NCBI GenBank assembly: GCA_963665235.2
Contig: CAXXLX010000001.1
Coordinates: 3,776,001-3,840,000, forward strand
DNA: 64,000 nucleotides
Reading direction: 5' to 3'
From: Candidatus Poribacteria bacterium
GTDB taxonomy: Bacteria > Poribacteria > WGA-4E > WGA-3G
In this document: piece by piece, positions 1 to 64,000 of the stretch
Position numbering within the stretch: position 1 is the stretch's first letter
How the letters are laid out: the number at the start of each line of letters is the position of its first letter
Translations under genes and position numbers: made by a program
The notes under the pieces: model-generated
What the model saw: only the letters and a program-made list of their open reading frames with translations
Database searches by the model: none
Told to the model about the DNA's origin: nothing

Positions 1-328
1 CCATTGCGATGAGTCCGGGCCCGTGGTCAAGTCGATATTTTTTGCCCAAAACTTCCTCAAGGTAGGGTTTGACGTTTGGATGTATCAATAGGTCACGGAA
101 GGGTTCACACCAGGGTTTTTCCCATGCCAGCATGCCGCCCATGTCCATGCGGTGTGCGGTTCCGGCGAGTGCTGCGGAGCCGCCCGCCAATGAGTTCTCG
201 CGTTCTTTGAGCAGCGCGATGTGATGGTCAATGGCAGCGTTGCACTGTGCGATCTCGTCGGTAGTCAGTGCGTCTTCCACGACGAGATACCCTGTTAAAT
301 CGAATAGATATTTTTGTTCTTCATTCAT
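1..328 (-). CDS. Phytanoyl-CoA dioxygenase (PhyH) family protein, N-terminal part (runs off window edge)
   Basis: Manual translation from ATG at 328: MNEEQKYLFDLTGYLVVEDALTTDEIAQCNAAID..., similar to the N-terminus of the PhyH gene at 23925; AGGAG SD upstream. Confidence 0.75.
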   Translation of the reverse strand, partial: MNEEQKYLFDLTGYLVVEDALTTDEIAQCNAAIDHHIALLKERENSLAGGSAALAGTAHRMDMGGMLAWEKPWCEPFRDLLIHPNVKPYLEEVLGKKYRLDHGPGLIAM

Positions 329-366
329 CTGCTATTTCTCCTGATGCAGGCTACATGTGCTTTGTA

Positions 367-410
367 TATTAGCAAATGGCGATTAGCAATTTGGCAATTG
401 GCAATTGGCA
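367..410. repeat. Short tandem heptamer repeat (RGCRATT units), STRR-like; recurs near 4432, 7470, 13440, 39345, 40420, 63885
   Basis: ggcaatt/agcaatt/ggcgatt units are directly visible. Confidence 0.7.
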
Positions 411-680
411 AGAGAAGAAAGAAAAGAAATATAAGAGAAGAAACCTCTTTGTTTTCTTCCTCTTGCTAAAGGTTTCCATAGGTTTCCAACTGCCATTGTC
501 GGATTGGACTTCGTTCAACCCAACCTACAAGGACAGCTAAGTAGCAACTTGAGTTATATTAGCAGATTAAAAAAAATGTGTCAAATGAAAATTAAACGGA
601 CTATAAAATTATGCTTGCAGGAAAATTGGAGGTGTGTTATTATCGATTAAAATCACATCCGTAAAGTTGGAAAAGTCGCT

Positions 681-2627
681 ATGCATATCCAAGGGCACAA
701 TCACAAGGCTGCGTACCACACCGTCGTATCTACTCCCAACGGCAGAATTGGCGAGCTACGGCTTAGCACAAATAACCGTAAACTGACTACACCCGCTATT
801 TATCCTGTTATCAGCTTCCTGACCGGGACAAGTCCACGTGGCGGGGGCATCTGGAAATATCTCCTCCGCGATTTTATGCAGCGTGACTATCAGATGTTGT
901 CACAGGTCCTGCACTTTCTGGATTTTAACTTCACCGGAAAATATCTCGCGAACTGGCGGAAAAAGTCGATGCGGGAAAATTACCGCGAACAGAACGGTGA
1001 TTACAAAGGTACCCTCTTTTTGGATTCAGGGGGATTCAAACTCCTTTACAATGCTGGTTTAGAATTGTCGGAATTCGGAATTCATAAGGAGACAGAGGCG
1101 GACGATATACTCGCTTTGCAATTAGATTTTGGTGGGGATATCGTTGCCTCGTTGGACTACCCGCTTCCGCCAAATCTGGTACGTGCCGAAGCTGATATCC
1201 GTATGGCACAGAGCTTGCAAAACGCAATCCGAGCTGCAGAACTATTGACCGACAAAGCAGATAAACCTCCGTATCTTTATATCTGTTGTCATGGACAATC
1301 TCAAGAGGATATCAGCAATTATACCGCTCAAGTCTTCGAACAGGTTGGCGATAAATTGCCCTCCTTCGGTCTTGCTGTCGGGTCGCTTGTGCCGCTGCGG
1401 GGACGCGACGATTCAGCTGTTATGGAACGTATCCGAGGGGTTGTCGAGGCAATACCGGAAGCGCGTCGTGACACTACGCCTATTCACGCGTTCGGAGTCT
1501 CTGGGGTGCTGACACCTGTGCTTGCATACCTTGGCGTGGATAGCTTTGACAGCACTACCTATATCCAAACTGCACGCAGCCTGTTTTATGCACAACCAGA
1601 CACGCAGCGAAAACTCAAAATCCTTGAGATGGATACGATAACTTGTGATTGCTACGTCTGCCAGCAATACCCGCTTGACGAAATGCAACAAGCCCTGATG
1701 GAAGAACAGAGTTATCAGGTCACGTCAACTGGGAAGTATAAGAGCGAATACTATGCGGCGATTGCCCTACACAATTTTGAGATGGAAACCCGGATGCTTG
1801 CGGAAATGTGTGAAGGGATTCAGGCAGATGACGCAGTGGAAGCGTTGGCAGAACACATCGGCAAATATCAACACAACCGCGGCACCCACGAAGCGATAGG
1901 GTGGCTTGCCGAAAACGATACTGAACTGGGAATTCGATTGACCCGCACCTTAATTCATAACCCAACACGCAAGGAAAAGATTTTTCGCGACCCAAATCAG
2001 TTGGAGCTCTTCTCGCTGGACTATGAGACCCCTGAAAATGCAACGACGCTTATAGCGGAAGATGCTACGGAGACCATCTCATTATCGTATACCCCCGATG
2101 ATTTTAGTGTTCCTGCCGATTACGAACCGCCTGCCGATAAAAATATACTTTTGGTGATTCCGTGCGCGGGAAAGAAACCGTATTCCCTTTCACGAACACA
2201 CACGATTGTTGCTAAAAAATTAGTAGCGGTTTTCGGGGAAAAACAGCAGCATATCCACAAGGTCACACTCTCCGGACTCTATGGCCCTGTTCCAGCAGAA
2301 TTTGAGACCGAGGAGGCGGTCACACGCTACGATTTTCAGTTGTCTCCGCACAACGGTGCACAAATTGAGCTGTGTACGAAACGATTACTCGCTTATCTCG
2401 AAAAATATGGCACGTCTTACACGTTATGTGTCGGTTATGCAACGAGCAGGGCATATCGGGAGGTAATGTCCCTCGCTGAAAAGCGGTATAGACGGTTCAT
2501 TTTAATGCCGAAATCGTTAAAACAGAAACGGTTGTCTGAATTCTTTAGACACGCCCATTTGGATGCTTTGGTTGAATTGATACAGGAGAAGGGGGAAATT
2601 GAAGGCAGTGACAGCACAAGCGAATAG
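681..2627 (+). CDS. tRNA-guanine transglycosylase-like (arcTGT/DpdA-type) domain fused to ArcS/DUF5591 domain
   Basis: TGT motifs DSGGF, LDYP, GSLVP, HAFG, GVDSFDS and Zn site CDCxxC...H; C-terminal PCAGKKPYSLSRTH matches ArcS motif PCX3KPYX2SX2H. Confidence 0.8.
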   Translation: MHIQGHNHKAAYHTVVSTPNGRIGELRLSTNNRKLTTPAIYPVISFLTGTSPRGGGIWKYLLRDFMQRDYQMLSQVLHFLDFNFTGKYLANWRKKSMRENYREQNGDYKGTLFLDSGGFKLLYNAGLELSEFGIHKETEADDILALQLDFGGDIVASLDYPLPPNLVRAEADIRMAQSLQNAIRAAELLTDKADKPPYLYICCHGQSQEDISNYTAQVFEQVGDKLPSFGLAVGSLVPLRGRDDSAVMERIRGVVEAIPEARRDTTPIHAFGVSGVLTPVLAYLGVDSFDSTTYIQTARSLFYAQPDTQRKLKILEMDTITCDCYVCQQYPLDEMQQALMEEQSYQVTSTGKYKSEYYAAIALHNFEMETRMLAEMCEGIQADDAVEALAEHIGKYQHNRGTHEAIGWLAENDTELGIRLTRTLIHNPTRKEKIFRDPNQLELFSLDYETPENATTLIAEDATETISLSYTPDDFSVPADYEPPADKNILLVIPCAGKKPYSLSRTHTIVAKKLVAVFGEKQQHIHKVTLSGLYGPVPAEFETEEAVTRYDFQLSPHNGAQIELCTKRLLAYLEKYGTSYTLCVGYATSRAYREVMSLAEKRYRRFILMPKSLKQKRLSEFFRHAHLDALVELIQEKGEIEGSDSTSE

Positions 2628-3801
2628 GGAAATTCTGAACTATTTTTTACCGCCACGTATTGAATTCGGGGCAGGGGCCATCGCCAATTTAGGGAAACAC
2701 GTGAGGGCTTTCGAGGGTGAGAAGCCGCTTGTCGTTAGCGATGCGGGTCTCCGTGAAGCGGGAATATTGCGTCAAGCTGTTGCTCCCTTGGAAGCGGCAA
2801 ATCTACACTACGCCACCTATACGGAGATTGAACCGAATCCTACAGATGTGAGCATCACGCCGGGGGTTGAGGTCTATCGGGCAGAAACGTGTGATGTCAT
2901 CATCGCTGTCGGCGGGGGGAGCGTTATGGATGCTGCTAAAGCTATCCGCCTTTTGACTACGCATGACCCGCCACTGGCACCCTATTATGTGGACTCGGGT
3001 GGTGTTAGCCGGATACGCGACGATATGCCGCCGCTTATCTGTGTGCCGACAACAGCTGGCACGGGTAGTGAAGTGTCACAAGGCGCGGTGATTACGGATA
3101 CCTCACGGCAGACGACGAATCGATGGCGGAAACGCGCCTTTGTTACGCCTTTCAACATGGCGAATCTCGCTCTTCTTGACCCGATATTAACGGTTGGGAT
3201 GCCTCCGATGTTGACCGCTGCTACCGGCATGGATGCGATTACGCACGGAATTGAGGCTTATGTGGCGACAAAATATCACCCTATCGCTGAAGGTGTTGCG
3301 CTGATAGCCTTAAGAATGTTGGGCGCGAATATCCGAAAGGTGTCCCACGATGGCGAAGATGTTGTTGCACGCGGGGAGATGTTGCTCGCAGCATGTATGG
3401 CAGCGTTCGCATTTCAAAAAGGACTTGGGGCTGTTCACTCAATTGCACATCAGTTATCGACAGAAGCCCCTATTCCGCACGGTGTAGCGAACGCTATTCT
3501 GTTACCGCATGTCATGACGTTTAATTTGCCTGCCGTAACTTCGAAGTATGCGGATATCGCTGCGGCGTTGGGCGTTAATACCGCGGGTATGTCCGCAGCG
3601 GAGGCGGCGCGCGCGGCAATTGATGAAATCCGGGAATTAAATGTGCAGCTGAATATGCCCGCAGGTCTGGGTGCGGCAGGCTTGGCAAAGGCACGACTTC
3701 CGAAAATAGCAGCGGATTCTATGCTCGATCACTGTTATAAATTTAATCCAAGACCGTGTACGGAACAGGATATGCACAATCTGCTTGTGGCAGCATTCTG
3801 A
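2599..3801 (+). CDS. Iron-containing alcohol dehydrogenase
   Basis: GGGSVMDAAK, PTTAGTGSE, GMDAITHGIE, HSIAH, PHGVANA motifs; exact start uncertain. Confidence 0.92.
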   Translation: MKAVTAQANREILNYFLPPRIEFGAGAIANLGKHVRAFEGEKPLVVSDAGLREAGILRQAVAPLEAANLHYATYTEIEPNPTDVSITPGVEVYRAETCDVIIAVGGGSVMDAAKAIRLLTTHDPPLAPYYVDSGGVSRIRDDMPPLICVPTTAGTGSEVSQGAVITDTSRQTTNRWRKRAFVTPFNMANLALLDPILTVGMPPMLTAATGMDAITHGIEAYVATKYHPIAEGVALIALRMLGANIRKVSHDGEDVVARGEMLLAACMAAFAFQKGLGAVHSIAHQLSTEAPIPHGVANAILLPHVMTFNLPAVTSKYADIAAALGVNTAGMSAAEAARAAIDEIRELNVQLNMPAGLGAAGLAKARLPKIAADSMLDHCYKFNPRPCTEQDMHNLLVAAF

Positions 3802-3845
3802 ACGTTGCGATGTGCTGCACCAGTTCATCTTCTGAATTTTACTAA

Positions 3846-4246
3846 TACCATTTTTATTAATTATTCTATCATTACCGGTTGTTAGAAATGAAACGGAGAA
3901 CAGCACAAACTGGAAGTTTATGCTACAATAAAGAGCACAAACTGGAAGTTTATGCTACAATAAAGAGCACAAACTGGAAGTTTATGCTACAATAAAGAGC
4001 ACAAACTAAAAGTTTATGCTACAATAAAGAGCACAAACTAAAAGTTTGGCTCATGTTAAAGATGTGTGCGATTGTTCTAATAAACGCAATGGCCACAAGG
4101 GTTAAATTTTCTTATGCACTTATTCTTTACATGAGCCAAAAGTTTATGCTACAATAAAGAGCACAAACTGGAAGTTTATGCTACAATAAAGAGCACAAAC
4201 TAAAAGTTTATGCTACAATAAAAAGACATTTTCAATTAGAAATGGT
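3846..4246. mobile_element. MITE family A (TACCATTT...AAATGGTA, 3-bp TAA target duplication) carrying seven 32-bp hairpin repeats, one interrupted
   Basis: Terminal inverted repeats; same ends at 20525-20768 and 50773-50935; unit gcacaaactggaagtttatgctacaataaaga. Confidence 0.8.
4048..4137. mobile_element. 90-bp MITE with GGCTCATGT(T)AAAGA inverted ends and 8-bp target duplication AAAAGTTT (ISL3/IS1595-like), nested in MITE A
   Basis: AAAAGTTT at 4040-4047 and 4138-4145; removing the insert restores an intact 32-bp unit. Confidence 0.85.
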
Positions 4247-4429
4247 ATAACTTTGGACAATTCAAGGGGATAGGTGGAAGGGTGGAAGATTAGATTTCGT
4301 GTTTTTTGTCTGAATCGCGGATTATCGCGGATTACACGGATTACGCGGATTTTTTTAAGGTGTGTATGCGTCAAGGTTTTGTGATTAAGTTGCGTTTTTT
4401 TGTCTGTCTGAATCGCGGATTACACGGAT

Positions 4430-4578
4430 TTGGCAATTAGCAATTAGCAAGAGAGGTATTCTGAACCCTCTGACGCGCGTCAAAGCGTTGATTAGAATTA
4501 CAACATCTTGCCATTAGTTTCCATAAGCCAATCGCCATAAGCCAACATTCTATAAACATTCCGCCCCGCTGGGGCTGC
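4430..4578 (+). repeat. About 150-bp direct repeat; second copy at about 7480-7977 is interrupted by a MITE
   Basis: ggtattctgaaccctctgacgcgcgtcaaagcgtt...attacaacatcttgccattagtttccataagcc...ccgccccgctggggct is near-identical in both copies. Confidence 0.85.
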
Positions 4579-4765
4579 GCTTTGGCACAATTAAACGAAT
4601 TGCTGCGACACAGACAGACACTTCCGCTTGCATAGAACAGACACACCCGGGCTGTAATAAGGATATACCAGAAAAATCGCCCCAAACTCACAACCGGAAT
4701 TACATTGTCCGCTATCAGGCGATAGCGGTGCAAAGTGAAGTAGTTTTCAATAAGGAGAATTTGAC

Positions 4766-5536
4766 ATGTCTTTTTTGAAAAATAACGCCTACTGGATTGT
4801 TGCTGTCGTCATCGGGTTGGGCATATCGGTTGTTATGCTCTCACAACGCGGAGACCGAGAATCTGTCTCGCCTCCCTCAAAGGCGATTGAGACACATAAG
4901 CAGCCAGAAGCTATTTCACACCCCACTCGACAAACCGGTGAAGCGTACACCTATCCCGCCGCACGTCCACTGCAAAGACCCGATAGCATCACAGACCCCG
5001 AAGTCAAAGCGGCTTGGGACCTTGTGGAATCTCTCAAAACGAATATTTGGGACTATGGCGGACAACCGACCCCCCGAGCGACCGAACTGATAGACACATT
5101 GATGCCACCGCCTGACAGGTTTCGGGGTGAAACCGCACACGATGACGTTGAGGTGACATTGGAATTGCTGTCCGAACTTAGCGGGTTTCGCGACCCACGC
5201 GCCGCCGTCGTCTTCGCAACGTATGCTGGCGAAGGCATCGTGAGCGGGCATAGTTTGAAGCAGGCATTGGTAGAGATCGGACCCCCTGCTATTCCTTACA
5301 TGCTTCCTTACATAGAACCGCCGTATAACAGATTTGAAAAAAATCCACTGGAAATCATTCATGCGTTAGGTCCTATTGGCGTGCAACATCGCGAGGAATT
5401 AGAAGGTGTGATCAAACACATCATCATCCCAAAATTAGAAGCATTTATTGAAGCAGAACACACGATGCTAATGTTTTTGCCTTTAAAATATGCATGTGAG
5501 TCGCTATCGATGCTGGAAAAGGAGGAAAGCAAATGA
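4766..5536 (+). CDS. Hypothetical membrane-anchored protein with HEAT-like helical repeats
   Basis: AGGAG SD; N-terminal TM helix; DPRAA..ALVEIGPPAIPY HEAT-like segments; overlaps next start (ATGA). Confidence 0.65.
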   Translation: MSFLKNNAYWIVAVVIGLGISVVMLSQRGDRESVSPPSKAIETHKQPEAISHPTRQTGEAYTYPAARPLQRPDSITDPEVKAAWDLVESLKTNIWDYGGQPTPRATELIDTLMPPPDRFRGETAHDDVEVTLELLSELSGFRDPRAAVVFATYAGEGIVSGHSLKQALVEIGPPAIPYMLPYIEPPYNRFEKNPLEIIHALGPIGVQHREELEGVIKHIIIPKLEAFIEAEHTMLMFLPLKYACESLSMLEKEESK

Positions 5537-7398
5537 AAGTTATAACGTTTTGTGTTTCTGTATTTTTATTCATATTTTGTGTTTTCACATTCAACTCCGT
5601 GACGGGTGGCGGTGTTGAGCCGGATCTGATTTTCACGTCGTGGCAAGCCGGTCAAGGGGTCAAAGGGGGCCCTTCGGATGCCAAGGATTTTAAGGAGGTT
5701 TGGAAGACCTTTATTACCGATACAGAGACTACTTGTAAACTGAATGTGACGGTAGGGTATGCCAAGAAGCAACCCGCGAACGCGTATAAACTCCACAGAT
5801 ATGAGTGGGAAGTGACCGCGGACATATTGCATCCGGGTTTGCCAAAGGCAGAGCTGAAGAAGCAGATTTTTAGATTTGTCGGTAAACAATCACAAGAAGG
5901 TGACACCGGTAACACGGGCACGACTTTCCGCTACTCAGGCAACGGCACGCTTTCTGAACATTGGCATCCAACGGGGACTGATGAAGAGAAGCAAACATAC
6001 TGTGTCAATTACGAAGGCAATAAACAGCCTCAGAGGGGCAGAAGTCTGAGTATCACTGTGAAATTTATCGGCTACTATGGGACTGACCCGAACGACGAAA
6101 AGAAAACAGAAATCGAGCTGCCGTTGGCAACAGATATAACAGATCAGATGCGGCAGGAGTATTTGGATCAGAAACGTTTGGTGCCAGCCCGCGGTGAATT
6201 TTTAGACGATCCGGGCAATAAGTCTCCGTATAATCACGGACACTATGAAAAACTGATGGATGGTGGTTTAGCAGCGTACCGTCTCGCTTGGTTAGCGAAG
6301 TGTAATGAACTTTGGCGGCAGTGTAGTGAATCTCATAATTGCACACATAATAAAGTTGTAAATAAAAAAATCAAAATCGTTTGTAAACCTCCGAACTGTC
6401 CGGAAAAAGGGTGTACTCATAAAGCAATCGCTAAGTTAACGTTGGAAGACTTTGAGATTAAGAGTGCGTATCGGCATCCACATCACAATGATTATCATGC
6501 GGTAGGGACCGCACTGCATGGGCTGCATCAGTATGGATACGCCTTAGATATAACGACTCCCGATATAGATGGTGATGGCAAGCCAGAACAGGTTAAAAAT
6601 GATAGGGCGAGCAGTCCAGATGGTGCCGCAATGTCGGACGCAGCCTACGCAGCGGGTGCTGATTGGTGTCGCTCTTGGGAAAAATATAAGACCATTACAC
6701 ACGCGGATTGGCGTTTTGATTATAAAAAGGCTGTGGGTGCGAAAAACTGGCCCCCGGCGATCAATTCGTCAGGGCAGTTGTTATCCAAGACATCGCCTGA
6801 AGACTCAACACCGACAACACCCCCCAACACGCCGACCCCCACACCGATACCTACGCCCACACCGACACCGACACCCCCATCCACGATTACTTATGCCTGC
6901 TCTGTGCATTCAGGGGGAGAGAGCGGAGCGAGTTCTCATGTGTGGAGTAGTGCACCGTGTGGAGATGCAACCCACGCGGGGTATCTGTGCCAAATCAACG
7001 CATCAGACCATGAATGGGTGTCCGAGAGTTGTCCATCGTTGCATGCACACTATGAATGCGATGGGACAGACCATTCATTGCAAGCTTCTTGTTCTGTCAC
7101 CAATTCGCGCGGAGATACCTGCACGGTGACGAGCTTCTATGCATGTGCGTCGCATACGCATCAGTATCCTGCCCGGTGTGCACGAAGTGCATGTGCACAA
7201 ATCGTGAGTCACCGGTTAGAACATCGCCAGACCTGTAGTGCCGGACATACGTATTGGACCTGCATTTCGGGAGCGACACATGACCATACGACCGTTTTCA
7301 CGTGTCGGCGTCCCGGGTGTGGTGTGACCTTCACGCGGTGTATCAATGGCATCTGTATTAGCAATGTCGGGACAAGGCCGTGGCATTGGGCGCAGTAG
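5533..7398 (+). CDS. Secreted protein with peptidase M15A-like (DD-peptidase) domain, Pro/Thr linker and Cys/His-rich C-terminus
   Basis: Signal peptide; SAYRHPHHN...LHQYGYALDI...THADWR resembles the M15A SGYR..N/HxxGxAxD/H motifs; (PT)n linker. Confidence 0.65.
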   Translation: MKVITFCVSVFLFIFCVFTFNSVTGGGVEPDLIFTSWQAGQGVKGGPSDAKDFKEVWKTFITDTETTCKLNVTVGYAKKQPANAYKLHRYEWEVTADILHPGLPKAELKKQIFRFVGKQSQEGDTGNTGTTFRYSGNGTLSEHWHPTGTDEEKQTYCVNYEGNKQPQRGRSLSITVKFIGYYGTDPNDEKKTEIELPLATDITDQMRQEYLDQKRLVPARGEFLDDPGNKSPYNHGHYEKLMDGGLAAYRLAWLAKCNELWRQCSESHNCTHNKVVNKKIKIVCKPPNCPEKGCTHKAIAKLTLEDFEIKSAYRHPHHNDYHAVGTALHGLHQYGYALDITTPDIDGDGKPEQVKNDRASSPDGAAMSDAAYAAGADWCRSWEKYKTITHADWRFDYKKAVGAKNWPPAINSSGQLLSKTSPEDSTPTTPPNTPTPTPIPTPTPTPTPPSTITYACSVHSGGESGASSHVWSSAPCGDATHAGYLCQINASDHEWVSESCPSLHAHYECDGTDHSLQASCSVTNSRGDTCTVTSFYACASHTHQYPARCARSACAQIVSHRLEHRQTCSAGHTYWTCISGATHDHTTVFTCRRPGCGVTFTRCINGICISNVGTRPWHWAQ

Positions 7399-7547
7399 TA
7401 GGAGAACGCTCAACTTTGAACGCAACAGGCAGGTATCCAATTTTGGGAACCTGCCTTCCTCTCGCGATAGCAATTGGCAATTAGCGATTAGCAATTAGCA
7501 AGAACGGTATTCTGAACCCTCTGACGCGCGTCAAAGCGTTAATTAGA

Positions 7548-7893
7548 CAGGACAGACGCATTCCCCCCGCCTGCGGGGGGTTCTTACTGTTACCCATAAG
7601 TTTTTTTGGGGGGCTGTTTAGTTTTTTCACTACTTCTGCAGCGGAAACGGACAGGAAAATAGACCTCAATCTTAGAATCAATCGTCTTTATGTGCCTATT
7701 GAGATGATTTCAGACGCTTTTTTCGTCTTTATGCGCCGTTTTGTGTCAGAAATCGGGATTAGAAACTCCTTGCACAAGAAGTCGAAACCATTAATTCGAC
7801 TTGTGGGTAACAGCCAGCCGCCTGCGGGGGGTTAGGGGGGGCGGGTAAACCCTGCGAAAAGCTGCAAAGTTTGTTTTATTTGCGTTCGTCCTG
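7548..7893. mobile_element. MITE family C (CAGGAC..ACGCA inverted ends), TTAGA duplicated on both sides; long variant of 24737-24830
   Basis: Empty site visible in the repeat copy at about 4490 (gattagaattac); ends homologous to 24737-24830. Confidence 0.75.
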
Positions 7894-8096
7894 TTAGAAT
7901 TACAACATCTTGCCATTAGTTTCCATAAGCCAATCGCCATAAGCCAACATTCTATAAACATTCCGCCCCGCTGGGGCTAGTTTGTGTTTTGTTTGGGCTT
8001 TCTATAAACATACCGCCCCGCTGGGGCTGCGCTTTGGCATGAGGAGCGGGGAACTGTTTTCCCGAATACTGTGTCTATTTTGGACGAGTTGTTCAT

Positions 8097-8173
8097 GTGT
8101 GAGGAATTTAGAGAAAAATCAGAAATGCTTTGAAAATCGGGCATCAACCTCACAGATAGTGTCCAAACTATAG
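8097..8173 (+). repeat. Dispersed ~78-bp repeat (tgtgtgag..gaaaaatcag..tccaaactatag); copies at about 13986-14061, 51455-51531 and 54065-54142 (inverted)
   Basis: Visual alignment of four copies. Confidence 0.7.
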
Positions 8174-8180
8174 TGTATTT

Positions 8181-8337
8181 TAACGCGAGTTTGAAAAAAA
8201 GGTTTTGACCTACAGCGTTCTGTGGTAGTTTTAGCAAAAAACAGCACAAACTAGGAAGTTTATGCTACAATTATACCGCTTTTTTCGCGATGAAAAAGGT
8301 TTAGAGAAAACGGATATTTATTATCAAGCTCACGTTA
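8181..8337. mobile_element. MITE family B (TAACGYGAGYTTGA inverted ends) containing one 32-bp-type hairpin
   Basis: taacgcgagtttgaaaa ... ttatcaagctcacgtta; same ends at 27168-27368. Confidence 0.7.
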
Positions 8338-8349
8338 TTTTAACAAATT

Positions 8350-10554
8350 CTATTTAATGGCGGATGAAATAGGCACAATCCAGCCTGTTGTTTCTGCGGG
8401 TTTGTACGCATTATCGCGGAGATACGCTGAGGTGTACCATAAACAGAGATGTTTCCCATCGGGCATCCAGACGAGAGCGGTAAGCTCCAAAGCGGTGCGT
8501 GCAATCGGAAATTTCTTTCCGCTATCCATGTCGTAAATCCAGACCTTCCAGCGAATTCCTGCACAATCCTCCCGTTCCAAATATGCCAATAGGTTTCCCT
8601 TTGGGGACCACGCTGGTGCAGTATGTTTAAAAATCTTCGTTTTTGCCGATTTGTCAGCGATGTTTACAACGTGTATCCGTTTATCGAAAAATAGGTCACG
8701 CTTATTGCTCCCTGAAAGCACGTAGGCGAGCTGCGTGCCATCTGCGGACCAGCGGAGTTGATGTACATGTTGATATTGGGTGGGTATCTCTTTCACACGT
8801 TGCCCCGCTACGTTTTGAACACGGACACCAGCGTACGGAAACGTCCCGGCACTAGCCCGTTGCTGTGTTATACCAAACGCGACGTTATTTCCATCAGTTG
8901 ACCAGGCGGGTGCAGGTAAGTGGGTGTAAGCACGCCGGGGCTTTTTAAATGGCACGCGTGCAATAGTTTTACCGCCACTTCCGTCACTGTTGATGCGGTA
9001 GATGATATCGAACCCTTTTTCGCGCCATCTAAATATCAACTGATTGGCGGTTGGAGACCATGCAGCGCCTTCCCCTTTTACCAATCTTCTAGTGCGTCCG
9101 AGTTTCCAATCGAGGGTGTAGATGTACCGTTGCCGTTCTACTTCAACCTCATAAGCCAAAAGGCGGCTGTCAAGCGACCAAGAGATGTGCGGATTGAAAA
9201 ACTGTCCACTATGGAGTTTTCGTGCTTGTTTCCCTTCTTTGTCCATAATCCAGAGCTCATCGGCTTGCCAATAACTTCCACTCAGGTCGTGCCGGACCAG
9301 CATTGCGACGATTTGACCATCAGGGCTCCATTGCGGATATTCCGCGCCTGTAATCAATTGCAACGTTCGGGGGGTTTCACAGAAATTGGTATTGAACATG
9401 ACACCCGCAGTCTCTTCAAATTGGCCGATGGAGAATTTATCTATCCAAACGTTCTCCTTGTTCGGCAATTCTACCTGATACCAATCTGTTGTGGTTTGTA
9501 GAATAGACACGTTCATGCCGTCGTTAAGGCGGAATAGTGGCGTAGTTCCGGCTTTTTCCGCGTAGACCGGTGCATCGTCATGTGCGACAGTCCCGATGGG
9601 TCGGGTATCCGTTGAAGGGGGTGTGCTTTCTGTAACGTTCGCAAATGCGTAAACTTTGCCGTCGCCGGAGGTAACGTAGAGGATGCCATCGGAAATCGCT
9701 GGGGCTGCGTTAGCGAAACCGCCGGTCTGATGTGACCATACCTCCTCTTTAGATGCCACATTCAGCGCGTGGATGTTCCCATCGCGCGCGCCAATATAAA
9801 CGAAACCGTTCGCGATGATAGGGTAGCTCTGACTTCCAGCTGTGTAACCACGCCATATCTCCGCGTTGTGTTCTGGAAAAACCGGACGAAACTCCGCATT
9901 TGCACATCCGTATTCAACGCCTTCAATTCTGACTGTCCGTTTTCGCTCCGATTTAAGGGTGCCGTTTATCGCATCCAGCAGATATATGCGTGACGGAAAG
10001 GCACCGACATAAACTGTGCCCTTGGAAACAATCGGGGCTGTGGCGATCCACGTTTTTGTTTTGAACTGCCAAATAAAATCGCCTGTGGCTGCGTTGAGGG
10101 CATAGACGGTGTTGTTCCGTGTGCTGAAATAGACATATCCGCCAGAGACAGCGGCAGCTGTAGAGATAGGACTTTGGGCATTAAAAACCCATTTGATTTC
10201 CCATTTTTTGGCATTTAACGCGTAAAATTTACCGTCTGCAGAACCGATGTAAAGAATGTCGTTGACAATAACCGGTGAGGCTTCAAGCGGGCCTCCCGTT
10301 TTAAACTGCCATTGCAATTGCAGCGGCGGTTTGAGCCGCTTATCGGGGCTCTGTCCAGAAAACTGTAGGTCGTTCATGAACATAGGCCAATCCTCAACCC
10401 GCATAGGGGCGGCAGTGATGGGTGGACTGACCTCTGAGGTGCCCGCCTTTGGAGTCGGTGATGGTTTTTCTGACGGTTTTTGCTTGGTATCACAACCTAT
10501 CCCCAACACAAAACCTAACAGGACAACGAGGGTGAATTTTATAATTTGATTCAT
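8350..10554 (-). CDS. Lipoprotein with PQQ/BamB-type beta-propeller, SH3-like domain and TolB/PD40 propeller
   Basis: LGIGC lipobox; WPMF and YIGSADGKFYALNA repeats; DWYQVELP SH3; WSPDG repeats; start may be 10578. Confidence 0.8.
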   Translation of the reverse strand: MNQIIKFTLVVLLGFVLGIGCDTKQKPSEKPSPTPKAGTSEVSPPITAAPMRVEDWPMFMNDLQFSGQSPDKRLKPPLQLQWQFKTGGPLEASPVIVNDILYIGSADGKFYALNAKKWEIKWVFNAQSPISTAAAVSGGYVYFSTRNNTVYALNAATGDFIWQFKTKTWIATAPIVSKGTVYVGAFPSRIYLLDAINGTLKSERKRTVRIEGVEYGCANAEFRPVFPEHNAEIWRGYTAGSQSYPIIANGFVYIGARDGNIHALNVASKEEVWSHQTGGFANAAPAISDGILYVTSGDGKVYAFANVTESTPPSTDTRPIGTVAHDDAPVYAEKAGTTPLFRLNDGMNVSILQTTTDWYQVELPNKENVWIDKFSIGQFEETAGVMFNTNFCETPRTLQLITGAEYPQWSPDGQIVAMLVRHDLSGSYWQADELWIMDKEGKQARKLHSGQFFNPHISWSLDSRLLAYEVEVERQRYIYTLDWKLGRTRRLVKGEGAAWSPTANQLIFRWREKGFDIIYRINSDGSGGKTIARVPFKKPRRAYTHLPAPAWSTDGNNVAFGITQQRASAGTFPYAGVRVQNVAGQRVKEIPTQYQHVHQLRWSADGTQLAYVLSGSNKRDLFFDKRIHVVNIADKSAKTKIFKHTAPAWSPKGNLLAYLEREDCAGIRWKVWIYDMDSGKKFPIARTALELTALVWMPDGKHLCLWYTSAYLRDNAYKPAETTGWIVPISSAIK

Positions 10555-10732
10555 GATTTCATTAAAAGTAGTAGGCACACGCCATATTTTGTAGTGAAAG
10601 TAGATAGTAACGAAAATCCGTTACCATTAATATAACATGTGGCCGAATATATGTCAACTTTTCTTGAAATTGTAACGAATCTGTGTTAAAATTGGATTTT
10701 CACGAACCTATTTAAGACGTTTAAAATAAACG

Positions 10733-11998
10733 GTGGAAAGTATTATGAATAAATTATTGGCAGAAGTTGACCCACAGATTGTTGAGATTACTACCAGAGA
10801 CTTGGCACGTCAGCAAAATTCGCTGCAGATGATTCCATCGGAGAATTACGCGAGTCGGGCAGTTATGGAAATTCAGGGCAGTATCCTCGCCAATAAATAC
10901 GCTGAGGGGTACCCCGGTGAACGTTATTACAACGGCTGCGAGTTTATGGACAACGTGGAGTCGCTTGCAATTGAACGCGCAAAATCGCTGTTTGGGGCTG
11001 AACATGTGAACGTCCAGCCGCATGCGGGCACGCAGGCGAATATGGCAGCATATCACGCGCTACTTGAACCTGGGGACACTATCCTAGCGATGTCTCTCAG
11101 CCACGGCGGGCATCTGAGCCATGGGGATAAGGTCAATTTTTCCGGGCGGTATTACAATGTCATCAGTTATGGAGTAGACGCGGAAACGGAACGAATTGAC
11201 ATGGAGACGGTTTCACAGCTTGCCAAAACACACCATCCAAGGTTAATCGTTGTCGGGGCGACAGCGTATCCCCGTCAGTTCGATTTTAGCGAATGGCGAG
11301 AAGTTGCGGATTCTGTTGGGGCTTATCTGCTTGCTGATATTGCCCATATTGCTGGGCTTATCGCAGGCGACGCGCATCCCAATCCTGTTCCGTATAGCGA
11401 TGTTGTTACGACTACGACGCATAAGACTTTACGCGGTCCGAGAGGGGCGATGATAATGTGTAAATCGGAATACGCAGACAAAATCGATCGGGCGGTGTTT
11501 CCCGGTTTGCAAGGTGGGCCTTTTTTACATACAATTGCTGCAAGAGCCGTCGCTTTTAAAGAGGCGAGCGAACCGGCATTTAAAACGTATCAGGCACAAA
11601 TCGTTGAAAACGCAAAAGCCCTTGCAGGACGACTCGTCGAGAATGGATTCCGTTTGGTGAGTGGGGGAACTGATAATCATCTGATGCTGATAGATCTGAC
11701 CTCCAAGTACGAGAAATTGAGCGGCCGGCAAGCAGCGGACCACCTTGAGGATGCTGGAATTATTGTAAATAAGAACAGTATTCCGTTTGATAAAAGGAAA
11801 CCGCGGACGACAAGCGGTATCCGCCTCGGCACCCCGATGATTACAACGCGCGGGATGAAAGCGGATGAGATGGTGCAAGTTGCGGATTTTATCGCTGAGG
11901 CACTTGAGGGTAGACAGAAATCGGCTATCAAACGGGGTGTCCGGGCGAAAGTTGAAGAACTGTGTGCACAATTTCCGATTTATGAATATTTGAATTAG
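10733..11998 (+). CDS. glyA: Serine hydroxymethyltransferase
   Basis: [37 protein letters not shown]. Confidence 0.98.
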
Positions 11999-12013
11999 AG
12001 GAGCCGGCACACA

Positions 12014-13423
12014 TTGAATTACGAAGCCGCCCTTGCTTATATCGACCAGTTCATTGACTACGAAAGAAGCCGGGAGTTTGCACGGCAGACACGTCTATAT
12101 AACCTTAACCGAATTTCTCAGCTGCTGGGCCTACTCGGCAATCCGCAAAATAGGATAAAGGTTATCCATATAGCCGGGAGCAAGGGGAAGGGCTCAACAG
12201 CGGCACTCATCGCATCAGTCCTCAGGTGTGCAGGTTACAAAACGGGGTTGTTTACATCGCCGCATCTTATCACACCGCGGGAACGTTGCCGTATTGATGG
12301 GCGTTTAATTTCAGAGGAAGATGTTACCTTATATATTCTTGAGAAATTGAAATCTGCGATTGAGACTGTGTCCGATTCTGAATTCGGGCGGGTCAGTTTT
12401 TTTGAGATATACACCGCGCTGGCCTTCTGTTATTTTGCGGACAAGGCGGTAGACTTCGCCGTTGTTGAGGTTGGATTGGGCGGACGACTGGACGCAACGA
12501 ATATCGTTAGTCCTGTAACAACGGTCATTACCCCGATTGGGCTGGAGCATACGGCTATATTGGGCGAAACGTACGCTGATATCGCGGCGGAGAAGGCGGA
12601 AATTATTAAAACTAAATGCCCGGTGGCTTTTGCACCACAACACCCGGAGGCACAAGCAGTTCTGGAAAATAGGGCAACAGCACGGAACGCACCAATTGTT
12701 TATACAGGTACAATTTATAACCGCCAGATGCTTGGCGGCACGGGGGATAACAACGATTTTATAGATGTCCAGAGGGGTTTTAATGGCGATACCTTTGTAG
12801 GACAACAGTTCGATTTGAATACCAAATCGGATAACTATTTAGGTCTCACCATTCCATTTTTAGGACAGCATCAACTCGTAAACGCCGCAACCGCCATTGC
12901 TGGAATTGAATGTCTGCTACAGCAAGGATATGACGTTCCGAAGCCGAGTATCTATGATGGATTCAAGCAGGTGCAGTGGCCAGGCCGTATGCAACTAATT
13001 CAGGCAACACCTACTGCCTCCTCAACGGTTTTGCTTGATGGTGCACATTCGCCTGTTTCGATGCAGGCGTTATGCCGTGCTATTCAGGAGAGTTTTCGTT
13101 ATGAACAGCTCATTTTTATTGTTAGTCTAATGCGAGATAAAGACCTCACGGCGATTGGCAAAATCATCTCACAAACTGCTGATTCTGTGATTGTTACGCA
13201 GGTGTCCGCTGATAACCCGCGGGTGATGCCTGCTGAAACGATACGGGATGCTTGGGAGGACATATCTAAGAAGGTTACGGTGTGTCCAACCCCTGAAAAG
13301 GCGATTGCAACGGCTCTAACGTCCGCGTTGCCAGGCACACTTGTCTGCATCACAGGTTCACTCTATCTCGTCGGGGAGGCACTCAAGATATTTGGTTTTG
13401 AGGGGAGTCAAGACAGGATTTAA
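12014..13423 (+). CDS. folC: Folylpolyglutamate synthase/dihydrofolate synthase
   Basis: HIAGSKGKGS, TSPHL, EVGLGGRLDATN, WPGR, LDGAH, TGSLYLVG. Confidence 0.96.
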   Translation: MNYEAALAYIDQFIDYERSREFARQTRLYNLNRISQLLGLLGNPQNRIKVIHIAGSKGKGSTAALIASVLRCAGYKTGLFTSPHLITPRERCRIDGRLISEEDVTLYILEKLKSAIETVSDSEFGRVSFFEIYTALAFCYFADKAVDFAVVEVGLGGRLDATNIVSPVTTVITPIGLEHTAILGETYADIAAEKAEIIKTKCPVAFAPQHPEAQAVLENRATARNAPIVYTGTIYNRQMLGGTGDNNDFIDVQRGFNGDTFVGQQFDLNTKSDNYLGLTIPFLGQHQLVNAATAIAGIECLLQQGYDVPKPSIYDGFKQVQWPGRMQLIQATPTASSTVLLDGAHSPVSMQALCRAIQESFRYEQLIFIVSLMRDKDLTAIGKIISQTADSVIVTQVSADNPRVMPAETIRDAWEDISKKVTVCPTPEKAIATALTSALPGTLVCITGSLYLVGEALKIFGFEGSQDRI

Positions 13424-13546
13424 ATTGGTTATTGGAAACCATTGGCGATTAGCAATAGGTCTCTGAGGCGTGTCGAAAACTTGCTTAGAATCAAGAACGC
13501 TTGCTATTTGCTATTTGCCATTTTACAGTTGGGTTGAACGCTGAGG

Positions 13547-13702
13547 AATCCATAAGTGTCAATTTAAATCTATAAACATATCGCCCCTACGGGGCTTAGT
13601 CTGGCCGAGGTGTGGTGTTTTCTATAAACATATCGTCCCTACGGGACTGAAGAGCTTTAGTCCTATTCGGACGAAAAATTCTTAAGTTGACACTTACGGA
13701 TT
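13547..13702. mobile_element. MITE family D (AATCCRTAAGTGTCAAYTTAA inverted ends) carrying two CTATAAA..CCCTACGGG hairpin units
   Basis: 21-bp inverted repeat with 2 mismatches at both ends. Confidence 0.7.
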
Positions 13703-14092
13703 GAACGAAAAGAAATTCGACATCTTATCATTTTACTAAACTTTGGACAATTTTAGGGAGGCACAACGTTCTGGTCAAACGGATAGGTGGAAGGTTGGAA
13801 GGTTGGAAGGGTGGAAGCGGGGAAGAGGGTTTTGACGCGCAGCAGAGATATGCTTAGCATCACAACCTTCTTGCTAACTGCCAACTGCCAACGGGTTCCA
13901 ACATTCTATAAACATTCCGGCCCGCTGTGGAAACCGCCCTTTGGAAGACCCATCGGCGGAAACCATTTTTCTCTTCTTTGTCCTTGTGTGAGGCACTTAG
14001 AGAAAAATCAGAGAGGCTTTGAAAGCGGGGATTCGGCTCACGGATATTGTCCAAACTATAGTATCATTTTACAAAAAGCGAGGTTGTTTTTA

Positions 14093-16435
14093 ATGCATGA
14101 AATCAAGTATAAAAGGGGGTGGCTGTATTTGAAAACATTTTTAGTATCCCTATTTGGGATACATTTGGCCCCCCTTGCTTTTGCACAAACAGAGGCACAA
14201 ACAAAATCTTTTGAATCTATACCGCTAATGTGGTGGATTGCACCGATCGGGTCGCTTATCGCTCTGGGATTTGCCTATTACTTCTATCGTTCGGTGATGA
14301 AACAGGACGAAGGCAACGAAACAATGCAGGAAATTGCGCAAGCCGTGCGTGACGGTGCGATGGCATACCTGAAACAGCAATACAAAGTGGTAGGCATTGT
14401 TTTCGCTATACTCTGCCTCATCTTTATCTTTATGGCTTTTGTTCTTAAGGCACAAAACGAGATTATTCCGTTTGCCTTTCTCACTGGTGGGTTTTTCTCT
14501 GGGCTCTGCGGTTTTCTGGGCATGAAGACAGCAACGAACGCCTCCGCCCGGACGACAAGTGCTGCGATGAAAGGCCTTGACGCGGGGTTAAAGGTTTCCT
14601 TTCGCGCTGGCGCAGTGATGGGATTGATAGTTGTCGGCTTCGCGCTGCTTGACATAACCGCATGGTTTTTCGCGCTCTACCACCTCTTTCCGAAAGGGAC
14701 GAACCCGCTGCCTCAGATTACCGTAATTATGCTGAGCTTCGGTATGGGGGCATCGACGCAAGCACTGTTTGCTCGTGTCGGCGGTGGAATTTATACGAAA
14801 GCAGCAGATGTTGGGGCTGACCTCGTCGGCAAGGTTGAAGCCGGCATTCCAGAAGATGACCCGCGGAATCCGGCTGTCATTGCGGATAACGTCGGCGATA
14901 ATGTCGGCGATGTGGCAGGTATGGGCGCGGATCTTTACGAATCTTACGCCGGTTCTATCCTTGCGACTGCTGCCCTTGGGGTTGCAGCCGTTGCTGCCAC
15001 AGACCACGAGAACATAGCCCTTCAGTTGAAATATCTGTCAGCTCCGATGATTATCGCCGGTATAGGTGTGATTCTCTCTATTTTAGGTATCTATATGGTA
15101 CGGACAAAAGAGGGGGCATCCATGAAGCAGTTGATGAGTTCGTTGAATTTCGGCATCAACGGAAGTGCAATCGGCATTGCTGTCGTGTCGCTTCCTGTGC
15201 TTATCTATCTCGACCTTCCAAACAAATGGCAGGTTTGGGGAGCAATTGTGACGGGTCTTGTGGCGGGCTTGATTATCGGTAAAGTCACCGAAATCTTTAC
15301 CTCCCACGATTACAAACCGACACGTGCGATTGCGAAGCAGTCCGAAACCGGGCCGGCAACTGTCATCATTGAAGGGATTGCTGTCGGCATGGAATCCACA
15401 GCGATTCCTGTGCTCACGATTATTGCTGCAGTTGCTATTAGCTACTACTTGCCCGGTGGGGCGAGTGAACCGCTCATGGGGCTTTACGGTGTTGGCATTG
15501 CTGCTGTCGGGATGCTTGCTACACTCGGTATTACGTTGGCTACCGATGCTTACGGGCCCATCGCTGACAATGCTGGCGGAAATGCGGAAATGGCGAAGCT
15601 TGATGAAAGCGTTCGCGGCCGCACCGATCAGTTAGATGCACTTGGTAATACGACCGCTGCAACCGGGAAAGGGTTCGCTATCGGTTCGGCAGCACTCACG
15701 GCACTTGCACTCTTGGCTGCCTACCTAGAAGAAATCCGATACGGGTTAATTCATCTGGCAAACCAGACAGAATTGAGCATCCCCGGTGAAGGGACAGTGG
15801 AAACAGTCAAGGTGACGGTGAGTCAATTTATGGATTATTACAATGTCACCCTGATGAATCCGCAAGTGCTAATCGGTTTATTTATTGGGGCTGTGATGGC
15901 GTTTTACTTCTGTGCCTTGACGATGAAAGCTGTCGGCCGTGCTGCTGCAGCGATGGTAGAGGAGGTCCGTCGTCAATTTAGAGAAAAACCGGGTATTATG
16001 GCAGGTGAGGAAAAACCGGATTACCCGCGCTGTGTAGAAATCTCAACGGTTGGTGCGCAGCGGGAGATGATTTTTCCCTCCCTTATTGCCATTGTCGTGC
16101 CGGTTGTTGTTGGATTGATTTTCAATGTGGCGGGTGTGTTGGGTTTACTTGCTGGCGGACTGGCAACAGGCTTCGTACTCGCGATTATGATGGCGAACGC
16201 GGGCGGTGCATGGGATAACGCCAAAAAGTTTATTGAATTAGGGGAATTCGGTGGTAAAGGCTCCGAGCAGCACAAAGCGACTGTTGTGGGCGATACCGTC
16301 GGCGACCCGTTCAAAGATACTTCAGGCCCTTCGCTTAATATTCTAATTAAGTTGATGTCCATGGTCTCTGTGGTGTTTGCTGGCCTTATTGCGAAATATG
16401 GTGGTGTGCTCAGCAGTTTGCTCGGCATACAATAA
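14093..16435 (+). CDS. hppA: Membrane-bound Na+/H+-translocating pyrophosphatase (K+-dependent type)
   Basis: [26 protein letters not shown] (Ala at the K+ determinant), [10 protein letters not shown]; the ORF extension to 13787 lies in repeats. Confidence 0.95.
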
Positions 16436-16682
16436 AAAAGGGAGTAGGCATACACAGAATGCGGTTCAACCCACATAATGAAATTAGAGAGTGCAACCGC
16501 ATAATTTTTCATTGCACAAACTAAGTTTTTAAGGTATCCTTATAGGATAAAGTAGGGTTCCAGGTTAATCAACCCCGTTTTGTAAACCTTATTTTCAAAC
16601 TCACGTTATTAAGAAAACTAATATGTAGGAGCGATTTTCCAATCGCGACTGCCGAAAACTGACAACAAAAAGGAGTTTTAAC

Positions 16683-17264
16683 ATGTTATTTCAAAAAATA
16701 GGTAGAGTAGCACTCTGCCTCCTGATTGCCCTATTCGTAATAGGATGTGAGCAGATGAACATTATGAACGGAACTGGCAATGGTAATGGTGATGATGACA
16801 GTGTCTCTGTTACACCCGGGGATGTCCCGGACGATGACACCAAATTGGTTGGAAATGTCGTCATTTTGACTGGGGACGATGATGTCGATGATATCGATCA
16901 GTATGGCGGCGATGTTTTTGATTTCAATAGTGCGACAATAGAAGGTGACACCCTTACAGTCGCTGTATCGTACGGCGGGGGTTGTGAAACACACACATTC
17001 ACCCTCCTTGCGGAACCTGAGTTCGATACTGAATTTCCCGGTGGTCCTGCAATCGGTTTCTCAATTGCTCACAATGCCAACGGTGATATGTGTCAGCGAT
17101 GGGTAGAAGAATCGTATCACTTCGATCTTACGCCAATTAAACAGAAATATCAGGCGGAACACGCGGCCGCGGGAGCTATTCGCCTATTAATAGCAGCCGA
17201 TCCGACTGTCACTTTCTCTCAGGGTGCTCCCCCTACCGATCTGACCTACAGTTTTTCAGAGTAG
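16683..17264 (+). CDS. Acidic lipoprotein, tandem paralog 1 (YGGGC...HNANGDxC domain, NigD-C-like)
   Basis: VIGC lipobox, AGGAG SD, strong similarity to 17439..18029. Confidence 0.75.
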   Translation: MLFQKIGRVALCLLIALFVIGCEQMNIMNGTGNGNGDDDSVSVTPGDVPDDDTKLVGNVVILTGDDDVDDIDQYGGDVFDFNSATIEGDTLTVAVSYGGGCETHTFTLLAEPEFDTEFPGGPAIGFSIAHNANGDMCQRWVEESYHFDLTPIKQKYQAEHAAAGAIRLLIAADPTVTFSQGAPPTDLTYSFSE

Positions 17265-17299
17265 CTCAACTGTCAACAACGTGCCAGCTACGACATAAC

Positions 17300-17336
17300 A
17301 GCAGGTGCCCGCTACTATCATAAGTGGGAACCTGCT
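17300..17336. terminator. Hairpin after lipoprotein gene (terminator or REP); duplicated at 18051-18089
   Basis: agcaggtgccc...gggaacctgct inverted repeat. Confidence 0.5.
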
Positions 17337-17438
17337 ACTATTGCCAAGGGATTAAGGTATACTATTAAGAACATTAATTTACAGGAAGCGAGCTTCCGAG
17401 CGCGACTGCTGAAAACTGACAACAAAAGGAATTTCAAC

Positions 17439-18029
17439 ATGTTATTTGAAAAGATAGGTAGAGTAGCACTCTGTCTCCTGGTCGTCCTATTCGTAATAGG
17501 ATGTGAAAAGACGCCCACTAAAATTATAGATGAAACTGACAATGACGATGATGACACTGTCTCTGTTACCCCTGGGGATCTCCCGGACGATGATACCAAA
17601 TTGGTTGGAAATGTCGTCATTTTGACTGGGAACGATGCGGTCGATGATATCGATCAGTATGGCGGCGATACTTTTGATTTCAATAGTGCGAAAATAGAAG
17701 GTGACACGCTTACAGTTGCTGTATCGTACGGTGGGGGTTGTGAAACACACGTATTCACCCTCCTTGTGGAACCCGACTTCATTCCTGACTTCACCGACGA
17801 TGGACCTGGAATCGGTTTCTCAATTTTTCATAATGCCAACGGTGATGCCTGTGAGGCATGGTTAACTGAATCGTATCACTTTGATCTTACGTCAATTAAA
17901 GAGAAGTATCAAGCGGAATACAATCAGGATGCAGGAGCTATTAGCCTATTACTAGCAGCCGATGCGACTGTCAAATTCCCACAGGGTGCCCCCCTCCCTA
18001 CTGATCTTGTCTACGAATTTACAGAGTAG
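17439..18029 (+). CDS. Acidic lipoprotein, tandem paralog 2
   Basis: Same signal peptide and core as 16683..17264. Confidence 0.75.
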
Positions 18030-18118
18030 TTCAGCCCAGCTACCGGATAACAGCAGGTCCCCGCTCCTATCATAAGTGGGCACCTGCTGCTATTGCAATT
18101 GTTAGGAAAATAGAATTA

Positions 18119-19798
18119 ATGTCAAATACACTGAAACCTCGAAGTTCTGTGATTACGGATGGGCCTGACCGCGCCGCCGCGCGGACCATGCTTATGTTCG
18201 GCGATGGTGGCTTGTCACCAGAAGACCTTGACAAACCGATTATCGGGGTTGCCAATACATGGATTGAGATCGGCCCTTGTAACTTCCACTTGAGACGGCT
18301 GGCTGCGAAGGTCAAACAGGGCATTCGCGATGCTGGCGGTACACCGCTTGAATTCAACACTGTCAGTATTTCCGACGGTATCACAATGGGAACAGAGGGC
18401 ATGAAAACCTCACTTATCAGCCGGGAAGTCATTGCGGATTCCATTGAGCTGGTTTCCATCGGCAACATGTTTGATGCTGTTGTCGCGCTTTGTGGTTGCG
18501 ATAAGACTGTTCCCGGCACCGTTATGGCCTTGGCACGTTTGGACGTTCCCTCCCTTACGCTCTACGGCGGTTCAATTATGCCGGGCAATTTTCAGGGACG
18601 CGATGTCACTATTCAAGATGTTTTTGAAGCAGTTGGGCAGCATGCCGAAGGCAGCATCACCGTCGAAGAATTGGACGACCTGATTAGCAAAGGGTGCCCT
18701 GGCCCCGGTGCATGCGGGGGACAGTTCACCGCGAACACAATGGCGACGGCTGTTGAGATGTTAGGTATTGCACCGATGGGAAGCGGAAGTGTCCCTGCTG
18801 TGGCAGACGAAAAAGATAAGGAGGCGTACAAAGCGGGCCAGCTTGTTATGGAGATGCTCGCAGCTGATCGCCGCCCGAGTCAAATTATCACACGCAAGTC
18901 GCTTGAAAACGCTATTACCTCGGTTGCTGCTACAGGCGGCTCTACGAACGGGGTTTTACATCTCCTTGCGATTGCACATGAGGCGCAAATTCCGTTGGCA
19001 CTTGAGGATTTTCATACAATTAGCCAAAGAACCCCAGTACTGGCAGATCTGAAGCCCGGTGGACAGTTTGTCGCCACCGATTTGTATGAAGCGGGGGGTA
19101 TTCCGTTCCTAGCGAAACGGCTTGCGGAAGCTGATTTGCTCCACACCGAGGAGCTGACTGTTACAGGAAAAACTATCGGGGCAGAGGCAAATGCCGCCAC
19201 TGAAACGGAAGGACAACAGGTTGTTAGGCCGGTAGATGCGCCACTCAAACCGACCGGCGGGTTTGCTATCCTGAGAGGTAACCTTGCACCGGATGGCTGT
19301 GTTATCAAGCTGGCGGGGCAGGATAAAACGCTCCATCGTGGACCGGCGCGTATTTTTGAACGCGAAGAGGACACCTTCGCTGCCATTAAAGGTGGCAAAA
19401 TTCAGCCTGGGGATGTTGTCGTTATCCGTTATGAGGGCCCTACGGGAGGGCCGGGGATGCGTGAGATGTTAGGGGTGACGGCTGCAATTGTCGGGGCAGG
19501 TTTAAGTGAAGATGTGGCACTCTTGACCGATGGCAGATTCTCCGGGGCAACCCACGGTTTTATGATTTGTCATGTCGCGCCTGAAGCCGCTACGGGGGGA
19601 CCTATTGCTATTCTTCAGGAGGGGGACGAAATCGTGATCGACGCGGCAGCACGCCGACTTGACGTTGTGCTCTCCGATGCTGAAATCCAAGCGCGTTTTG
19701 CGAAATGGACACCGCCTGAACCTCGCTATACACGGGGTGTCATGGCGAAATACGCTAACTCGGTTTCGTCTGCATCTGAAGGGGCGGTAACAGGATAA
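18119..19798 (+). CDS. ilvD: Dihydroxy-acid dehydratase
   Basis: [50 protein letters not shown]. Confidence 0.97.
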
Positions 19799-19853
19799 AG
19801 GGCGCGCCGCATGTTCAGTGAGCTTGATAATAAATGTCCGCTTGCACTAACCT

Positions 19854-20340
19854 CTATAAATATATCGTCCCTACGGGACTAAGACCCCGCGGAAACCGAT
19901 GCTTCTATAAATATATCGTCCCTACGGGACTAAGACCCCGCGGAAACCGATGCTTCTATAAATATATCGTCCCTACGGGACTAAGACCCCGCGGAAACCG
20001 ATGCTTCTATAAATATATCGTCCCTACGGGACTAAGACCCCGCGGAAACCGATGCTTCTATAAATATATCGTCCCTACGGGACTAAGACCCCGCGGAAAC
20101 CGATGCTTCTATAAATATATCGTCCCTACGGGACTAAGACCCCGCGGAAACCGATGCTTCTATAAATATATCGTCCCTACGGGACTAAGACCCCGCGGAA
20201 ACCGATGCTTCTATAAATATATCGTCCCTACGGGACTAAGACCCCGCGGAAACCGATGCTTCTATAAATATATCGTCCCTACGGGACTAAGACCCCGCGG
20301 AAACCGATGCTTCTATAAATATATCGTCCCTATGGGACTA
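19854..20340 (+). repeat. Tandem array of 51-bp units (10 copies of the 28-bp hairpin CTATAAATATATCGTCCCTACGGGACTA with identical linkers) inside a family B MITE (about 19818-20470)
   Basis: Unit starts at 19854+51n up to 20313; MITE B ends gtgagcttgataat and ttcaaactcacgtt. Confidence 0.95.
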
Positions 20341-20494
20341 ACCAGTATTCGGGCAAGCAGGACGACAAGGGTCGCGGGGTCTCAATGATGAGATTGACTA
20401 TGGGACTAACCAGTATTCGGGCAACCAGCCCGCTCTTCATACTAGGGAAAACTTTTTTCAAACTCACGTTTTATAGATGTATATATGTTCCTTT

Positions 20495-20860
20495 GTAGGA
20501 GCGTGCTGTGCACGCGATACATTATACCATTTTTATTAATTATTCTATCATTACCGGTTGTTAGAAATGAAACGGAGAACGGAAGACCCAAACTGGAAGT
20601 TTAGGCTACAACAAAGAACACAAACTGGAAGTTTAGGCTACAACAAAGAACACAAACTGGAAGTTTAGGCTACAACAAAGAACACAAACTGGAAGTTTAG
20701 GCTACAACAAAGAACACAAACTGGAAGTTTAGGCTACAACAAAGAGACATTTTCAATTAGAAATGGTATTATATCACGTACTTCCACTTAATATCGCGAG
20801 TACAGCTCGCTCCTCCAGAAGGAGAAAAGCCCTAATATCGCGAGTACAGCTCGCTCCTTC
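20495..20860. repeat. GTAG-type REP hairpins: one forward (20495) and two inverted (about 20790, 20835), bracketing MITE A copy 2
   Basis: gtaggagcgtgctgtgcacgcgata versus reverse complement of tatcgcgagtacagctcgctcc. Confidence 0.65.
20525..20768. mobile_element. MITE family A copy 2, TTA duplication, five 32-bp units
   Basis: Same termini as 3846-4246; unit variant acacaaactggaagtttaggctacaacaaaga. Confidence 0.82.
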
Positions 20861-20928
20861 AGAAGAAGAGTTTTGTTGAACAAACGACGAAAAATAGGGA
20901 AAACTAAATAGCTCTGGATTAATAGCGA

Positions 20929-21948
20929 TTAGGTTGGTGGGACAGACTGAACACAGCGAAACCCGATGCTCGGGACCGCAAACGAAGGGACATCTCTGCG
21001 CCGGAGGGTGACACGTAAAAACTGCGGCGGATGGTACCAGGAACCCCCACGGAATACACGAGAATCTTTAATAACCGCAAAATTGGAAAGAATGCGTTCA
21101 ATACTACTGTCCGGTATTGGATTTCGACGCGGTGAACGTTTGTAGAAATCTACGTGATACGCATCAAGGCACCATTCGCGGACATTCCCGACCATATCGG
21201 ACAACCCGTATCCGTTAGGTGGATACGTTCCGACTGGGGTTGTCCGAATTGTGGTTATGCGTCCATCCCAACTTTTGCCGTAGTTCGCCTTACTCGGGTC
21301 AATGGTATCCCCCCATGGATAGGTTTTTCCTGTTAATCCGCCGCGTGCTGCCTTTTCCCATTCTGCCTCTGTTGGCAACCGTTTTCCCGCCCATTGTGCA
21401 TAGGCCATCGCTGCATACCAGCTGACTGAAACAACAGGATAGTTGCCTTTTCCGAGCGGATAACTCTCATCATCCCAGAGTTTGAGGTAGTTTCCATCGT
21501 GGTATTCTTCCCGAATATGCGTCTTGGACCACTGTGGGTTGGCATCAACAAAAGCCCTATACTGTGCATTGGTTACCGTGTAGCGGTCCATGTAAAATTC
21601 ATCGAGATAGACAGTATGGCGCGGACTTTCATCTTCGGTATCGGCAGTGCTGCTTCCCATCTGAAACTCCCCTGCGGGAATCAGTACCATTTCGGCATGA
21701 TCTTTCCCAAAAAAGGTACGATATTCAACATTTTGTCTGGGTTCCGGTGTTTCTGTCTTCCGTTCTGCAAGACCGCGTAGCACCTCATAAGCTTCCGTAA
21801 TTTCTCTAAACTTAGCGGCGGCTGCTTCATCTCCCGGATTTTTATCGGGGTGATACGTCAATGCAAGTTGACGGTAAGCCTTTTTGATTTGTGCCTCAGA
21901 GGCATTGTGAGGCACATTCAAAATTGCGTAATAATCGCGTTTTGGCAT
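20929..21948 (-). CDS. J-domain (HPD) fused to formylglycine-generating-enzyme-like (SUMF1) domain
   Basis: DYYAILNV...YHPDKN; [38 protein letters not shown]. Confidence 0.88.
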
Positions 21949-22033
21949 TGTCTTTTTTCCTAGTGATTGAATGATTTGGGGAGAGACATCGGAAGGTATA
22001 AAGCTCGGCACATCTACAAAGACACCAATGCGT

Positions 22034-22441
22034 TTAGGAGGTGGGTACACCGATGGACGCATGGATTTGGACAAATTTCCACGTATCGTCGACTTTTTCT
22101 AAGACACCTGTCATCCGCATTAGGAATTCTTCTGCGGTGCCCTGCCATTTAAGTTGCCAGGTCTGTTGTGTATAAAACCACGCCATCTCGTTTCGTTCCT
22201 GTACATCAAGGCTGATAACTGTGATGCTGAAATCCTCAGTGCTGGCGACGTGGTTCCGGTAGTAGGCCGTAATTTCGGTTGGCCCTTCAACAATTTCGCC
22301 TATATCCGTGCCGATTTTGACGTAGTATCCGGCAGGGTGCATCATTGAAATGAGGGTTTCAGCATCTCTTTGAACGAGCGCGTCAAAATATGTGGTTATG
22401 GTCTCATGTGCATTCAACATCGTGAATACCGGTGAGTGCAT
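22034..22441 (-). CDS. SnoaL/NTF2-like domain protein
   Basis: [18 protein letters not shown]-terminal signature; start may be about 22420. Confidence 0.75.
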
Positions 22442-22997
22442 CCCACAATACCCGACTCATTTGCGCGCATGCTTGGACAACGGTGCCGTGAGAATCCGCT
22501 GGCAACGCCCCAATTCGTTCAAGCAGTTTTTCCGATTCGTGCTCGTTGTGTGAATGCGTTTCAAAATAGGGCTCTACCGTTTCTGGGAGTTGATAGAACG
22601 TCTTCAATCCTGCTAATTTCGATTGGGCGGTCTCTGGTTGTTGTGCTTCAAACGCATAGAGCGCGCCTAACGCGGTTGTGGGTTCGGAGAAAAGGGTGTC
22701 CGCTGTCTGTAACAGTGCCTTAACCTGCGGAATTTGTGCTTCTGAAACCGTAGTGTCAAGTCCATCAGCGAAGTCAGCCCACATGTCGATGTGTTCCGTT
22801 TCCTCTTCGGCTGTTTCGGGGTCATCTAGTGTTTCCCATCCCTTCGGCAGAGTTGCGATGAAGGCCCCGTATTCACGTGCATAACATTGCAACGCTCCTA
22901 TGGACAATTCGCCGGCACTCCATGCTTGATAGAACGGATGCTTGAGTAGGTTGTAATCCGCGATTTTACTGTCTAACGTTCGTTTGAAATCCATCAA
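22404..22997 (-). CDS. PqqC/CADD-like heme-oxygenase-fold protein
   Basis: LLKHPFYQAWSAGEL, EE..H..W, GALYAFE, SKLAGL, YF..H. Confidence 0.8.
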   Translation of the reverse strand: MMDFKRTLDSKIADYNLLKHPFYQAWSAGELSIGALQCYAREYGAFIATLPKGWETLDDPETAEEETEHIDMWADFADGLDTTVSEAQIPQVKALLQTADTLFSEPTTALGALYAFEAQQPETAQSKLAGLKTFYQLPETVEPYFETHSHNEHESEKLLERIGALPADSHGTVVQACAQMSRVLWDALTGIHDVECT

Positions 22998-23228
22998 ATT
23001 GGGTACTCCGTTTCTTTTTTGATAAATCCGGTTTGTTATAGACTTGCAGGCAAGCCTGCAAATTACGTTTTAAATCTGCTATTTTTTTAGTATAGCATAC
23101 CGTATATTTTTATGTCAAGGAAAATGTTTTTGCCTTACAAAGAATTCATTTGACATTTTCTGTGAAGTATGTTATTCTATAATCGGGTTAGCAATAGAAT
23201 ATCCCTTTATTAGAAAAAGGGGGAATTT

Positions 23229-23880
23229 ATGAACAATAAAATAATCAGCATGTTAGATGCGCTTGATTATTCAGAACTACGGCAATTTCCGGAGCGGAGC
23301 TCGCTTTGGCTTCTTAACACTTGGTATAACTTGCGGGGTCTCGTGCAGCTCGTTGACAGTCCTATTGTGCCGCATCTCGATTTTGAGAATGCTGTGTGGA
23401 GCGTCTGCTATCGCTTGGTCCTGATGAAGCAAACCAGCGTGACAAAGTTTTATCGTATCTTTACATGTTGATTTTTGGTCGTAGGCCGCGTGAAGAGCGT
23501 GAAGGTTTAGTTCATGTGATTCACGATTTGATAGAGGATAAATCGCTTAGGGCGAAGGAGGAATCAAGAGTGCAAACAATAGCCCAATCCCTTTTTGAGG
23601 ATGGTATGAAAGCCGGTGAACAACGCGGTGAAGTTCGTGCGAAACGGGAGGTTACCCTGAAAACCCTACACACACGGTTCGACGATGTGCCGGATGAACT
23701 TACTCGTAAAATCGGGAGGATGCGCAGCCTCAAACGCCTAGATGCCATATTCACACAGGTGTTAGAGGCACAATCTCTCGTAAAATCGGGAGGATGCGCA
23801 GCCTCAAACGCCTAGATACAACGCGGCCATATTCACGAAACAGGTGTTAGAGGCACAATCTCTCGAGGATATAGAGTGGA
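23229..23880 (+). pseudogene. Rpn-family (recombination-promoting nuclease) remnant with nuclease core deleted and a rearranged 3' end
   Basis: FPERSSLWL..NLRGLVQLV..HLDF and C-terminal GEQRGEVRAKREVTLK..RF align to 40506..41669; frameshift at about 23395; duplicated tail at 23778-23880. Confidence 0.75.
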
Positions 23881-23924
23881 TATAGAGTGGTAATGGATTA
23901 TTTCAATTCTGAGGGAGGCATTTA

Positions 23925-24668
23925 ATGACTGAAGAACAGAAATTTATTTTCGATCTAAAGGGCTATTTACTGATTCCGGAAGTGTTGAAACCTGCGGAGA
24001 TTGAAGCACTGAAGACGCAGATTGAAACCATCCGAACGAATCCCGAAGCATTACCGCCGCACGAACGACAGTTTCCTGGGGGTACTGCTTCGTTTTTAAT
24101 TGACCATCCCGTGATAATTGATATTCTCCGTGAAATTTTGGGGGAAATCCGGATGGAATCCAGCTGGTTTACCTACCGCTCAGAAGGACACGGAGGGCCG
24201 CCACCCCACGGCGGTGTGCGAAACGTCAATCCGAATTTCAGCTATCAGTGCCACAACGGAAAGATATATTCGGCACTGACACGGGTTGTCTTCGAATTGA
24301 ACGAAGTAAAGGCGGGGGAAGGGGGAACGTTATTCCTTCCAGGAAGCCATAAAGCGAACTTTCATATTCCAGAAGCACACCGGCAGGTGGATTCACCGCT
24401 CTTTGAAACATACAGCTGTCCGCCCGGTTCAGCGATTATCTTCACAGAAAATCTCTGTCATTCTGGGGATACGTGGAAAAATCCGGATAGACCGCGAATC
24501 GCTGTCTTCAATTGCTATAACTTCGTTGGCTGCCAATTTCATAGACCCTCAGTGCCGAAACATATCATAGAGGGTTTGCCCTCGGAGAAGCAGGCATATT
24601 TCCGTAACGTGTGGGTGTGGCATCAGGGGGGTCCGGACAATGGGAAAAATCTTCGCTATGATGGATGA
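23925..24668 (+). CDS. PhyH-family dioxygenase-like protein
   Basis: FDLKGYL, PHGG, LPGSHKANF, FTENLCH..W, terminal R. Confidence 0.85.
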   Translation: MTEEQKFIFDLKGYLLIPEVLKPAEIEALKTQIETIRTNPEALPPHERQFPGGTASFLIDHPVIIDILREILGEIRMESSWFTYRSEGHGGPPPHGGVRNVNPNFSYQCHNGKIYSALTRVVFELNEVKAGEGGTLFLPGSHKANFHIPEAHRQVDSPLFETYSCPPGSAIIFTENLCHSGDTWKNPDRPRIAVFNCYNFVGCQFHRPSVPKHIIEGLPSEKQAYFRNVWVWHQGGPDNGKNLRYDG

Positions 24669-24736
24669 GCAGACGTTTTGTAGGTCCGGTTGAACGGAGA
24701 AAAAACCGCCAAAGGAGGCTCCATTTTTTACTTAAA

Positions 24737-24830
24737 CAGGACTTACGCAAATAGAACAGATTTTTCGGGTTTTCGCAGAGGTCTACCCCCTAACCCACCC
24801 GGAGGCGGGGGAGGGAATGCGTAAGTCCTA
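24737..24830. mobile_element. MITE family C short form (YAGGACTTACGCA inverted ends)
   Basis: caggacttacgca ... tgcgtaagtccta. Confidence 0.75.
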
Positions 24831-24843
24831 TTTAAAAATACAT

Positions 24844-25164
24844 ATGTTAGATAAATCAATGCCTTACCAAGATATTAAAGAGCAGCTTATTTTACGTGAC
24901 CATCTCGCGGTGGACCGCACTATTCTGGCTAACGAGCGGACATTTCTCGCCTATATCCGTACAGCTATCACCCTATTTGTGGCAGGATTATCGTTTATCC
25001 ATTTCAGGATTCTTGGCGTGCCTCTCATTGACATAACGGTTGGTATCATTTTTATAGTGTTCGGCACCTGCACCTTCCTTGTGGGGCTCGTCAGATATAA
25101 AGGGATGCAGGGACGCATTCGCGAGATTAATCACGAAGAATTAGAGGAGAAAAATCCGTTATGA
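24844..25164 (+). CDS. DUF202 (YidH-like) membrane protein
   Basis: RDHLAVDRTILANERTFLAYIRT signature. Confidence 0.9.
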   Translation: MLDKSMPYQDIKEQLILRDHLAVDRTILANERTFLAYIRTAITLFVAGLSFIHFRILGVPLIDITVGIIFIVFGTCTFLVGLVRYKGMQGRIREINHEELEEKNPL

Positions 25165-26183
25165 AGATAAAAGAGGTGGTTGTCACCGGGCAGAACCGGG
25201 CGGAATTGCAAACGAACGAAATAGACATGCCCATCCTTTCACCTAACGAATTGCTGATAGATACGGAATATACGTTTATCAGCAGCGGGACAGAGCTTGC
25301 AAACTATACCGGTAGAGACCCGAAGGTTTTTCAGAAGGGTACATGGTGCGCCTATCCGTGGCGTTCCGGTTATGCGAACGTCGGAATTGTACGCGATGTC
25401 GGTACCGGGGTTACCCGAGCTGCTCCAGGCGACCGTGTCTTTACTTATGGGCGACACGCTTCAACGTTTCGATACTCACAGAATAGACTGGTCGCAGCTG
25501 TGGACGCAACGGTTGACCCGGCGGTTATCGCAGCATCCCGCATGGCAGGCGTTGCAATGACAGCAATTATCGTTGGAGAAATTGAGACGAATGCCCGTGT
25601 CATTGTCTTCGGATTAGGATTGGTCGGCAATTTAGCAGCGCAGATGTTCCAGATTCACGGATGCCGCGTCATCGGGGTTGACCCGGTGGAAGCGAGACGC
25701 AAATTGGCACAGCGATGCGGAATTATAGAAACCATCGGCGGAGATGCTGACGCAGTTCAAACACAACTTGGAGACATGACTAAGGGTGAACTCGGTAATA
25801 TCACCGTCGATGCGGTTGGACATAGCAACGTTGTTATGCAGGCACTTCGCGCTACCGCGAACTACGGCCAGTTGATTATACTCGGCTCACCGCGCGTCTC
25901 TGTTCCCGGGGATTTGACCGACCTGCTATCTGAAACCCATTTGCGCTGGATTACTATCCGTGGCGCATTGGAATGGTGTGTGCCGATGTACCCTGATACG
26001 GGTAACCGTACCTCGCAATTCAGCAAACAGCAGACTATTTTCGATTGGATGGCGCGCGGAAAGCTGCAGGTTGAACCGTTAATCTCTCATCGGCTCAAAC
26101 CTGAAAACATTAAGCAAGCTTACGACGGCCTCCTTAACGAACCGAATGTCTATACGGGGGTTGTCCTGGATTGGACCGTTTGA
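25161..26183 (+). CDS. Zinc-binding (MDR) alcohol dehydrogenase-like protein
   Basis: ISSGTE, GYANVG, GLGLVG Rossmann motif, LISHRL. Confidence 0.88.
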   Translation: MKIKEVVVTGQNRAELQTNEIDMPILSPNELLIDTEYTFISSGTELANYTGRDPKVFQKGTWCAYPWRSGYANVGIVRDVGTGVTRAAPGDRVFTYGRHASTFRYSQNRLVAAVDATVDPAVIAASRMAGVAMTAIIVGEIETNARVIVFGLGLVGNLAAQMFQIHGCRVIGVDPVEARRKLAQRCGIIETIGGDADAVQTQLGDMTKGELGNITVDAVGHSNVVMQALRATANYGQLIILGSPRVSVPGDLTDLLSETHLRWITIRGALEWCVPMYPDTGNRTSQFSKQQTIFDWMARGKLQVEPLISHRLKPENIKQAYDGLLNEPNVYTGVVLDWTV

Positions 26184-26226
26184 AAGCACTAGAGACGTTA
26201 GAAATAGACAGAAAAGTAGGCATAAC

Positions 26227-27147
26227 ATGGAACAGACACAATTCTTCAACAACTGTACTCAATCGGCATTACCGCCGGGGCTGGACGTGAGATTCAACAA
26301 AAATCGGGTGGCGGCTATTACGTTTTCGCCCGATGGTACACGGCTAGCAGCGGGCGGGGATGGACGTATCTGGATATATGATGTAACGCGCGGTGTGCAA
26401 TTCGCTATGCTCTCCGGACATACCGACCGGGTTCGCGCGTTAGCCTTTACGCCAGATAACGGCACGCTCGTAAGCGGGGGTGAGGATAGGACGCTCCGGT
26501 TGTGGGATATAGAAACCGCCCAGGAGACATCCGCACTTACCGAGAACGCCTCTAATCTCGTCAATGCCCTTGCCTCTTCTCCAGATGGTGTGCCCCTTTC
26601 CGGGTGGCATGAAGGCACTGGACGTTTTCTGGCCGCTTTAACGGCTGACCCAGGACAGGTTAGAGCGTTAGCGTTCGGACCAGACGGAACAGTGTTTGCA
26701 AGTGGCGGGACAGATGGAAAGATTCGCGTGTGGGACCTAGAGACAGGGCATGAGCTGTTATCAATTTCGGCGCACGATGGGTTGGTCTTGGCGTTGGCAT
26801 TCTCCCCGGATGGCAAACACCTTGCAAGTGGCGGTTCAGATGCAATTGTGCGGTTATGGGAATTGGACAGCAAACGTCTCCTGTCAACCTTGACCGGGCA
26901 CAGAGATTCAATCAACGCGTTAGCCTTCTCTATAGAGGGCGGAATTCTTGCAAGTGGCGGGAGAGACGACTCTATTCGGGTGTGGGACGCACACGCGCAG
27001 AATCTCATCTCCACCCTTCCTGTGCAAGCAAAGCACGTCTGGGAATTGGCGTTCTGGCAAAAAGAGCAGGATGGAACGGCAACGCCTATAAACGGTCAGC
27101 AGCTCGGAATTGTAGGCAGGGATGGGACGTTTTTTATCGTGGAATAA
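26227..27147 (+). CDS. WD40-repeat protein
   Basis: Repeated GH..V.ALAFSPDG..LASG..D..IRVWD. Confidence 0.92.
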   Translation: MEQTQFFNNCTQSALPPGLDVRFNKNRVAAITFSPDGTRLAAGGDGRIWIYDVTRGVQFAMLSGHTDRVRALAFTPDNGTLVSGGEDRTLRLWDIETAQETSALTENASNLVNALASSPDGVPLSGWHEGTGRFLAALTADPGQVRALAFGPDGTVFASGGTDGKIRVWDLETGHELLSISAHDGLVLALAFSPDGKHLASGGSDAIVRLWELDSKRLLSTLTGHRDSINALAFSIEGGILASGGRDDSIRVWDAHAQNLISTLPVQAKHVWELAFWQKEQDGTATPINGQQLGIVGRDGTFFIVE

Positions 27148-27167
27148 CGCAAGTTGTTACATAGTAC

Positions 27168-27368
27168 TAACGTGAGTTTGAAAAAAGTTTTGACTTCTTA
27201 GCCCAGTACAGGCGGTCCGTTTATAGAAAACCGATAACGCCAAAACTCGTAGTCCCGTAGGGACGATATATTTATAGAAAACCGATAACGCCAAAACTCG
27301 TAGTCCCGTAGGGACGATATATTTATAGAGGTTAGCACAAACGGACATTTATTATCAAGCTCCCGTTA
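27168..27368. mobile_element. MITE family B with two 28-bp hairpin repeats (51-bp period, minus strand)
   Basis: taacgtgagtttgaaaa ... ttatcaagctcccgtta; repeats at 27250-27277 and 27301-27328. Confidence 0.8.
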
Positions 27369-27376
27369 GTCCTAGA

Positions 27377-30300
27377 CTACTCTGCCAATTTCAAATCCGC
27401 AAAGGGGTTTCCTTCCGTATCGGTGATGCGGAGATAGAATCCCCAAGGGAGCGTTTCATTGCACACCTTCACCATAACCGTGTTTTTGCCGGCGATAAGC
27501 GTTACAGGAATAGTGCGGCGGTCTATTTGCGCGCCCCGCGTTCTTCTATGGGCATACACCTTTTTACCGTTCAACCAAACCTTGCCTTGGTCATCGCTGT
27601 CAAACTTGATGTGTGCTTCGCGTTCCTCGGGGGCGGTAAACGAAATATAGGCATACGCGACGAGCTGTTTTTCATCGTCCCCAAAACTGAAGAATCCATC
27701 AAAGGTTTTGTCATTCCCCTGTTTCCAACTCACCTGTCCATCTACGCCATCATATTTTGCGGATGTGTCAATCTGCCCGGTTTCTTCAGGAATGTAGGCG
27801 GTATTATACCCGCGTCCCTTTGTATTGTCAAAGGGGCCGAGGGTGACCCATAAGGTTTCAGGGAAAAAGCCAGCTTTTTGAACATAAGTTTTTGCCGCGT
27901 CTGTCATGCCGAGTTCACGACAGAATTCAGCTAAGGTAAGGTTAGCGTTTACTTTGTCACCCACGGGTTCCGGTATAGTCTCAATCAATTTACCAATCAT
28001 CTCAACATAGCCGTTTTTGTCTTTTACATGCTTGCCCGCTTCGGCGACGCGCTTCAGGAGTTGTTCTACCGGATTTCCGCGGAGTCTTCCCGACTGACTG
28101 CTGAGATTGAGGCTGCGCTGAAACTGTTCAAGGGCATTTTCATACTGCTCATTGGCGAGATATGCATGCCCCAGGGTGAACAAGTAGGTTGAATCTGCCC
28201 TGTTATTAGCGGCGAGTTTGGCAAGTCGCAGTGCTAGCTCGGGTATGACATTTTTGTTAAGAAGCTGCTGGGCAAGTTGATGATAGTCCGCCCCGTGCTG
28301 GTGGTCCTCTTCTCTCTGCCGAATTTCGAGCCACTGGGTGTATGCCTGCGCGGCTTTTTCGGCGTTCCCCGATTCTATATATGTATCGCCTAACAGTTTG
28401 TACAGGAGCACACTCTGTGCTGTCTTTGTGCTGAGTTCTTCAAGGACAGCAATCCGTTTATCTGTTTCTGTCAGTTCCAAGATAGCTTTGACCGCTAAAT
28501 CCTGTTCTTCTGATGTAAGGGGTGCCTCCAGTGCGCGCCGATATACCGCTGCCGCTTCTGCTGAATTGTCCCTATTTCTGTGAGTTTTTGCTAAGAGGTC
28601 ATAGAGTTCAAAAGAATTCGGTTCAAGCCCAAGTGCCTTTTCGTACGCAGCGGCTGCTTTCGCCAATCGTTCATTCCTATCTGTTTGATTAGACCTTTCG
28701 TATAACCCCCCGACTGTTCTATGCCATTTGACAACATCAGGTTGTAGTGCACTAATTTTAAGGTATTGCGCAATTGCCTCGTCAACTTTGTTGCTTAATT
28801 CGTAGGTTTGGGCGAGTGCAAGTCTTGCATCGATGTCATCCGGGTTGGCTTCAACCTTTTTGCGCTGTTCAGGGATACGTTTTTCGTGGAGGTTTCCATC
28901 CCTATAAGCCTGTTTTATTGCCTTTTCTGCACGCTCTTTGTCATTAGGAGAAATGTCTGCAAGCTGCTGATATGCGGTGACAGCCTCCTCATACTGCTCC
29001 GTGCGAAGATAACATTCTCCGAGGAGTTCATATAAATGTTGTAACTTCCATTTATTATTGGTACGGTTGAGCTTGTCCGCCTCTATCATTTTGACTGCCT
29101 CCTTAAAGAGGGCAATAGCGGGGCTGTACATTTTATTTTGAAAGCAGATAGAGCCGAGTCCACAGGGGAGCGTGACTTTATCTTTCCAGGGGCTTTTTGG
29201 GAGTGCTTGGGTACCCCGATTCAAAAATTCGGTTGCCAGTTCCACTTTGCCAATTTTGTTCAGAGAAGCAGCCGCGTAATAAAAATAGTGAACATTGCTG
29301 GGTGCAACTTCGCTGAGCTTCTGGTAAACCTCCGCAGCTTTTTCGTGATTATTGGAACGCCGATATATTTCAGCAACCCCTTCAAGAATATGTTTAGTCT
29401 CCGGTGTCTTTTCAAGCTTCGCTTCAAAAATTGCTTGCAACTGATTGAGTTGCCCCGTGCTTAGATACGTTCGACTTAAAATCTCACGCATCTCATCGCC
29501 GGGAAAATGAACCTTGAAACCTTCTAAACCGCTATAATAACTGATGGACAAATTGTTCGGGTCGTTTGCTTCAGCCAGTGCCACTTCTTCATACAATTTT
29601 ACGGCAAGCTCACTGTTACCGAGCCGGGCATATTCCAGCATCAGAAATTTAGAGATATCCTCTCTGTCACTGCTATCGGTTGTCATATTCCGTGCCTTTT
29701 TAAAGGCTTCCACCGCCTTTTCGGATTGCCGTTTTTGACTGTAGTGTTGGGCGAGTTCCATTTGCATATCATACGTGATGGTTCCAGCCTTTTCTGCTTC
29801 TTCGAGAAATTCCGCCATCTTACCACTTTGGCGATAAAGGTCCATTATCTGTCGTTCAATCTGGTGTCGCCAGTGAGATTCGGTTGTTAATTCGAGGGCT
29901 CTCTGATAAGCCTTTGCAGCCTTTTCCAATTCACCTGTATGTCGGTAGCGGTCGGCTATATTCTTTTGCATTTCAAACGTTAGGATTCCCTGTTCTTCTG
30001 CTTCTTTGAGATATTCCTCTAATTTTCCGAGGCTGGAATAGATGTCCATCAGTTCCCTATTAACGTCCCGCCTTTCATAAGTGCTTGTAGCCATGCCAAG
30101 TGCTTTCTTGTAAGCAGTTATAGCTTTTTCGGTTTTCCCCTCAGTTCGGTAGATAGATGCCCGCTGCTTTTGCATGTCAAACGTTAACGTTCCCTGCTCT
30201 TCTGCCTGCTTCAAAACCGCTTCAAATTTACCTTGGCGTTGATAAAGTTGCAGCAGCTGCGCTTCTATCTCTTTTCGATTCCTACTCTGTCCCGCATATT

Positions 30301-33300
30301 GAAGTGCCGCTTTAAATGATTTTTCAGCGGCCTCTAATTCATTTTTCTCGAAATAGAGCTTTGCCAATTCGTGATAAACTGTGCTCTCGCCCGGTGCAAG
30401 TTCAATCGATTTTTCGTAAGCAGTAATAGCGTCATCGGTTTGGCCATCAGCAACGTATAATTGTGCAAGTCGGGTATAATGCAGGCCGACCTTAGGGTTA
30501 TCCTTTATGTAGTCCTGTGCAAGTTTAATGGCTTCAGGAATTTTTCGTGCGGCGCGATATGCTCCGACGAGCCCATCCTGATACCTTGTATTCACTGGGT
30601 CTTGCTGAATTAACATATTCCAAATTTCTATAGCTGCATCGTGTTGATTCTGCGTGGTGTAAAGGGATGCAAGTTGTGCTTGAGACTCAAGGTCTTCGGG
30701 CACTGTCTCAAGAATTTGCTTGTAGGTTTCTATGGCTTCAGGTGTTTCATTGCGGTTCACGTGTTCCTGTGCTTTTGAACGTAGAAACCCAACGTTCATG
30801 CGAGCTATCGGTTTTTCCGCATCGGTTGTAGCATCCGAGCCATCACGATTGCCTCTGATTTTCAGGAGCTGTTGTTGTGCGCGTTCTCGGTGACGGTGGT
30901 CTACTGATAGGTCGTTAGTAAGGTCGGTCAATAGGACTTTAGCCTCATCCCACATTTCGTGTTCCATGTAGGTCCGGACGATTGATTCCTTTTGCCAATA
31001 GACTGACCCACTCCGTTGTTCCATGAGTCGGAGCGTGCCCATTTTACGGATAGCATTTCGAGCCTTCTCCTTCTCTCCCTTTTCGGAATAGACAGTGCCA
31101 AGTCTTCGGTAGATGCTTGAAAGATGACTTGCGTCGCGTAGGTTAACTTTTGCAATTGAGGCTTCATGCAGTCGAAGTTCCCGGTCCGGTTGAGATTTAT
31201 CACGGTACATACTTGCTAATGTATCTAACCACCGTAATCGGACATCTGTTGGGATAACCTCAAGGAGTTTATCGACAAGTGAATCTGCCGTTTTGACATC
31301 ATCTGTCAAGATTTTCAGGACTGAGAGGAGATATAAGGTGGAGGGGTCCGCCGCCTTTTCCATGAGTTTTGCCTCATGCGCTGCTGTCAAGTTTTTGAGG
31401 TCATCTAGTGTTTCGTTGAATTCGGACATCTTCCGTATCACCTGTACTTGTACATCCACGGAGTCAGTTTTCACCCTTTTGCGTAAGAGTTCAATGACTT
31501 TTTCACGTTCTCCCGTATTGATGTATGCGGATACTAAGTTTTCATGTACTACGGAGTCTAATCCCAATTCAAGCATCTTTTCGTAGATGTCAATTGCGGG
31601 TTTGGGGTTTTTACTTTGTATAAAGTGCCGTGCGACCCGCCGCGCAAATTCATTGCGGTACCCGTACGGTGTTTTTTCATCAATCATATCCTTGACGACC
31701 GAAACGAGTTGGTTAATTTCGCCTGCTTGGATAAAAATTTTTATCATATTGTCATAGTAGTAATAGGTGCGTTGAAGTGTGTCCGGATTTTCTCTTAAGA
31801 GAATAGCGTATTGTTCAACAGCCTTTTTGACCTGTCCACTTTGCTGCAACATAGCGGCGTAATTATCTCGGAGGTTTCCATCATTGGGTCGGAGTGCAAC
31901 TGCTGCTTTATACGTCTCGGCGGCTTTTGCGAGCTGATTTCTCCCTTTGTAGAACACCGCCAAGTTTTCTAGGGATTTTGCGGTGGGATTTTTTTCTGCG
32001 ATTTGAACTAATTTCGCCTCTCGTTCCCGTATTCGCTCCAGCTGCCTCGCCGATGGCATATTTCCGGGTAGCACTGTCTGTCTAGCCGAAGCGTGCAGGC
32101 GTTCGAGCCGCGAGGCGCGTTCAATCAGCCGTGCTGTCTCCTGTCCCCGTCCCAAATCTTTTAAATGTCCGCCTAATTGTCTCAAGAAATTCGGGTCGCG
32201 TGCTGTCATTGCTAAATTCGTAGTTTTTTTCGATACCGCCACTGCAAACTGTGTAAACCCACCACTCCGTAGTTTTTGGGAAAAACCGAGAAGTTGCCTG
32301 GCCCCAAGCGGAGAATTCAGAAGATTTTTGACCAATTCGCGGACAAGAGGTGTCTGACCTGTATGCAGGGCGAGTTGTAAAGTCAGGTCGTAATATTGAC
32401 TCAGATTCCGTGGGTCCGCCTCCGCAATTGTTTTAAGAAGTTCTATTGCAGTTTCATGTTTTCCTGCCTGAATTGAGACAAAGAGCGCATTCAGTTTTAA
32501 GGTAGGGTCTTCAGGAAATTCCTGTTGCAGCGAGTGGAGAATTTCAAGTGCCCTGGCACGTTCTCCCACCCACCACTTGCAATAACTGATTGCTAATGCA
32601 GGATAGATACGGGCTTTTCCTTCCGCAGCCTCGTACTTGCCCCATAAAGCGGTATAGAACAGCTCCTGCTGTTCGCTAACCCAAATCATTTTGAAAAACT
32701 TCTGTAGGAACGTTAACCGTGTTGAGTCAAAGTACGTTGTAGGCGATGGGAAGCTCGTCTGAAAAGGCCTATAGCCGCTTGAATAGTACGGGCGGTAAGT
32801 CAGGCTTGCTACGCGGCTTGCTTGGGATACGCTCGGATTTGTGGTTTCGATAAACTTCCAAAAGGACGCAATCGCTTTTTCCGGGTGCCCTTCACTCAAA
32901 AAAGTGTTCGCTATTGTTTGATAGCTCTCGGGATAGTTCTGCGCGAACTGCCGTACGGCTGCTGCTGGAAGTTGCGCGATAATTTTTTCAACATGGGCTG
33001 TCCGTTCGAGCTGTGCAAGAATATTGAGCAACTTACTTTTGTTGCGAAGCGTCTTCAAATCTACCCCTTCCAGCTCGTCTAGGAGTTTCTCCGCATCGGT
33101 CCGTTTGTCTTGGTGATGGAAGTGGGATGCATATTCCAAAATGTACCAATTCCTACTGTCAGCAGTTAGACCGGTCATTTTGTCGAGGTAATTTTTGAAG
33201 GCATCGTAATTAACCGCTACTTGCTGCAACCGAATGCCTTGATAGACGAGATTGTTCGGTGAAGCGGCAATTAACCGTTCTACAATTTCAGCGGTTTTCT

Positions 33301-36300
33301 CCGGATTCTCCATCAGGTTGTAAAGTTGTCCCAGAAGTTCAAGCCTGGCGACATCCTTGGGATTTTCGGATGCCTTTTCCTCGAATTGCTGAATGAAAGC
33401 AGACAGTTCTCCGAGGTCATCCAAAATTGTCTTCAATTGCACCAAGGCACCCGCCTGTGCCTCTTCAAAATTGTTGGGTATCCACGCCTGCCTGCCGCTA
33501 CCAAAATTCTGCTGCTGCCGAATTTCATAGCTAAGAGAATTCGCAAGGTTAAGTTTATTTATGTTTATACCGGGCGGTCCGTAAGATGTATGCGACACCT
33601 TAGGTGTTAGTACATTCGTTGCTGTAGACAGGATAGCATCGGCAGCGGGTTTGGACATTTCGAGGATACGTTGAAAGTAGGAACGTGCTTTTTCAGGTTT
33701 GTTAATGTCAACAAGTATACCCCCGATTTGGTAGAGCTTAATATGTGCATCTGAACCCGATATATTTTCAGCTGCACTGTCTAGCGCGAAAAGTGCCTCT
33801 TCCAATAGACCGTGTCGGACTAACAACTTCGCGAGCCGAATTTCGGCATCAAACGTCCGGTTTTTTGTCCGCAGCATTCTCGACCAGGCCTGAACAGCTT
33901 CCTGCTCGCGGCCGGCATCGAACAACAATTCCCCCAATTTCTGCTGATGCATTGGCTCAGGGTCCACCTTCACAAGTTGACGTTGGTAATTAAGTGCTTC
34001 CTGGATTTCACCTTGGGCTAGGCTGATGTCGACAAGTTCAGCTAAGAGTGTAGGACTATCCTTTTCTCTATCCAATGCCTTCACTAATTGGAACCGTGCG
34101 TTAGGAAGATTCCCCTCATTTCGATAAACGACTGCCAATGCTAAAACCGGGGCAATACTTGCTGTATCGGCTTGTGCAAGCTGCTTCAGTTTTTCAGGGA
34201 GTTCATCTCGTCGCCCTAGGTCGTAATACGCTCCGGTGAGCGGTTTGATGAAACTGAGTTTCTCGCTAGCGCTGTCGCTTAATTCCCAGCACCGCCAGTA
34301 TTGAGCGATGGCTTGTCGGAAGTTCCCAGCGAGGCTATAAGTTGCGGCGAGTTCCGCTCGAGACGCAATTGCATCCGGGCGTAATCGAAGTGCTTGCTTG
34401 AAGCTCTGAATGGCGGCTGCAAAATCGCCATCCTGTTTGGCAATGTGGGCAAGCAGTTGATACCCCTCCGGATTGCGTGGACTGTGTGCAATTACCTGTT
34501 TTGCTGCTGATGTCGCTTTTTCAAAATCGAGTGCCTTCAGATATGCGTTTGCAATATTTGAATAGTATTCACGCGCGTTGGGATTATCAATCTGCGCTAG
34601 ATGCATGTAAACAGCGATGGCTTCATCGTACCTCCCCTCCCTCTTATGGATGTCTGCACACCATCTATTGATGGTTACATTATCCGGTTGAAGTGCCTTC
34701 GCCTCCAAAAGGATTTTAAGGGTGTCCGTTGTATTCCGTAACTTCAGGTACATTTTAGCGAGTTGCCTCAGGTGTGCAAACCTTTCGTCGCCTATAAGGG
34801 TAGGTTTCTCAAGTTCAGCTTCCAACGTCTGGATTTTAGCGGCGAGCGTTCCCTGCCGACGATAGAGTTCAATCCGCTGGTCATCCATCTGTTCCGCAAA
34901 AAACGGGTTCGGGGCAAGTTTGATAGCCTCTGTGTATTCCACTAACGCCGCATCGTAGTCCTTACTTTCCCTGAGCCGCCTTGCTAATGCCTCACGATAT
35001 CGAAAATCGTCCGGTGCCAACGCTACCGCCTTTCGGCTCGCAGCGAGAGATTCAGGCAGGAACGTTTTGGTCTCAAGCAGCCTTGCTAATCGGTCATAGT
35101 TCGCTGCATCTCCCTTCTCATCGGCAACCATCCGATTCCATGTTGCAAGTGCTTGTTCCCGCTCCCCTTGGCGGAAGTAGAACTCTCCGAAATACTCAAT
35201 ATAATCCAGATTGTCCGGCGCGAGTGAGAGTGCCTGCTGATAGGCAGCGACAGCATCCTCTATCCAGTCATGTCCTGTGTAAATCTCTGCGAGGATAAGA
35301 TGTACGTTTGCATTTTCAGGGTTACGCGTAATCATGTCCTGATAAGTTGCCCGTGCCTTGTCTTCATCGCCTAACTGTAGGTACAACTTACCTATTTCAC
35401 GATAGATGCCGAAATCGTCCGGGTGCTGTTCCCGAAGCACCTCATATTCCGAAACAGCGTCCGCAAGCTTGTCCGAACTTCGCAGCGCAGCGATAAGATT
35501 CAAACGTAGGGACACATCTGTCGGGGCAAGTTCTAAACCTCTCCTATATGTCTCTATGCCCTCCGCTGTTTGTTGATTTTCAACATAAGCGGACGCGAGT
35601 AAACCGAGCAGCTCCGGGTCGTTCGGTGTTGTGGATAGCTTGGCTTGGTAATATGCAATTAGCTCTTGCCAATTTGCGTCAGCGGCGTAAATACTGATGA
35701 TACGGTGTTGGAGGTCTTTCCGCAGCCAATTGCCCGGGGCAGTTAGTGCCAACGCTGCATCGTAACGCTCACGTGCCTTCTGATATTCCCCTGTATCTTC
35801 GTGAATCTTACCAATCTCTCGCAGACTCAGGCACACACGATACGGGTCATCCTTTTTCAATGCGATAATTGCTTCATGTTGGGCAATCGCTTGCGGGTAG
35901 AGTTCCTGTTCATAAAAAAGGTCGGCAAGTTCACGTCGAGCGAATATATTTTGCGGGTCAAGTTCGGCAATCTGCGTCCAAGCCGTAATAGCCTCGTCTA
36001 CCCGGTCCCTGCTGAAATAGGCGCGTCCGAGGGCTTTGTAAATTGCAATGCGGTCATCGGGTGAAACGGTGCCGGTCTGTTGTGACAATGTTACGGCCTT
36101 CGTCAATTTATCAATTGCTACCTCATGTTGACGTAGTGTTCCGTAGAAACGTCCGAGGGCGAAGTACGGATAATAATCGTCCGGGGCAAGTTCAACGGCG
36201 CGTTGATAGGCAGCAACTGCTGCGGCATCCTGCCCGAGCCGTTTGTAGATATGTCCGAGAATAAGTTGAACGTTCGGGTCATTCGGTTTCGCTGCTGCTG

Positions 36301-36535
36301 CCGCTTGGTAATCGGTCACCATTGCGTCTAAACCGGTACCCTCCAGATAATACTGATATAGCCGGTCAAATGTACTCCCCTCCCGCGGCTTTTGATTCAG
36401 CATCTGTTTATAGCGGTCGATGATTTTTGTGTCCTCCGCTTCGTCCTGCGCGGCGGTTATTGATGTAAAGCACAGGATAGCACTCATTAGATATAGCAGA
36501 GATATGGCAATTGTGCATTTTTCTCGTCGAAACAT
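27377..36535 (-). CDS. Giant (3052 aa) exported tetratricopeptide-repeat protein with C-terminal PA14/galactose-binding-like beta-sandwich
   Basis: Signal peptide; dozens of TPR units; WVTLGPF...SDDQGKVWLNG...GKNTVMVKV..WGFYLR; GGAGG SD. Confidence 0.9.
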   Translation of the reverse strand: MFRREKCTIAISLLYLMSAILCFTSITAAQDEAEDTKIIDRYKQMLNQKPREGSTFDRLYQYYLEGTGLDAMVTDYQAAAAAKPNDPNVQLILGHIYKRLGQDAAAVAAYQRAVELAPDDYYPYFALGRFYGTLRQHEVAIDKLTKAVTLSQQTGTVSPDDRIAIYKALGRAYFSRDRVDEAITAWTQIAELDPQNIFARRELADLFYEQELYPQAIAQHEAIIALKKDDPYRVCLSLREIGKIHEDTGEYQKARERYDAALALTAPGNWLRKDLQHRIISIYAADANWQELIAYYQAKLSTTPNDPELLGLLASAYVENQQTAEGIETYRRGLELAPTDVSLRLNLIAALRSSDKLADAVSEYEVLREQHPDDFGIYREIGKLYLQLGDEDKARATYQDMITRNPENANVHLILAEIYTGHDWIEDAVAAYQQALSLAPDNLDYIEYFGEFYFRQGEREQALATWNRMVADEKGDAANYDRLARLLETKTFLPESLAASRKAVALAPDDFRYREALARRLRESKDYDAALVEYTEAIKLAPNPFFAEQMDDQRIELYRRQGTLAAKIQTLEAELEKPTLIGDERFAHLRQLAKMYLKLRNTTDTLKILLEAKALQPDNVTINRWCADIHKREGRYDEAIAVYMHLAQIDNPNAREYYSNIANAYLKALDFEKATSAAKQVIAHSPRNPEGYQLLAHIAKQDGDFAAAIQSFKQALRLRPDAIASRAELAATYSLAGNFRQAIAQYWRCWELSDSASEKLSFIKPLTGAYYDLGRRDELPEKLKQLAQADTASIAPVLALAVVYRNEGNLPNARFQLVKALDREKDSPTLLAELVDISLAQGEIQEALNYQRQLVKVDPEPMHQQKLGELLFDAGREQEAVQAWSRMLRTKNRTFDAEIRLAKLLVRHGLLEEALFALDSAAENISGSDAHIKLYQIGGILVDINKPEKARSYFQRILEMSKPAADAILSTATNVLTPKVSHTSYGPPGININKLNLANSLSYEIRQQQNFGSGRQAWIPNNFEEAQAGALVQLKTILDDLGELSAFIQQFEEKASENPKDVARLELLGQLYNLMENPEKTAEIVERLIAASPNNLVYQGIRLQQVAVNYDAFKNYLDKMTGLTADSRNWYILEYASHFHHQDKRTDAEKLLDELEGVDLKTLRNKSKLLNILAQLERTAHVEKIIAQLPAAAVRQFAQNYPESYQTIANTFLSEGHPEKAIASFWKFIETTNPSVSQASRVASLTYRPYYSSGYRPFQTSFPSPTTYFDSTRLTFLQKFFKMIWVSEQQELFYTALWGKYEAAEGKARIYPALAISYCKWWVGERARALEILHSLQQEFPEDPTLKLNALFVSIQAGKHETAIELLKTIAEADPRNLSQYYDLTLQLALHTGQTPLVRELVKNLLNSPLGARQLLGFSQKLRSGGFTQFAVAVSKKTTNLAMTARDPNFLRQLGGHLKDLGRGQETARLIERASRLERLHASARQTVLPGNMPSARQLERIREREAKLVQIAEKNPTAKSLENLAVFYKGRNQLAKAAETYKAAVALRPNDGNLRDNYAAMLQQSGQVKKAVEQYAILLRENPDTLQRTYYYYDNMIKIFIQAGEINQLVSVVKDMIDEKTPYGYRNEFARRVARHFIQSKNPKPAIDIYEKMLELGLDSVVHENLVSAYINTGEREKVIELLRKRVKTDSVDVQVQVIRKMSEFNETLDDLKNLTAAHEAKLMEKAADPSTLYLLSVLKILTDDVKTADSLVDKLLEVIPTDVRLRWLDTLASMYRDKSQPDRELRLHEASIAKVNLRDASHLSSIYRRLGTVYSEKGEKEKARNAIRKMGTLRLMEQRSGSVYWQKESIVRTYMEHEMWDEAKVLLTDLTNDLSVDHRHRERAQQQLLKIRGNRDGSDATTDAEKPIARMNVGFLRSKAQEHVNRNETPEAIETYKQILETVPEDLESQAQLASLYTTQNQHDAAIEIWNMLIQQDPVNTRYQDGLVGAYRAARKIPEAIKLAQDYIKDNPKVGLHYTRLAQLYVADGQTDDAITAYEKSIELAPGESTVYHELAKLYFEKNELEAAEKSFKAALQYAGQSRNRKEIEAQLLQLYQRQGKFEAVLKQAEEQGTLTFDMQKQRASIYRTEGKTEKAITAYKKALGMATSTYERRDVNRELMDIYSSLGKLEEYLKEAEEQGILTFEMQKNIADRYRHTGELEKAAKAYQRALELTTESHWRHQIERQIMDLYRQSGKMAEFLEEAEKAGTITYDMQMELAQHYSQKRQSEKAVEAFKKARNMTTDSSDREDISKFLMLEYARLGNSELAVKLYEEVALAEANDPNNLSISYYSGLEGFKVHFPGDEMREILSRTYLSTGQLNQLQAIFEAKLEKTPETKHILEGVAEIYRRSNNHEKAAEVYQKLSEVAPSNVHYFYYAAASLNKIGKVELATEFLNRGTQALPKSPWKDKVTLPCGLGSICFQNKMYSPAIALFKEAVKMIEADKLNRTNNKWKLQHLYELLGECYLRTEQYEEAVTAYQQLADISPNDKERAEKAIKQAYRDGNLHEKRIPEQRKKVEANPDDIDARLALAQTYELSNKVDEAIAQYLKISALQPDVVKWHRTVGGLYERSNQTDRNERLAKAAAAYEKALGLEPNSFELYDLLAKTHRNRDNSAEAAAVYRRALEAPLTSEEQDLAVKAILELTETDKRIAVLEELSTKTAQSVLLYKLLGDTYIESGNAEKAAQAYTQWLEIRQREEDHQHGADYHQLAQQLLNKNVIPELALRLAKLAANNRADSTYLFTLGHAYLANEQYENALEQFQRSLNLSSQSGRLRGNPVEQLLKRVAEAGKHVKDKNGYVEMIGKLIETIPEPVGDKVNANLTLAEFCRELGMTDAAKTYVQKAGFFPETLWVTLGPFDNTKGRGYNTAYIPEETGQIDTSAKYDGVDGQVSWKQGNDKTFDGFFSFGDDEKQLVAYAYISFTAPEEREAHIKFDSDDQGKVWLNGKKVYAHRRTRGAQIDRRTIPVTLIAGKNTVMVKVCNETLPWGFYLRITDTEGNPFADLKLAE

Positions 36536-36556
36536 GTGGAACCCTCCTTTTGTGTC

Positions 36557-37393
36557 TCACTTTCCATTTTCATCAACGCCGTTGTCTGTTTGACCGAAGG
36601 ATGCTAATGTTAGCGTGTCGTGAAACCACCCTGTGCAATTGCTATGGACATAGACGATGTCGTTAATGACAATACGGCGATTGTTCGGAAACTTGCTTAC
36701 CAGGTCGTGTCCGCGTAGATATCGCCCATCATAGCGTCTGAAGAAAACGGTGCGTCCCCCCTTTTCGATAAAAACTTCTGCAAGTTCACCGCCGTGCTCT
36801 TCAGTAATGTCAACATCCAGGGCGCGAAGACAGTGGAAAGTGTTTTCACCAATTGTTACGTGATATGTGCCAGCCCCGAATCCCTGTCCATCGGTGAGTT
36901 TATAAGTGCCATCGGGTTGAAGCGCGTAACGTCCATCGTCGACGATGCGGCGTTTACAAGGGCCACCCCATTGGTCTTCAAACCCTTCGTCTCCGATTGT
37001 ATCAAAAATTCGTCTGCCATCTATCGTATTTACGACCGAAACCCACTTTGTGTGCGTTTCATCAATTGCGACATACATCAAATTTGGTGAGGGGGGCCAG
37101 TCTTTTGCAAGCCACTCCTTAAACTGGATTTCAACGCACTCAATTCCACGAATAATTGCTGGGGCGGTAGGAATCAATTGCGTTACAGCGTCTAATTTCT
37201 GTGTTTCGCCATCGTATTCAGCCCACATGTAGGCGGGGGCCATCTTGGGGATAGCAAACCACCACTGTAGCTCTTGACAATCCACCGCCTCAATTTGGTC
37301 TGAACTTTCAACTATCTTGATATCGGGTCGAGTGGGCGGAAAAGGGTGCAATACAACCTCACCGGGGCTTTCTATTGTCCATTTTGCGTCCAT
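36557..37393 (-). CDS. Hypothetical protein
   Basis: 278-aa ORF with GAGG SD; no confident family assignment. Confidence 0.7.
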   Translation of the reverse strand: MDAKWTIESPGEVVLHPFPPTRPDIKIVESSDQIEAVDCQELQWWFAIPKMAPAYMWAEYDGETQKLDAVTQLIPTAPAIIRGIECVEIQFKEWLAKDWPPSPNLMYVAIDETHTKWVSVVNTIDGRRIFDTIGDEGFEDQWGGPCKRRIVDDGRYALQPDGTYKLTDGQGFGAGTYHVTIGENTFHCLRALDVDITEEHGGELAEVFIEKGGRTVFFRRYDGRYLRGHDLVSKFPNNRRIVINDIVYVHSNCTGWFHDTLTLASFGQTDNGVDENGK

Positions 37394-37472
37394 GTTTTAT
37401 CCTCTTACAACGGTTTGATATTATGTTCTGGTTGCCGCACGATGTCTTCGTTGAAATCCGGTTAACTCGGTA

Positions 37473-37621
37473 TTAATCATTAGCAGGTTGGCCATATAAT
37501 TTGTTGATATGGTACTGCTGAATAGCAAGCGAGGCGATACCTACGCCAAATAGTGCTAACAACACACAAAGGATTGGCAGATTCTGATCGACTAGTAAAT
37601 CGTTCTCAGACTGTACCTCAT
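37473..37621 (-). pseudogene. 3' part of DUF4234-like membrane protein gene split by the IsrB element
   Basis: EVQSEND..LPILCVLLALFGVGIASLAIQQYHINK joins 38967..39327 in frame. Confidence 0.8.
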
Positions 37622-37651
37622 CAAAATCTTCGGTGTGGAGACCCCGTTGCT

Positions 37652-38700
37652 TTAGCACGGGGAGGAAACACCGCTCCTATATTGAAAGTTCAAGCGTGTG
37701 AGGACTTGAAAATCTGTGCGTTTCGCACCCGTTGTGAGGCGTTGACCTTCTAAGCTATAGATAGAAAACACCCCTTTTGCATTAATACCCGTAATAGGAT
37801 GTCCTCGGTGGGACCTCGGACGTGTGATCCCGTGTTTGCTGTGCTTTATCACCGTGTTTTTCACAAGTCCGTTGCCTAACACAGTCCCGCCATATCTTGA
37901 CCGTATTCCGCCCTTTGCTGGTTGTTCTCGGTGCAAGTTACGCCTTGCTACATCGGGGATATGCAAAACACGGCTGTATTGTCGGGTTTGAGTGCCATCG
38001 CTTTCTTTGTGTCACCATTGACAACCGAATGTGCCATCACCCAACTATCAACGCAGTGTGCATAGAATCAGAGAGTTTGTCTTGGCTCTTCTCTAATCCT
38101 GCGCGGAAGTCCACCTGCCTTTATAGCAAAACACATTGCCAACGCCATATGCTATCAACTCAGAGACAAACCAGCGTTTACCAACCTCCAACGGACTAAA
38201 AGCTGTGTTCCATCGCTTCTTACCCGGTTTTGTTCTTGCCTTGATGTCCTCCAAACAGATTTTTGTGACAGGATACAAGTCAGACAACCAATCCAGGATG
38301 CGGAGTTTCCAATCCCAACGGGCCCGGGTGCCTGCGGGGAGTTTCTGTCTGTTCGCACCTTTGTTGGTGCGGTTCTTGCGGTTGGGACACTTCCGAGAAC
38401 GTCCGAGGTCCCAAGGACATCCTCTCCCTCTGCGGAGTTCACGTCTTTTCTCAACCTTCTTTCCAACTTTGTTATGTGCATCTGCCTGACGTTCAGATAC
38501 GTAGTCGCAGATTTGACGGTAAATCCCTCTTTCTTACTTCCAGGACACCGACAACAATGTCTTACTCTATCACTCGGTTCTTTGTTGAGTGCGTTGTTCC
38601 AATAAGGTGTTGCTTCACCGCGTTTGACAAGTTTCCTTGCACGTGCAGCATGCATCGGCATCAGCTGTTGTCCGTCGTTTGTTTTGACTGGCACAAACAT
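37652..38700 (-). pseudogene. isrB: Frameshifted IsrB (RRXRR/PLMP + RuvC)
   Basis: Fragments MFVPV..LMP..ARARK, PGSKKEGFTVKS, CLEDIKA..FSPLEVGK, RRNLHR..RYGGT align to 52815..53843. Confidence 0.85.
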
Positions 38701-38966
38701 AAGTTTGTTTTCTCCTTACGGAAGTAAAACGGATGAAAACGGATGACCGTAGGTCATTTGTTTTCCCTCTTTCCTTCCGTCGGGTATATATTGCCCCATC
38801 CAGATCAGGGGTTCGTAGTGGAATCAGACTTGGGGAGCATCCGAAACATACTTTAGGCTGCCACACCCAGAACCCCCGATTATTACTGTAGAAAGTAGTT
38901 TAACTTGTGGAGACTGCTTGGCAGGCAGTTCGCCAAGCCCCCACGCTTTAGCGGGGGGTTACTGAC
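38701..38966 (-). ncRNA. Putative omegaRNA scaffold of the degenerate IsrB element
   Basis: Non-coding, hairpin-rich leader sharing TTTCGGATGCTCCCCAAGTC, CTACAGTAATA and GATCTGGATGGG with the other copy. Confidence 0.7.
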
Positions 38967-39327
38967 TGATGCTCATTGCCATCTTATATTCATAGTAGAG
39001 GGCAAAGAGGCCACAAGTGATTATCGTAAGAAAGAGCCAGAGCCAAAAGGAATACTCGTCTCTTTTTAACCAGGCATTGAGGGTATCCATCTGCTTGTAT
39101 TGCCAGTAGAGCCCATAGATACCACAAGTGAGTAAAGTTGCTAAAACACCGACAGCAATACTCCGTACAGCCTCGGATGCCGGATACGGATATTCGCCAA
39201 GTGTCGTAATAGGGGTCTGCTCTGTTTTCGACCTAGAAATGACGATGACTATTAGGGCGAGTCCTAAACCCACAAAAAATATGATAACAATCGCGAGTTC
39301 CAACAGGCCGGGTAAAAATAATTCCAT
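38967..39327 (-). pseudogene. 5' part of DUF4234-like membrane protein gene
   Basis: RSIAVGVLATLLTCGIYGLYW..ITCGLFALYYEYK signature; truncated by the IS end. Confidence 0.8.
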
Positions 39328-39502
39328 ATTTCTTCTCCTTTAATTAGCAATTGGCGATTGGCAATTGGCAAATTGGCAAGAGTTTACGATTGCATCTTAT
39401 GTTTCTGACACGCGTCAAATATTTCTATGTAAAAACCAACAGCCAACAGCCATAGACCCACAGCCAATGGCGAGTTTCCGTTCGTTCAATCCGTGCTACA
39501 AT

Positions 39503-40315
39503 CTAACTCTCTTTCAGGCGTTTGACGGCCTCTAATTTTGTTAGCTGCCAATCTGTCCAATCTTTTTCGCCTTCATACCGGACGATGTCGTGAATGGTTG
39601 CTCTCGGTTGATAGGTCACATAGTTTCCGGTGTGCCAACCGAGATTTCGGTAAATCATGAAATCCCCCGGTCCCAGATGCACCTGAACGGCTCCCGGAAA
39701 CTGTCGGCAGTGGTCAAGGTAAACCCGTTCTGCCTCCGCATTGGATTGTCCATCGGCAGGTTTTCGCAAGGTGGGGTCGCCTGTTGTCTGCTGTTCGCCG
39801 GGCATATCCCACTGGCGGAGATGGCTGCCAGGGACGAACCATGTGCAAGAATCGGCATAAATTGCACAGTTGACCTGATTGAAGTGGCGGAGGTCGTACC
39901 AGACTTCAGCAAGCTTCGCGTTGACGGTATCATCGCGTGCTTCAGGGGGCACCTCGACAACCCCGTCTCGATGCCACCCGATATGCCAGGGATGGTCACA
40001 AGGTTCAACGAGCAATCCCATAATGTCCACGTGCCCGTGTGTGTAGTCATCGCCAAGCAATTTTTGAGTTGCCTCTTTAAGTTCGGGCAACTCCGTGTAG
40101 TCATAAAAAGGCTTGAGATTGAGTTCATCTCCATAGTTCGACAAGGGCTGAATACGTTGCGTCTGGGGGCCGTTAAGTTTATGTGCCAAATTCCGTGCTT
40201 TTTCGGCTTCTCTGCGTAAATCAGTGAGCAATGACGGTGGAACAATCCCTCTAAAAATGAGATAGCCTTGCGAAAGATATTCGTTGACCATTGAATCCTG
40301 AAATTGAAATGCCAT
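39503..40315 (-). CDS. PhyH-family dioxygenase
   Basis: QGYLIF, WHRD, VPGSH, LGPGD..WH.G. Confidence 0.88.
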   Translation of the reverse strand: MAFQFQDSMVNEYLSQGYLIFRGIVPPSLLTDLRREAEKARNLAHKLNGPQTQRIQPLSNYGDELNLKPFYDYTELPELKEATQKLLGDDYTHGHVDIMGLLVEPCDHPWHIGWHRDGVVEVPPEARDDTVNAKLAEVWYDLRHFNQVNCAIYADSCTWFVPGSHLRQWDMPGEQQTTGDPTLRKPADGQSNAEAERVYLDHCRQFPGAVQVHLGPGDFMIYRNLGWHTGNYVTYQPRATIHDIVRYEGEKDWTDWQLTKLEAVKRLKES

Positions 40316-40505
40316 TTTTTTTTCTAATAGAATTGTAGATTTTGCAACGCCTGCAATGGTAATTGCATTATAGCATTTTACGCGGATTGCGCGGATTTTA
40401 AGATGCGTAACAATCTCTTTGGCAATTAGCTCACTGGCGATTAGCAACACTGGCAATTAGCAAATTGGCGATTAGCAAAAGGTTTCCAAGAGCCAATCTG
40501 CCGCG

Positions 40506-41669
40506 TTACCACTCTATATCCTCCATGGCTTGCACCTCTAACGCCTGTGTGAGGATCGAATCTAGACGGTCGAGACTGCGCATTCTCCTGATTTTACGGG
40601 TGAGGGGCTCGGGAACATCGCCAAAACGGGAATATAGCACTTTCAGGGTAACCTCCCGCTTCTCACGAACCACACCGCGCTGTTCACCGCGTTTTTCACC
40701 GATTTCTATGCCGCGTTTTTCACCGATTTCTATGCCGCGCTGTTCACCGATTTCTATGCCGCGCTGTTCACCGCGCTGTTCACCGCGCTGTTCACCGATT
40801 TCTATACCTTGTTCCATCAACTCATGTGCTATTGTGCGTGTCATTGAATTTACCTCCAAAGTAGGTGTCCGTCTATCAACAAGTTCTATCAACGCTTCAT
40901 GCTCCTCCGGAGGCCGGCGATACATGATAAGCGATAGGATATATTGAATTGCCTCGCGTTTTTCAGCCTCCTGCCCAGCAGGAAGGGTCCCAATGTGCAT
41001 TAGCATATCGACTAAGGCCCGTCTTAGCTCCGCTGTGCTTGCATGCTCTTTTTGCAGCACCGTCAGCAGCCAACCTATTAGATTTTCTGTCTGCGTCAGC
41101 ACTTCCACCTCTGTCTCTTTGACATTCAGCTGCACCGTCTCAAACTTGGGAATAAAACGTTCCAGCTCCTTGGGGAGGTCCATGAGTGCTTCCAGGGTCA
41201 GCGGAACGTTCCAGCTCTGGTCGCCTGTGTAAAAGAGTATCGGCAGAATCGGTGACAAGCGGCGTTCATTTTTGGGAGTCTTGTCTTTCTGCCATCGTCT
41301 GATTTCTGCGTCCCATATCAATACCATGTAACGTAAAACACGAAACCCCATCGTCTCGTCCACCGTCGATTGGTGTTCGATAAGAATATGGATTATCACA
41401 TCATCGGTTTTATCTGCTGTTTGAAAAGGCGCGCGATACAAAATATCCGCTTCGCGTTCCCGTAAGTCTCTCGGAATGAAGCTTGTGCTAAGCCGCTCAA
41501 GCCCGCTAAAGTTGATACTTTCCGCAAGGTCGGGGGCAGCAATCTCTACCAAACCCTGAACGTTTCCCGGTCTTTGAAACAACAGACGCAGGCTTCTGTC
41601 TGAAAAGTGTGCAACCTTTCCGCCAAGTAAATCATTGAGACCGTTCGTCTCTTTCGTTTCCTCTGCCAT
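40506..41669 (-). CDS. Rpn family recombination-promoting nuclease/putative transposase (PD-(D/E)xK)
   Basis: READILY, ILIEHQSTVD..MGFRVLRYM, PILFYTG..W; GEQRGIEI repeats; DUF4351-like tail. Confidence 0.9.
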   Translation of the reverse strand: MAEETKETNGLNDLLGGKVAHFSDRSLRLLFQRPGNVQGLVEIAAPDLAESINFSGLERLSTSFIPRDLREREADILYRAPFQTADKTDDVIIHILIEHQSTVDETMGFRVLRYMVLIWDAEIRRWQKDKTPKNERRLSPILPILFYTGDQSWNVPLTLEALMDLPKELERFIPKFETVQLNVKETEVEVLTQTENLIGWLLTVLQKEHASTAELRRALVDMLMHIGTLPAGQEAEKREAIQYILSLIMYRRPPEEHEALIELVDRRTPTLEVNSMTRTIAHELMEQGIEIGEQRGEQRGEQRGIEIGEQRGIEIGEKRGIEIGEKRGEQRGVVREKREVTLKVLYSRFGDVPEPLTRKIRRMRSLDRLDSILTQALEVQAMEDIEW

Positions 41670-41929
41670 TTTCCTTCTCAGTTTCTTAGGAATTAAACAG
41701 TATCGTCAAGTAAAACAGACAAGTTTAGTATAACACAATTTGACAAAACATGGCAAACTTTTTTGGGATGCGATTCAGGGCCATTTAGTTGGACAGAACT
41801 TTGGACAATTTTAGTACGGTTTAGATTTCATGCAACTAAACCAGCATATCGGGCGGGGAAACCCCGCCCCTACGAACCACACATCATAACAAAAGCGTGT
41901 AGGCACCTTCCCACCTTCCACCCTTCCAC

Positions 41930-43828
41930 CTATTCGTCAGCAGTTCGTTTCTGAAGGAAATAGATGCTCGCGACTATTACCATAGCCACAAGGAATGCCC
42001 AGATATTATTAATGTAAGCAAGGAGGGCCGCGAGTGCAAGCAGCAACGATTCATACCATCTCGCCTTGCGCATAAAGTAGCCTATCGTTACGATGGAAAA
42101 GATGATAGTGCCGACCCCCGCTGTTACAATAGAGAAGGCGTTTTGGAAAAGTGTTCCGGTAAACAGGATATGCGTATATGCGAACAGAAGGGGCATTATA
42201 TATAGAAGTTTGGCAAACTTAAAGCAGGTCCACCCGGTCTTCCACGGGTCAGCGCGGGCGATGGCAGCACCGGCGTAAGCCCCAAGTGCTACCGGTGGCG
42301 TAATATTGGAATCTTGACTGAGCCAGAAGATGATGAGGTGCGCGGCAATAATCGGTACACCCATATCGGTGTTTGTCAGAATAGGAACAGCTAACTCGGC
42401 GGTAATCAGATAGGCAGCAGTGACGGGTATTCCCATCCCTAAGATTAAAGAGGCGGCGGCGAGAAGCAGAATCGCAATAGCCTTGCTGCCGTTTGCCACG
42501 GATAGAACTAATTCAGGGAAAATCCGTCCTAGGCCAGTCAGGTCAATTACGGCGACGATAATGCCAATAGTGCCAACCGCGCCGCTAATTGCAAGGGAAT
42601 TCTTCGCGCCAGTGACCATTGTTTCCCAGATTCGCTTTGGGGTCAACCGTGTTTCCGGGCGGAAATAGCTGACTGCAATCGTGACAAGAATTGCAAAGAA
42701 TGCGGACTTGTAAGCGGTATATTCTGCGATGAGGAAACCGATAAGGGTGATTACCGGTAGGAGGTAATACCAATCATTTTTGAGGAGTGTAGAGAGCTTC
42801 GGTATCTCTGATGGGGGAATCCGTTCAAGTTGCTGTTTTTTCGCCTCAAAATGGACGATGACCCAAACGGATAAGAAGTAGAGGAGCGCGGGTACAATTG
42901 ATAAGAGGGCAATTTGGGTATACGGCAATCCTGTCCGTTCAGCTATCAGGAATGCGCCGGCTCCCATAACCGGCGGTAGGAATTGTCCGCCGACAGAGGC
43001 GGATGCCTCAACTGCACCTGCTACATGCGGTCGGAAGCCGGTTTTCTTCATCAAAGGAATGGTAAACGCGCCGGTTGTGACGGTGTTAGCGATGGCACTT
43101 CCCGCGACAGAGCCGAAGAAGCCGGAGGTGACAACAGAAACCTTGGCTGCCCCACCAATTGACCTGCCCGCAAGGGACATGGGCAGGTTGATAAAAAACT
43201 GCCCGACACCGGACTTTTCTAAGAACGCACCGAAAAAGATAAAGATGATTACATAGGTCGCCATCACGGAAGCCATGATGCCGAAGATGCCATCCTGACT
43301 ATAAAAGCAGTGTTCAATAATGCGTGGCAATGTGAAGCCGGTGTGTGAAATCGCATCGGGCATCATACGACCGAAAAGCGCGTAGAGAATCCCTGCCGCG
43401 GCGATAACGGATAACCCCCATCCAACTGTGCGCCGGCTGACCTCAAAACTGACGATGAGCCCGATGGCACCCATAACAATATCCAAACGCGTATAGGCAC
43501 CGGCCCGGCTCGCTAAATTCGGATACTCTACAATCCAATAACTGATTGCACATAAGCTCAATCCCACCAGCAACATATCTAAGAGAGAAGGGCGCGAAGT
43601 AGGTGAACTCTTGCGGAATTTATAGAGGATACCGATTAGCACACATGTCAAAATCAGATAGAAGCCGAGGTGGTACTGGTCAGCGGCGGTACCGAAGCCT
43701 GCACTATAGATGTAAAAAGAGACGAGGAACACCGCCCCTATTTCAAAAATCCACTTTGAGAGTCCTTTCAATTCGGTGCGCTGTGTGTTAAAGCTTGTTG
43801 TTTCTTTTGTTTCCGTTTGGGTTTCCAT
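41930..43828 (-). CDS. TRAP transporter fused permease (4TM/12TM)
   Basis: GGAAKVSV, GSAIAN, ASVGGQFLPPVMGAGAF, LGMGIP, NITPPVALG. Confidence 0.93.
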   Translation of the reverse strand: METQTETKETTSFNTQRTELKGLSKWIFEIGAVFLVSFYIYSAGFGTAADQYHLGFYLILTCVLIGILYKFRKSSPTSRPSLLDMLLVGLSLCAISYWIVEYPNLASRAGAYTRLDIVMGAIGLIVSFEVSRRTVGWGLSVIAAAGILYALFGRMMPDAISHTGFTLPRIIEHCFYSQDGIFGIMASVMATYVIIFIFFGAFLEKSGVGQFFINLPMSLAGRSIGGAAKVSVVTSGFFGSVAGSAIANTVTTGAFTIPLMKKTGFRPHVAGAVEASASVGGQFLPPVMGAGAFLIAERTGLPYTQIALLSIVPALLYFLSVWVIVHFEAKKQQLERIPPSEIPKLSTLLKNDWYYLLPVITLIGFLIAEYTAYKSAFFAILVTIAVSYFRPETRLTPKRIWETMVTGAKNSLAISGAVGTIGIIVAVIDLTGLGRIFPELVLSVANGSKAIAILLLAAASLILGMGIPVTAAYLITAELAVPILTNTDMGVPIIAAHLIIFWLSQDSNITPPVALGAYAGAAIARADPWKTGWTCFKFAKLLYIMPLLFAYTHILFTGTLFQNAFSIVTAGVGTIIFSIVTIGYFMRKARWYESLLLALAALLAYINNIWAFLVAMVIVASIYFLQKRTADE

Positions 43829-43848
43829 AAAACAGTATTGCAACACTC

Positions 43849-45291
43849 TTAAAAATTGGTTTTAATCCCGAACGTGAGCGATGTTTTGCGAATCGGTTCA
43901 AATCGGGAGCCGCCCGTTTCTGTTTGGACGCGTCGGAATCGGTATTCACGGAGGACAACGGCTTCAACAGGGGGATAGATTTCGTAGCGAATTTCCATGG
44001 TGAATGCCGACTTTTCATCTAGGTCAAAGAGGTCTCCGAAGAAGTCTGTTTCTCCTGCCTCACCGATATCGCGTTTTGTATAGAATGCACGGAACGCAAG
44101 CCGAGGCACTAACCCTGACTCGGTAACGCCTAGATAGAGTTTGGGATGGGTGTTGGTGTAGTCTTCAAGAGTGCCGAGGAAATGTATCTGGGGTACGGGG
44201 TGCCAGATAAGTTGTGAAAAAAAGCCGCGTCTGCTTTCAATGTTTGTTTCCACGCCTAAAAAGTCGGGCGTACCGGGCTCCGGCGATTGCGATTTCGCAG
44301 CTTCATACATATAATCAAAGACAGAGGGGATATATCCATCAGCAAAGATTCGGTATTCTGCCTTGAAAATGGCAGTCGTAAATGCGAATCCGACACCAAG
44401 GGCGTTGCCCCAGGTCAAATCTGTTGTGGCATTCTCATCTCCCTCCGCTGTGTGCTGCTCGGTTTCTGTTTGCGATTCGGGCTCGTCGGAAAAAGGATTT
44501 TGCAAGACAAAATCGTTATAGAGGTCAAGTCGAAACGCGCTACGTTCGAGAATAGGAAATCCGACATCAAATCCGACTGCATGGAACGGTTCTTCCCCAT
44601 CTTCTACCAAATTTGGGTCGATATCGGTGAGATAGGTGGCTCCTACTTCAAACCGTGTTAGCAAATTGTTATTTTCGGGACGTTGAAAGGGTCTATAAAA
44701 CATGCGTCCGCCGAAAATTGTTGGCTCACCGAGATTATTCACCACCGTTTCAAGACCGTACCGGTTGTCAGTCTGTCTGAGATTAAGGCGTAACCCCCGT
44801 CGGTCGTAATTGGAATAGCCGGACATAATTGAGCCGTGTCCGATTGTAAGGTATTCCAATTCACCGAAACGGATGTAGAATGGGTCGTAAGGTCGCCCAT
44901 AGCGGATGTACCGAATTAACCTCAGATAGGTGCTTGGGCTGTCCCATTCTTCACCATCTTCAGCGAGGAATTGCAACTCGTCTTCGGTTGCGTAAGGGTT
45001 GTAGAGGAAGACGAGGTCTAGGCCGATGCCGATTTTTCCGAGGGGTATATCGGGTTGGAGTTGGAGCCGAATGTAGGCATCGCCATCAATGAAGGATAAC
45101 CCGCCGCCATAGAGTCCACTCGTCAGGAAGTTCTCTCCATCGATACCGGTTAAGAGATTAACTTTCTTTACCTCTTCATCCTGGGCAAGGGTGGGTAGGA
45201 CTAGGACAAACATTAAAATTCCGATTATTGCAGCGATGCTGCCGCTTTTCGCGCTCGGGTTTGCAAAAACTGTAATTATTTTTTTCATCAA
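43849..45291 (-). CDS. Hypothetical exported, probable outer-membrane beta-barrel protein
   Basis: Signal peptide, alternating beta strands, C-terminal Phe; TIGHGSIM..YSN motif. Confidence 0.65.
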   Translation of the reverse strand: MMKKIITVFANPSAKSGSIAAIIGILMFVLVLPTLAQDEEVKKVNLLTGIDGENFLTSGLYGGGLSFIDGDAYIRLQLQPDIPLGKIGIGLDLVFLYNPYATEDELQFLAEDGEEWDSPSTYLRLIRYIRYGRPYDPFYIRFGELEYLTIGHGSIMSGYSNYDRRGLRLNLRQTDNRYGLETVVNNLGEPTIFGGRMFYRPFQRPENNNLLTRFEVGATYLTDIDPNLVEDGEEPFHAVGFDVGFPILERSAFRLDLYNDFVLQNPFSDEPESQTETEQHTAEGDENATTDLTWGNALGVGFAFTTAIFKAEYRIFADGYIPSVFDYMYEAAKSQSPEPGTPDFLGVETNIESRRGFFSQLIWHPVPQIHFLGTLEDYTNTHPKLYLGVTESGLVPRLAFRAFYTKRDIGEAGETDFFGDLFDLDEKSAFTMEIRYEIYPPVEAVVLREYRFRRVQTETGGSRFEPIRKTSLTFGIKTNF

Positions 45292-45953
45292 TCAATAATT
45301 CCCCCATCTTTCATGTGAATGATACGTTCGGCGTTCTGTTTTAATCCCTCATGGTGTGTTACGATAGCGATAGTGGTTTGATGTTCTTGACGGAGTTCCT
45401 GAATCAGGCTCATCAAGTTGTCGCTTTGTCGGCTATCAAGGTTAGCCGTAGGTTCATCAGCGAAGATAATTTTTGGACGATTTGCAAGGGCGCGCGCAAA
45501 AGAGACACGTTGTTTTTCCCCGCCGGACAGTTGCGCTGGTCGATGGTGCAGACGTTCACTTAAGCCGACCTGTGTGAGCAGCTCTATAGCGCGGTTTTGT
45601 GCTTCGGTTGCATCTGTTTTTGCGATAGCCATAGCAACCATCACGTTTTCAAGTGCGGTGAGATACGGTAAAAGGTGGAACAGCTGAAAAACAAACCCAA
45701 TCTTCTCTCGGCGTACTACGCTAAGGTCCTGATTTTTCGAGATGGCGGTGCCATCAATTCGGAGCTCACCTGCATCCGGGGTTAAAATACAACCGAGTAC
45801 ACTAATCAGTGTCGTTTTTCCGCATCCGCTGTCCCCCATTATCATGACTAATTCGCCTGCTTCGATACGGATATCGACCGAATCGATTGCTAGGACAGCA
45901 GCATCGCCTACCCCAAAACGTTTGGTCAAACCGATTCCTTCTATAATTTCCAT
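45288..45953 (-). CDS. ABC transporter ATP-binding protein (LolD/MacB-like)
   Basis: [26 protein letters not shown]. Confidence 0.93.
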
Positions 45954-45999
45954 AATGCACCCCTTAATTCCATATTTGTCTTTAAGCGGAGGCCGTGAT

Positions 46000-47127
46000 T
46001 TAATTAATTTCACCACGGAACGCTATCATCGGATCGACGTTAATTGCCCTCCGTGCTGCGAAATAACCACACCCACAACAGACGATAAAACTGATGCCCG
46101 CCACAATCGCCGATTCAACAAAATGGATTGCAACGAAGATGGGGGCAGCAGCAGCAAATAGATAGGCAAGGACAAATCCAAGCGTGACACCGACAGCGGA
46201 GATGAGGATGACCTGTTTTAGCAAAAGGGATATCACATAACCGTTTGAAGCCCCGATAGCTTTTAGCACTCCAATTTCTTGTGTCTTTTCGAGCATCGTC
46301 ACATAAGTAATCATCCCGACAAGTAGTCCTGCCGCTAACCAGAGCATGACACGCAAAAATTGTACGGCTTTCATCGGTTCGTCGACATAATACTCCGTGA
46401 TGTCTTTGAGTGTTTGCGCCATGGTTGTCGCTTCAATAACCCCCTCACCTCTTGTACTAAGTGCTGCTGCAACCTCTTCCGGTTCATAATTCGGTTTGAC
46501 TTTAGCAATCATCATGTTGAAACGGGGATATTCTCCTAGCAATACTTGCTGTGCGGTTCGGACATCCATAAAGAGCAGCGGTGTATCCAGAACGAACATG
46601 AGGCTTTTAGTTTTTCCAACGACTCTCAGTGCCTCTTTGCCAATCGTAATCTTCTCGCCAATTTCAAGTCCCATCTTTTCATCAACGACAACTTCAAGCG
46701 GGATGGTGCGGACAATGTTATACCCTTTGCTTTTTTGAAACATCCTTCCCTCTTTTAGCTGCGTGGGGCCGCCGAGTCCTCGCGAACCGACAATAATGGC
46801 TTTGGTCGTTTTCCCTTTAATTATCGGGCGAGCTTGAGCGAAAATCAGTGGGGATGCGGTCTCTGGAGCTAAACCTTCACCGATATAGGTCGGGAGGTAT
46901 TCCTCAATAAGTAGCGAAAATCCGATAAACGCACCGCCTGAACCGTCAGCGGATACCCATATTTCCGCCCCGGTTGATTCTATATACTGTCGTGCTTGTA
47001 TACGCATACCGTTCATAATGCCGCCTAACAGCAGAATAAGTGAAATCAAGAGGGTGATTCCTATTGCTGTTAGGATAACCCTTGCTTGACGATACCGCAT
47101 GTCTTTGAGAAAAAGCGTTTGAATCAT
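46000..47127 (-). CDS. ABC transporter permease (FtsX/MacB family)
   Basis: EIGVLKAIGA, VDPMIAFR, four TM helices. Confidence 0.9.
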   Translation of the reverse strand: MIQTLFLKDMRYRQARVILTAIGITLLISLILLLGGIMNGMRIQARQYIESTGAEIWVSADGSGGAFIGFSLLIEEYLPTYIGEGLAPETASPLIFAQARPIIKGKTTKAIIVGSRGLGGPTQLKEGRMFQKSKGYNIVRTIPLEVVVDEKMGLEIGEKITIGKEALRVVGKTKSLMFVLDTPLLFMDVRTAQQVLLGEYPRFNMMIAKVKPNYEPEEVAAALSTRGEGVIEATTMAQTLKDITEYYVDEPMKAVQFLRVMLWLAAGLLVGMITYVTMLEKTQEIGVLKAIGASNGYVISLLLKQVILISAVGVTLGFVLAYLFAAAAPIFVAIHFVESAIVAGISFIVCCGCGYFAARRAINVDPMIAFRGEIN

Positions 47128-47171
47128 GGGGGCCTCCGCTTGCCAAGAGCTATTTGCTTTTTTGCTAATGG

Positions 47172-48071
47172 CTAATTTGCTATTGTAAACTTTTCGGGCA
47201 TTGTTTTCCGTTTTCGTCTGTGCAGTTGGACGTGCGCCAAGTACGCGCCATCATCTGCGTCGGTACCGGTGTCCCGGTCTAAAAAGAGCGGAAAATCGGA
47301 TGCGGGTGGTTTTGCGTTGTGATAGGCGTGTCCATAACTCCGCATAATGATGCGCTGTTCGCGGTTGAGCGTCTCTAACCACTCCGATGAGGAATGAAAC
47401 CGATCGGCGGGTGTTAACCACGATGGACAATACGCAACGAAGATGTTGTAGCGTACGATGTCGCTTTCGTTCGGCTCCACACGGTGCCAAATACTGGAGT
47501 GCATCACTGTCATTGTCCCTTTACGTGGACAGACGACCCTTTCTCCCGGAATACTTTTGTGCGTATCGTAGCCATCCATATACTGTTGTCGGTGACTCCC
47601 GGGGAGGACAACGAGGTTGCCCATCTTCTCACGAGGGAGGTCTGTCAACCAATATCCAATTTTGATTTGCAACGGCAATTTATCCGAAAACACGCCGTAA
47701 GGCAGTGCTCGCGCACCGTCCGGATGCCACTGATTGTACTGTTTGCCACCGGGCGGTCTCAGAAAAAATTGACTCTGATGCAGTTTAAGGAGTTCTCCGA
47801 AGAGGTCGTAGGCGAAACCGACATGTCGTTCGTGGTCGATTAATCCTGTAAAAACAGGGTCGCGTTCTACGATATTCTCCATGCCTATATAGCCGCCGGG
47901 TGTATACTTTGGATTGCGCGCAGCGACGCGGTCGATTGCATCGATATAGGTCTGTACGTCTTCATCGGAGATAGCGTCTTCAATGAAGATGATGCCCTCT
48001 TCGTTGAACGTTTTCCACTGCTCCGGTGTGAATCCGGGGGGTGCTATGCGATACTTCTGTGCGGTTTCCAT
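47172..48071 (-). CDS. PhyH-family dioxygenase
   Basis: WHPD, LPGSH, IWH..N...R. Confidence 0.88.
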   Translation of the reverse strand: METAQKYRIAPPGFTPEQWKTFNEEGIIFIEDAISDEDVQTYIDAIDRVAARNPKYTPGGYIGMENIVERDPVFTGLIDHERHVGFAYDLFGELLKLHQSQFFLRPPGGKQYNQWHPDGARALPYGVFSDKLPLQIKIGYWLTDLPREKMGNLVVLPGSHRQQYMDGYDTHKSIPGERVVCPRKGTMTVMHSSIWHRVEPNESDIVRYNIFVAYCPSWLTPADRFHSSSEWLETLNREQRIIMRSYGHAYHNAKPPASDFPLFLDRDTGTDADDGAYLAHVQLHRRKRKTMPEKFTIAN

Positions 48072-48115
48072 CGAGCAACTCCTTATACGAAATATCGTTA
48101 ACTTATGTTCGCTGC

Positions 48116-48433
48116 TTAGTCCGAGTCGCGTTCACGTTCGCGTGCCCGTTGCCGGTCGCGTGAATATTTCATTGTCCAGTACGTAAATTTCCGCAGCGCA
48201 ACCATTAACAGCAAGATCATCAGGTTTATCCAAAACGTATCATCAATGACCTGATTAAAACGTTCCAGGCCATGGAGTTCAGGGTCTGTTGCGCGCCAAG
48301 CCCTGACATAGCAGTAGGTAGCAATTGCAAGCGGAATCAGGATAATCCAAACAGCGACTATCCCCTCTATTACGACTAATGTCAACTCAGCGGCGTGTCC
48401 TAACAACCTCCGCAGTCTATTAAATTTATTCAC
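48116..48433 (-). CDS. Small hypothetical membrane protein
   Basis: AGGAGG SD, GTG start, two TM helices. Confidence 0.65.
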   Translation of the reverse strand: MNKFNRLRRLLGHAAELTLVVIEGIVAVWIILIPLAIATYCYVRAWRATDPELHGLERFNQVIDDTFWINLMILLLMVALRKFTYWTMKYSRDRQRARERERDSD

Positions 48434-48553
48434 ATCAAACCTCCTAATTTAATCTCAGTGGAGGAACAGGAAAAGCGCCGGCGTATTCCTCAAGATGCGT
48501 TGTAGGGAACAAAGGCACGAAACCTTCACCCTACAACACTTAGGCTACCTGTT

Positions 48554-50347
48554 TTATTGCTTCTCACGTAAACGTGCTTCTAGGTCTGCCAATTCATCGG
48601 ATAACGCTGCTGGCAATCTGTCACCAAAACGTTCGTAATGCTCTCGAATCAACGCAATTTCGTTGAGCCATTCTTCAACATTAACGGTCAGAAGTTCTTC
48701 CATCTGCGCTTCGGTTACGTCGACGCCGGTAGTGTCAATTGCGCCGGGGGCAGGTAGGTATCCGATGGGGGTTTCGACTGCCTCACTCTGTCCGGCGACG
48801 CGTTCAACGATCCATTTGAGGACACGGCTATTTTCACCGAAACCTGGCCAGAGCCATCCGCCATCAGCATCCTTACGGAACCAATTGACGTAGAAAATTT
48901 TCGGCAGTTTATCAGCATCGGTACTTTCTCCCATCTCCAACCAGTGTGTGAAGTAGTCGCCCATGTTATAGCCGCAGAAGGGGAGCATGGCCATGGGGTC
49001 TCGGCGGAGTTCCCCGACGGTGCCAGCAGCAGCGGCGGTGCGTTCGGAGGAGGCGATGGAACCGATAAAGGTGCCGTGTTGCCAATTAAACGCCTCAAAT
49101 ACAAGCGGTACCGTATTAGCACGTCGCCCGCCGAAGAGAATGGCTGAAATAGGTACGCCGTTCGGGTTTTCCCAGTTCGGGTCAATGATAGGACATTGTG
49201 ATGCGGGGGTCGTATATCGTGCGTTCGGGTGTGCGGCTGTTTTTTCGTCTCCGGGGTGCCACTCTTCACCGAGCCAGCTTGTGACGGTTTCCGGGGGCTC
49301 TTCACTCATATCTTCCCACCAGACATCGGTATCCGGTGTGAGCGCAGCGTTCGTGAAGATAGAGTTTGATTCGAGGGTGTACATTGCATTCGGATTGGTC
49401 TCCATAGAGGTGCCGGGGGCAACGCCGAAGAAACCGGCTTCCGGGTTTATGGCGTAGAGCCGTCCATCTTCACCGAATTTCATCCAGGCGATATCATCGC
49501 CGATGGTTTCCGCTTTCCAGCCGGGCATTGTGGGGGTTAGCATAGCGAGGTTGGTTTTTCCACAAGCACTCGGGAACGCTGCGGCGATGTATGTCTTTTC
49601 ACCTTCCGGATTGGTTAATCCCAAGATGAGCATGTGTTCCGCCATCCATCCATCGTTTTTCGCCATAATTGAGGCGATACGGAGTGCATAGCATTTCTTG
49701 CCGAGCAATGCGTTTCCACCGTAACCACTTCCGTAGGACCAGATGGAGCGTTCTTCCGGAAAATGGACGATGTATTTGTTATCCGGGTCACACGGCCAGA
49801 TGACATCGGTTTGTCTGGGTTCCAGCGGCATTCCGACGGAGTGTAAGCACGGTACGAAATCGCCATCCTCGCCGAGGATATCTAACACGTCGCTGCCCAT
49901 ACGGGTCATAATTCGCATATTGACGACAACGTAAGGCGAGTCGCTGATTTCAACGCCGATATGCGAGATAGGTGAACCGAGGGGGCCCATGCTGAAAGGT
50001 ATGACGTACATGGTTCTGCCTTTCATACATCCCTGGAAGAGCCCCTTTAAGGTAGTTTTCATTTCATCAGGGTCATGCCAATTGTTTGTTGGTCCTGCTT
50101 CAATTGGGGTTTTGGAACAGATGAAGGTGCGGCCTTCAACACGTGCCACATCTGCGGAATCGGAACGCGCGAGGTAGCTGCCCGGGCGTTTCTCTGGGTC
50201 TAATCGTACAAAGGTCCCTTTTTGGACTAATTCCTCACACAATCGGTCGTTTTCTTCTTGAGAACCGTTGCACCAATATATGTCATTGGGTTCGCAAAGT
50301 TTTGCTGTTTCTTCGACCCAACTGAGTAATTTTTTGTTGTTTGTCAT
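48554..50347 (-). CDS. pckG: Phosphoenolpyruvate carboxykinase (GTP)
   Basis: [49 protein letters not shown]. Confidence 0.97.
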
Positions 50348-50424
50348 GCGACAAATCTCCTTCCTAGTTTCATATATCTATATTACCACAAGATTGTAAA
50401 ATTTTGCAAATCAAAAGTGATGCT

Positions 50425-51002
50425 GGGTGTGTAAAGTTTTTGTACAAAACCGGTGCATAAGTTACACTTTTGACACAAAGTGTAACTTATGGTTTTGTGT
50501 ATTGCATGTGTGTGAACGCACGCCCAGTCTATGTTTATAAGCGGTTTTGACCTCTCTCTTTCGCAACACAAAAAAAACGCGTTGTGTCATTTCGACCGCC
50601 GATTTCGGGTATCAGTTCTGCGGAGTTTTCTTGTCGTTCTGCCTCCTACTTTTTTGTGCGGTTCCGGTGCATAAGTTACACTTTTTGACACAAACGCCAT
50701 CGGTGTCCAATCCGGTGAGTTGCAAAACGCACCGCTTGCCTCCCCAAAATGTTTTGGGGTGCTGTTATATTATACCATTTTTATTAATTATTCTATCATT
50801 ACCGGTTGTTAGAAATCAAACGGAAGAACGTTTATGCTACAATAAAGAGCACAAACTGGAAGTTTATGCTACAATAAAGAGCACAAACTGGAAGTTTATG
50901 CTACAATAAAGAGACATTTTCAATTAGAAATGGTATTAGTTGCGAACTGTTCTATTTTTCTTCATAAAAAATATCGCAGACGTACAAAAACTTTACACAC
51001 CC
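50425..51002. mobile_element. MITE family E (perfect 21-bp TIR GGGTGTGTAAAGTTTTTGTAC, IS256-like) containing MITE A copy 3
   Basis: TIRs at 50425-50445 and 50982-51002; flanks gtgatgct / gtgatgtct (near-duplicate). Confidence 0.8.
50773..50935. mobile_element. MITE family A copy 3, TTA duplication, about 2.5 units
   Basis: Same termini and 32-bp unit as 3846-4246. Confidence 0.82.
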
Positions 51003-51057
51003 GTGATGTCTGCCTCCTACTTTTTGAGACGGGTCCGGTGCATAAGTTACACTTTTT

Positions 51058-51260
51058 TCCGGTCGAACAATTCCCTACTTTGATTCAAATCACTTTTGGC
51101 GGATAACCGAACGCTCCTATTCCTAAAGCTTGTCTCCTTTGAAACGATGAGATAGTCGTTATCACAAGTGTAATCCCATAACTCGGTATCCGTTGCCGTA
51201 TTTAATCCTATCGTTTTGACCTGGGTAGAATTAACCCAAGTTACGACTTGTGCCAGTTAA
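51058..51260 (-). pseudogene. DUF5615/PIN-like toxin remnant
   Basis: Manual translation STQVKTIGLNTATDTELWDY..NDYLIVSKETSFRNRS / GYPPKVI*IKVGNCST, with a frameshift and a W-to-stop change. Confidence 0.65.
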
Positions 51261-51298
51261 CGAATTGTTTTTGTTGTTTTCACAAATATTTGACATTC

Positions 51299-51454
51299 AT
51301 ATAAAGATATCGTCCCTATGGGACTAAGAGTTGGGCGTTAGCGGACCTTCTATAAATATATCGTCCCTACGGGACTAAGGCCGACTTATCGCCCAATATT
51401 CGGGCAAACAGACCGTTCCTCATACTAGGGGAAAACTCTTTTCAAACTCACGTT
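51299..51454 (+). repeat. Two 28-bp hairpin units plus MITE B right end
   Basis: tatcgtccctaygggacta twice; tail tattcgggcaa..catactaggg..ttcaaactcacgtt shared with 20414-20470. Confidence 0.75.
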
Positions 51455-51812
51455 TGTGTGAGAAACTGTCAGAAAAATCAGAGACGCTTAGCAAATCCGG
51501 TATCAGGTTCACAGGACTTTTCCAAACTATAGCGATTTAAAAAGACTTCGGTAAACCAGACCCTGAAGTTATTTTTATTGATGAAATCTTTGAACATCAC
51601 GGATCAATGGGTTGTATTCAGGACATATAGATTCAACTCAAACTCAGATAATTGGCGAGGGTATTGACTTATAAGTTTTTAGACCTGGAAACACCGTCTT
51701 TAATGAAAATATGCTGATAATTAGCTAATATTTGTCCCGTTCACTTCCAATTCGCACACAAATACGCACAATCTGGAAGATTATGCTACTATGTGGCAAC
51801 TTAGGTGTAGAA

Positions 51813-52598
51813 TTAGGAAACAGGTCCGCCAGGAGCGTTATCCGTGATTACCGTTAAATCGCGCATTCTCTCAAGGGCAAAGACACGAGTGGCCTGACGT
51901 AACTCACAAAATCCCTCAACACACAACGTCTCCCCAGATTCCCGGCTGTTCGGAATATTAAAGAGTCTCTCCGGTATAACCACACGCGTTCTATAGTTTT
52001 TGACACTCGGCTTTTTATAGTCAAAACGAATCTTCCGGTCGTTATCAATAGCATCCTGAATCTCTGTGACCTGTTCTGCAAACTCGGCTTGTGAGGGTTT
52101 TAGTTTGAATGTGCTGGCAGTATTTGCCGCCCCGTGGATTTCTACATGACACGGTGAACAAATCAGTTGCAAGTTGTCTAACTCGTTAGTCCCATCTTCA
52201 AACAGGGAATATTTATGAACTAAATAGAGCACCCCTTCATTGCCACATTCCGAACAGATTGCCCCATCTTGCTGGATCAGCTGCTGTTTTCTCTGTTCCC
52301 AATCGGGTGGGTACCCCCTAAATCGGTCATAGATAGCGGTCAATTCTGATATGACCCTACCCAATTCGGTGGTTAGACTTTTTCGTTCTATTTCATTCAG
52401 CACTTCAGTCTTTTCAGGGTTGAATGGAACAAATAACGACAAAATCAGCTGTGATTTCTGCACTCGTAGGATGGATTCAAGTTCATCTTTCCGCATTTGC
52501 AATGTGAGCAGACAAGGTTCGTGGAGAAAACGTCCATCGGAGAGCTCGATATCGTACTCGTAGTCGGCATAAGTTCTACATACGCTACAATAAGGCAT
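51813..52598 (-). CDS. Zn-finger + HNH-like nuclease + WYL domain protein
   Basis: CSVC..HEPC; YPPDW..CSECG..VH..GTNELDNL..CSPCH..H; AI...KIRFDY..RVVIP..GFCELRQATRVFALERM; AGGAG SD. Confidence 0.8.
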   Translation of the reverse strand: MPYCSVCRTYADYEYDIELSDGRFLHEPCLLTLQMRKDELESILRVQKSQLILSLFVPFNPEKTEVLNEIERKSLTTELGRVISELTAIYDRFRGYPPDWEQRKQQLIQQDGAICSECGNEGVLYLVHKYSLFEDGTNELDNLQLICSPCHVEIHGAANTASTFKLKPSQAEFAEQVTEIQDAIDNDRKIRFDYKKPSVKNYRTRVVIPERLFNIPNSRESGETLCVEGFCELRQATRVFALERMRDLTVITDNAPGGPVS

Positions 52599-52685
52599 TT
52601 TGTAGTCTCCTTTTCAGTAGGGTTGCTGATGACGTTCATCAATTGATTATATTCGGGTTGTCTGTTTCCTTAGGAGGTGCGGTGC

Positions 52686-52709
52686 GTAGGGGCGGGGTTT
52701 TCCCGCCCG
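52686..52709 (+). repeat. GTAG-type REP hairpin (inverted copy at about 41850-41872)
   Basis: gtaggggcggggttttcccgccc. Confidence 0.65.
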
Positions 52710-52814
52710 ATTTGAAAACCGTGTTTGAGGAACGGGATTGTAACCCGAATACTGATGTTCGCAGGCGTACTCTGATTAAATCATCAAAATCTTCGGATTG
52801 GAAACCCCCAGCAT

Positions 52815-53843
52815 TTATGCGGGGGAGGAAAATCCGCCTTTATAGTTGAAGTTCAAGCGTGTTAGCACTTGAAAATCTGTGCGTTTCACACCCGTTGTTA
52901 ATCGGTGTCCATCTAAACTATAGACAGAGAATAGGCCTTTAGCATTAACACCCGCCAGGCGTGTGAGTCCATATTTGTCGTGCTTTATCAATGTGTTTTT
53001 AACGAGGCCATCGCCTAATAAGGTGCCCCCATATCGCGGACGATTGCCACCTTTCTGCGGGTTTTGTCTGTGGAGTTCTCGCCTGCGTATCGGTATCGGT
53101 GAGATATAGAATATATCAGTATTGTCGGGTATCTCTAAACCGCCCACGGTGTGATATGCGAGGCACCAACTATCAACGCAATGTGCCTCAAAGGTTTCAG
53201 CTAACTTCTTTGACGACTTGTTGAGACCCAGACGCTCGCGTATCTCTTTGGTTTCAAACCCTTGTATCGTCAGGAGTTCCCATCGCTTTTCTACCTCTGA
53301 ATAGAACCAATGCTTGCCGACTTCCAAAGGACTAAAGGACTGATTCCACTGCTTTTGATACTGTTTTGTCTGCGCCTTAATATCCTCAACACAGACGTGT
53401 GTAACAGGATAGAGGTTAGACAACCAATCTAATATCCGAAGTTTCCAATCCCATCTCGCACGTGTGCCTGCGGGGATACGCTTCCGGTTCGACAGGTTGT
53501 GCTGTTTCTTTTTCCGATTCGGACATTTCCGTGTGCGTCTGCTTCTCCGCAACTTCCGACGCTTCTCGATTTTCTTTCCAACCTTGTTGTGCGCGTCTGC
53601 TTGCACATTCAGGTAGGTATGTGCCTCGCTCTTGACGGTAAAGCCTTCCTTCTTACTGCCAGGGTCTACGCCTACGCATATCTCTTGGAAGTATCTATCC
53701 GAAGGCTCGGCGTTAAGGCGCACACAAAAAACGCCATTCTTCCAAAAAGGTGTCGCTTTCTTGTCTTGTATCCACTTCCTTGCCCGCGAAGGCTTTGTTG
53801 GCATCAGTGGATTTTGGTTTTTGTCAACGACAGGAACAAACAT
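52815..53843 (-). CDS. isrB: IsrB OMEGA RNA-guided nickase (342 aa; PLMP, split RuvC, bridge helix, no HNH)
   Basis: PLMP, VGVDPG (RuvC-I), RRKLRRSRR, VEDI (RuvC-II), HCVD (RuvC-III); start MFVPVV at 53843. Confidence 0.9.
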   Translation of the reverse strand: MFVPVVDKNQNPLMPTKPSRARKWIQDKKATPFWKNGVFCVRLNAEPSDRYFQEICVGVDPGSKKEGFTVKSEAHTYLNVQADAHNKVGKKIEKRRKLRRSRRTRKCPNRKKKQHNLSNRKRIPAGTRARWDWKLRILDWLSNLYPVTHVCVEDIKAQTKQYQKQWNQSFSPLEVGKHWFYSEVEKRWELLTIQGFETKEIRERLGLNKSSKKLAETFEAHCVDSWCLAYHTVGGLEIPDNTDIFYISPIPIRRRELHRQNPQKGGNRPRYGGTLLGDGLVKNTLIKHDKYGLTRLAGVNAKGLFSVYSLDGHRLTTGVKRTDFQVLTRLNFNYKGGFSSPA

Positions 53844-54050
53844 AGTTTGTAATTCTCCGTAGAGTTTGTATTTCCCCATCCAGATCGGTATATCAGCGTT
53901 TACATCGGACTTGGGGAGCATCCGAAACACCGTTGTGTACCACCACAGATATACCGATATATTACTGTAGTGAAGATCTTAATCCTTGACAGGGAACGTG
54001 TGTGGCTACGCTTTGTCAAAGCACCCAAGCTTTAGCTGGGTGATCTTTAC
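53844..54050 (-). ncRNA. Putative omegaRNA scaffold; guide expected from the flank immediately 5' (about 54051-54070)
   Basis: Conserved blocks shared with 38701-38966; position upstream of isrB. Confidence 0.72.
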
Positions 54051-54434
54051 TATAATAATGCCTACTATAGTTTGGACAATTCCTATGAGATAGATGCCCC
54101 ATTCGCAAAGCATTGCTGATTTTTCTCAAAGTTTCTCACACACATACAACTAGGAGAAAAATAAACTCCAATGTACGAAAACGCAGTCCCAGCGGGGCGG
54201 TATGTTTATAGAATTATGAAATTGCCATTCGCGTAGATTATTACGCGAATGGCAATTTAGGTAAGATTCTACATAGAGAGAAGCATGAAAGGAAATGCTT
54301 CTCTTTATTATACATCCCAATAGAATTATACTACATCTTCCGCTAAAAAGCAAATAAAATTTTATGCGGAAGCGTGCAAAATCTTTTTCGTAGTCGGCTT
54401 CAGCGGGGTTTCTGATGACATTCACCGATTATAT

Positions 54435-55193
54435 TCAGGAAAGTCCATCCCAATATTTCCACATATCTTCAGGCGTTTCAAACTTAATCTCATCCAGGTC
54501 CTTTCTGCGATACCTGCCGATGAGTGCAATTCTGACGTTACGTCCACAGTTCATGCCAGCAGTGTGTGTCATCTGATGGTGCCAGAAACAGACATCGCCT
54601 GCGCCGCCTGTGAACTCATAACTCGGCCCCAAATCAAACGGAGCAACGCCACCCGGAAGACTATCCAAATCGTGATGTCTGAAGTATTCTGCCCAGATAC
54701 GGTGGCTTCCAGGCCAGATGGTAAACCCGCCGCCCTGTTCTTCAACCGTGTCCAGATAAACAGTTGCACCGAGTGTAAATGAACCGACAACCCCTTTAGG
54801 CACACCGTTATGTGGCGTGTGGTAACCATCGAGGTGTCCGAGCGGTTCACGCCATTCTCTGTCAGGGTCGGGAAAATTGATATGCGGGCCCGCACCGCCC
54901 CCCGTATGTAGCTTTTCCTCACCCACCATCTCCTCAGCCATAGCGAAGACGTTGTTTCCATAGATTGTGCCCCGTATAACATCCTCACCGCCGATAGGCG
55001 CGGTTCGATATCCCTTCCGTATCCAGGATTCGGGGTCGTTTCTATCTTCGTCGATGGATTCCCAGACCCTATCAAGCGCGGCATCTATCGCTTCCTGCGT
55101 AAGCGCACCACGCACAATTAGATAACCGTTCTCTTTAAAAAATTCTTTATCTGCATCCGTTAAATATAGCATAGTTTTCCACTCCTTTGGCAA
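54435..55193 (-). CDS. PhyH-family dioxygenase
   Basis: FFKENGYL, GHLD, WPGSH, GDVCFWH..H..N..R; start may be 55172. Confidence 0.88.
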   Translation of the reverse strand: MPKEWKTMLYLTDADKEFFKENGYLIVRGALTQEAIDAALDRVWESIDEDRNDPESWIRKGYRTAPIGGEDVIRGTIYGNNVFAMAEEMVGEEKLHTGGGAGPHINFPDPDREWREPLGHLDGYHTPHNGVPKGVVGSFTLGATVYLDTVEEQGGGFTIWPGSHRIWAEYFRHHDLDSLPGGVAPFDLGPSYEFTGGAGDVCFWHHQMTHTAGMNCGRNVRIALIGRYRRKDLDEIKFETPEDMWKYWDGLS

Positions 55194-56318
55194 TTAAGCA
55201 CTAACAACAAATCCGTTCTCTTCAACTGCTTTTTGATACGGGCCCTCGTCCAGACTCAATCCGAAACCGGGCAGGTTAGGAACATTCACGTAACCGTTGG
55301 AAATGGAATACGCTGAATCATCTACACCGGGCGTAGTGGCATGATCCCATTCAACAAACTCGAAACGTTCTACCTTCGCAGCGAGGTGCCCCGTAACAAA
55401 ATTACCGTAGTATCCCCCGTAATGATGTGGTGCCGTGCCGACGTTGACGGCATCCAATTCGGGGCCCAGTTCAAGCCAGCGAGAGAAACCGGGGTGAAAA
55501 ATATCGTATTGGACAATATCAATAAGACCGTTTTTTGCCCAGTTGATTAGGTGAGGGGATGCCCCCCCTTCACCATCAGCGATTTTAGTTTTAATTCCTT
55601 CAGCGTTCAGCCACTCCTTCAGGAGACTATAGACCCGTGCGTCTTCGTGGAAGGCTTCCTCCACCCAGTACACATTCGCATCGGCTGTTCCGCTCAATAC
55701 CTGCTTGGTAATGTTGAGATTGTAACCGTTGTTTGCATCTATTAGGATTGTAGCATCAGGTCCCACTGCGTCACGCACAGCATTTATAACATTAATATCA
55801 CGTTGCGTGCCTTTCTCAAGAGGCATGTGCATTGCCCCACGGCCCACCTTTATTTTGAAAGCGTTATGCCCGCGTGCTACCCCCTCAAGTGCCTCGGAGG
55901 CGATGAGCGCAGCAGCTTCCGCATTGTCATCGAGGTGTAGGTCGTCGATGTAAAGAGACGTATCGTAACACGGGGCTTTAAAGTCGGCATCTTCCCCGGC
56001 CAGCATTGCATAGACCGGTTTCTGTGCCAACTGTCCAACCAGATCCCAGAGTGGATATTCCATATATTGGAATTCCTCGGTTACGCCGTTTTCTTCATCA
56101 AACGCCTCGCTGAGTTGAAAACCGACAACGGTTTCCGCTCTATCACGTGAGAGCGACGAAAACCCGATACCGCTTACCCCATCAGCCGTTGTTATGCGTG
56201 CAATAGGGGGCCGTACATGTAACCCGTGTTCGCCAAGTCGCGAGTTGCACCCGGCTTTACGCGGACGTTCGCCTGTTAAACGTGCCCATTCAATTCGTTC
56301 TATCTTTACATTTTCCAA
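55194..56318 (-). CDS. Mandelate racemase/muconate lactonizing enzyme (enolase superfamily)
   Basis: LWDL.G...KPVY, FKIKVG, IDAN, WVEE, DGE, PGFG. Confidence 0.88.
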   Translation of the reverse strand: MENVKIERIEWARLTGERPRKAGCNSRLGEHGLHVRPPIARITTADGVSGIGFSSLSRDRAETVVGFQLSEAFDEENGVTEEFQYMEYPLWDLVGQLAQKPVYAMLAGEDADFKAPCYDTSLYIDDLHLDDNAEAAALIASEALEGVARGHNAFKIKVGRGAMHMPLEKGTQRDINVINAVRDAVGPDATILIDANNGYNLNITKQVLSGTADANVYWVEEAFHEDARVYSLLKEWLNAEGIKTKIADGEGGASPHLINWAKNGLIDIVQYDIFHPGFSRWLELGPELDAVNVGTAPHHYGGYYGNFVTGHLAAKVERFEFVEWDHATTPGVDDSAYSISNGYVNVPNLPGFGLSLDEGPYQKAVEENGFVVSA

Positions 56319-56333
56319 TATCTATCTCCTTAT

Positions 56334-56843
56334 CTACAATTGCGTTTGCAATAAGGCAATGCTTTTCGCATCCAATTTATTGTAATTCTCAATTTCGTAT
56401 CGGTTGCCATCAGCGTCCTTGATGAGAACTCGCCCATTTTCCAAAGTGACAATATCGTATCGGGTACGGATACCGAACTCTACATCGCCTTGGGTTGTTT
56501 CGACATTCCATGTCGTAACGCCGAATTGCCCCTCAAGCGAGTTGATTTTAGTAATTTTCGGCATAAAATACCGTTTTTGTAACTCCGCTGTAAGGACATC
56601 ACGAGATGCGGGGGCAAGTTTTTTCACATCCTCAACGATACCGAGCTCGTTTCCATCTTCATCCAACAAGGCAATGTACCGCATGGTCTCACTGATAGGA
56701 AAGCTGCGTACAGGTTGAACCTTTGTGTAGGTTGTTCCATCGGGCAGTCGCACAACAAGTTCTTCAAACGCATTCCGCGCGATGCTGAGCTCGTTCGCGT
56801 TGAGAAATTTTAATTCATCAGCGACCTGAATCGGTTCCTGCAT
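56334..56843 (-). CDS. DUF1854 domain protein
   Basis: PVRSFPIS, L.KRYFMPKI, W.VET..G, IKDADGNRY. Confidence 0.85.
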   Translation of the reverse strand: MQEPIQVADELKFLNANELSIARNAFEELVVRLPDGTTYTKVQPVRSFPISETMRYIALLDEDGNELGIVEDVKKLAPASRDVLTAELQKRYFMPKITKINSLEGQFGVTTWNVETTQGDVEFGIRTRYDIVTLENGRVLIKDADGNRYEIENYNKLDAKSIALLQTQL

Positions 56844-56875
56844 TAGATGATCTCCTTCAACATCAGATTGGGACG

Positions 56876-59374
56876 TTACCATGCACGAATTTTAGATAAT
56901 TCGGTCTGTTTTTGACACAGATTGGCATAAGTGCCATCTTTAGCGATTAGCTCCTCATGTGTTCCAATTTCGTCAACCTCCCCCTCTTTTAAAACAACGA
57001 GGCGATTGGCATATTTTAGGGTTGATAATCTATGGGCAATTGCGAACACCGTTCTGCCTTGAACGAGCCGCTCTAACGCCTCTTGGATTTTAGACTCTGT
57101 TTCCGTATCTATAGAGGAGGTGGCCTCATCAAGGATTAGGATACGTGGGTTTTTCAAAATGGCGCGAGCGATAGAGATACGTTGTCGTTCGCCACCCGAA
57201 ACGCGTGCCCCGCGTTCTCCAACCATGGTGTCGTAACCGTCAGGGAATTTGATAATAAAATCGTGGGCATTCGCAGCCTTCGCAGCAGCGATAATCTCTA
57301 AACGAGATGCCCCCGGTTTCGAGTACCCGATATTGTCAGCGATTGTACCCTCAAATAAAAACGGATCTTGTAGCACAACACCGACCTGTTGACGTAGTGC
57401 CTTAATCCGAATATCGCGGCTGTCGTGCCCATCTATTACAATCGTTCCTTGATTCGGATCATAGAAACGGGTGATGAGATTGACCAGTGTACTTTTTCCC
57501 GCACCACTATGTCCTACCAATCCTATCATTTCACCAGGCTGCACATCAAAACTTACACCGTTTAGCGCATATTTTTCGTTATCGTAAGTGAAATAGACAT
57601 CCTTAAATTCAATTGACCCCCTGATATTTGCTAACGCAACAGCCTCCCGTTTATCTGCAATAGTCGGAGGTGTATCCAAAATTTCAAATACACGTTCAGC
57701 AGAGGTGCCAGCTCGGATAAACCGTTCATTCATCTGACAGAGGGTACGCACGGGACCGAAGAATTGCATCATGTAGGATTGAAACATCACTAAAGTGCCA
57801 AGGGTTAAATTGCCTTGGAAGATATGCCAACCGCCAACTAACCAGATTATAATAGAACCGGAATAGGTAATAAATTGCATCACCGGATAATAGAGCGTCC
57901 CAAGTTTTGCAGCGTTCATTTCACCAGAAAATACCTGATGGGTTAGGTCACTAAATCGGCTAATCTCATACCGTTCCCGTGCAAATGCTTTGACAACTCT
58001 CACGCCGGGGATAGTACTTGCAAGAATCGTGCTAATTTTAGAGTAACGTTTCCACAAAACTTGATAGACTTTGCTCATCTTTTTGCCGAAAAGGATTGTA
58101 AAAAAGATAAGACACGGAATCGGAATTAGCGTCCATAACGCAAGCTGCCAGCTGAAGAGGAACATGATAACGCACATATTGATGAGCGTAAGCGAATCCC
58201 CTACAATGTCCTGCAACCCGTTCGCGATGAAGTCTCTGAGTCTGGACACATCGTGCGTAATTCTGGACATCAAATTACCGGTGTCGCGTTCATGGAAAAA
58301 GTCGATGGAGAGCGTGTTTAGATGTTCGTAGGTTTCGTTTTGGAGCCGTCGGGTGATATTTTGACCTACCCAGGCCATCATATATCCCCGAACAGAGGAA
58401 AGTGACATGGAAAAGACCCGAATCCCTGCCATGAGTAAAATAATCCATATTAAATGTCCAAAACTTCCACCGAGTGGCATGCTACCGACCCACCCACCTA
58501 ACGTATTGGCTATACCTTGCAGTTGTCCCCAAGATGTTTGCGGCAGGGGTTGGCCATTAGAAACAGCAGTACCGACCGGATCGAGAATATTGTCGATTAA
58601 CTCTCTGCTTAAAATAGGGGGAAGCACAGAAATAAAACGGATTACCAGCATCATGAGGAAAGCAGGAATCATGACATGTAAAAATGGGACCGCATATTTG
58701 AACAAGCGGAAAATGAGTTTGCTTTTTTGAACACAATTGACACAGACCCCCGACCAGCTCGGAATAGGTTCACCACACTTTTCACACCGACTCTTATCTC
58801 CACCCCGTTGTAATCCGGGCGTATTTCCCCTGCCGGGCCCTCGTCTACCGCGTCGTCCGCCAGGTCCGGGGCCACGATGCCTGCGTTCTTCTCCTGCACC
58901 GGCCCCGTTTAACGAAGATAATTTTTCTAATTCTGATACAGTCAGGTTGAATTTTGGCGTTAGTTTTTTAGAATAACGTGCCAGCTCACAAGCATTTTCC
59001 GATGTTATAACCTTGAGGATGTTATTGCCGTACATCTCAAGGATTTCAATGTCTTCAATAGCATCCAGAGACACTTCCGTGAGGTTATGTCCGAGAACAC
59101 CGTTCTGATTAAAAGCGAGGAGCCGTTTATCCGTAATTAATAACCAATCTTTTCCGTAGGTGCCATCAAAGCGCAGATCGGTTGAAACGGAGACTTTGAT
59201 TTCCTCCCCTCTTTCGAGCCGTTCTTGTGCCTGTTTTTCGAGCCGTTCAGGCATTTCTTCCTTCGTTGTGAGCTCGATATTCCCCTTTTTTCGGAAACGC
59301 GGTTTACCGCCAAAAGAGCTCATCCCCATCCGGCGCGAGCCCCCGCGTCTCGAACCTGACATCGGACCGTGCAT
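56876..59374 (-). CDS. ABC transporter fused permease/ATPase with N-terminal PH-like extension and Zn knuckle (DUF1854-associated type)
   Basis: CEKCG..CVNC; GHSGAGKS, SGGERQR, LDEATS, AHRLST. Confidence 0.92.
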   Translation of the reverse strand: MHGPMSGSRRGGSRRMGMSSFGGKPRFRKKGNIELTTKEEMPERLEKQAQERLERGEEIKVSVSTDLRFDGTYGKDWLLITDKRLLAFNQNGVLGHNLTEVSLDAIEDIEILEMYGNNILKVITSENACELARYSKKLTPKFNLTVSELEKLSSLNGAGAGEERRHRGPGPGGRRGRRGPGRGNTPGLQRGGDKSRCEKCGEPIPSWSGVCVNCVQKSKLIFRLFKYAVPFLHVMIPAFLMMLVIRFISVLPPILSRELIDNILDPVGTAVSNGQPLPQTSWGQLQGIANTLGGWVGSMPLGGSFGHLIWIILLMAGIRVFSMSLSSVRGYMMAWVGQNITRRLQNETYEHLNTLSIDFFHERDTGNLMSRITHDVSRLRDFIANGLQDIVGDSLTLINMCVIMFLFSWQLALWTLIPIPCLIFFTILFGKKMSKVYQVLWKRYSKISTILASTIPGVRVVKAFARERYEISRFSDLTHQVFSGEMNAAKLGTLYYPVMQFITYSGSIIIWLVGGWHIFQGNLTLGTLVMFQSYMMQFFGPVRTLCQMNERFIRAGTSAERVFEILDTPPTIADKREAVALANIRGSIEFKDVYFTYDNEKYALNGVSFDVQPGEMIGLVGHSGAGKSTLVNLITRFYDPNQGTIVIDGHDSRDIRIKALRQQVGVVLQDPFLFEGTIADNIGYSKPGASRLEIIAAAKAANAHDFIIKFPDGYDTMVGERGARVSGGERQRISIARAILKNPRILILDEATSSIDTETESKIQEALERLVQGRTVFAIAHRLSTLKYANRLVVLKEGEVDEIGTHEELIAKDGTYANLCQKQTELSKIRAW

Positions 59375-59500
59375 AACTTAAACTCCCCAAAATTAAATTA
59401 CATTTTCTGTTTAACGAATTTTTTGAAAAAAGGTTGATAAAATTTTTACCAATCACGGAAAATCACGAAACCTAAACTACACCCCTTGACAATTAGGATT

Positions 59501-59977
59501 GGGTGTGTAAAATTTTTGTACTTAAACGTGAGTTTGAAAATAAATGTCCGTTTTCACTAATCTCTATAAATATATCGTCCCTACGGGACTAGGGGTTGTC
59601 GAAACATCTGCTTCTATAAATATATCGTCCCTACGGGACTAGGGGTTGTCGAAACATCTGCTATAAATATATCGTCCCTACGGGACTAGGGGTTGTCGAA
59701 ACATCTGCTTCTATAAATATATCGTCCCTACGGGACTAGGGGTTGTCGAAACATCTTCTTCTATAAATATATCATCCCTACGGGACTAGGGGTTGTCGAA
59801 ACATCTGCTTCTATAAATATATCGTCCCTACGGGACTAGGGGTTGTCGAAACATCTTCTATAAATATATCGTCCCTACGGGACTAGGGGTTGTCGAAACA
59901 TCTACTTCTATAAATGTTACACTTTGTGTCAAAAGTGTAACATTTACACCGGTTTTGTACAAAAACTTTACACACCC
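59501..59977. mobile_element. MITE family E with exact 9-bp target duplication ATTAGGATT, containing a MITE B end and a tandem array
   Basis: TIRs at 59501 and 59957-59977; ATTAGGATT at 59492-59500 and 59978-59986. Confidence 0.88.
59564..59915 (+). repeat. Seven 47-50-bp units of the 28-bp hairpin repeat with linker ggggttgtcgaaacatctgctt
   Basis: Unit starts 59564, 59614, 59661, 59711, 59761, 59811, 59858. Confidence 0.93.
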
Positions 59978-60044
59978 ATTAGGATTTTATATGGTATATT
60001 AGCTTTAAGGTGTATTGCTCCGTAGAAAAAAACAGGAGGAAAAG

Positions 60045-61668
60045 ATGCGAAGTTTTGGTACCCGAGGTCGTGTGCGTCCTGAGCGGCATTATGTTGTTCC
60101 CCGGACGGCGGAAATCGCTGATTTCATTCGGCGCGTCAAAGAGGGGAGGTATATTGTGCTTTTCGCTCCACGCCAGACCGGCAAAACCACCTTTTTCCGA
60201 TTAGCACTCTCCGCACTCACCGCAGAAGATGCAACCTATTTGCCGATACAGTTGGATTTTCAATCGATGCGTAACTTCTCACCTGACATGTTTTATGAGC
60301 AGCTCACCGATAAGATTCGCTGGCAAATTGAAAACGTTTTTGAAAAACGCGGGGGCACACCTTCCGAGGCATTAGCGCAGTTTTTGGAAAACATAACGCT
60401 AACCGATAATTTTTCGATGATGATTTTTTTTGAAGACCTCATAGGTTTGTTGGACAGCGATGCACACGGGGGGGTATCTGCTTTCAAGCGGGTTGTGCTG
60501 CTAATTGACGAGTTTGATGGCATTCCTCGGACCGTCATAAGTGATTTTCTATACGCGTTCCGCTCTATTTACCTCTCTGATAATACGCGCTGTCCACACA
60601 GCATTGGACTTGTGGGAGTCAAGGACATCATGCAACTTGGTTACGACCCATCTGTTTCACCGTTCAATATCCAGGACGAGTTCAAGTTGCCGAACTTCAC
60701 CGTTGAACAGGTGGATGCGCTGTTTTCACAGTATACCGATGAAGTTGGGCAGGCACTCGCTCCGGAAGTCATTCATATCCTCCATAAACAGACTGCTGGG
60801 CAACCCTTCCTAGTCAATCGAATAGCACAAATACTCACAGAAGAATTGGACATCCCGAAAACGGAAAAACTGACAGTAGAACACTTCGCAAAAGCACACC
60901 GGAGACTCCTACGGGAACAGAACACCAATATAGACCATTTGAGAACCAATGTCCACAGAGATAGACGTTTTGAAAAAATACTGATGCGTATCACCTCTTA
61001 CGACAGAGGTTTGCGGTTCAACCCGGAGGATGCGCTCATGAATGAGTTGGTCACTTATGGTGTCATCGCAGAAGGCGCGGATGGTATGTGTGAAATCGTC
61101 AATCCGATTTATCAGCATCGCATTCTACAGATGTTCAAACCAACCTTTAACGGGCTTGAGGACACTTACTTCCCCGAGTCCCCCGAGGTAGATTTTATTG
61201 ATTACCTCACACCGGATGGTCAGTTAGAAATACGGGGCTACTTGATAACTTTATAACTTTAAGGATTTTATCGCCCGTGCGGGTTTTCGTATTCTGCAAG
61301 TCCCTGATACACCCCAAGAATATGTCGGTCAAAATCTGCTCTACGCGTATCTCGATCACTTTGTGCACGTCGTTGGGGCGGATATGTTTCTTGAGGTGCA
61401 AACCGGACGCGGCAGAATCGACCTGCTTATCCTCCACAAAGAGAAAAAATACATCATTGAAACAAAGATATGGGGCGGGGATAGGTATTATCAAGCAGGT
61501 AAAAAGCAGCTCGCTGCGTATCTTAAATTAGAGAATGCAACGGAAGGATATTATGTCGTCTTCGACCATCGAAACAAACCAGAGCCGCGTGTGGAAATAG
61601 AGACGATTGACGGTATGTCGATTCGGAGTTATGTCATACCTGTTGTGCAGGAACAACCCTCATCATAA
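60045..61668 (+). pseudogene. AAA-ATPase with C-terminal PD-(D/E)xK nuclease-like domain, frameshifted at about 61230-61260
   Basis: APRQTGKTT, LIDEFD, SPFNI, GQPFLVN; downstream GRIDL..IIETK..GKKQLAAY; coding continues in a shifted frame (FKDFIARAGFRILQ). Confidence 0.8.
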
Positions 61669-61693
61669 GCGTCAATTTAGGGATACCTGATTT

Positions 61694-62296
61694 TCAATTC
61701 ATATCCGATACCGCCTTGAATACAGCATTGAACGCGCCAAAGAGCGTCGGTAAATTCGATAGGGCAAAGTCTGTTCTGTTTCGGGTGAAGGTATCACCGA
61801 TAAGCTGTCCAAATTGCCAAAATGTTCCATCAGTGACAATCCCGTATACCGGAAAATCGGCCTCGTCATTTATTTTTTGGGCAGCGATTAACTCCGCTAG
61901 ACATTGTCCCCATCCCTGCTCAAAATCGTTTTTCTTTGCTTCAACGAGCAGTATCAAAGGGCTCCCGACAACCGTCTTGCCTAATTCGGAGCGGGTGGCG
62001 ATAAAATAATCTGGCGTTCCGCTTAGGATATTATCGTAAGTGAGGGTTTGCTTTATCCAGAGCGCGTATTGCGCGGCGTAAGCCTTATAGTTTTCCTTCA
62101 AAACTGGAAAGATAATTGCCTCACAACGGGCCGCTTCGGATGCGAATACATTGATATGCTCCCGGGTAAATTCAAAATCGCGCAGGAATTCTGCCGAGGG
62201 GTTTGATGGTTCGACTTTCACAAAGTCCGCTTCGGCATATCTGATTCTGAATTTTTCTTGAACTTCAGAGATGGTTTTGAAATCACTAAATGCCAC
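61694..62296 (-). CDS. Restriction endonuclease-like (HsdR_N/PD-(D/E)xK fold) protein
   Basis: GTPDY, LVEAKK, GWGQCLAEL, YGIVTDG..WQF; GTG start with AGGAG SD. Confidence 0.75.
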   Translation of the reverse strand: MAFSDFKTISEVQEKFRIRYAEADFVKVEPSNPSAEFLRDFEFTREHINVFASEAARCEAIIFPVLKENYKAYAAQYALWIKQTLTYDNILSGTPDYFIATRSELGKTVVGSPLILLVEAKKNDFEQGWGQCLAELIAAQKINDEADFPVYGIVTDGTFWQFGQLIGDTFTRNRTDFALSNLPTLFGAFNAVFKAVSDMN

Positions 62297-62405
62297 GGTT
62301 TTACTCCTCTTCTGTACCAGATGTCCTTGCAAATTAACGAACGGAATATCTATCAATTATTATACCTTGTCTTGGCGATTGATGCCAATGTTTTATAGCC
62401 TTTCC

Positions 62406-63869
62406 TCAATCCAACGGAAATAGAGGTCGCCGCACATTTTGATATGCAAAATGTTGCGGATTCACCGCAGTCAACCCTGGTGTATCCACCTCAATAATCT
62501 CTCCTGCAATCGGTTGATATGCAGCACGGTAGGCAATTGCGGCTTTGACGACAATCATCCGCATCGCTGTCGGGTCAATACCTAAGCTCAACAGCTGCTG
62601 AAGACTAAACGGGGTTTGCCGTTTGCTCGTCAATACAACCAGGGAATCCCTAACAGCAACAACGGCTGTTACCCCTTGGTCGTGATATTTGTGTCCGCCG
62701 TGTCGAGGCTCCGTCTCTACAAAACGTCCATCGTGGATTAAGCGGACTTTACCCCGAATTGCAACTGGGGCACCGTGTCGATTGTCTGTTTTCCCGCCGA
62801 CGTGGAGGAAAATATCGTTAGCAACCCCCGCTTGGATACAGGTTTGAACACCGGCCGGGTCAAAGAGGATAACGACAAATCTGGCCGCGCCCTGCCGTAG
62901 CAATTCCGCCAAAACGGTAGTGCTATCCCCCGGTGAACCCCCGCCGATGTTATCCCCCATTTCAACTATGATAACAGGCTGCTTTTCACTGATAACGGCT
63001 CGCTGAACAGCCTGCGCTGCATCCGGTAGGTTAAGCGTCAATTGTTCACGGACATCCCATAACATCTCCGACAACCGTGCTGCTTCGCTCTGTGCAAGCT
63101 GTAGGTCGTCATCGGTGACAACGACGAAAGATGGGCCTGCTTCGTAGACATCGGCGTATGGATAGCCCGCGGCGACATTGGCGACGAGGACATCAGGACG
63201 GTGTTCCACGTGTTGCGCAGCGTTAAGGATAGCGAGCATCGGGTCAGCACTCGTGTTCTGATACAAGATATTGAGAAGCATCGGGGGTTTCGCGAGGGCT
63301 TGCGTCGGCGTGATGTTGTCCATTAGGATTTGCTTCATAAGCTTGCCCGCCTGCAAACCTCGTTCCCGCTGGTCAACGTGTGGGTTCGTTTTGTAGATTA
63401 CGAGGGCGGTCGATTCTGCCACCATCTGCTCGGAGACATTGGCGTGATGGTCTAATGTAACGACGATTGGAAAATCGGGGCCGAAAGCGTGGCGTAGTCT
63501 TTTCAGGAGCTCACCGTCTCCATCGGGATAGCTCTCTACCACCATCGCACCGTGCAAGGCGAGTAGGAGTCCTTCATGTTTCGGGGCAGCTTCGAGCTGT
63601 TGAATTAACGTATCGGTGAGCCGTTCGAAAGCGGCATCAGTTACGGGGCCGGCTGGCGTTGCAGAGGTCATCAGGGTGGGATGCGCGATATAACCGTGCT
63701 GCGTGGCACCTTGTATAAACCCGCCCATTTCGTGATGCGTCTCCCCCCAGATGTCAAATATTTCAGCACCGACAGTATAAGAGCCGTTTTGGAAGGCGGT
63801 AAAATCGGTTGGGGTATCACTAAAGGTATTGGATTCGTGCATGATACCGCCAATTGCAACTGTTTTCAT
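62406..63869 (-). CDS. M81 family metallopeptidase (MlrC-like)
   Basis: HESNTF, LHGAM, LDHHAN, PHVD, DNIGGG, RRPLFPLD. Confidence 0.92.
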   Translation of the reverse strand: MKTVAIGGIMHESNTFSDTPTDFTAFQNGSYTVGAEIFDIWGETHHEMGGFIQGATQHGYIAHPTLMTSATPAGPVTDAAFERLTDTLIQQLEAAPKHEGLLLALHGAMVVESYPDGDGELLKRLRHAFGPDFPIVVTLDHHANVSEQMVAESTALVIYKTNPHVDQRERGLQAGKLMKQILMDNITPTQALAKPPMLLNILYQNTSADPMLAILNAAQHVEHRPDVLVANVAAGYPYADVYEAGPSFVVVTDDDLQLAQSEAARLSEMLWDVREQLTLNLPDAAQAVQRAVISEKQPVIIVEMGDNIGGGSPGDSTTVLAELLRQGAARFVVILFDPAGVQTCIQAGVANDIFLHVGGKTDNRHGAPVAIRGKVRLIHDGRFVETEPRHGGHKYHDQGVTAVVAVRDSLVVLTSKRQTPFSLQQLLSLGIDPTAMRMIVVKAAIAYRAAYQPIAGEIIEVDTPGLTAVNPQHFAYQNVRRPLFPLD

Positions 63870-64000
63870 GGTATTCTCCTTATTAGCAAATTGGCGATTA
63901 GCGATTGGCAATTAGCGATTAGCAAGAGAAAGAAAAGAGAAGATCCTCTTATATTTCTTGCCAATGATTTCCAATAGTCAATCAGCCAACAGCCAGTAAC

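What the first reader, a model, noticed from the sequence alone, without database searches (positions are those of the whole stretch)
681..2627. Single-chain transglycosylase-ArcS fusion: candidate one-protein 7-deazaguanine (archaeosine-type) modification enzyme in a bacterium
Seen: the N-terminal ~390 aa retain all TGT catalytic hallmarks (DSGGF, LDYP, DSFDS, Zn ligands CDCxxC..H). The pocket loop AVGSLVPL resembles archaeal TGT/DpdA (GG[VL]VP, preQ0-type) rather than bacterial GGLSVGE. The C-terminal domain has an exact PCX3KPYX2SX2H motif (nt 2160-2201). Known: that motif is the signature of archaeosine synthase ArcS, normally a separate protein from arcTGT, and DpdA plus ArcS make dG+ in some phage DNA. 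Inference: this protein may both insert preQ0 and convert it. It has no PUA tRNA-binding domain, and no dpdBC or folE/queCDE genes lie in the window, so it does not fit the architectures I know.
Basis: partly seen in the sequence, partly recalled or inferred. Interest (0 to 1): 0.85.

Follow-up and report, generated by a model that had tools for sequence, protein, structure and literature searches.

The report
Transglycosylase fused to archaeosine-synthase domain
A sponge-symbiont bacterium encodes one protein that joins a complete guanine-swapping enzyme to the catalytic part of archaeosine synthase, so it probably both inserts and finishes a 7-deazaguanine base in DNA or RNA, an arrangement I found described in no paper.

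Summary
Window 681-2627 (+) is an intact 648-aa ORF with a full TGT domain plus DUF5591, the ArcS catalytic domain. It has no C2 or PUA domain.

The genome is a Candidatus Poribacteria MAG. The protein belongs to a real, conserved family. A survey found 568 representative hits. A strong copy occurs in 40 of 121 Poribacteria genomes.

The three TGT aspartates, the Zn site and the C-x3-K-P-Y and S-G-x-Y-G-P motifs are invariant or at least 90% conserved across 29 and 59 diverse members. Canonical ArcS is reported to lack the Asp95/Ser96/Phe99 region (PMC4770233). So this is not an ordinary ArcS.

Distant relatives sit beside queCDE, a YhhQ-type transporter, DpdC-like and DpdA-like genes, helicase/PLD genes, a DpdH-like gene, DISARM and GmrSD/HEPN genes. 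That points to DNA modification. In Poribacteria the gene stands alone among metabolic genes, so the target there is open.

The best reading is a two-step, one-protein 7-deazaguanine modification enzyme. It is a new variant of a known kind. The function is inferred, not shown.

The parts
681..2627 (+). Gene for the 648-aa TGT-DUF5591 protein (P0001)
   Evidence: ORF list and translation. Pfam finds two domains. The AF2 model has pLDDT 92 and pTM 0.90.
711..1868 (+). Complete TGT catalytic domain, residues 11-396, including the N-terminal beta-strands
   Evidence: Pfam TGT covers residues 107-396. AF2 predicts strands from residue 11. The Foldseek top hits are ArcTGT 1j2b and 1iq8 (E 7e-20), followed by bacterial and eukaryotic TGTs.
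1023..1037 (+). DSGGF. Asp115 is equivalent to ArcTGT and DpdA Asp95 (general acid/base). Phe119 is equivalent to Phe99.
   Evidence: Aligned to DSGSF of 1iq8. D115, S116 and G118 are invariant in 29 of 29 sequences. The residue roles come from PMC10164549 passages.
1152..1163 (+). LDYP. Asp159 is equivalent to Asp130, which reads the base edge.
   Evidence: D159 and P161 are invariant in 29 of 29 and in 59 of 59 sequences. Aligned to LDIP of 1iq8.
1374..1397 (+). Pocket loop AVGSLVPL. It is arcTGT-like (GGVVPL) and has no bTGT-type Glu.
   Evidence: Aligned to GGVVPL of 1iq8. G234 and S235 are at least 90% conserved. The preQ0-versus-preQ1 rule comes from a PMC5699537 passage.
1539..1553 (+). 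DSFDS. Asp290 is equivalent to the nucleophile (ArcTGT Asp249, DpdA Asp256).
   Evidence: Aligned to DLFDS of 1iq8. D287 and D290 are at least 90% conserved. D290 is at least 90% conserved in 59 sequences.
1644..1772 (+). Zn site: Cys322, Cys324, Cys327 and His364
   Evidence: C322, H364 and N365 are invariant, and C324 and C327 are at least 90% conserved. Aligned to CSCPVC of 1iq8.
1869..2057 (+). Helical extension (residues 397-435) followed by a disordered linker (residues 436-459)
   Evidence: AF2 predicts helices at 400-435. pLDDT is below 50 at residues 436-459. This stretch is the most variable in length in the alignment.
2118..2591 (+). DUF5591 (ArcS C1-type) catalytic domain, residues 480-637
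   Evidence: Pfam DUF5591 covers residues 480-602. NCBIfam ArcS-alpha model positions 288-406 match. PDB 2q07 (AF0587) matches by sequence at E 0.0018 and by fold at E 8.5e-6.
2160..2201 (+). PCAGKKPYSLSRTH, an exact PCX3KPYX2SX2H ArcS motif (Cys495, Lys499, Tyr501, Ser504, His507)
   Evidence: Coordinates. P500 and Y501 are invariant, and K499 and S504 are at least 90% conserved. C495 is at least 90% conserved in 59 sequences. The motif definition comes from PMC10516641 and PMC5699537 passages.
2268..2294 (+). LSGLYGPVP, the second conserved motif of the C-domain. hhalign pairs it with the LSAxxG motif of DUF6884/DpdC.
   Evidence: G535 and P538 are invariant, and S531, G532, P536 and V537 are at least 90% conserved. 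The DUF6884 motifs come from a PMC11701544 passage.
2599..3801 (+). Iron-containing alcohol dehydrogenase gene, overlapping or abutting the 3' end. It is probably co-transcribed. No functional link is known.
   Evidence: Pfam Fe-ADH and ADH_Fe_C. The adjacency is conserved only in the four closest Poribacteria loci, L001-L004.

Best explanation
P0001 is a single-chain, two-step 7-deazaguanine nucleic-acid modification enzyme. It belongs to an uncharacterised family found in bacteria and on haloarchaeal plasmids.

Step 1 is inferred from conserved residues. The complete N-terminal TGT barrel flips out a target guanine. Asp290 attacks C1' and guanine leaves. Asp115 acts as general acid/base and Asp159 reads the base edge. 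The arcTGT-like pocket (GSLVP, with no bTGT-type Glu) admits preQ0, which the cell's own queD, queE-like and queC genes would supply.

Step 2 is inferred by homology to the ArcS C1 domain and to phage ArcS2. The tethered DUF5591 domain (Cys495-x3-Lys499-Pro-Tyr501, Ser504, His507, and LSGLYGP) works on the 7-nitrile of the inserted base. The product would be an amidine (G+ type) or a related derivative such as an amide or a lysine adduct.

The favoured target is DNA, with the mark serving as a self or epigenetic mark. The reasons are that relatives lie in Dpd-like and other defence islands and that no tRNA-binding C2 or PUA domain is present. In Poribacteria the gene is an orphan, so the target there is the least certain part.
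For: Shown here:
- The ORF is intact and has the two domains.
- The model is confident: pLDDT 92, pTM 0.90.
- ArcTGT is the best structural match and the best sequence match in the PDB.
- All three TGT aspartates and the Zn ligands, and also K499, P500, Y501 and S504, are invariant or at least 90% conserved in 29 sequences; most remain so in 59, where C495 also reaches 90%. Both active sites are therefore under selection.
- The family is large. There are 568 representative hits at E<=1e-3 and 101 at E<=1e-30. A strong copy occurs in 40 of 121 Poribacteria genomes.
- The N-domain is far from the cell's own Tgt (BLAST not significant). It is close to stand-alone DpdA-like TGTs: E 5e-37 for the haloarchaeal form and E 3e-17 for the Poribacteria form.

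Context of relatives, over 88 loci that were not dereplicated:
- a GHKL ATPase in 43 loci
- a DUF6884 (DpdC-type) gene in 37 loci
- QueD in 18, QueC in 18 and QueE in 16 loci
- Also present: a DpdH-like 977-aa protein (71.7 bits), DrmB, a YhhQ/Vut_1 transporter directly upstream, GmrSD_N plus HEPN, and a DEAD helicase plus a PLD-like gene.
- Annotated haloarchaeal plasmids carry two fused copies beside a DUF6884 gene, a TGT, an ATP-binding protein, a DEAD/DEAH helicase and a PLD gene.
- In the tree, 29 of 33 rows of the haloarchaeal clade carry the DpdC-like/TGT/GHKL module. The Poribacteria clade nests inside a bacterial clade whose other branches lie in defence contexts.

From papers:
- Phage nt-1 DpdA2 plus ArcS2 (C1 only) makes dG+ in E. 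coli plasmids (PMC10516641 passages).
- The own genome has QueC, QueD, QueF and a QueE-like gene.
- hhalign links DUF5591 to DUF6884/DpdC (probability 78%, E 1.7e-5) with matching C-x3-K, LS(A/G)xxG and YD motifs.
Against: No chemistry was measured.

In this genome and its nearest relatives the neighbours are metabolic or housekeeping genes:
- PhyH, GFO/IDH/MocA, sulfatase, MoxR and Fe-ADH
- an MsbA-like ABC transporter, sigma-70, Lon and DprA in the 49-50% identical relatives L022, L024 and L025

There is no restriction partner beside the gene. PADLOC gives no hit for P0001.

Identity among Poribacteria copies follows taxonomy: 64-71% within the family and 57-63% within the order. That looks like vertical descent of a cellular gene, as expected for an RNA-modification enzyme.

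bTGT works on tRNA without a PUA domain. A paper cited reports, by its title, that PUA is dispensable for ArcTGT (title seen only). Lack of PUA therefore does not exclude tRNA.

In the haloarchaeal islands a separate DpdA-like TGT is nearly always present. The fused N-domain might therefore not be the inserting enzyme there.

T. kodakarensis ArcS needs RaSEA (PMC11298593). No TIGR01210 match was found in this genome, which is 92.6% complete.

QueC is split over two frames in this assembly.

Foldseek did not recover YaaA for the C-domain. The DpdC link therefore rests on hhalign alone.

No relative was found in viral contigs or phage records with the queries used.
Confidence: 0.55

Rival explanations
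1. The enzyme modifies tRNA or another RNA. It would be a bacterial route to an archaeosine-type base, in which the protein inserts preQ0 into an RNA guanine and converts it, as arcTGT plus ArcS do at G15 in archaea.
For: - The closest curated models and solved structures are tRNA enzymes: ArcS-alpha 84.9 bits, TgtA 82.7 bits, and 1iq8/1j2b.
- The Poribacteria copies look vertically inherited and lie among housekeeping or metabolic genes.
- No restriction genes lie next to the gene, and PADLOC gives no hit.
- ArcS accepts substrates as small as a preQ0 nucleoside (PMC11298593 passages). Its C1 chemistry therefore does not require a PUA-bound tRNA.
Against: - There is no C2 or PUA domain.
- The distribution is patchy: 0 strong matches in 32 genomes of genus g2 and 11 in 44 of g3.
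- The cell already has a canonical Tgt and QueF for queuosine.
- Haloarchaea carry the fused family on plasmids inside helicase/PLD/DpdC-like islands. The named haloarchaeal control genome also matches DUF5591, which fits a separate canonical ArcS there. The family is thus an extra paralogue and not the tRNA enzyme.
- Relatives are linked to DISARM, DpdH-like and GmrSD genes.
Confidence: 0.25
2. The protein has ArcS2- or DpdC-like activity only. The N-domain would be a binding module for an already inserted 7-deazaguanine and would not exchange bases. Insertion would be done by another TGT: the DpdA-like enzyme, or Tgt.
For: - Canonical ArcS uses a TGT-derived N-domain without transglycosylase function (PMC10516641 and PMC4770233 passages).
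- In 29 of 33 haloarchaeal-clade rows a separate DpdA-like TGT lies beside the fused gene.
- The own genome has a DpdA-like/BrxD-like/DUF6884 operon elsewhere.
Against: - The nucleophile Asp, the general-acid Asp, the base-reading Asp and the full barrel are kept throughout the family. Canonical ArcS has lost that region.
- Of the 40 Poribacteria genomes with the fused gene, only 7 also have the DpdA-like gene. It was found in 13 of 121 genomes at a strong level. In most hosts the only other TGT is the preQ1-type Tgt.
Confidence: 0.13
3. The target is not a nucleic acid. The protein would modify a protein, like CBASS Cap10, or make a 7-deazapurine small molecule that the neighbouring ABC transporter exports in relatives.
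For: - There is a weak PDB sequence hit to Cap10 (9ntn, E 0.016).
- A preprint abstract reports TGT-family protein deazaguanylation (10.1101/2025.04.06.647259, seen in the listing).
- An MsbA-like ABC gene follows the homologue directly in L022 and L024.
Against: - The Cap10 hit is marginal, and ArcTGT scores far better.
- No QueC-like Cap9 or CD-NTase gene was seen among the neighbours scanned.
- The ABC adjacency sits beside sigma-70 and Lon genes and looks like ordinary housekeeping synteny.
- The DUF5591 chemistry known so far acts on nucleoside-linked preQ0 and not on the free base.
Confidence: 0.05

Closest known systems
Archaeosine synthase ArcS (TgtA2; NCBIfam NF040592) of Euryarchaeota
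   Same: It has the same C1/DUF5591 catalytic domain with an exact PCX3KPYX2SX2H motif. It also has a TGT-derived domain N-terminal to that domain.
   Different: - The N-domain here is a full TGT with DSGGF and all three aspartates. ArcS is reported to lack the first 70-130 residues, including Asp95, Ser96 and Phe99.
- There is no C2 or PUA domain.
- A linker of roughly 80 residues, part helix and part disordered, lies between the Pfam TGT and DUF5591 matches (residues 397-479).
- The score is 84.9 bits against a cut-off of 440.
- No RaSEA was found in the genome.
Phage DpdA2 + ArcS2 pair (Vibrio phage nt-1), which makes dG+ in DNA
   Same: It predicts the same two activities: a preQ0-inserting TGT without PUA, and a C1-only DUF5591 enzyme. 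Together they give dG+ in E. coli plasmids (PMC10516641 passages).
   Different: - Here the two are one polypeptide in cellular genomes and haloarchaeal plasmids.
- tblastn found no similarity in 50,697 phage records at E<=1e-3.
- A scan of viral contigs found no relative.
Bacterial Dpd system: DpdA (TGT-like), DpdB (ATPase), DpdC (DUF6884/YaaA-like), DpdD-K
   Same: - It has a TGT with the conserved aspartate triad and no PUA.
- Relatives lie beside DUF6884 genes, a second TGT, an ATPase, helicases, PLD genes and a DpdH-like protein.
- The C-domain shares the C-x3-K and LS(A/G)xxG motifs with DpdC-type proteins.
   Different: - The DpdA model scores only 17.8 bits against a cut-off of 200.
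- No ParB-like DpdB was seen. Where an ATPase is present it is of the GHKL or BrxD type.
- The nitrile-modifying domain is DUF5591 and not DUF6884, and it is fused.
- The Poribacteria copy has no island around it.
Archaeosine tRNA-guanine transglycosylase (arcTGT, 1iq8/1j2b)
   Same: It is the best structural and PDB sequence match. The catalytic residues, the Zn site and the preQ0-type pocket align.
   Different: - The C1, C2 and PUA tRNA-binding domains are replaced by a linker plus DUF5591.
- The score is 82.7 bits against a cut-off of 350.
- Identity is 21-22%.

Membership tests
ArcS (archaeosine synthase alpha, NF040592) | C1/DUF5591 domain with the PCX3KPYX2SX2H motif | tested here: met
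   Pfam DUF5591 scores 50.6 bits. The motif is exact at residues 494-507. It is conserved in the family.
ArcS (archaeosine synthase alpha, NF040592) | C2 and PUA tRNA-binding domains after C1 | tested here: not met
   Pfam finds no TGT_C2 or PUA match at E<=1. The protein ends about 10 residues after the last helix of the C-domain.
ArcS (archaeosine synthase alpha, NF040592) | Shortened N-domain that lacks the Asp95/Ser96/Phe99 region of arcTGT (PMC4770233) | tested here: not met
   The protein has DSGGF at residues 115-119, aligned to DSGSF of 1iq8, and a full barrel from residue 11. I could not fetch a canonical ArcS sequence. The ArcS side of this comparison therefore rests on the paper's passage.
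ArcS (archaeosine synthase alpha, NF040592) | Reaches the curated equivalog score | tested here: not met
   84.9 bits against a cut-off of 440. NF053620 scores 43 bits against 600.
ArcS (archaeosine synthase alpha, NF040592) | Radical-SAM partner RaSEA in the genome (lysine-transfer type) | tested here: not met
   TIGR01210 has no match in G000, which is 92.6% complete. That TIGR01210 is RaSEA is recalled and comes from no call. The three euryarchaeal control genomes did pass the cut-off.
arcTGT (TgtA, TIGR00432) | TGT barrel with the aspartate triad and the CxCxxC...H zinc site | tested here: met
arcTGT (TgtA, TIGR00432) | C1-C2-PUA tail and the curated score | tested here: not met
   No such domains were found. 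The score is 82.7 bits against 350.
DpdA (NF041059) | TGT-like, no PUA, invariant Asp95/Asp130/Asp256 equivalents | tested here: met
   D115, D159 and D290 are conserved. There is no PUA. The residue roles come from PMC10164549.
DpdA (NF041059) | Curated score, or a PADLOC DpdA hit | tested here: not met
   17.8 bits against a cut-off of 200. PADLOC gives no hit for P0001.
DpdA (NF041059) | Encoded with dpdB and dpdC and restriction genes | tested here: not met
   The neighbours in this genome are PhyH, oxidoreductases, a sulfatase and Fe-ADH. The feature is met in part by distant relatives only.
DpdA (NF041059) | Exchanges guanine for preQ0 in DNA | not testable with these tools
   This needs biochemistry or LC-MS.
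Bacterial queuosine Tgt (TIGR00430) | Curated score and a preQ1-type pocket | tested here: not met
   30.5 bits against 306.75. The pocket loop aligns to the arcTGT GGVVPL. BLAST against the genome's own Tgt gives E 4.1. The real Tgt lies at C1:2609893 with 544 bits.
DpdC / DUF6884 (PF21818) | Pfam match, with the CxxxK and LSAxxG motifs | tested here: inconclusive
   Pfam reports no DUF6884 hit for P0001. hhalign of C-domains against DUF6884 proteins gives probability 78% and E 1.7e-5, with the motifs in register. Foldseek did not list YaaA.

The most novel reading that the evidence does not exclude
Cellular genomes carry a G+-type or other new nitrile-derived 7-deazaguanine in their own DNA. 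This would apply to Poribacteria and related bacteria, and to haloarchaeal megaplasmids. The base would be written by one polypeptide that both inserts preQ0 and converts it, without a DpdB-type ATPase. In defence islands it would be the self-mark of Dpd-like restriction systems. In Poribacteria it would survive as an orphan epigenetic mark. As a corollary, the ArcS C1 domain and DpdC would be one superfamily of base-flipping enzymes that work on the preQ0 nitrile.
Probability: 0.3. Interest if true: 0.8.

Novelty: new variant of a known kind. Interest (0 to 1): 0.62.

Why it matters
According to the papers read here, 7-deazaguanine in DNA is known from phages (dPreQ0, dADG, dG+, dPreQ1 and others) and from bacterial Dpd islands (dPreQ0, dADG).

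A conserved cellular family that fuses an intact preQ0-type transglycosylase to the archaeosine-synthase catalytic domain would be the first candidate writer of an archaeosine-type base outside archaeal tRNA and phage DNA. It is a compact single gene, so a heterologous test is easy.

The comparative data also tie the family to several defence contexts: Dpd-like, DISARM-adjacent, GmrSD/HEPN and PglZ-like. They further suggest that ArcS C1 and DpdC are related.

Databases currently name these proteins simply 'tRNA-guanine transglycosylase'. That name probably misstates their role.

Tried and rejected
**A second paralogue in the genome.** The TGT and DUF5591 hits on contig C4 are a 99.2-99.6% identical haplotig of the window region. 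It carries an inserted repeat about 1.25 kb long and a one-base gap in the gene. It is not a paralogue.

**A conserved operon partner in Poribacteria.** Only the Fe-ADH gene is shared, and only in the four closest loci. L005-L008 carry other neighbours: a class-III aminotransferase, a cyclophilin and a KamA-like radical-SAM gene. I found no link to RaSEA.

**Co-occurrence with the DpdA-like operon.** Of the 13 Poribacteria genomes with a strong DpdA-like match, 7 also have the fused gene and 6 do not. The base rate for the fused gene is 40 of 121. There is no dependence.

**Phage origin.** The viral-contig scan gave 32 pattern matches, none of them a relative. tblastn against the phage collection gave no match.

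**A tree with arcTGT, ArcS and DpdA1-4 reference sequences.** It was not built.

**Transcription.** A metatranscriptome run (X8) holds two contigs inside the gene, at 786-1152 and 1398-1601. Contigs in an RNA library do not prove transcription. This is a weak hint only.

**A joint in run X1.** It joins 546 to 3842 and skips 3295 bases. Its shorter side is only 24 letters and it lies in high-depth repeats. I treat it as repeat noise.

**Tools and files not available or not used.**
- The supplements of PMC10516641, PMC6884629 and PMC12839542 could not be seen. Their ArcS similarity networks, Alignment S5 and BRC locus tables may already list members of this family.
- Phillips et al. 2010 (PMC2857094) is not held. 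What I say about ArcS domains comes from passages of later papers.


Full report
**What is there.** Window 681-2627 (+) is one open frame of 648 codons. Pfam finds a TGT domain at residues 107-396 and DUF5591 at residues 480-602, and nothing else down to E=1. NCBIfam gives sub-threshold matches to four models:

| Model | Score (bits) | Cut-off (bits) |
|---|---|---|
| Archaeosine synthase alpha | 84.9 | 440 |
| arcTGT | 82.7 | 350 |
| Bacterial Tgt | 30.5 | 306.75 |
| DpdA | 17.8 | 200 |

That includes an exact PCX3KPYX2SX2H at nt 2160-2201.

An AlphaFold2 model built from 59 relatives is confident: pLDDT 92 and pTM 0.90. It shows a full barrel starting at residue 11, a helical extension, a disordered linker at residues 436-459 and a compact alpha/beta C-domain. 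Foldseek ranks ArcTGT first (E 7e-20), followed by bacterial and eukaryotic TGTs. The C-domain modelled alone (pLDDT 88.5) has one significant PDB neighbour. That neighbour is AF0587 (2q07), a DUF5591-PUA protein.

**Whose gene it is.** The eight closest genomic loci are all Candidatus Poribacteria MAGs. The window lies in a 5.3-Mb, four-contig genome that is 92.6% complete. A second apparent copy on contig C4 is a 99.2-99.6% identical haplotig, not a paralogue.

The genome also holds:
- a canonical Tgt with 544 bits;
- QueC, split over two frames in this assembly;
- a tandem-domain QueD;
- QueF;
- a QueE-like radical-SAM gene.

No match to TIGR01210 was found. From recall, I take TIGR01210 to be RaSEA.

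**It is a family, and both halves are under selection.** The word-indexed search gave 491 hits, and the best 120 all have TGT plus DUF5591. The exhaustive search of cluster representatives gave 568 hits at E<=1e-3 and 101 at E<=1e-30. They include many full-length forms at 30-47% identity, and also N-only and C-only forms, some of which may be fragments.

In 29 diverse full-length members the invariant residues are D115, S116, G118, D159, P161, H269, G272, G285, C322, H364, N365, P500, Y501, G535 and P538. D287, D290, C324, C327, K499 and S504 are at least 90% conserved. A 59-sequence alignment agrees, and there C495 is at least 90% conserved. Three of the 29 members lack the motif Cys.

Passages of the DpdA structure paper say that the three active-site aspartates are invariant in both TGTs and DpdA, and they assign the nucleophile and acid/base roles (PMC10164549).

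**How it differs from ArcS.** Passages in PMC10516641 describe ArcS as Nt (TGT-like) + C1 (DUF5591) + C2 + PUA. They also say that phage and viral ArcS2 is C1 alone.

A passage in PMC4770233 states that ArcS lacks the N-terminal 70-130 residues of ArcTGT, including Asp95, Ser96 and Phe99. The protein here keeps exactly these (DSGGF) and the whole barrel, and it has lost C2 and PUA. I could not fetch a canonical ArcS sequence to check this myself.

**Context.** In this genome the neighbours are three PhyH dioxygenases, two GFO/IDH/MocA oxidoreductases, a sulfatase, a MoxR ATPase, Fic and Uma2 genes upstream, and an Fe-ADH downstream. Only the Fe-ADH adjacency is shared, and only with the four closest Poribacteria loci.

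A strong copy is present in 40 of 121 sampled Poribacteria genomes. By genus the counts are 0 of 32 in g2, 11 of 44 in g3, 4 of 4 in g8, 6 of 8 in g9 and 11 of 14 in g10. Identities track taxonomy.

Farther relatives tell another story. I clustered neighbours over 88 loci: 8 genomic and 80 metagenomic, not dereplicated.
- A GHKL-type ATPase recurs in 43 loci.
- A 153-aa DUF6884 protein recurs in 37 loci.
- A 414-aa stand-alone TGT lies between those two in the loci examined.
- QueD occurs in 18 loci, QueC in 18 and QueE in 16.

A preprint states that DUF6884 is the DpdC domain (PMC11888242 passage).

Other loci carry the following:
- a 977-aa protein whose N-terminus matches DpdH at 71.7 bits;
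- DrmB of DISARM;
- a YhhQ/Vut_1 precursor transporter directly upstream, together with a 936-aa phosphodiesterase-family protein and an AAA ATPase;
- GmrSD_N plus HEPN;
- a 1370-aa DEAD helicase plus a PLD-like protein.

tblastn against plasmids shows that the 31-35% identity group is haloarchaeal. A Haladaptatus plasmid carries two fused copies beside a DUF6884 gene, a TGT, an ATP-binding protein, a 1493-aa AAA protein, a DEAD/DEAH helicase and a PLD protein. A Natrinema megaplasmid carries one copy among DEAD/DEAH helicases.

A quick maximum-likelihood tree was built from 62 dereplicated full-length members. The 45 cluster members shorter than 560 aa were dropped, and near-copies at 90% identity or more were merged. 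The tree has a haloarchaeal clade of 33 rows, 29 of which carry the DpdC-like/TGT/GHKL module. It also has a bacterial clade of 23 rows. In that clade the Poribacteria, and a sister group with housekeeping neighbours, sit next to the branches in DpdH-like, DISARM, GmrSD and YhhQ contexts. The tree is the quick version, midpoint-rooted, and several long branches are flagged in it.

**Relation of the two halves to Dpd proteins.** By BLAST the N-domain matches the haloarchaeal stand-alone TGT over nearly its whole length (26-27% identity, E 5e-37). It matches the Poribacteria DpdA-like protein at E 3e-17. It does not match the genome's own Tgt.

A profile-profile comparison of C-domains with DUF6884 proteins gives probability 78% and E 1.7e-5. 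It places PCSxxKPY on SCSxTK, LSGLYGPVP on LSAKxGLI, and YD on YD. The Pfam paper names CxxxK and LSAxxG as the DUF6884 signature and proposes base flipping (PMC11701544 passage). This suggests one superfamily acting on the preQ0 nitrile. Foldseek did not support a YaaA link, so I hold it as a lead.

**Mechanism and odds.** I commit to a two-step enzyme: base exchange of G for preQ0 by the N-domain, then conversion of the nitrile by the tethered C-domain (confidence 0.55). Within that reading DNA is the favoured target.

The reasons for DNA are as follows.
- The family has an island context in two domains of life.
- It is linked to preQ0 supply genes.
- It has no C2 or PUA domain.
- It is an extra, plasmid-borne paralogue in haloarchaea.
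- The phage DpdA2 plus ArcS2 pair is reported to make dG+ in E. coli.

The reasons against DNA in Poribacteria are these.
- The gene has an orphan, housekeeping setting.
- It appears to have descended vertically.
- There is no restriction partner.
- PADLOC gives no hit.

The tRNA reading gets 0.25. The reading in which the N-domain is only a binding module gets 0.13. Its weakness is that only 7 of the 40 hosts have another preQ0-type TGT. The product is open: an amidine, an amide or a lysine adduct. T. kodakarensis ArcS needs RaSEA, while M. jannaschii ArcS is reported to use ammonium, Asn or Gln (PMC11298593 section 4).

**Novelty.** Six full-text searches were run with these terms:
- DUF5591;
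- ArcS, archaeosine and TgtA2;
- DUF6884;
- DpdA, ArcS and fusion;
- DpdA, 7-deazaguanine, haloarchaea, DpdC and DpdH;
- PF17884, archaeosine synthase and TGT-like.

They found no description of a PUA-less TGT-DUF5591 protein in bacteria or on haloarchaeal plasmids. A 2026 paper describes TGT homologues, sometimes fused to GNAT, in BREX-related capture systems (PMC12839542 passages). Its supplementary tables, which I could not open, might include members of this family. Sources name these proteins 'tRNA-guanine transglycosylase' or '7-cyano-7-deazaguanine tRNA-ribosyltransferase'. I rate the finding a new variant of a known kind, with interest 0.62.

Noticed in passing
Own genome C1:1786065-1791325, minus strand (locus L103:10065-15325), outside the window: A tight six-gene operon: a DUF6884/DpdC-like gene (147 aa), an unknown gene (147 aa), a PIN-like gene (359 aa), an unknown gene (306 aa), a BrxD-like ATPase (390 aa) and a DpdA-like TGT (399 aa). 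It looks like a compact, undescribed Dpd-like modification or defence module. The TGT was found in 13 of 121 Poribacteria genomes at a strong level, with 64-71% identity regardless of family.
   Followed up: partly
window 3882-4257: An array of head-to-tail copies of a 32-nt unit (start-to-start spacing 32 nt, so no spacers), in two blocks separated by a 31-nt imperfect inverted repeat. It lies just downstream of the Fe-ADH gene. The same unit recurs on the C4 haplotig.
   Followed up: no
window 400-556 and 3843-3900: Short stretches whose contig depth in public runs is tens to hundreds of times that of the gene between them. They are probably multi-copy intergenic repeats of this lineage. They flank the TGT-DUF5591/Fe-ADH pair.
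   Followed up: no
Own genome C1:3470074-3470720: QueC is read in two overlapping frames (195-aa and 111-aa ORFs). This is either a frameshift error of the long-read assembly or a broken queC. It matters for the preQ0 supply.
   Followed up: no
Own genome contig C4:10428-11691: A repeat of about 1.25 kb is present in at least five copies at 99% identity or more on C1. It is inserted in the haplotig but not at the matching place of C1. It is probably an active IS element.
   Followed up: no
L001:5430-7629 (Poribacteria MAG OY282383.1): Directly upstream of the orthologue lie a D12-class N6-adenine DNA methyltransferase and a 442-aa GNAT protein. This recalls the GNAT/TGT pairing reported for BRC systems. 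It is seen in this one locus only.
   Followed up: no
Alignment A1, proteins P0163 and P0187 (880 and 847 aa): Some family members carry a second, degenerate DUF5591-like repeat after the first. P0213 (481 aa) has two C-domain matches and no N-domain.
   Followed up: no
ESM Atlas hit 17: A cluster of 57 proteins of about 590 aa, named 'DpdA', carries DUF6884 in 72% and TGT in 51% of its members. Planctomycetota is the commonest phylum among the members with a record. If both families lie on one chain, this would be a DpdC-DpdA fusion that parallels the TGT-DUF5591 fusion studied here.
   Followed up: no
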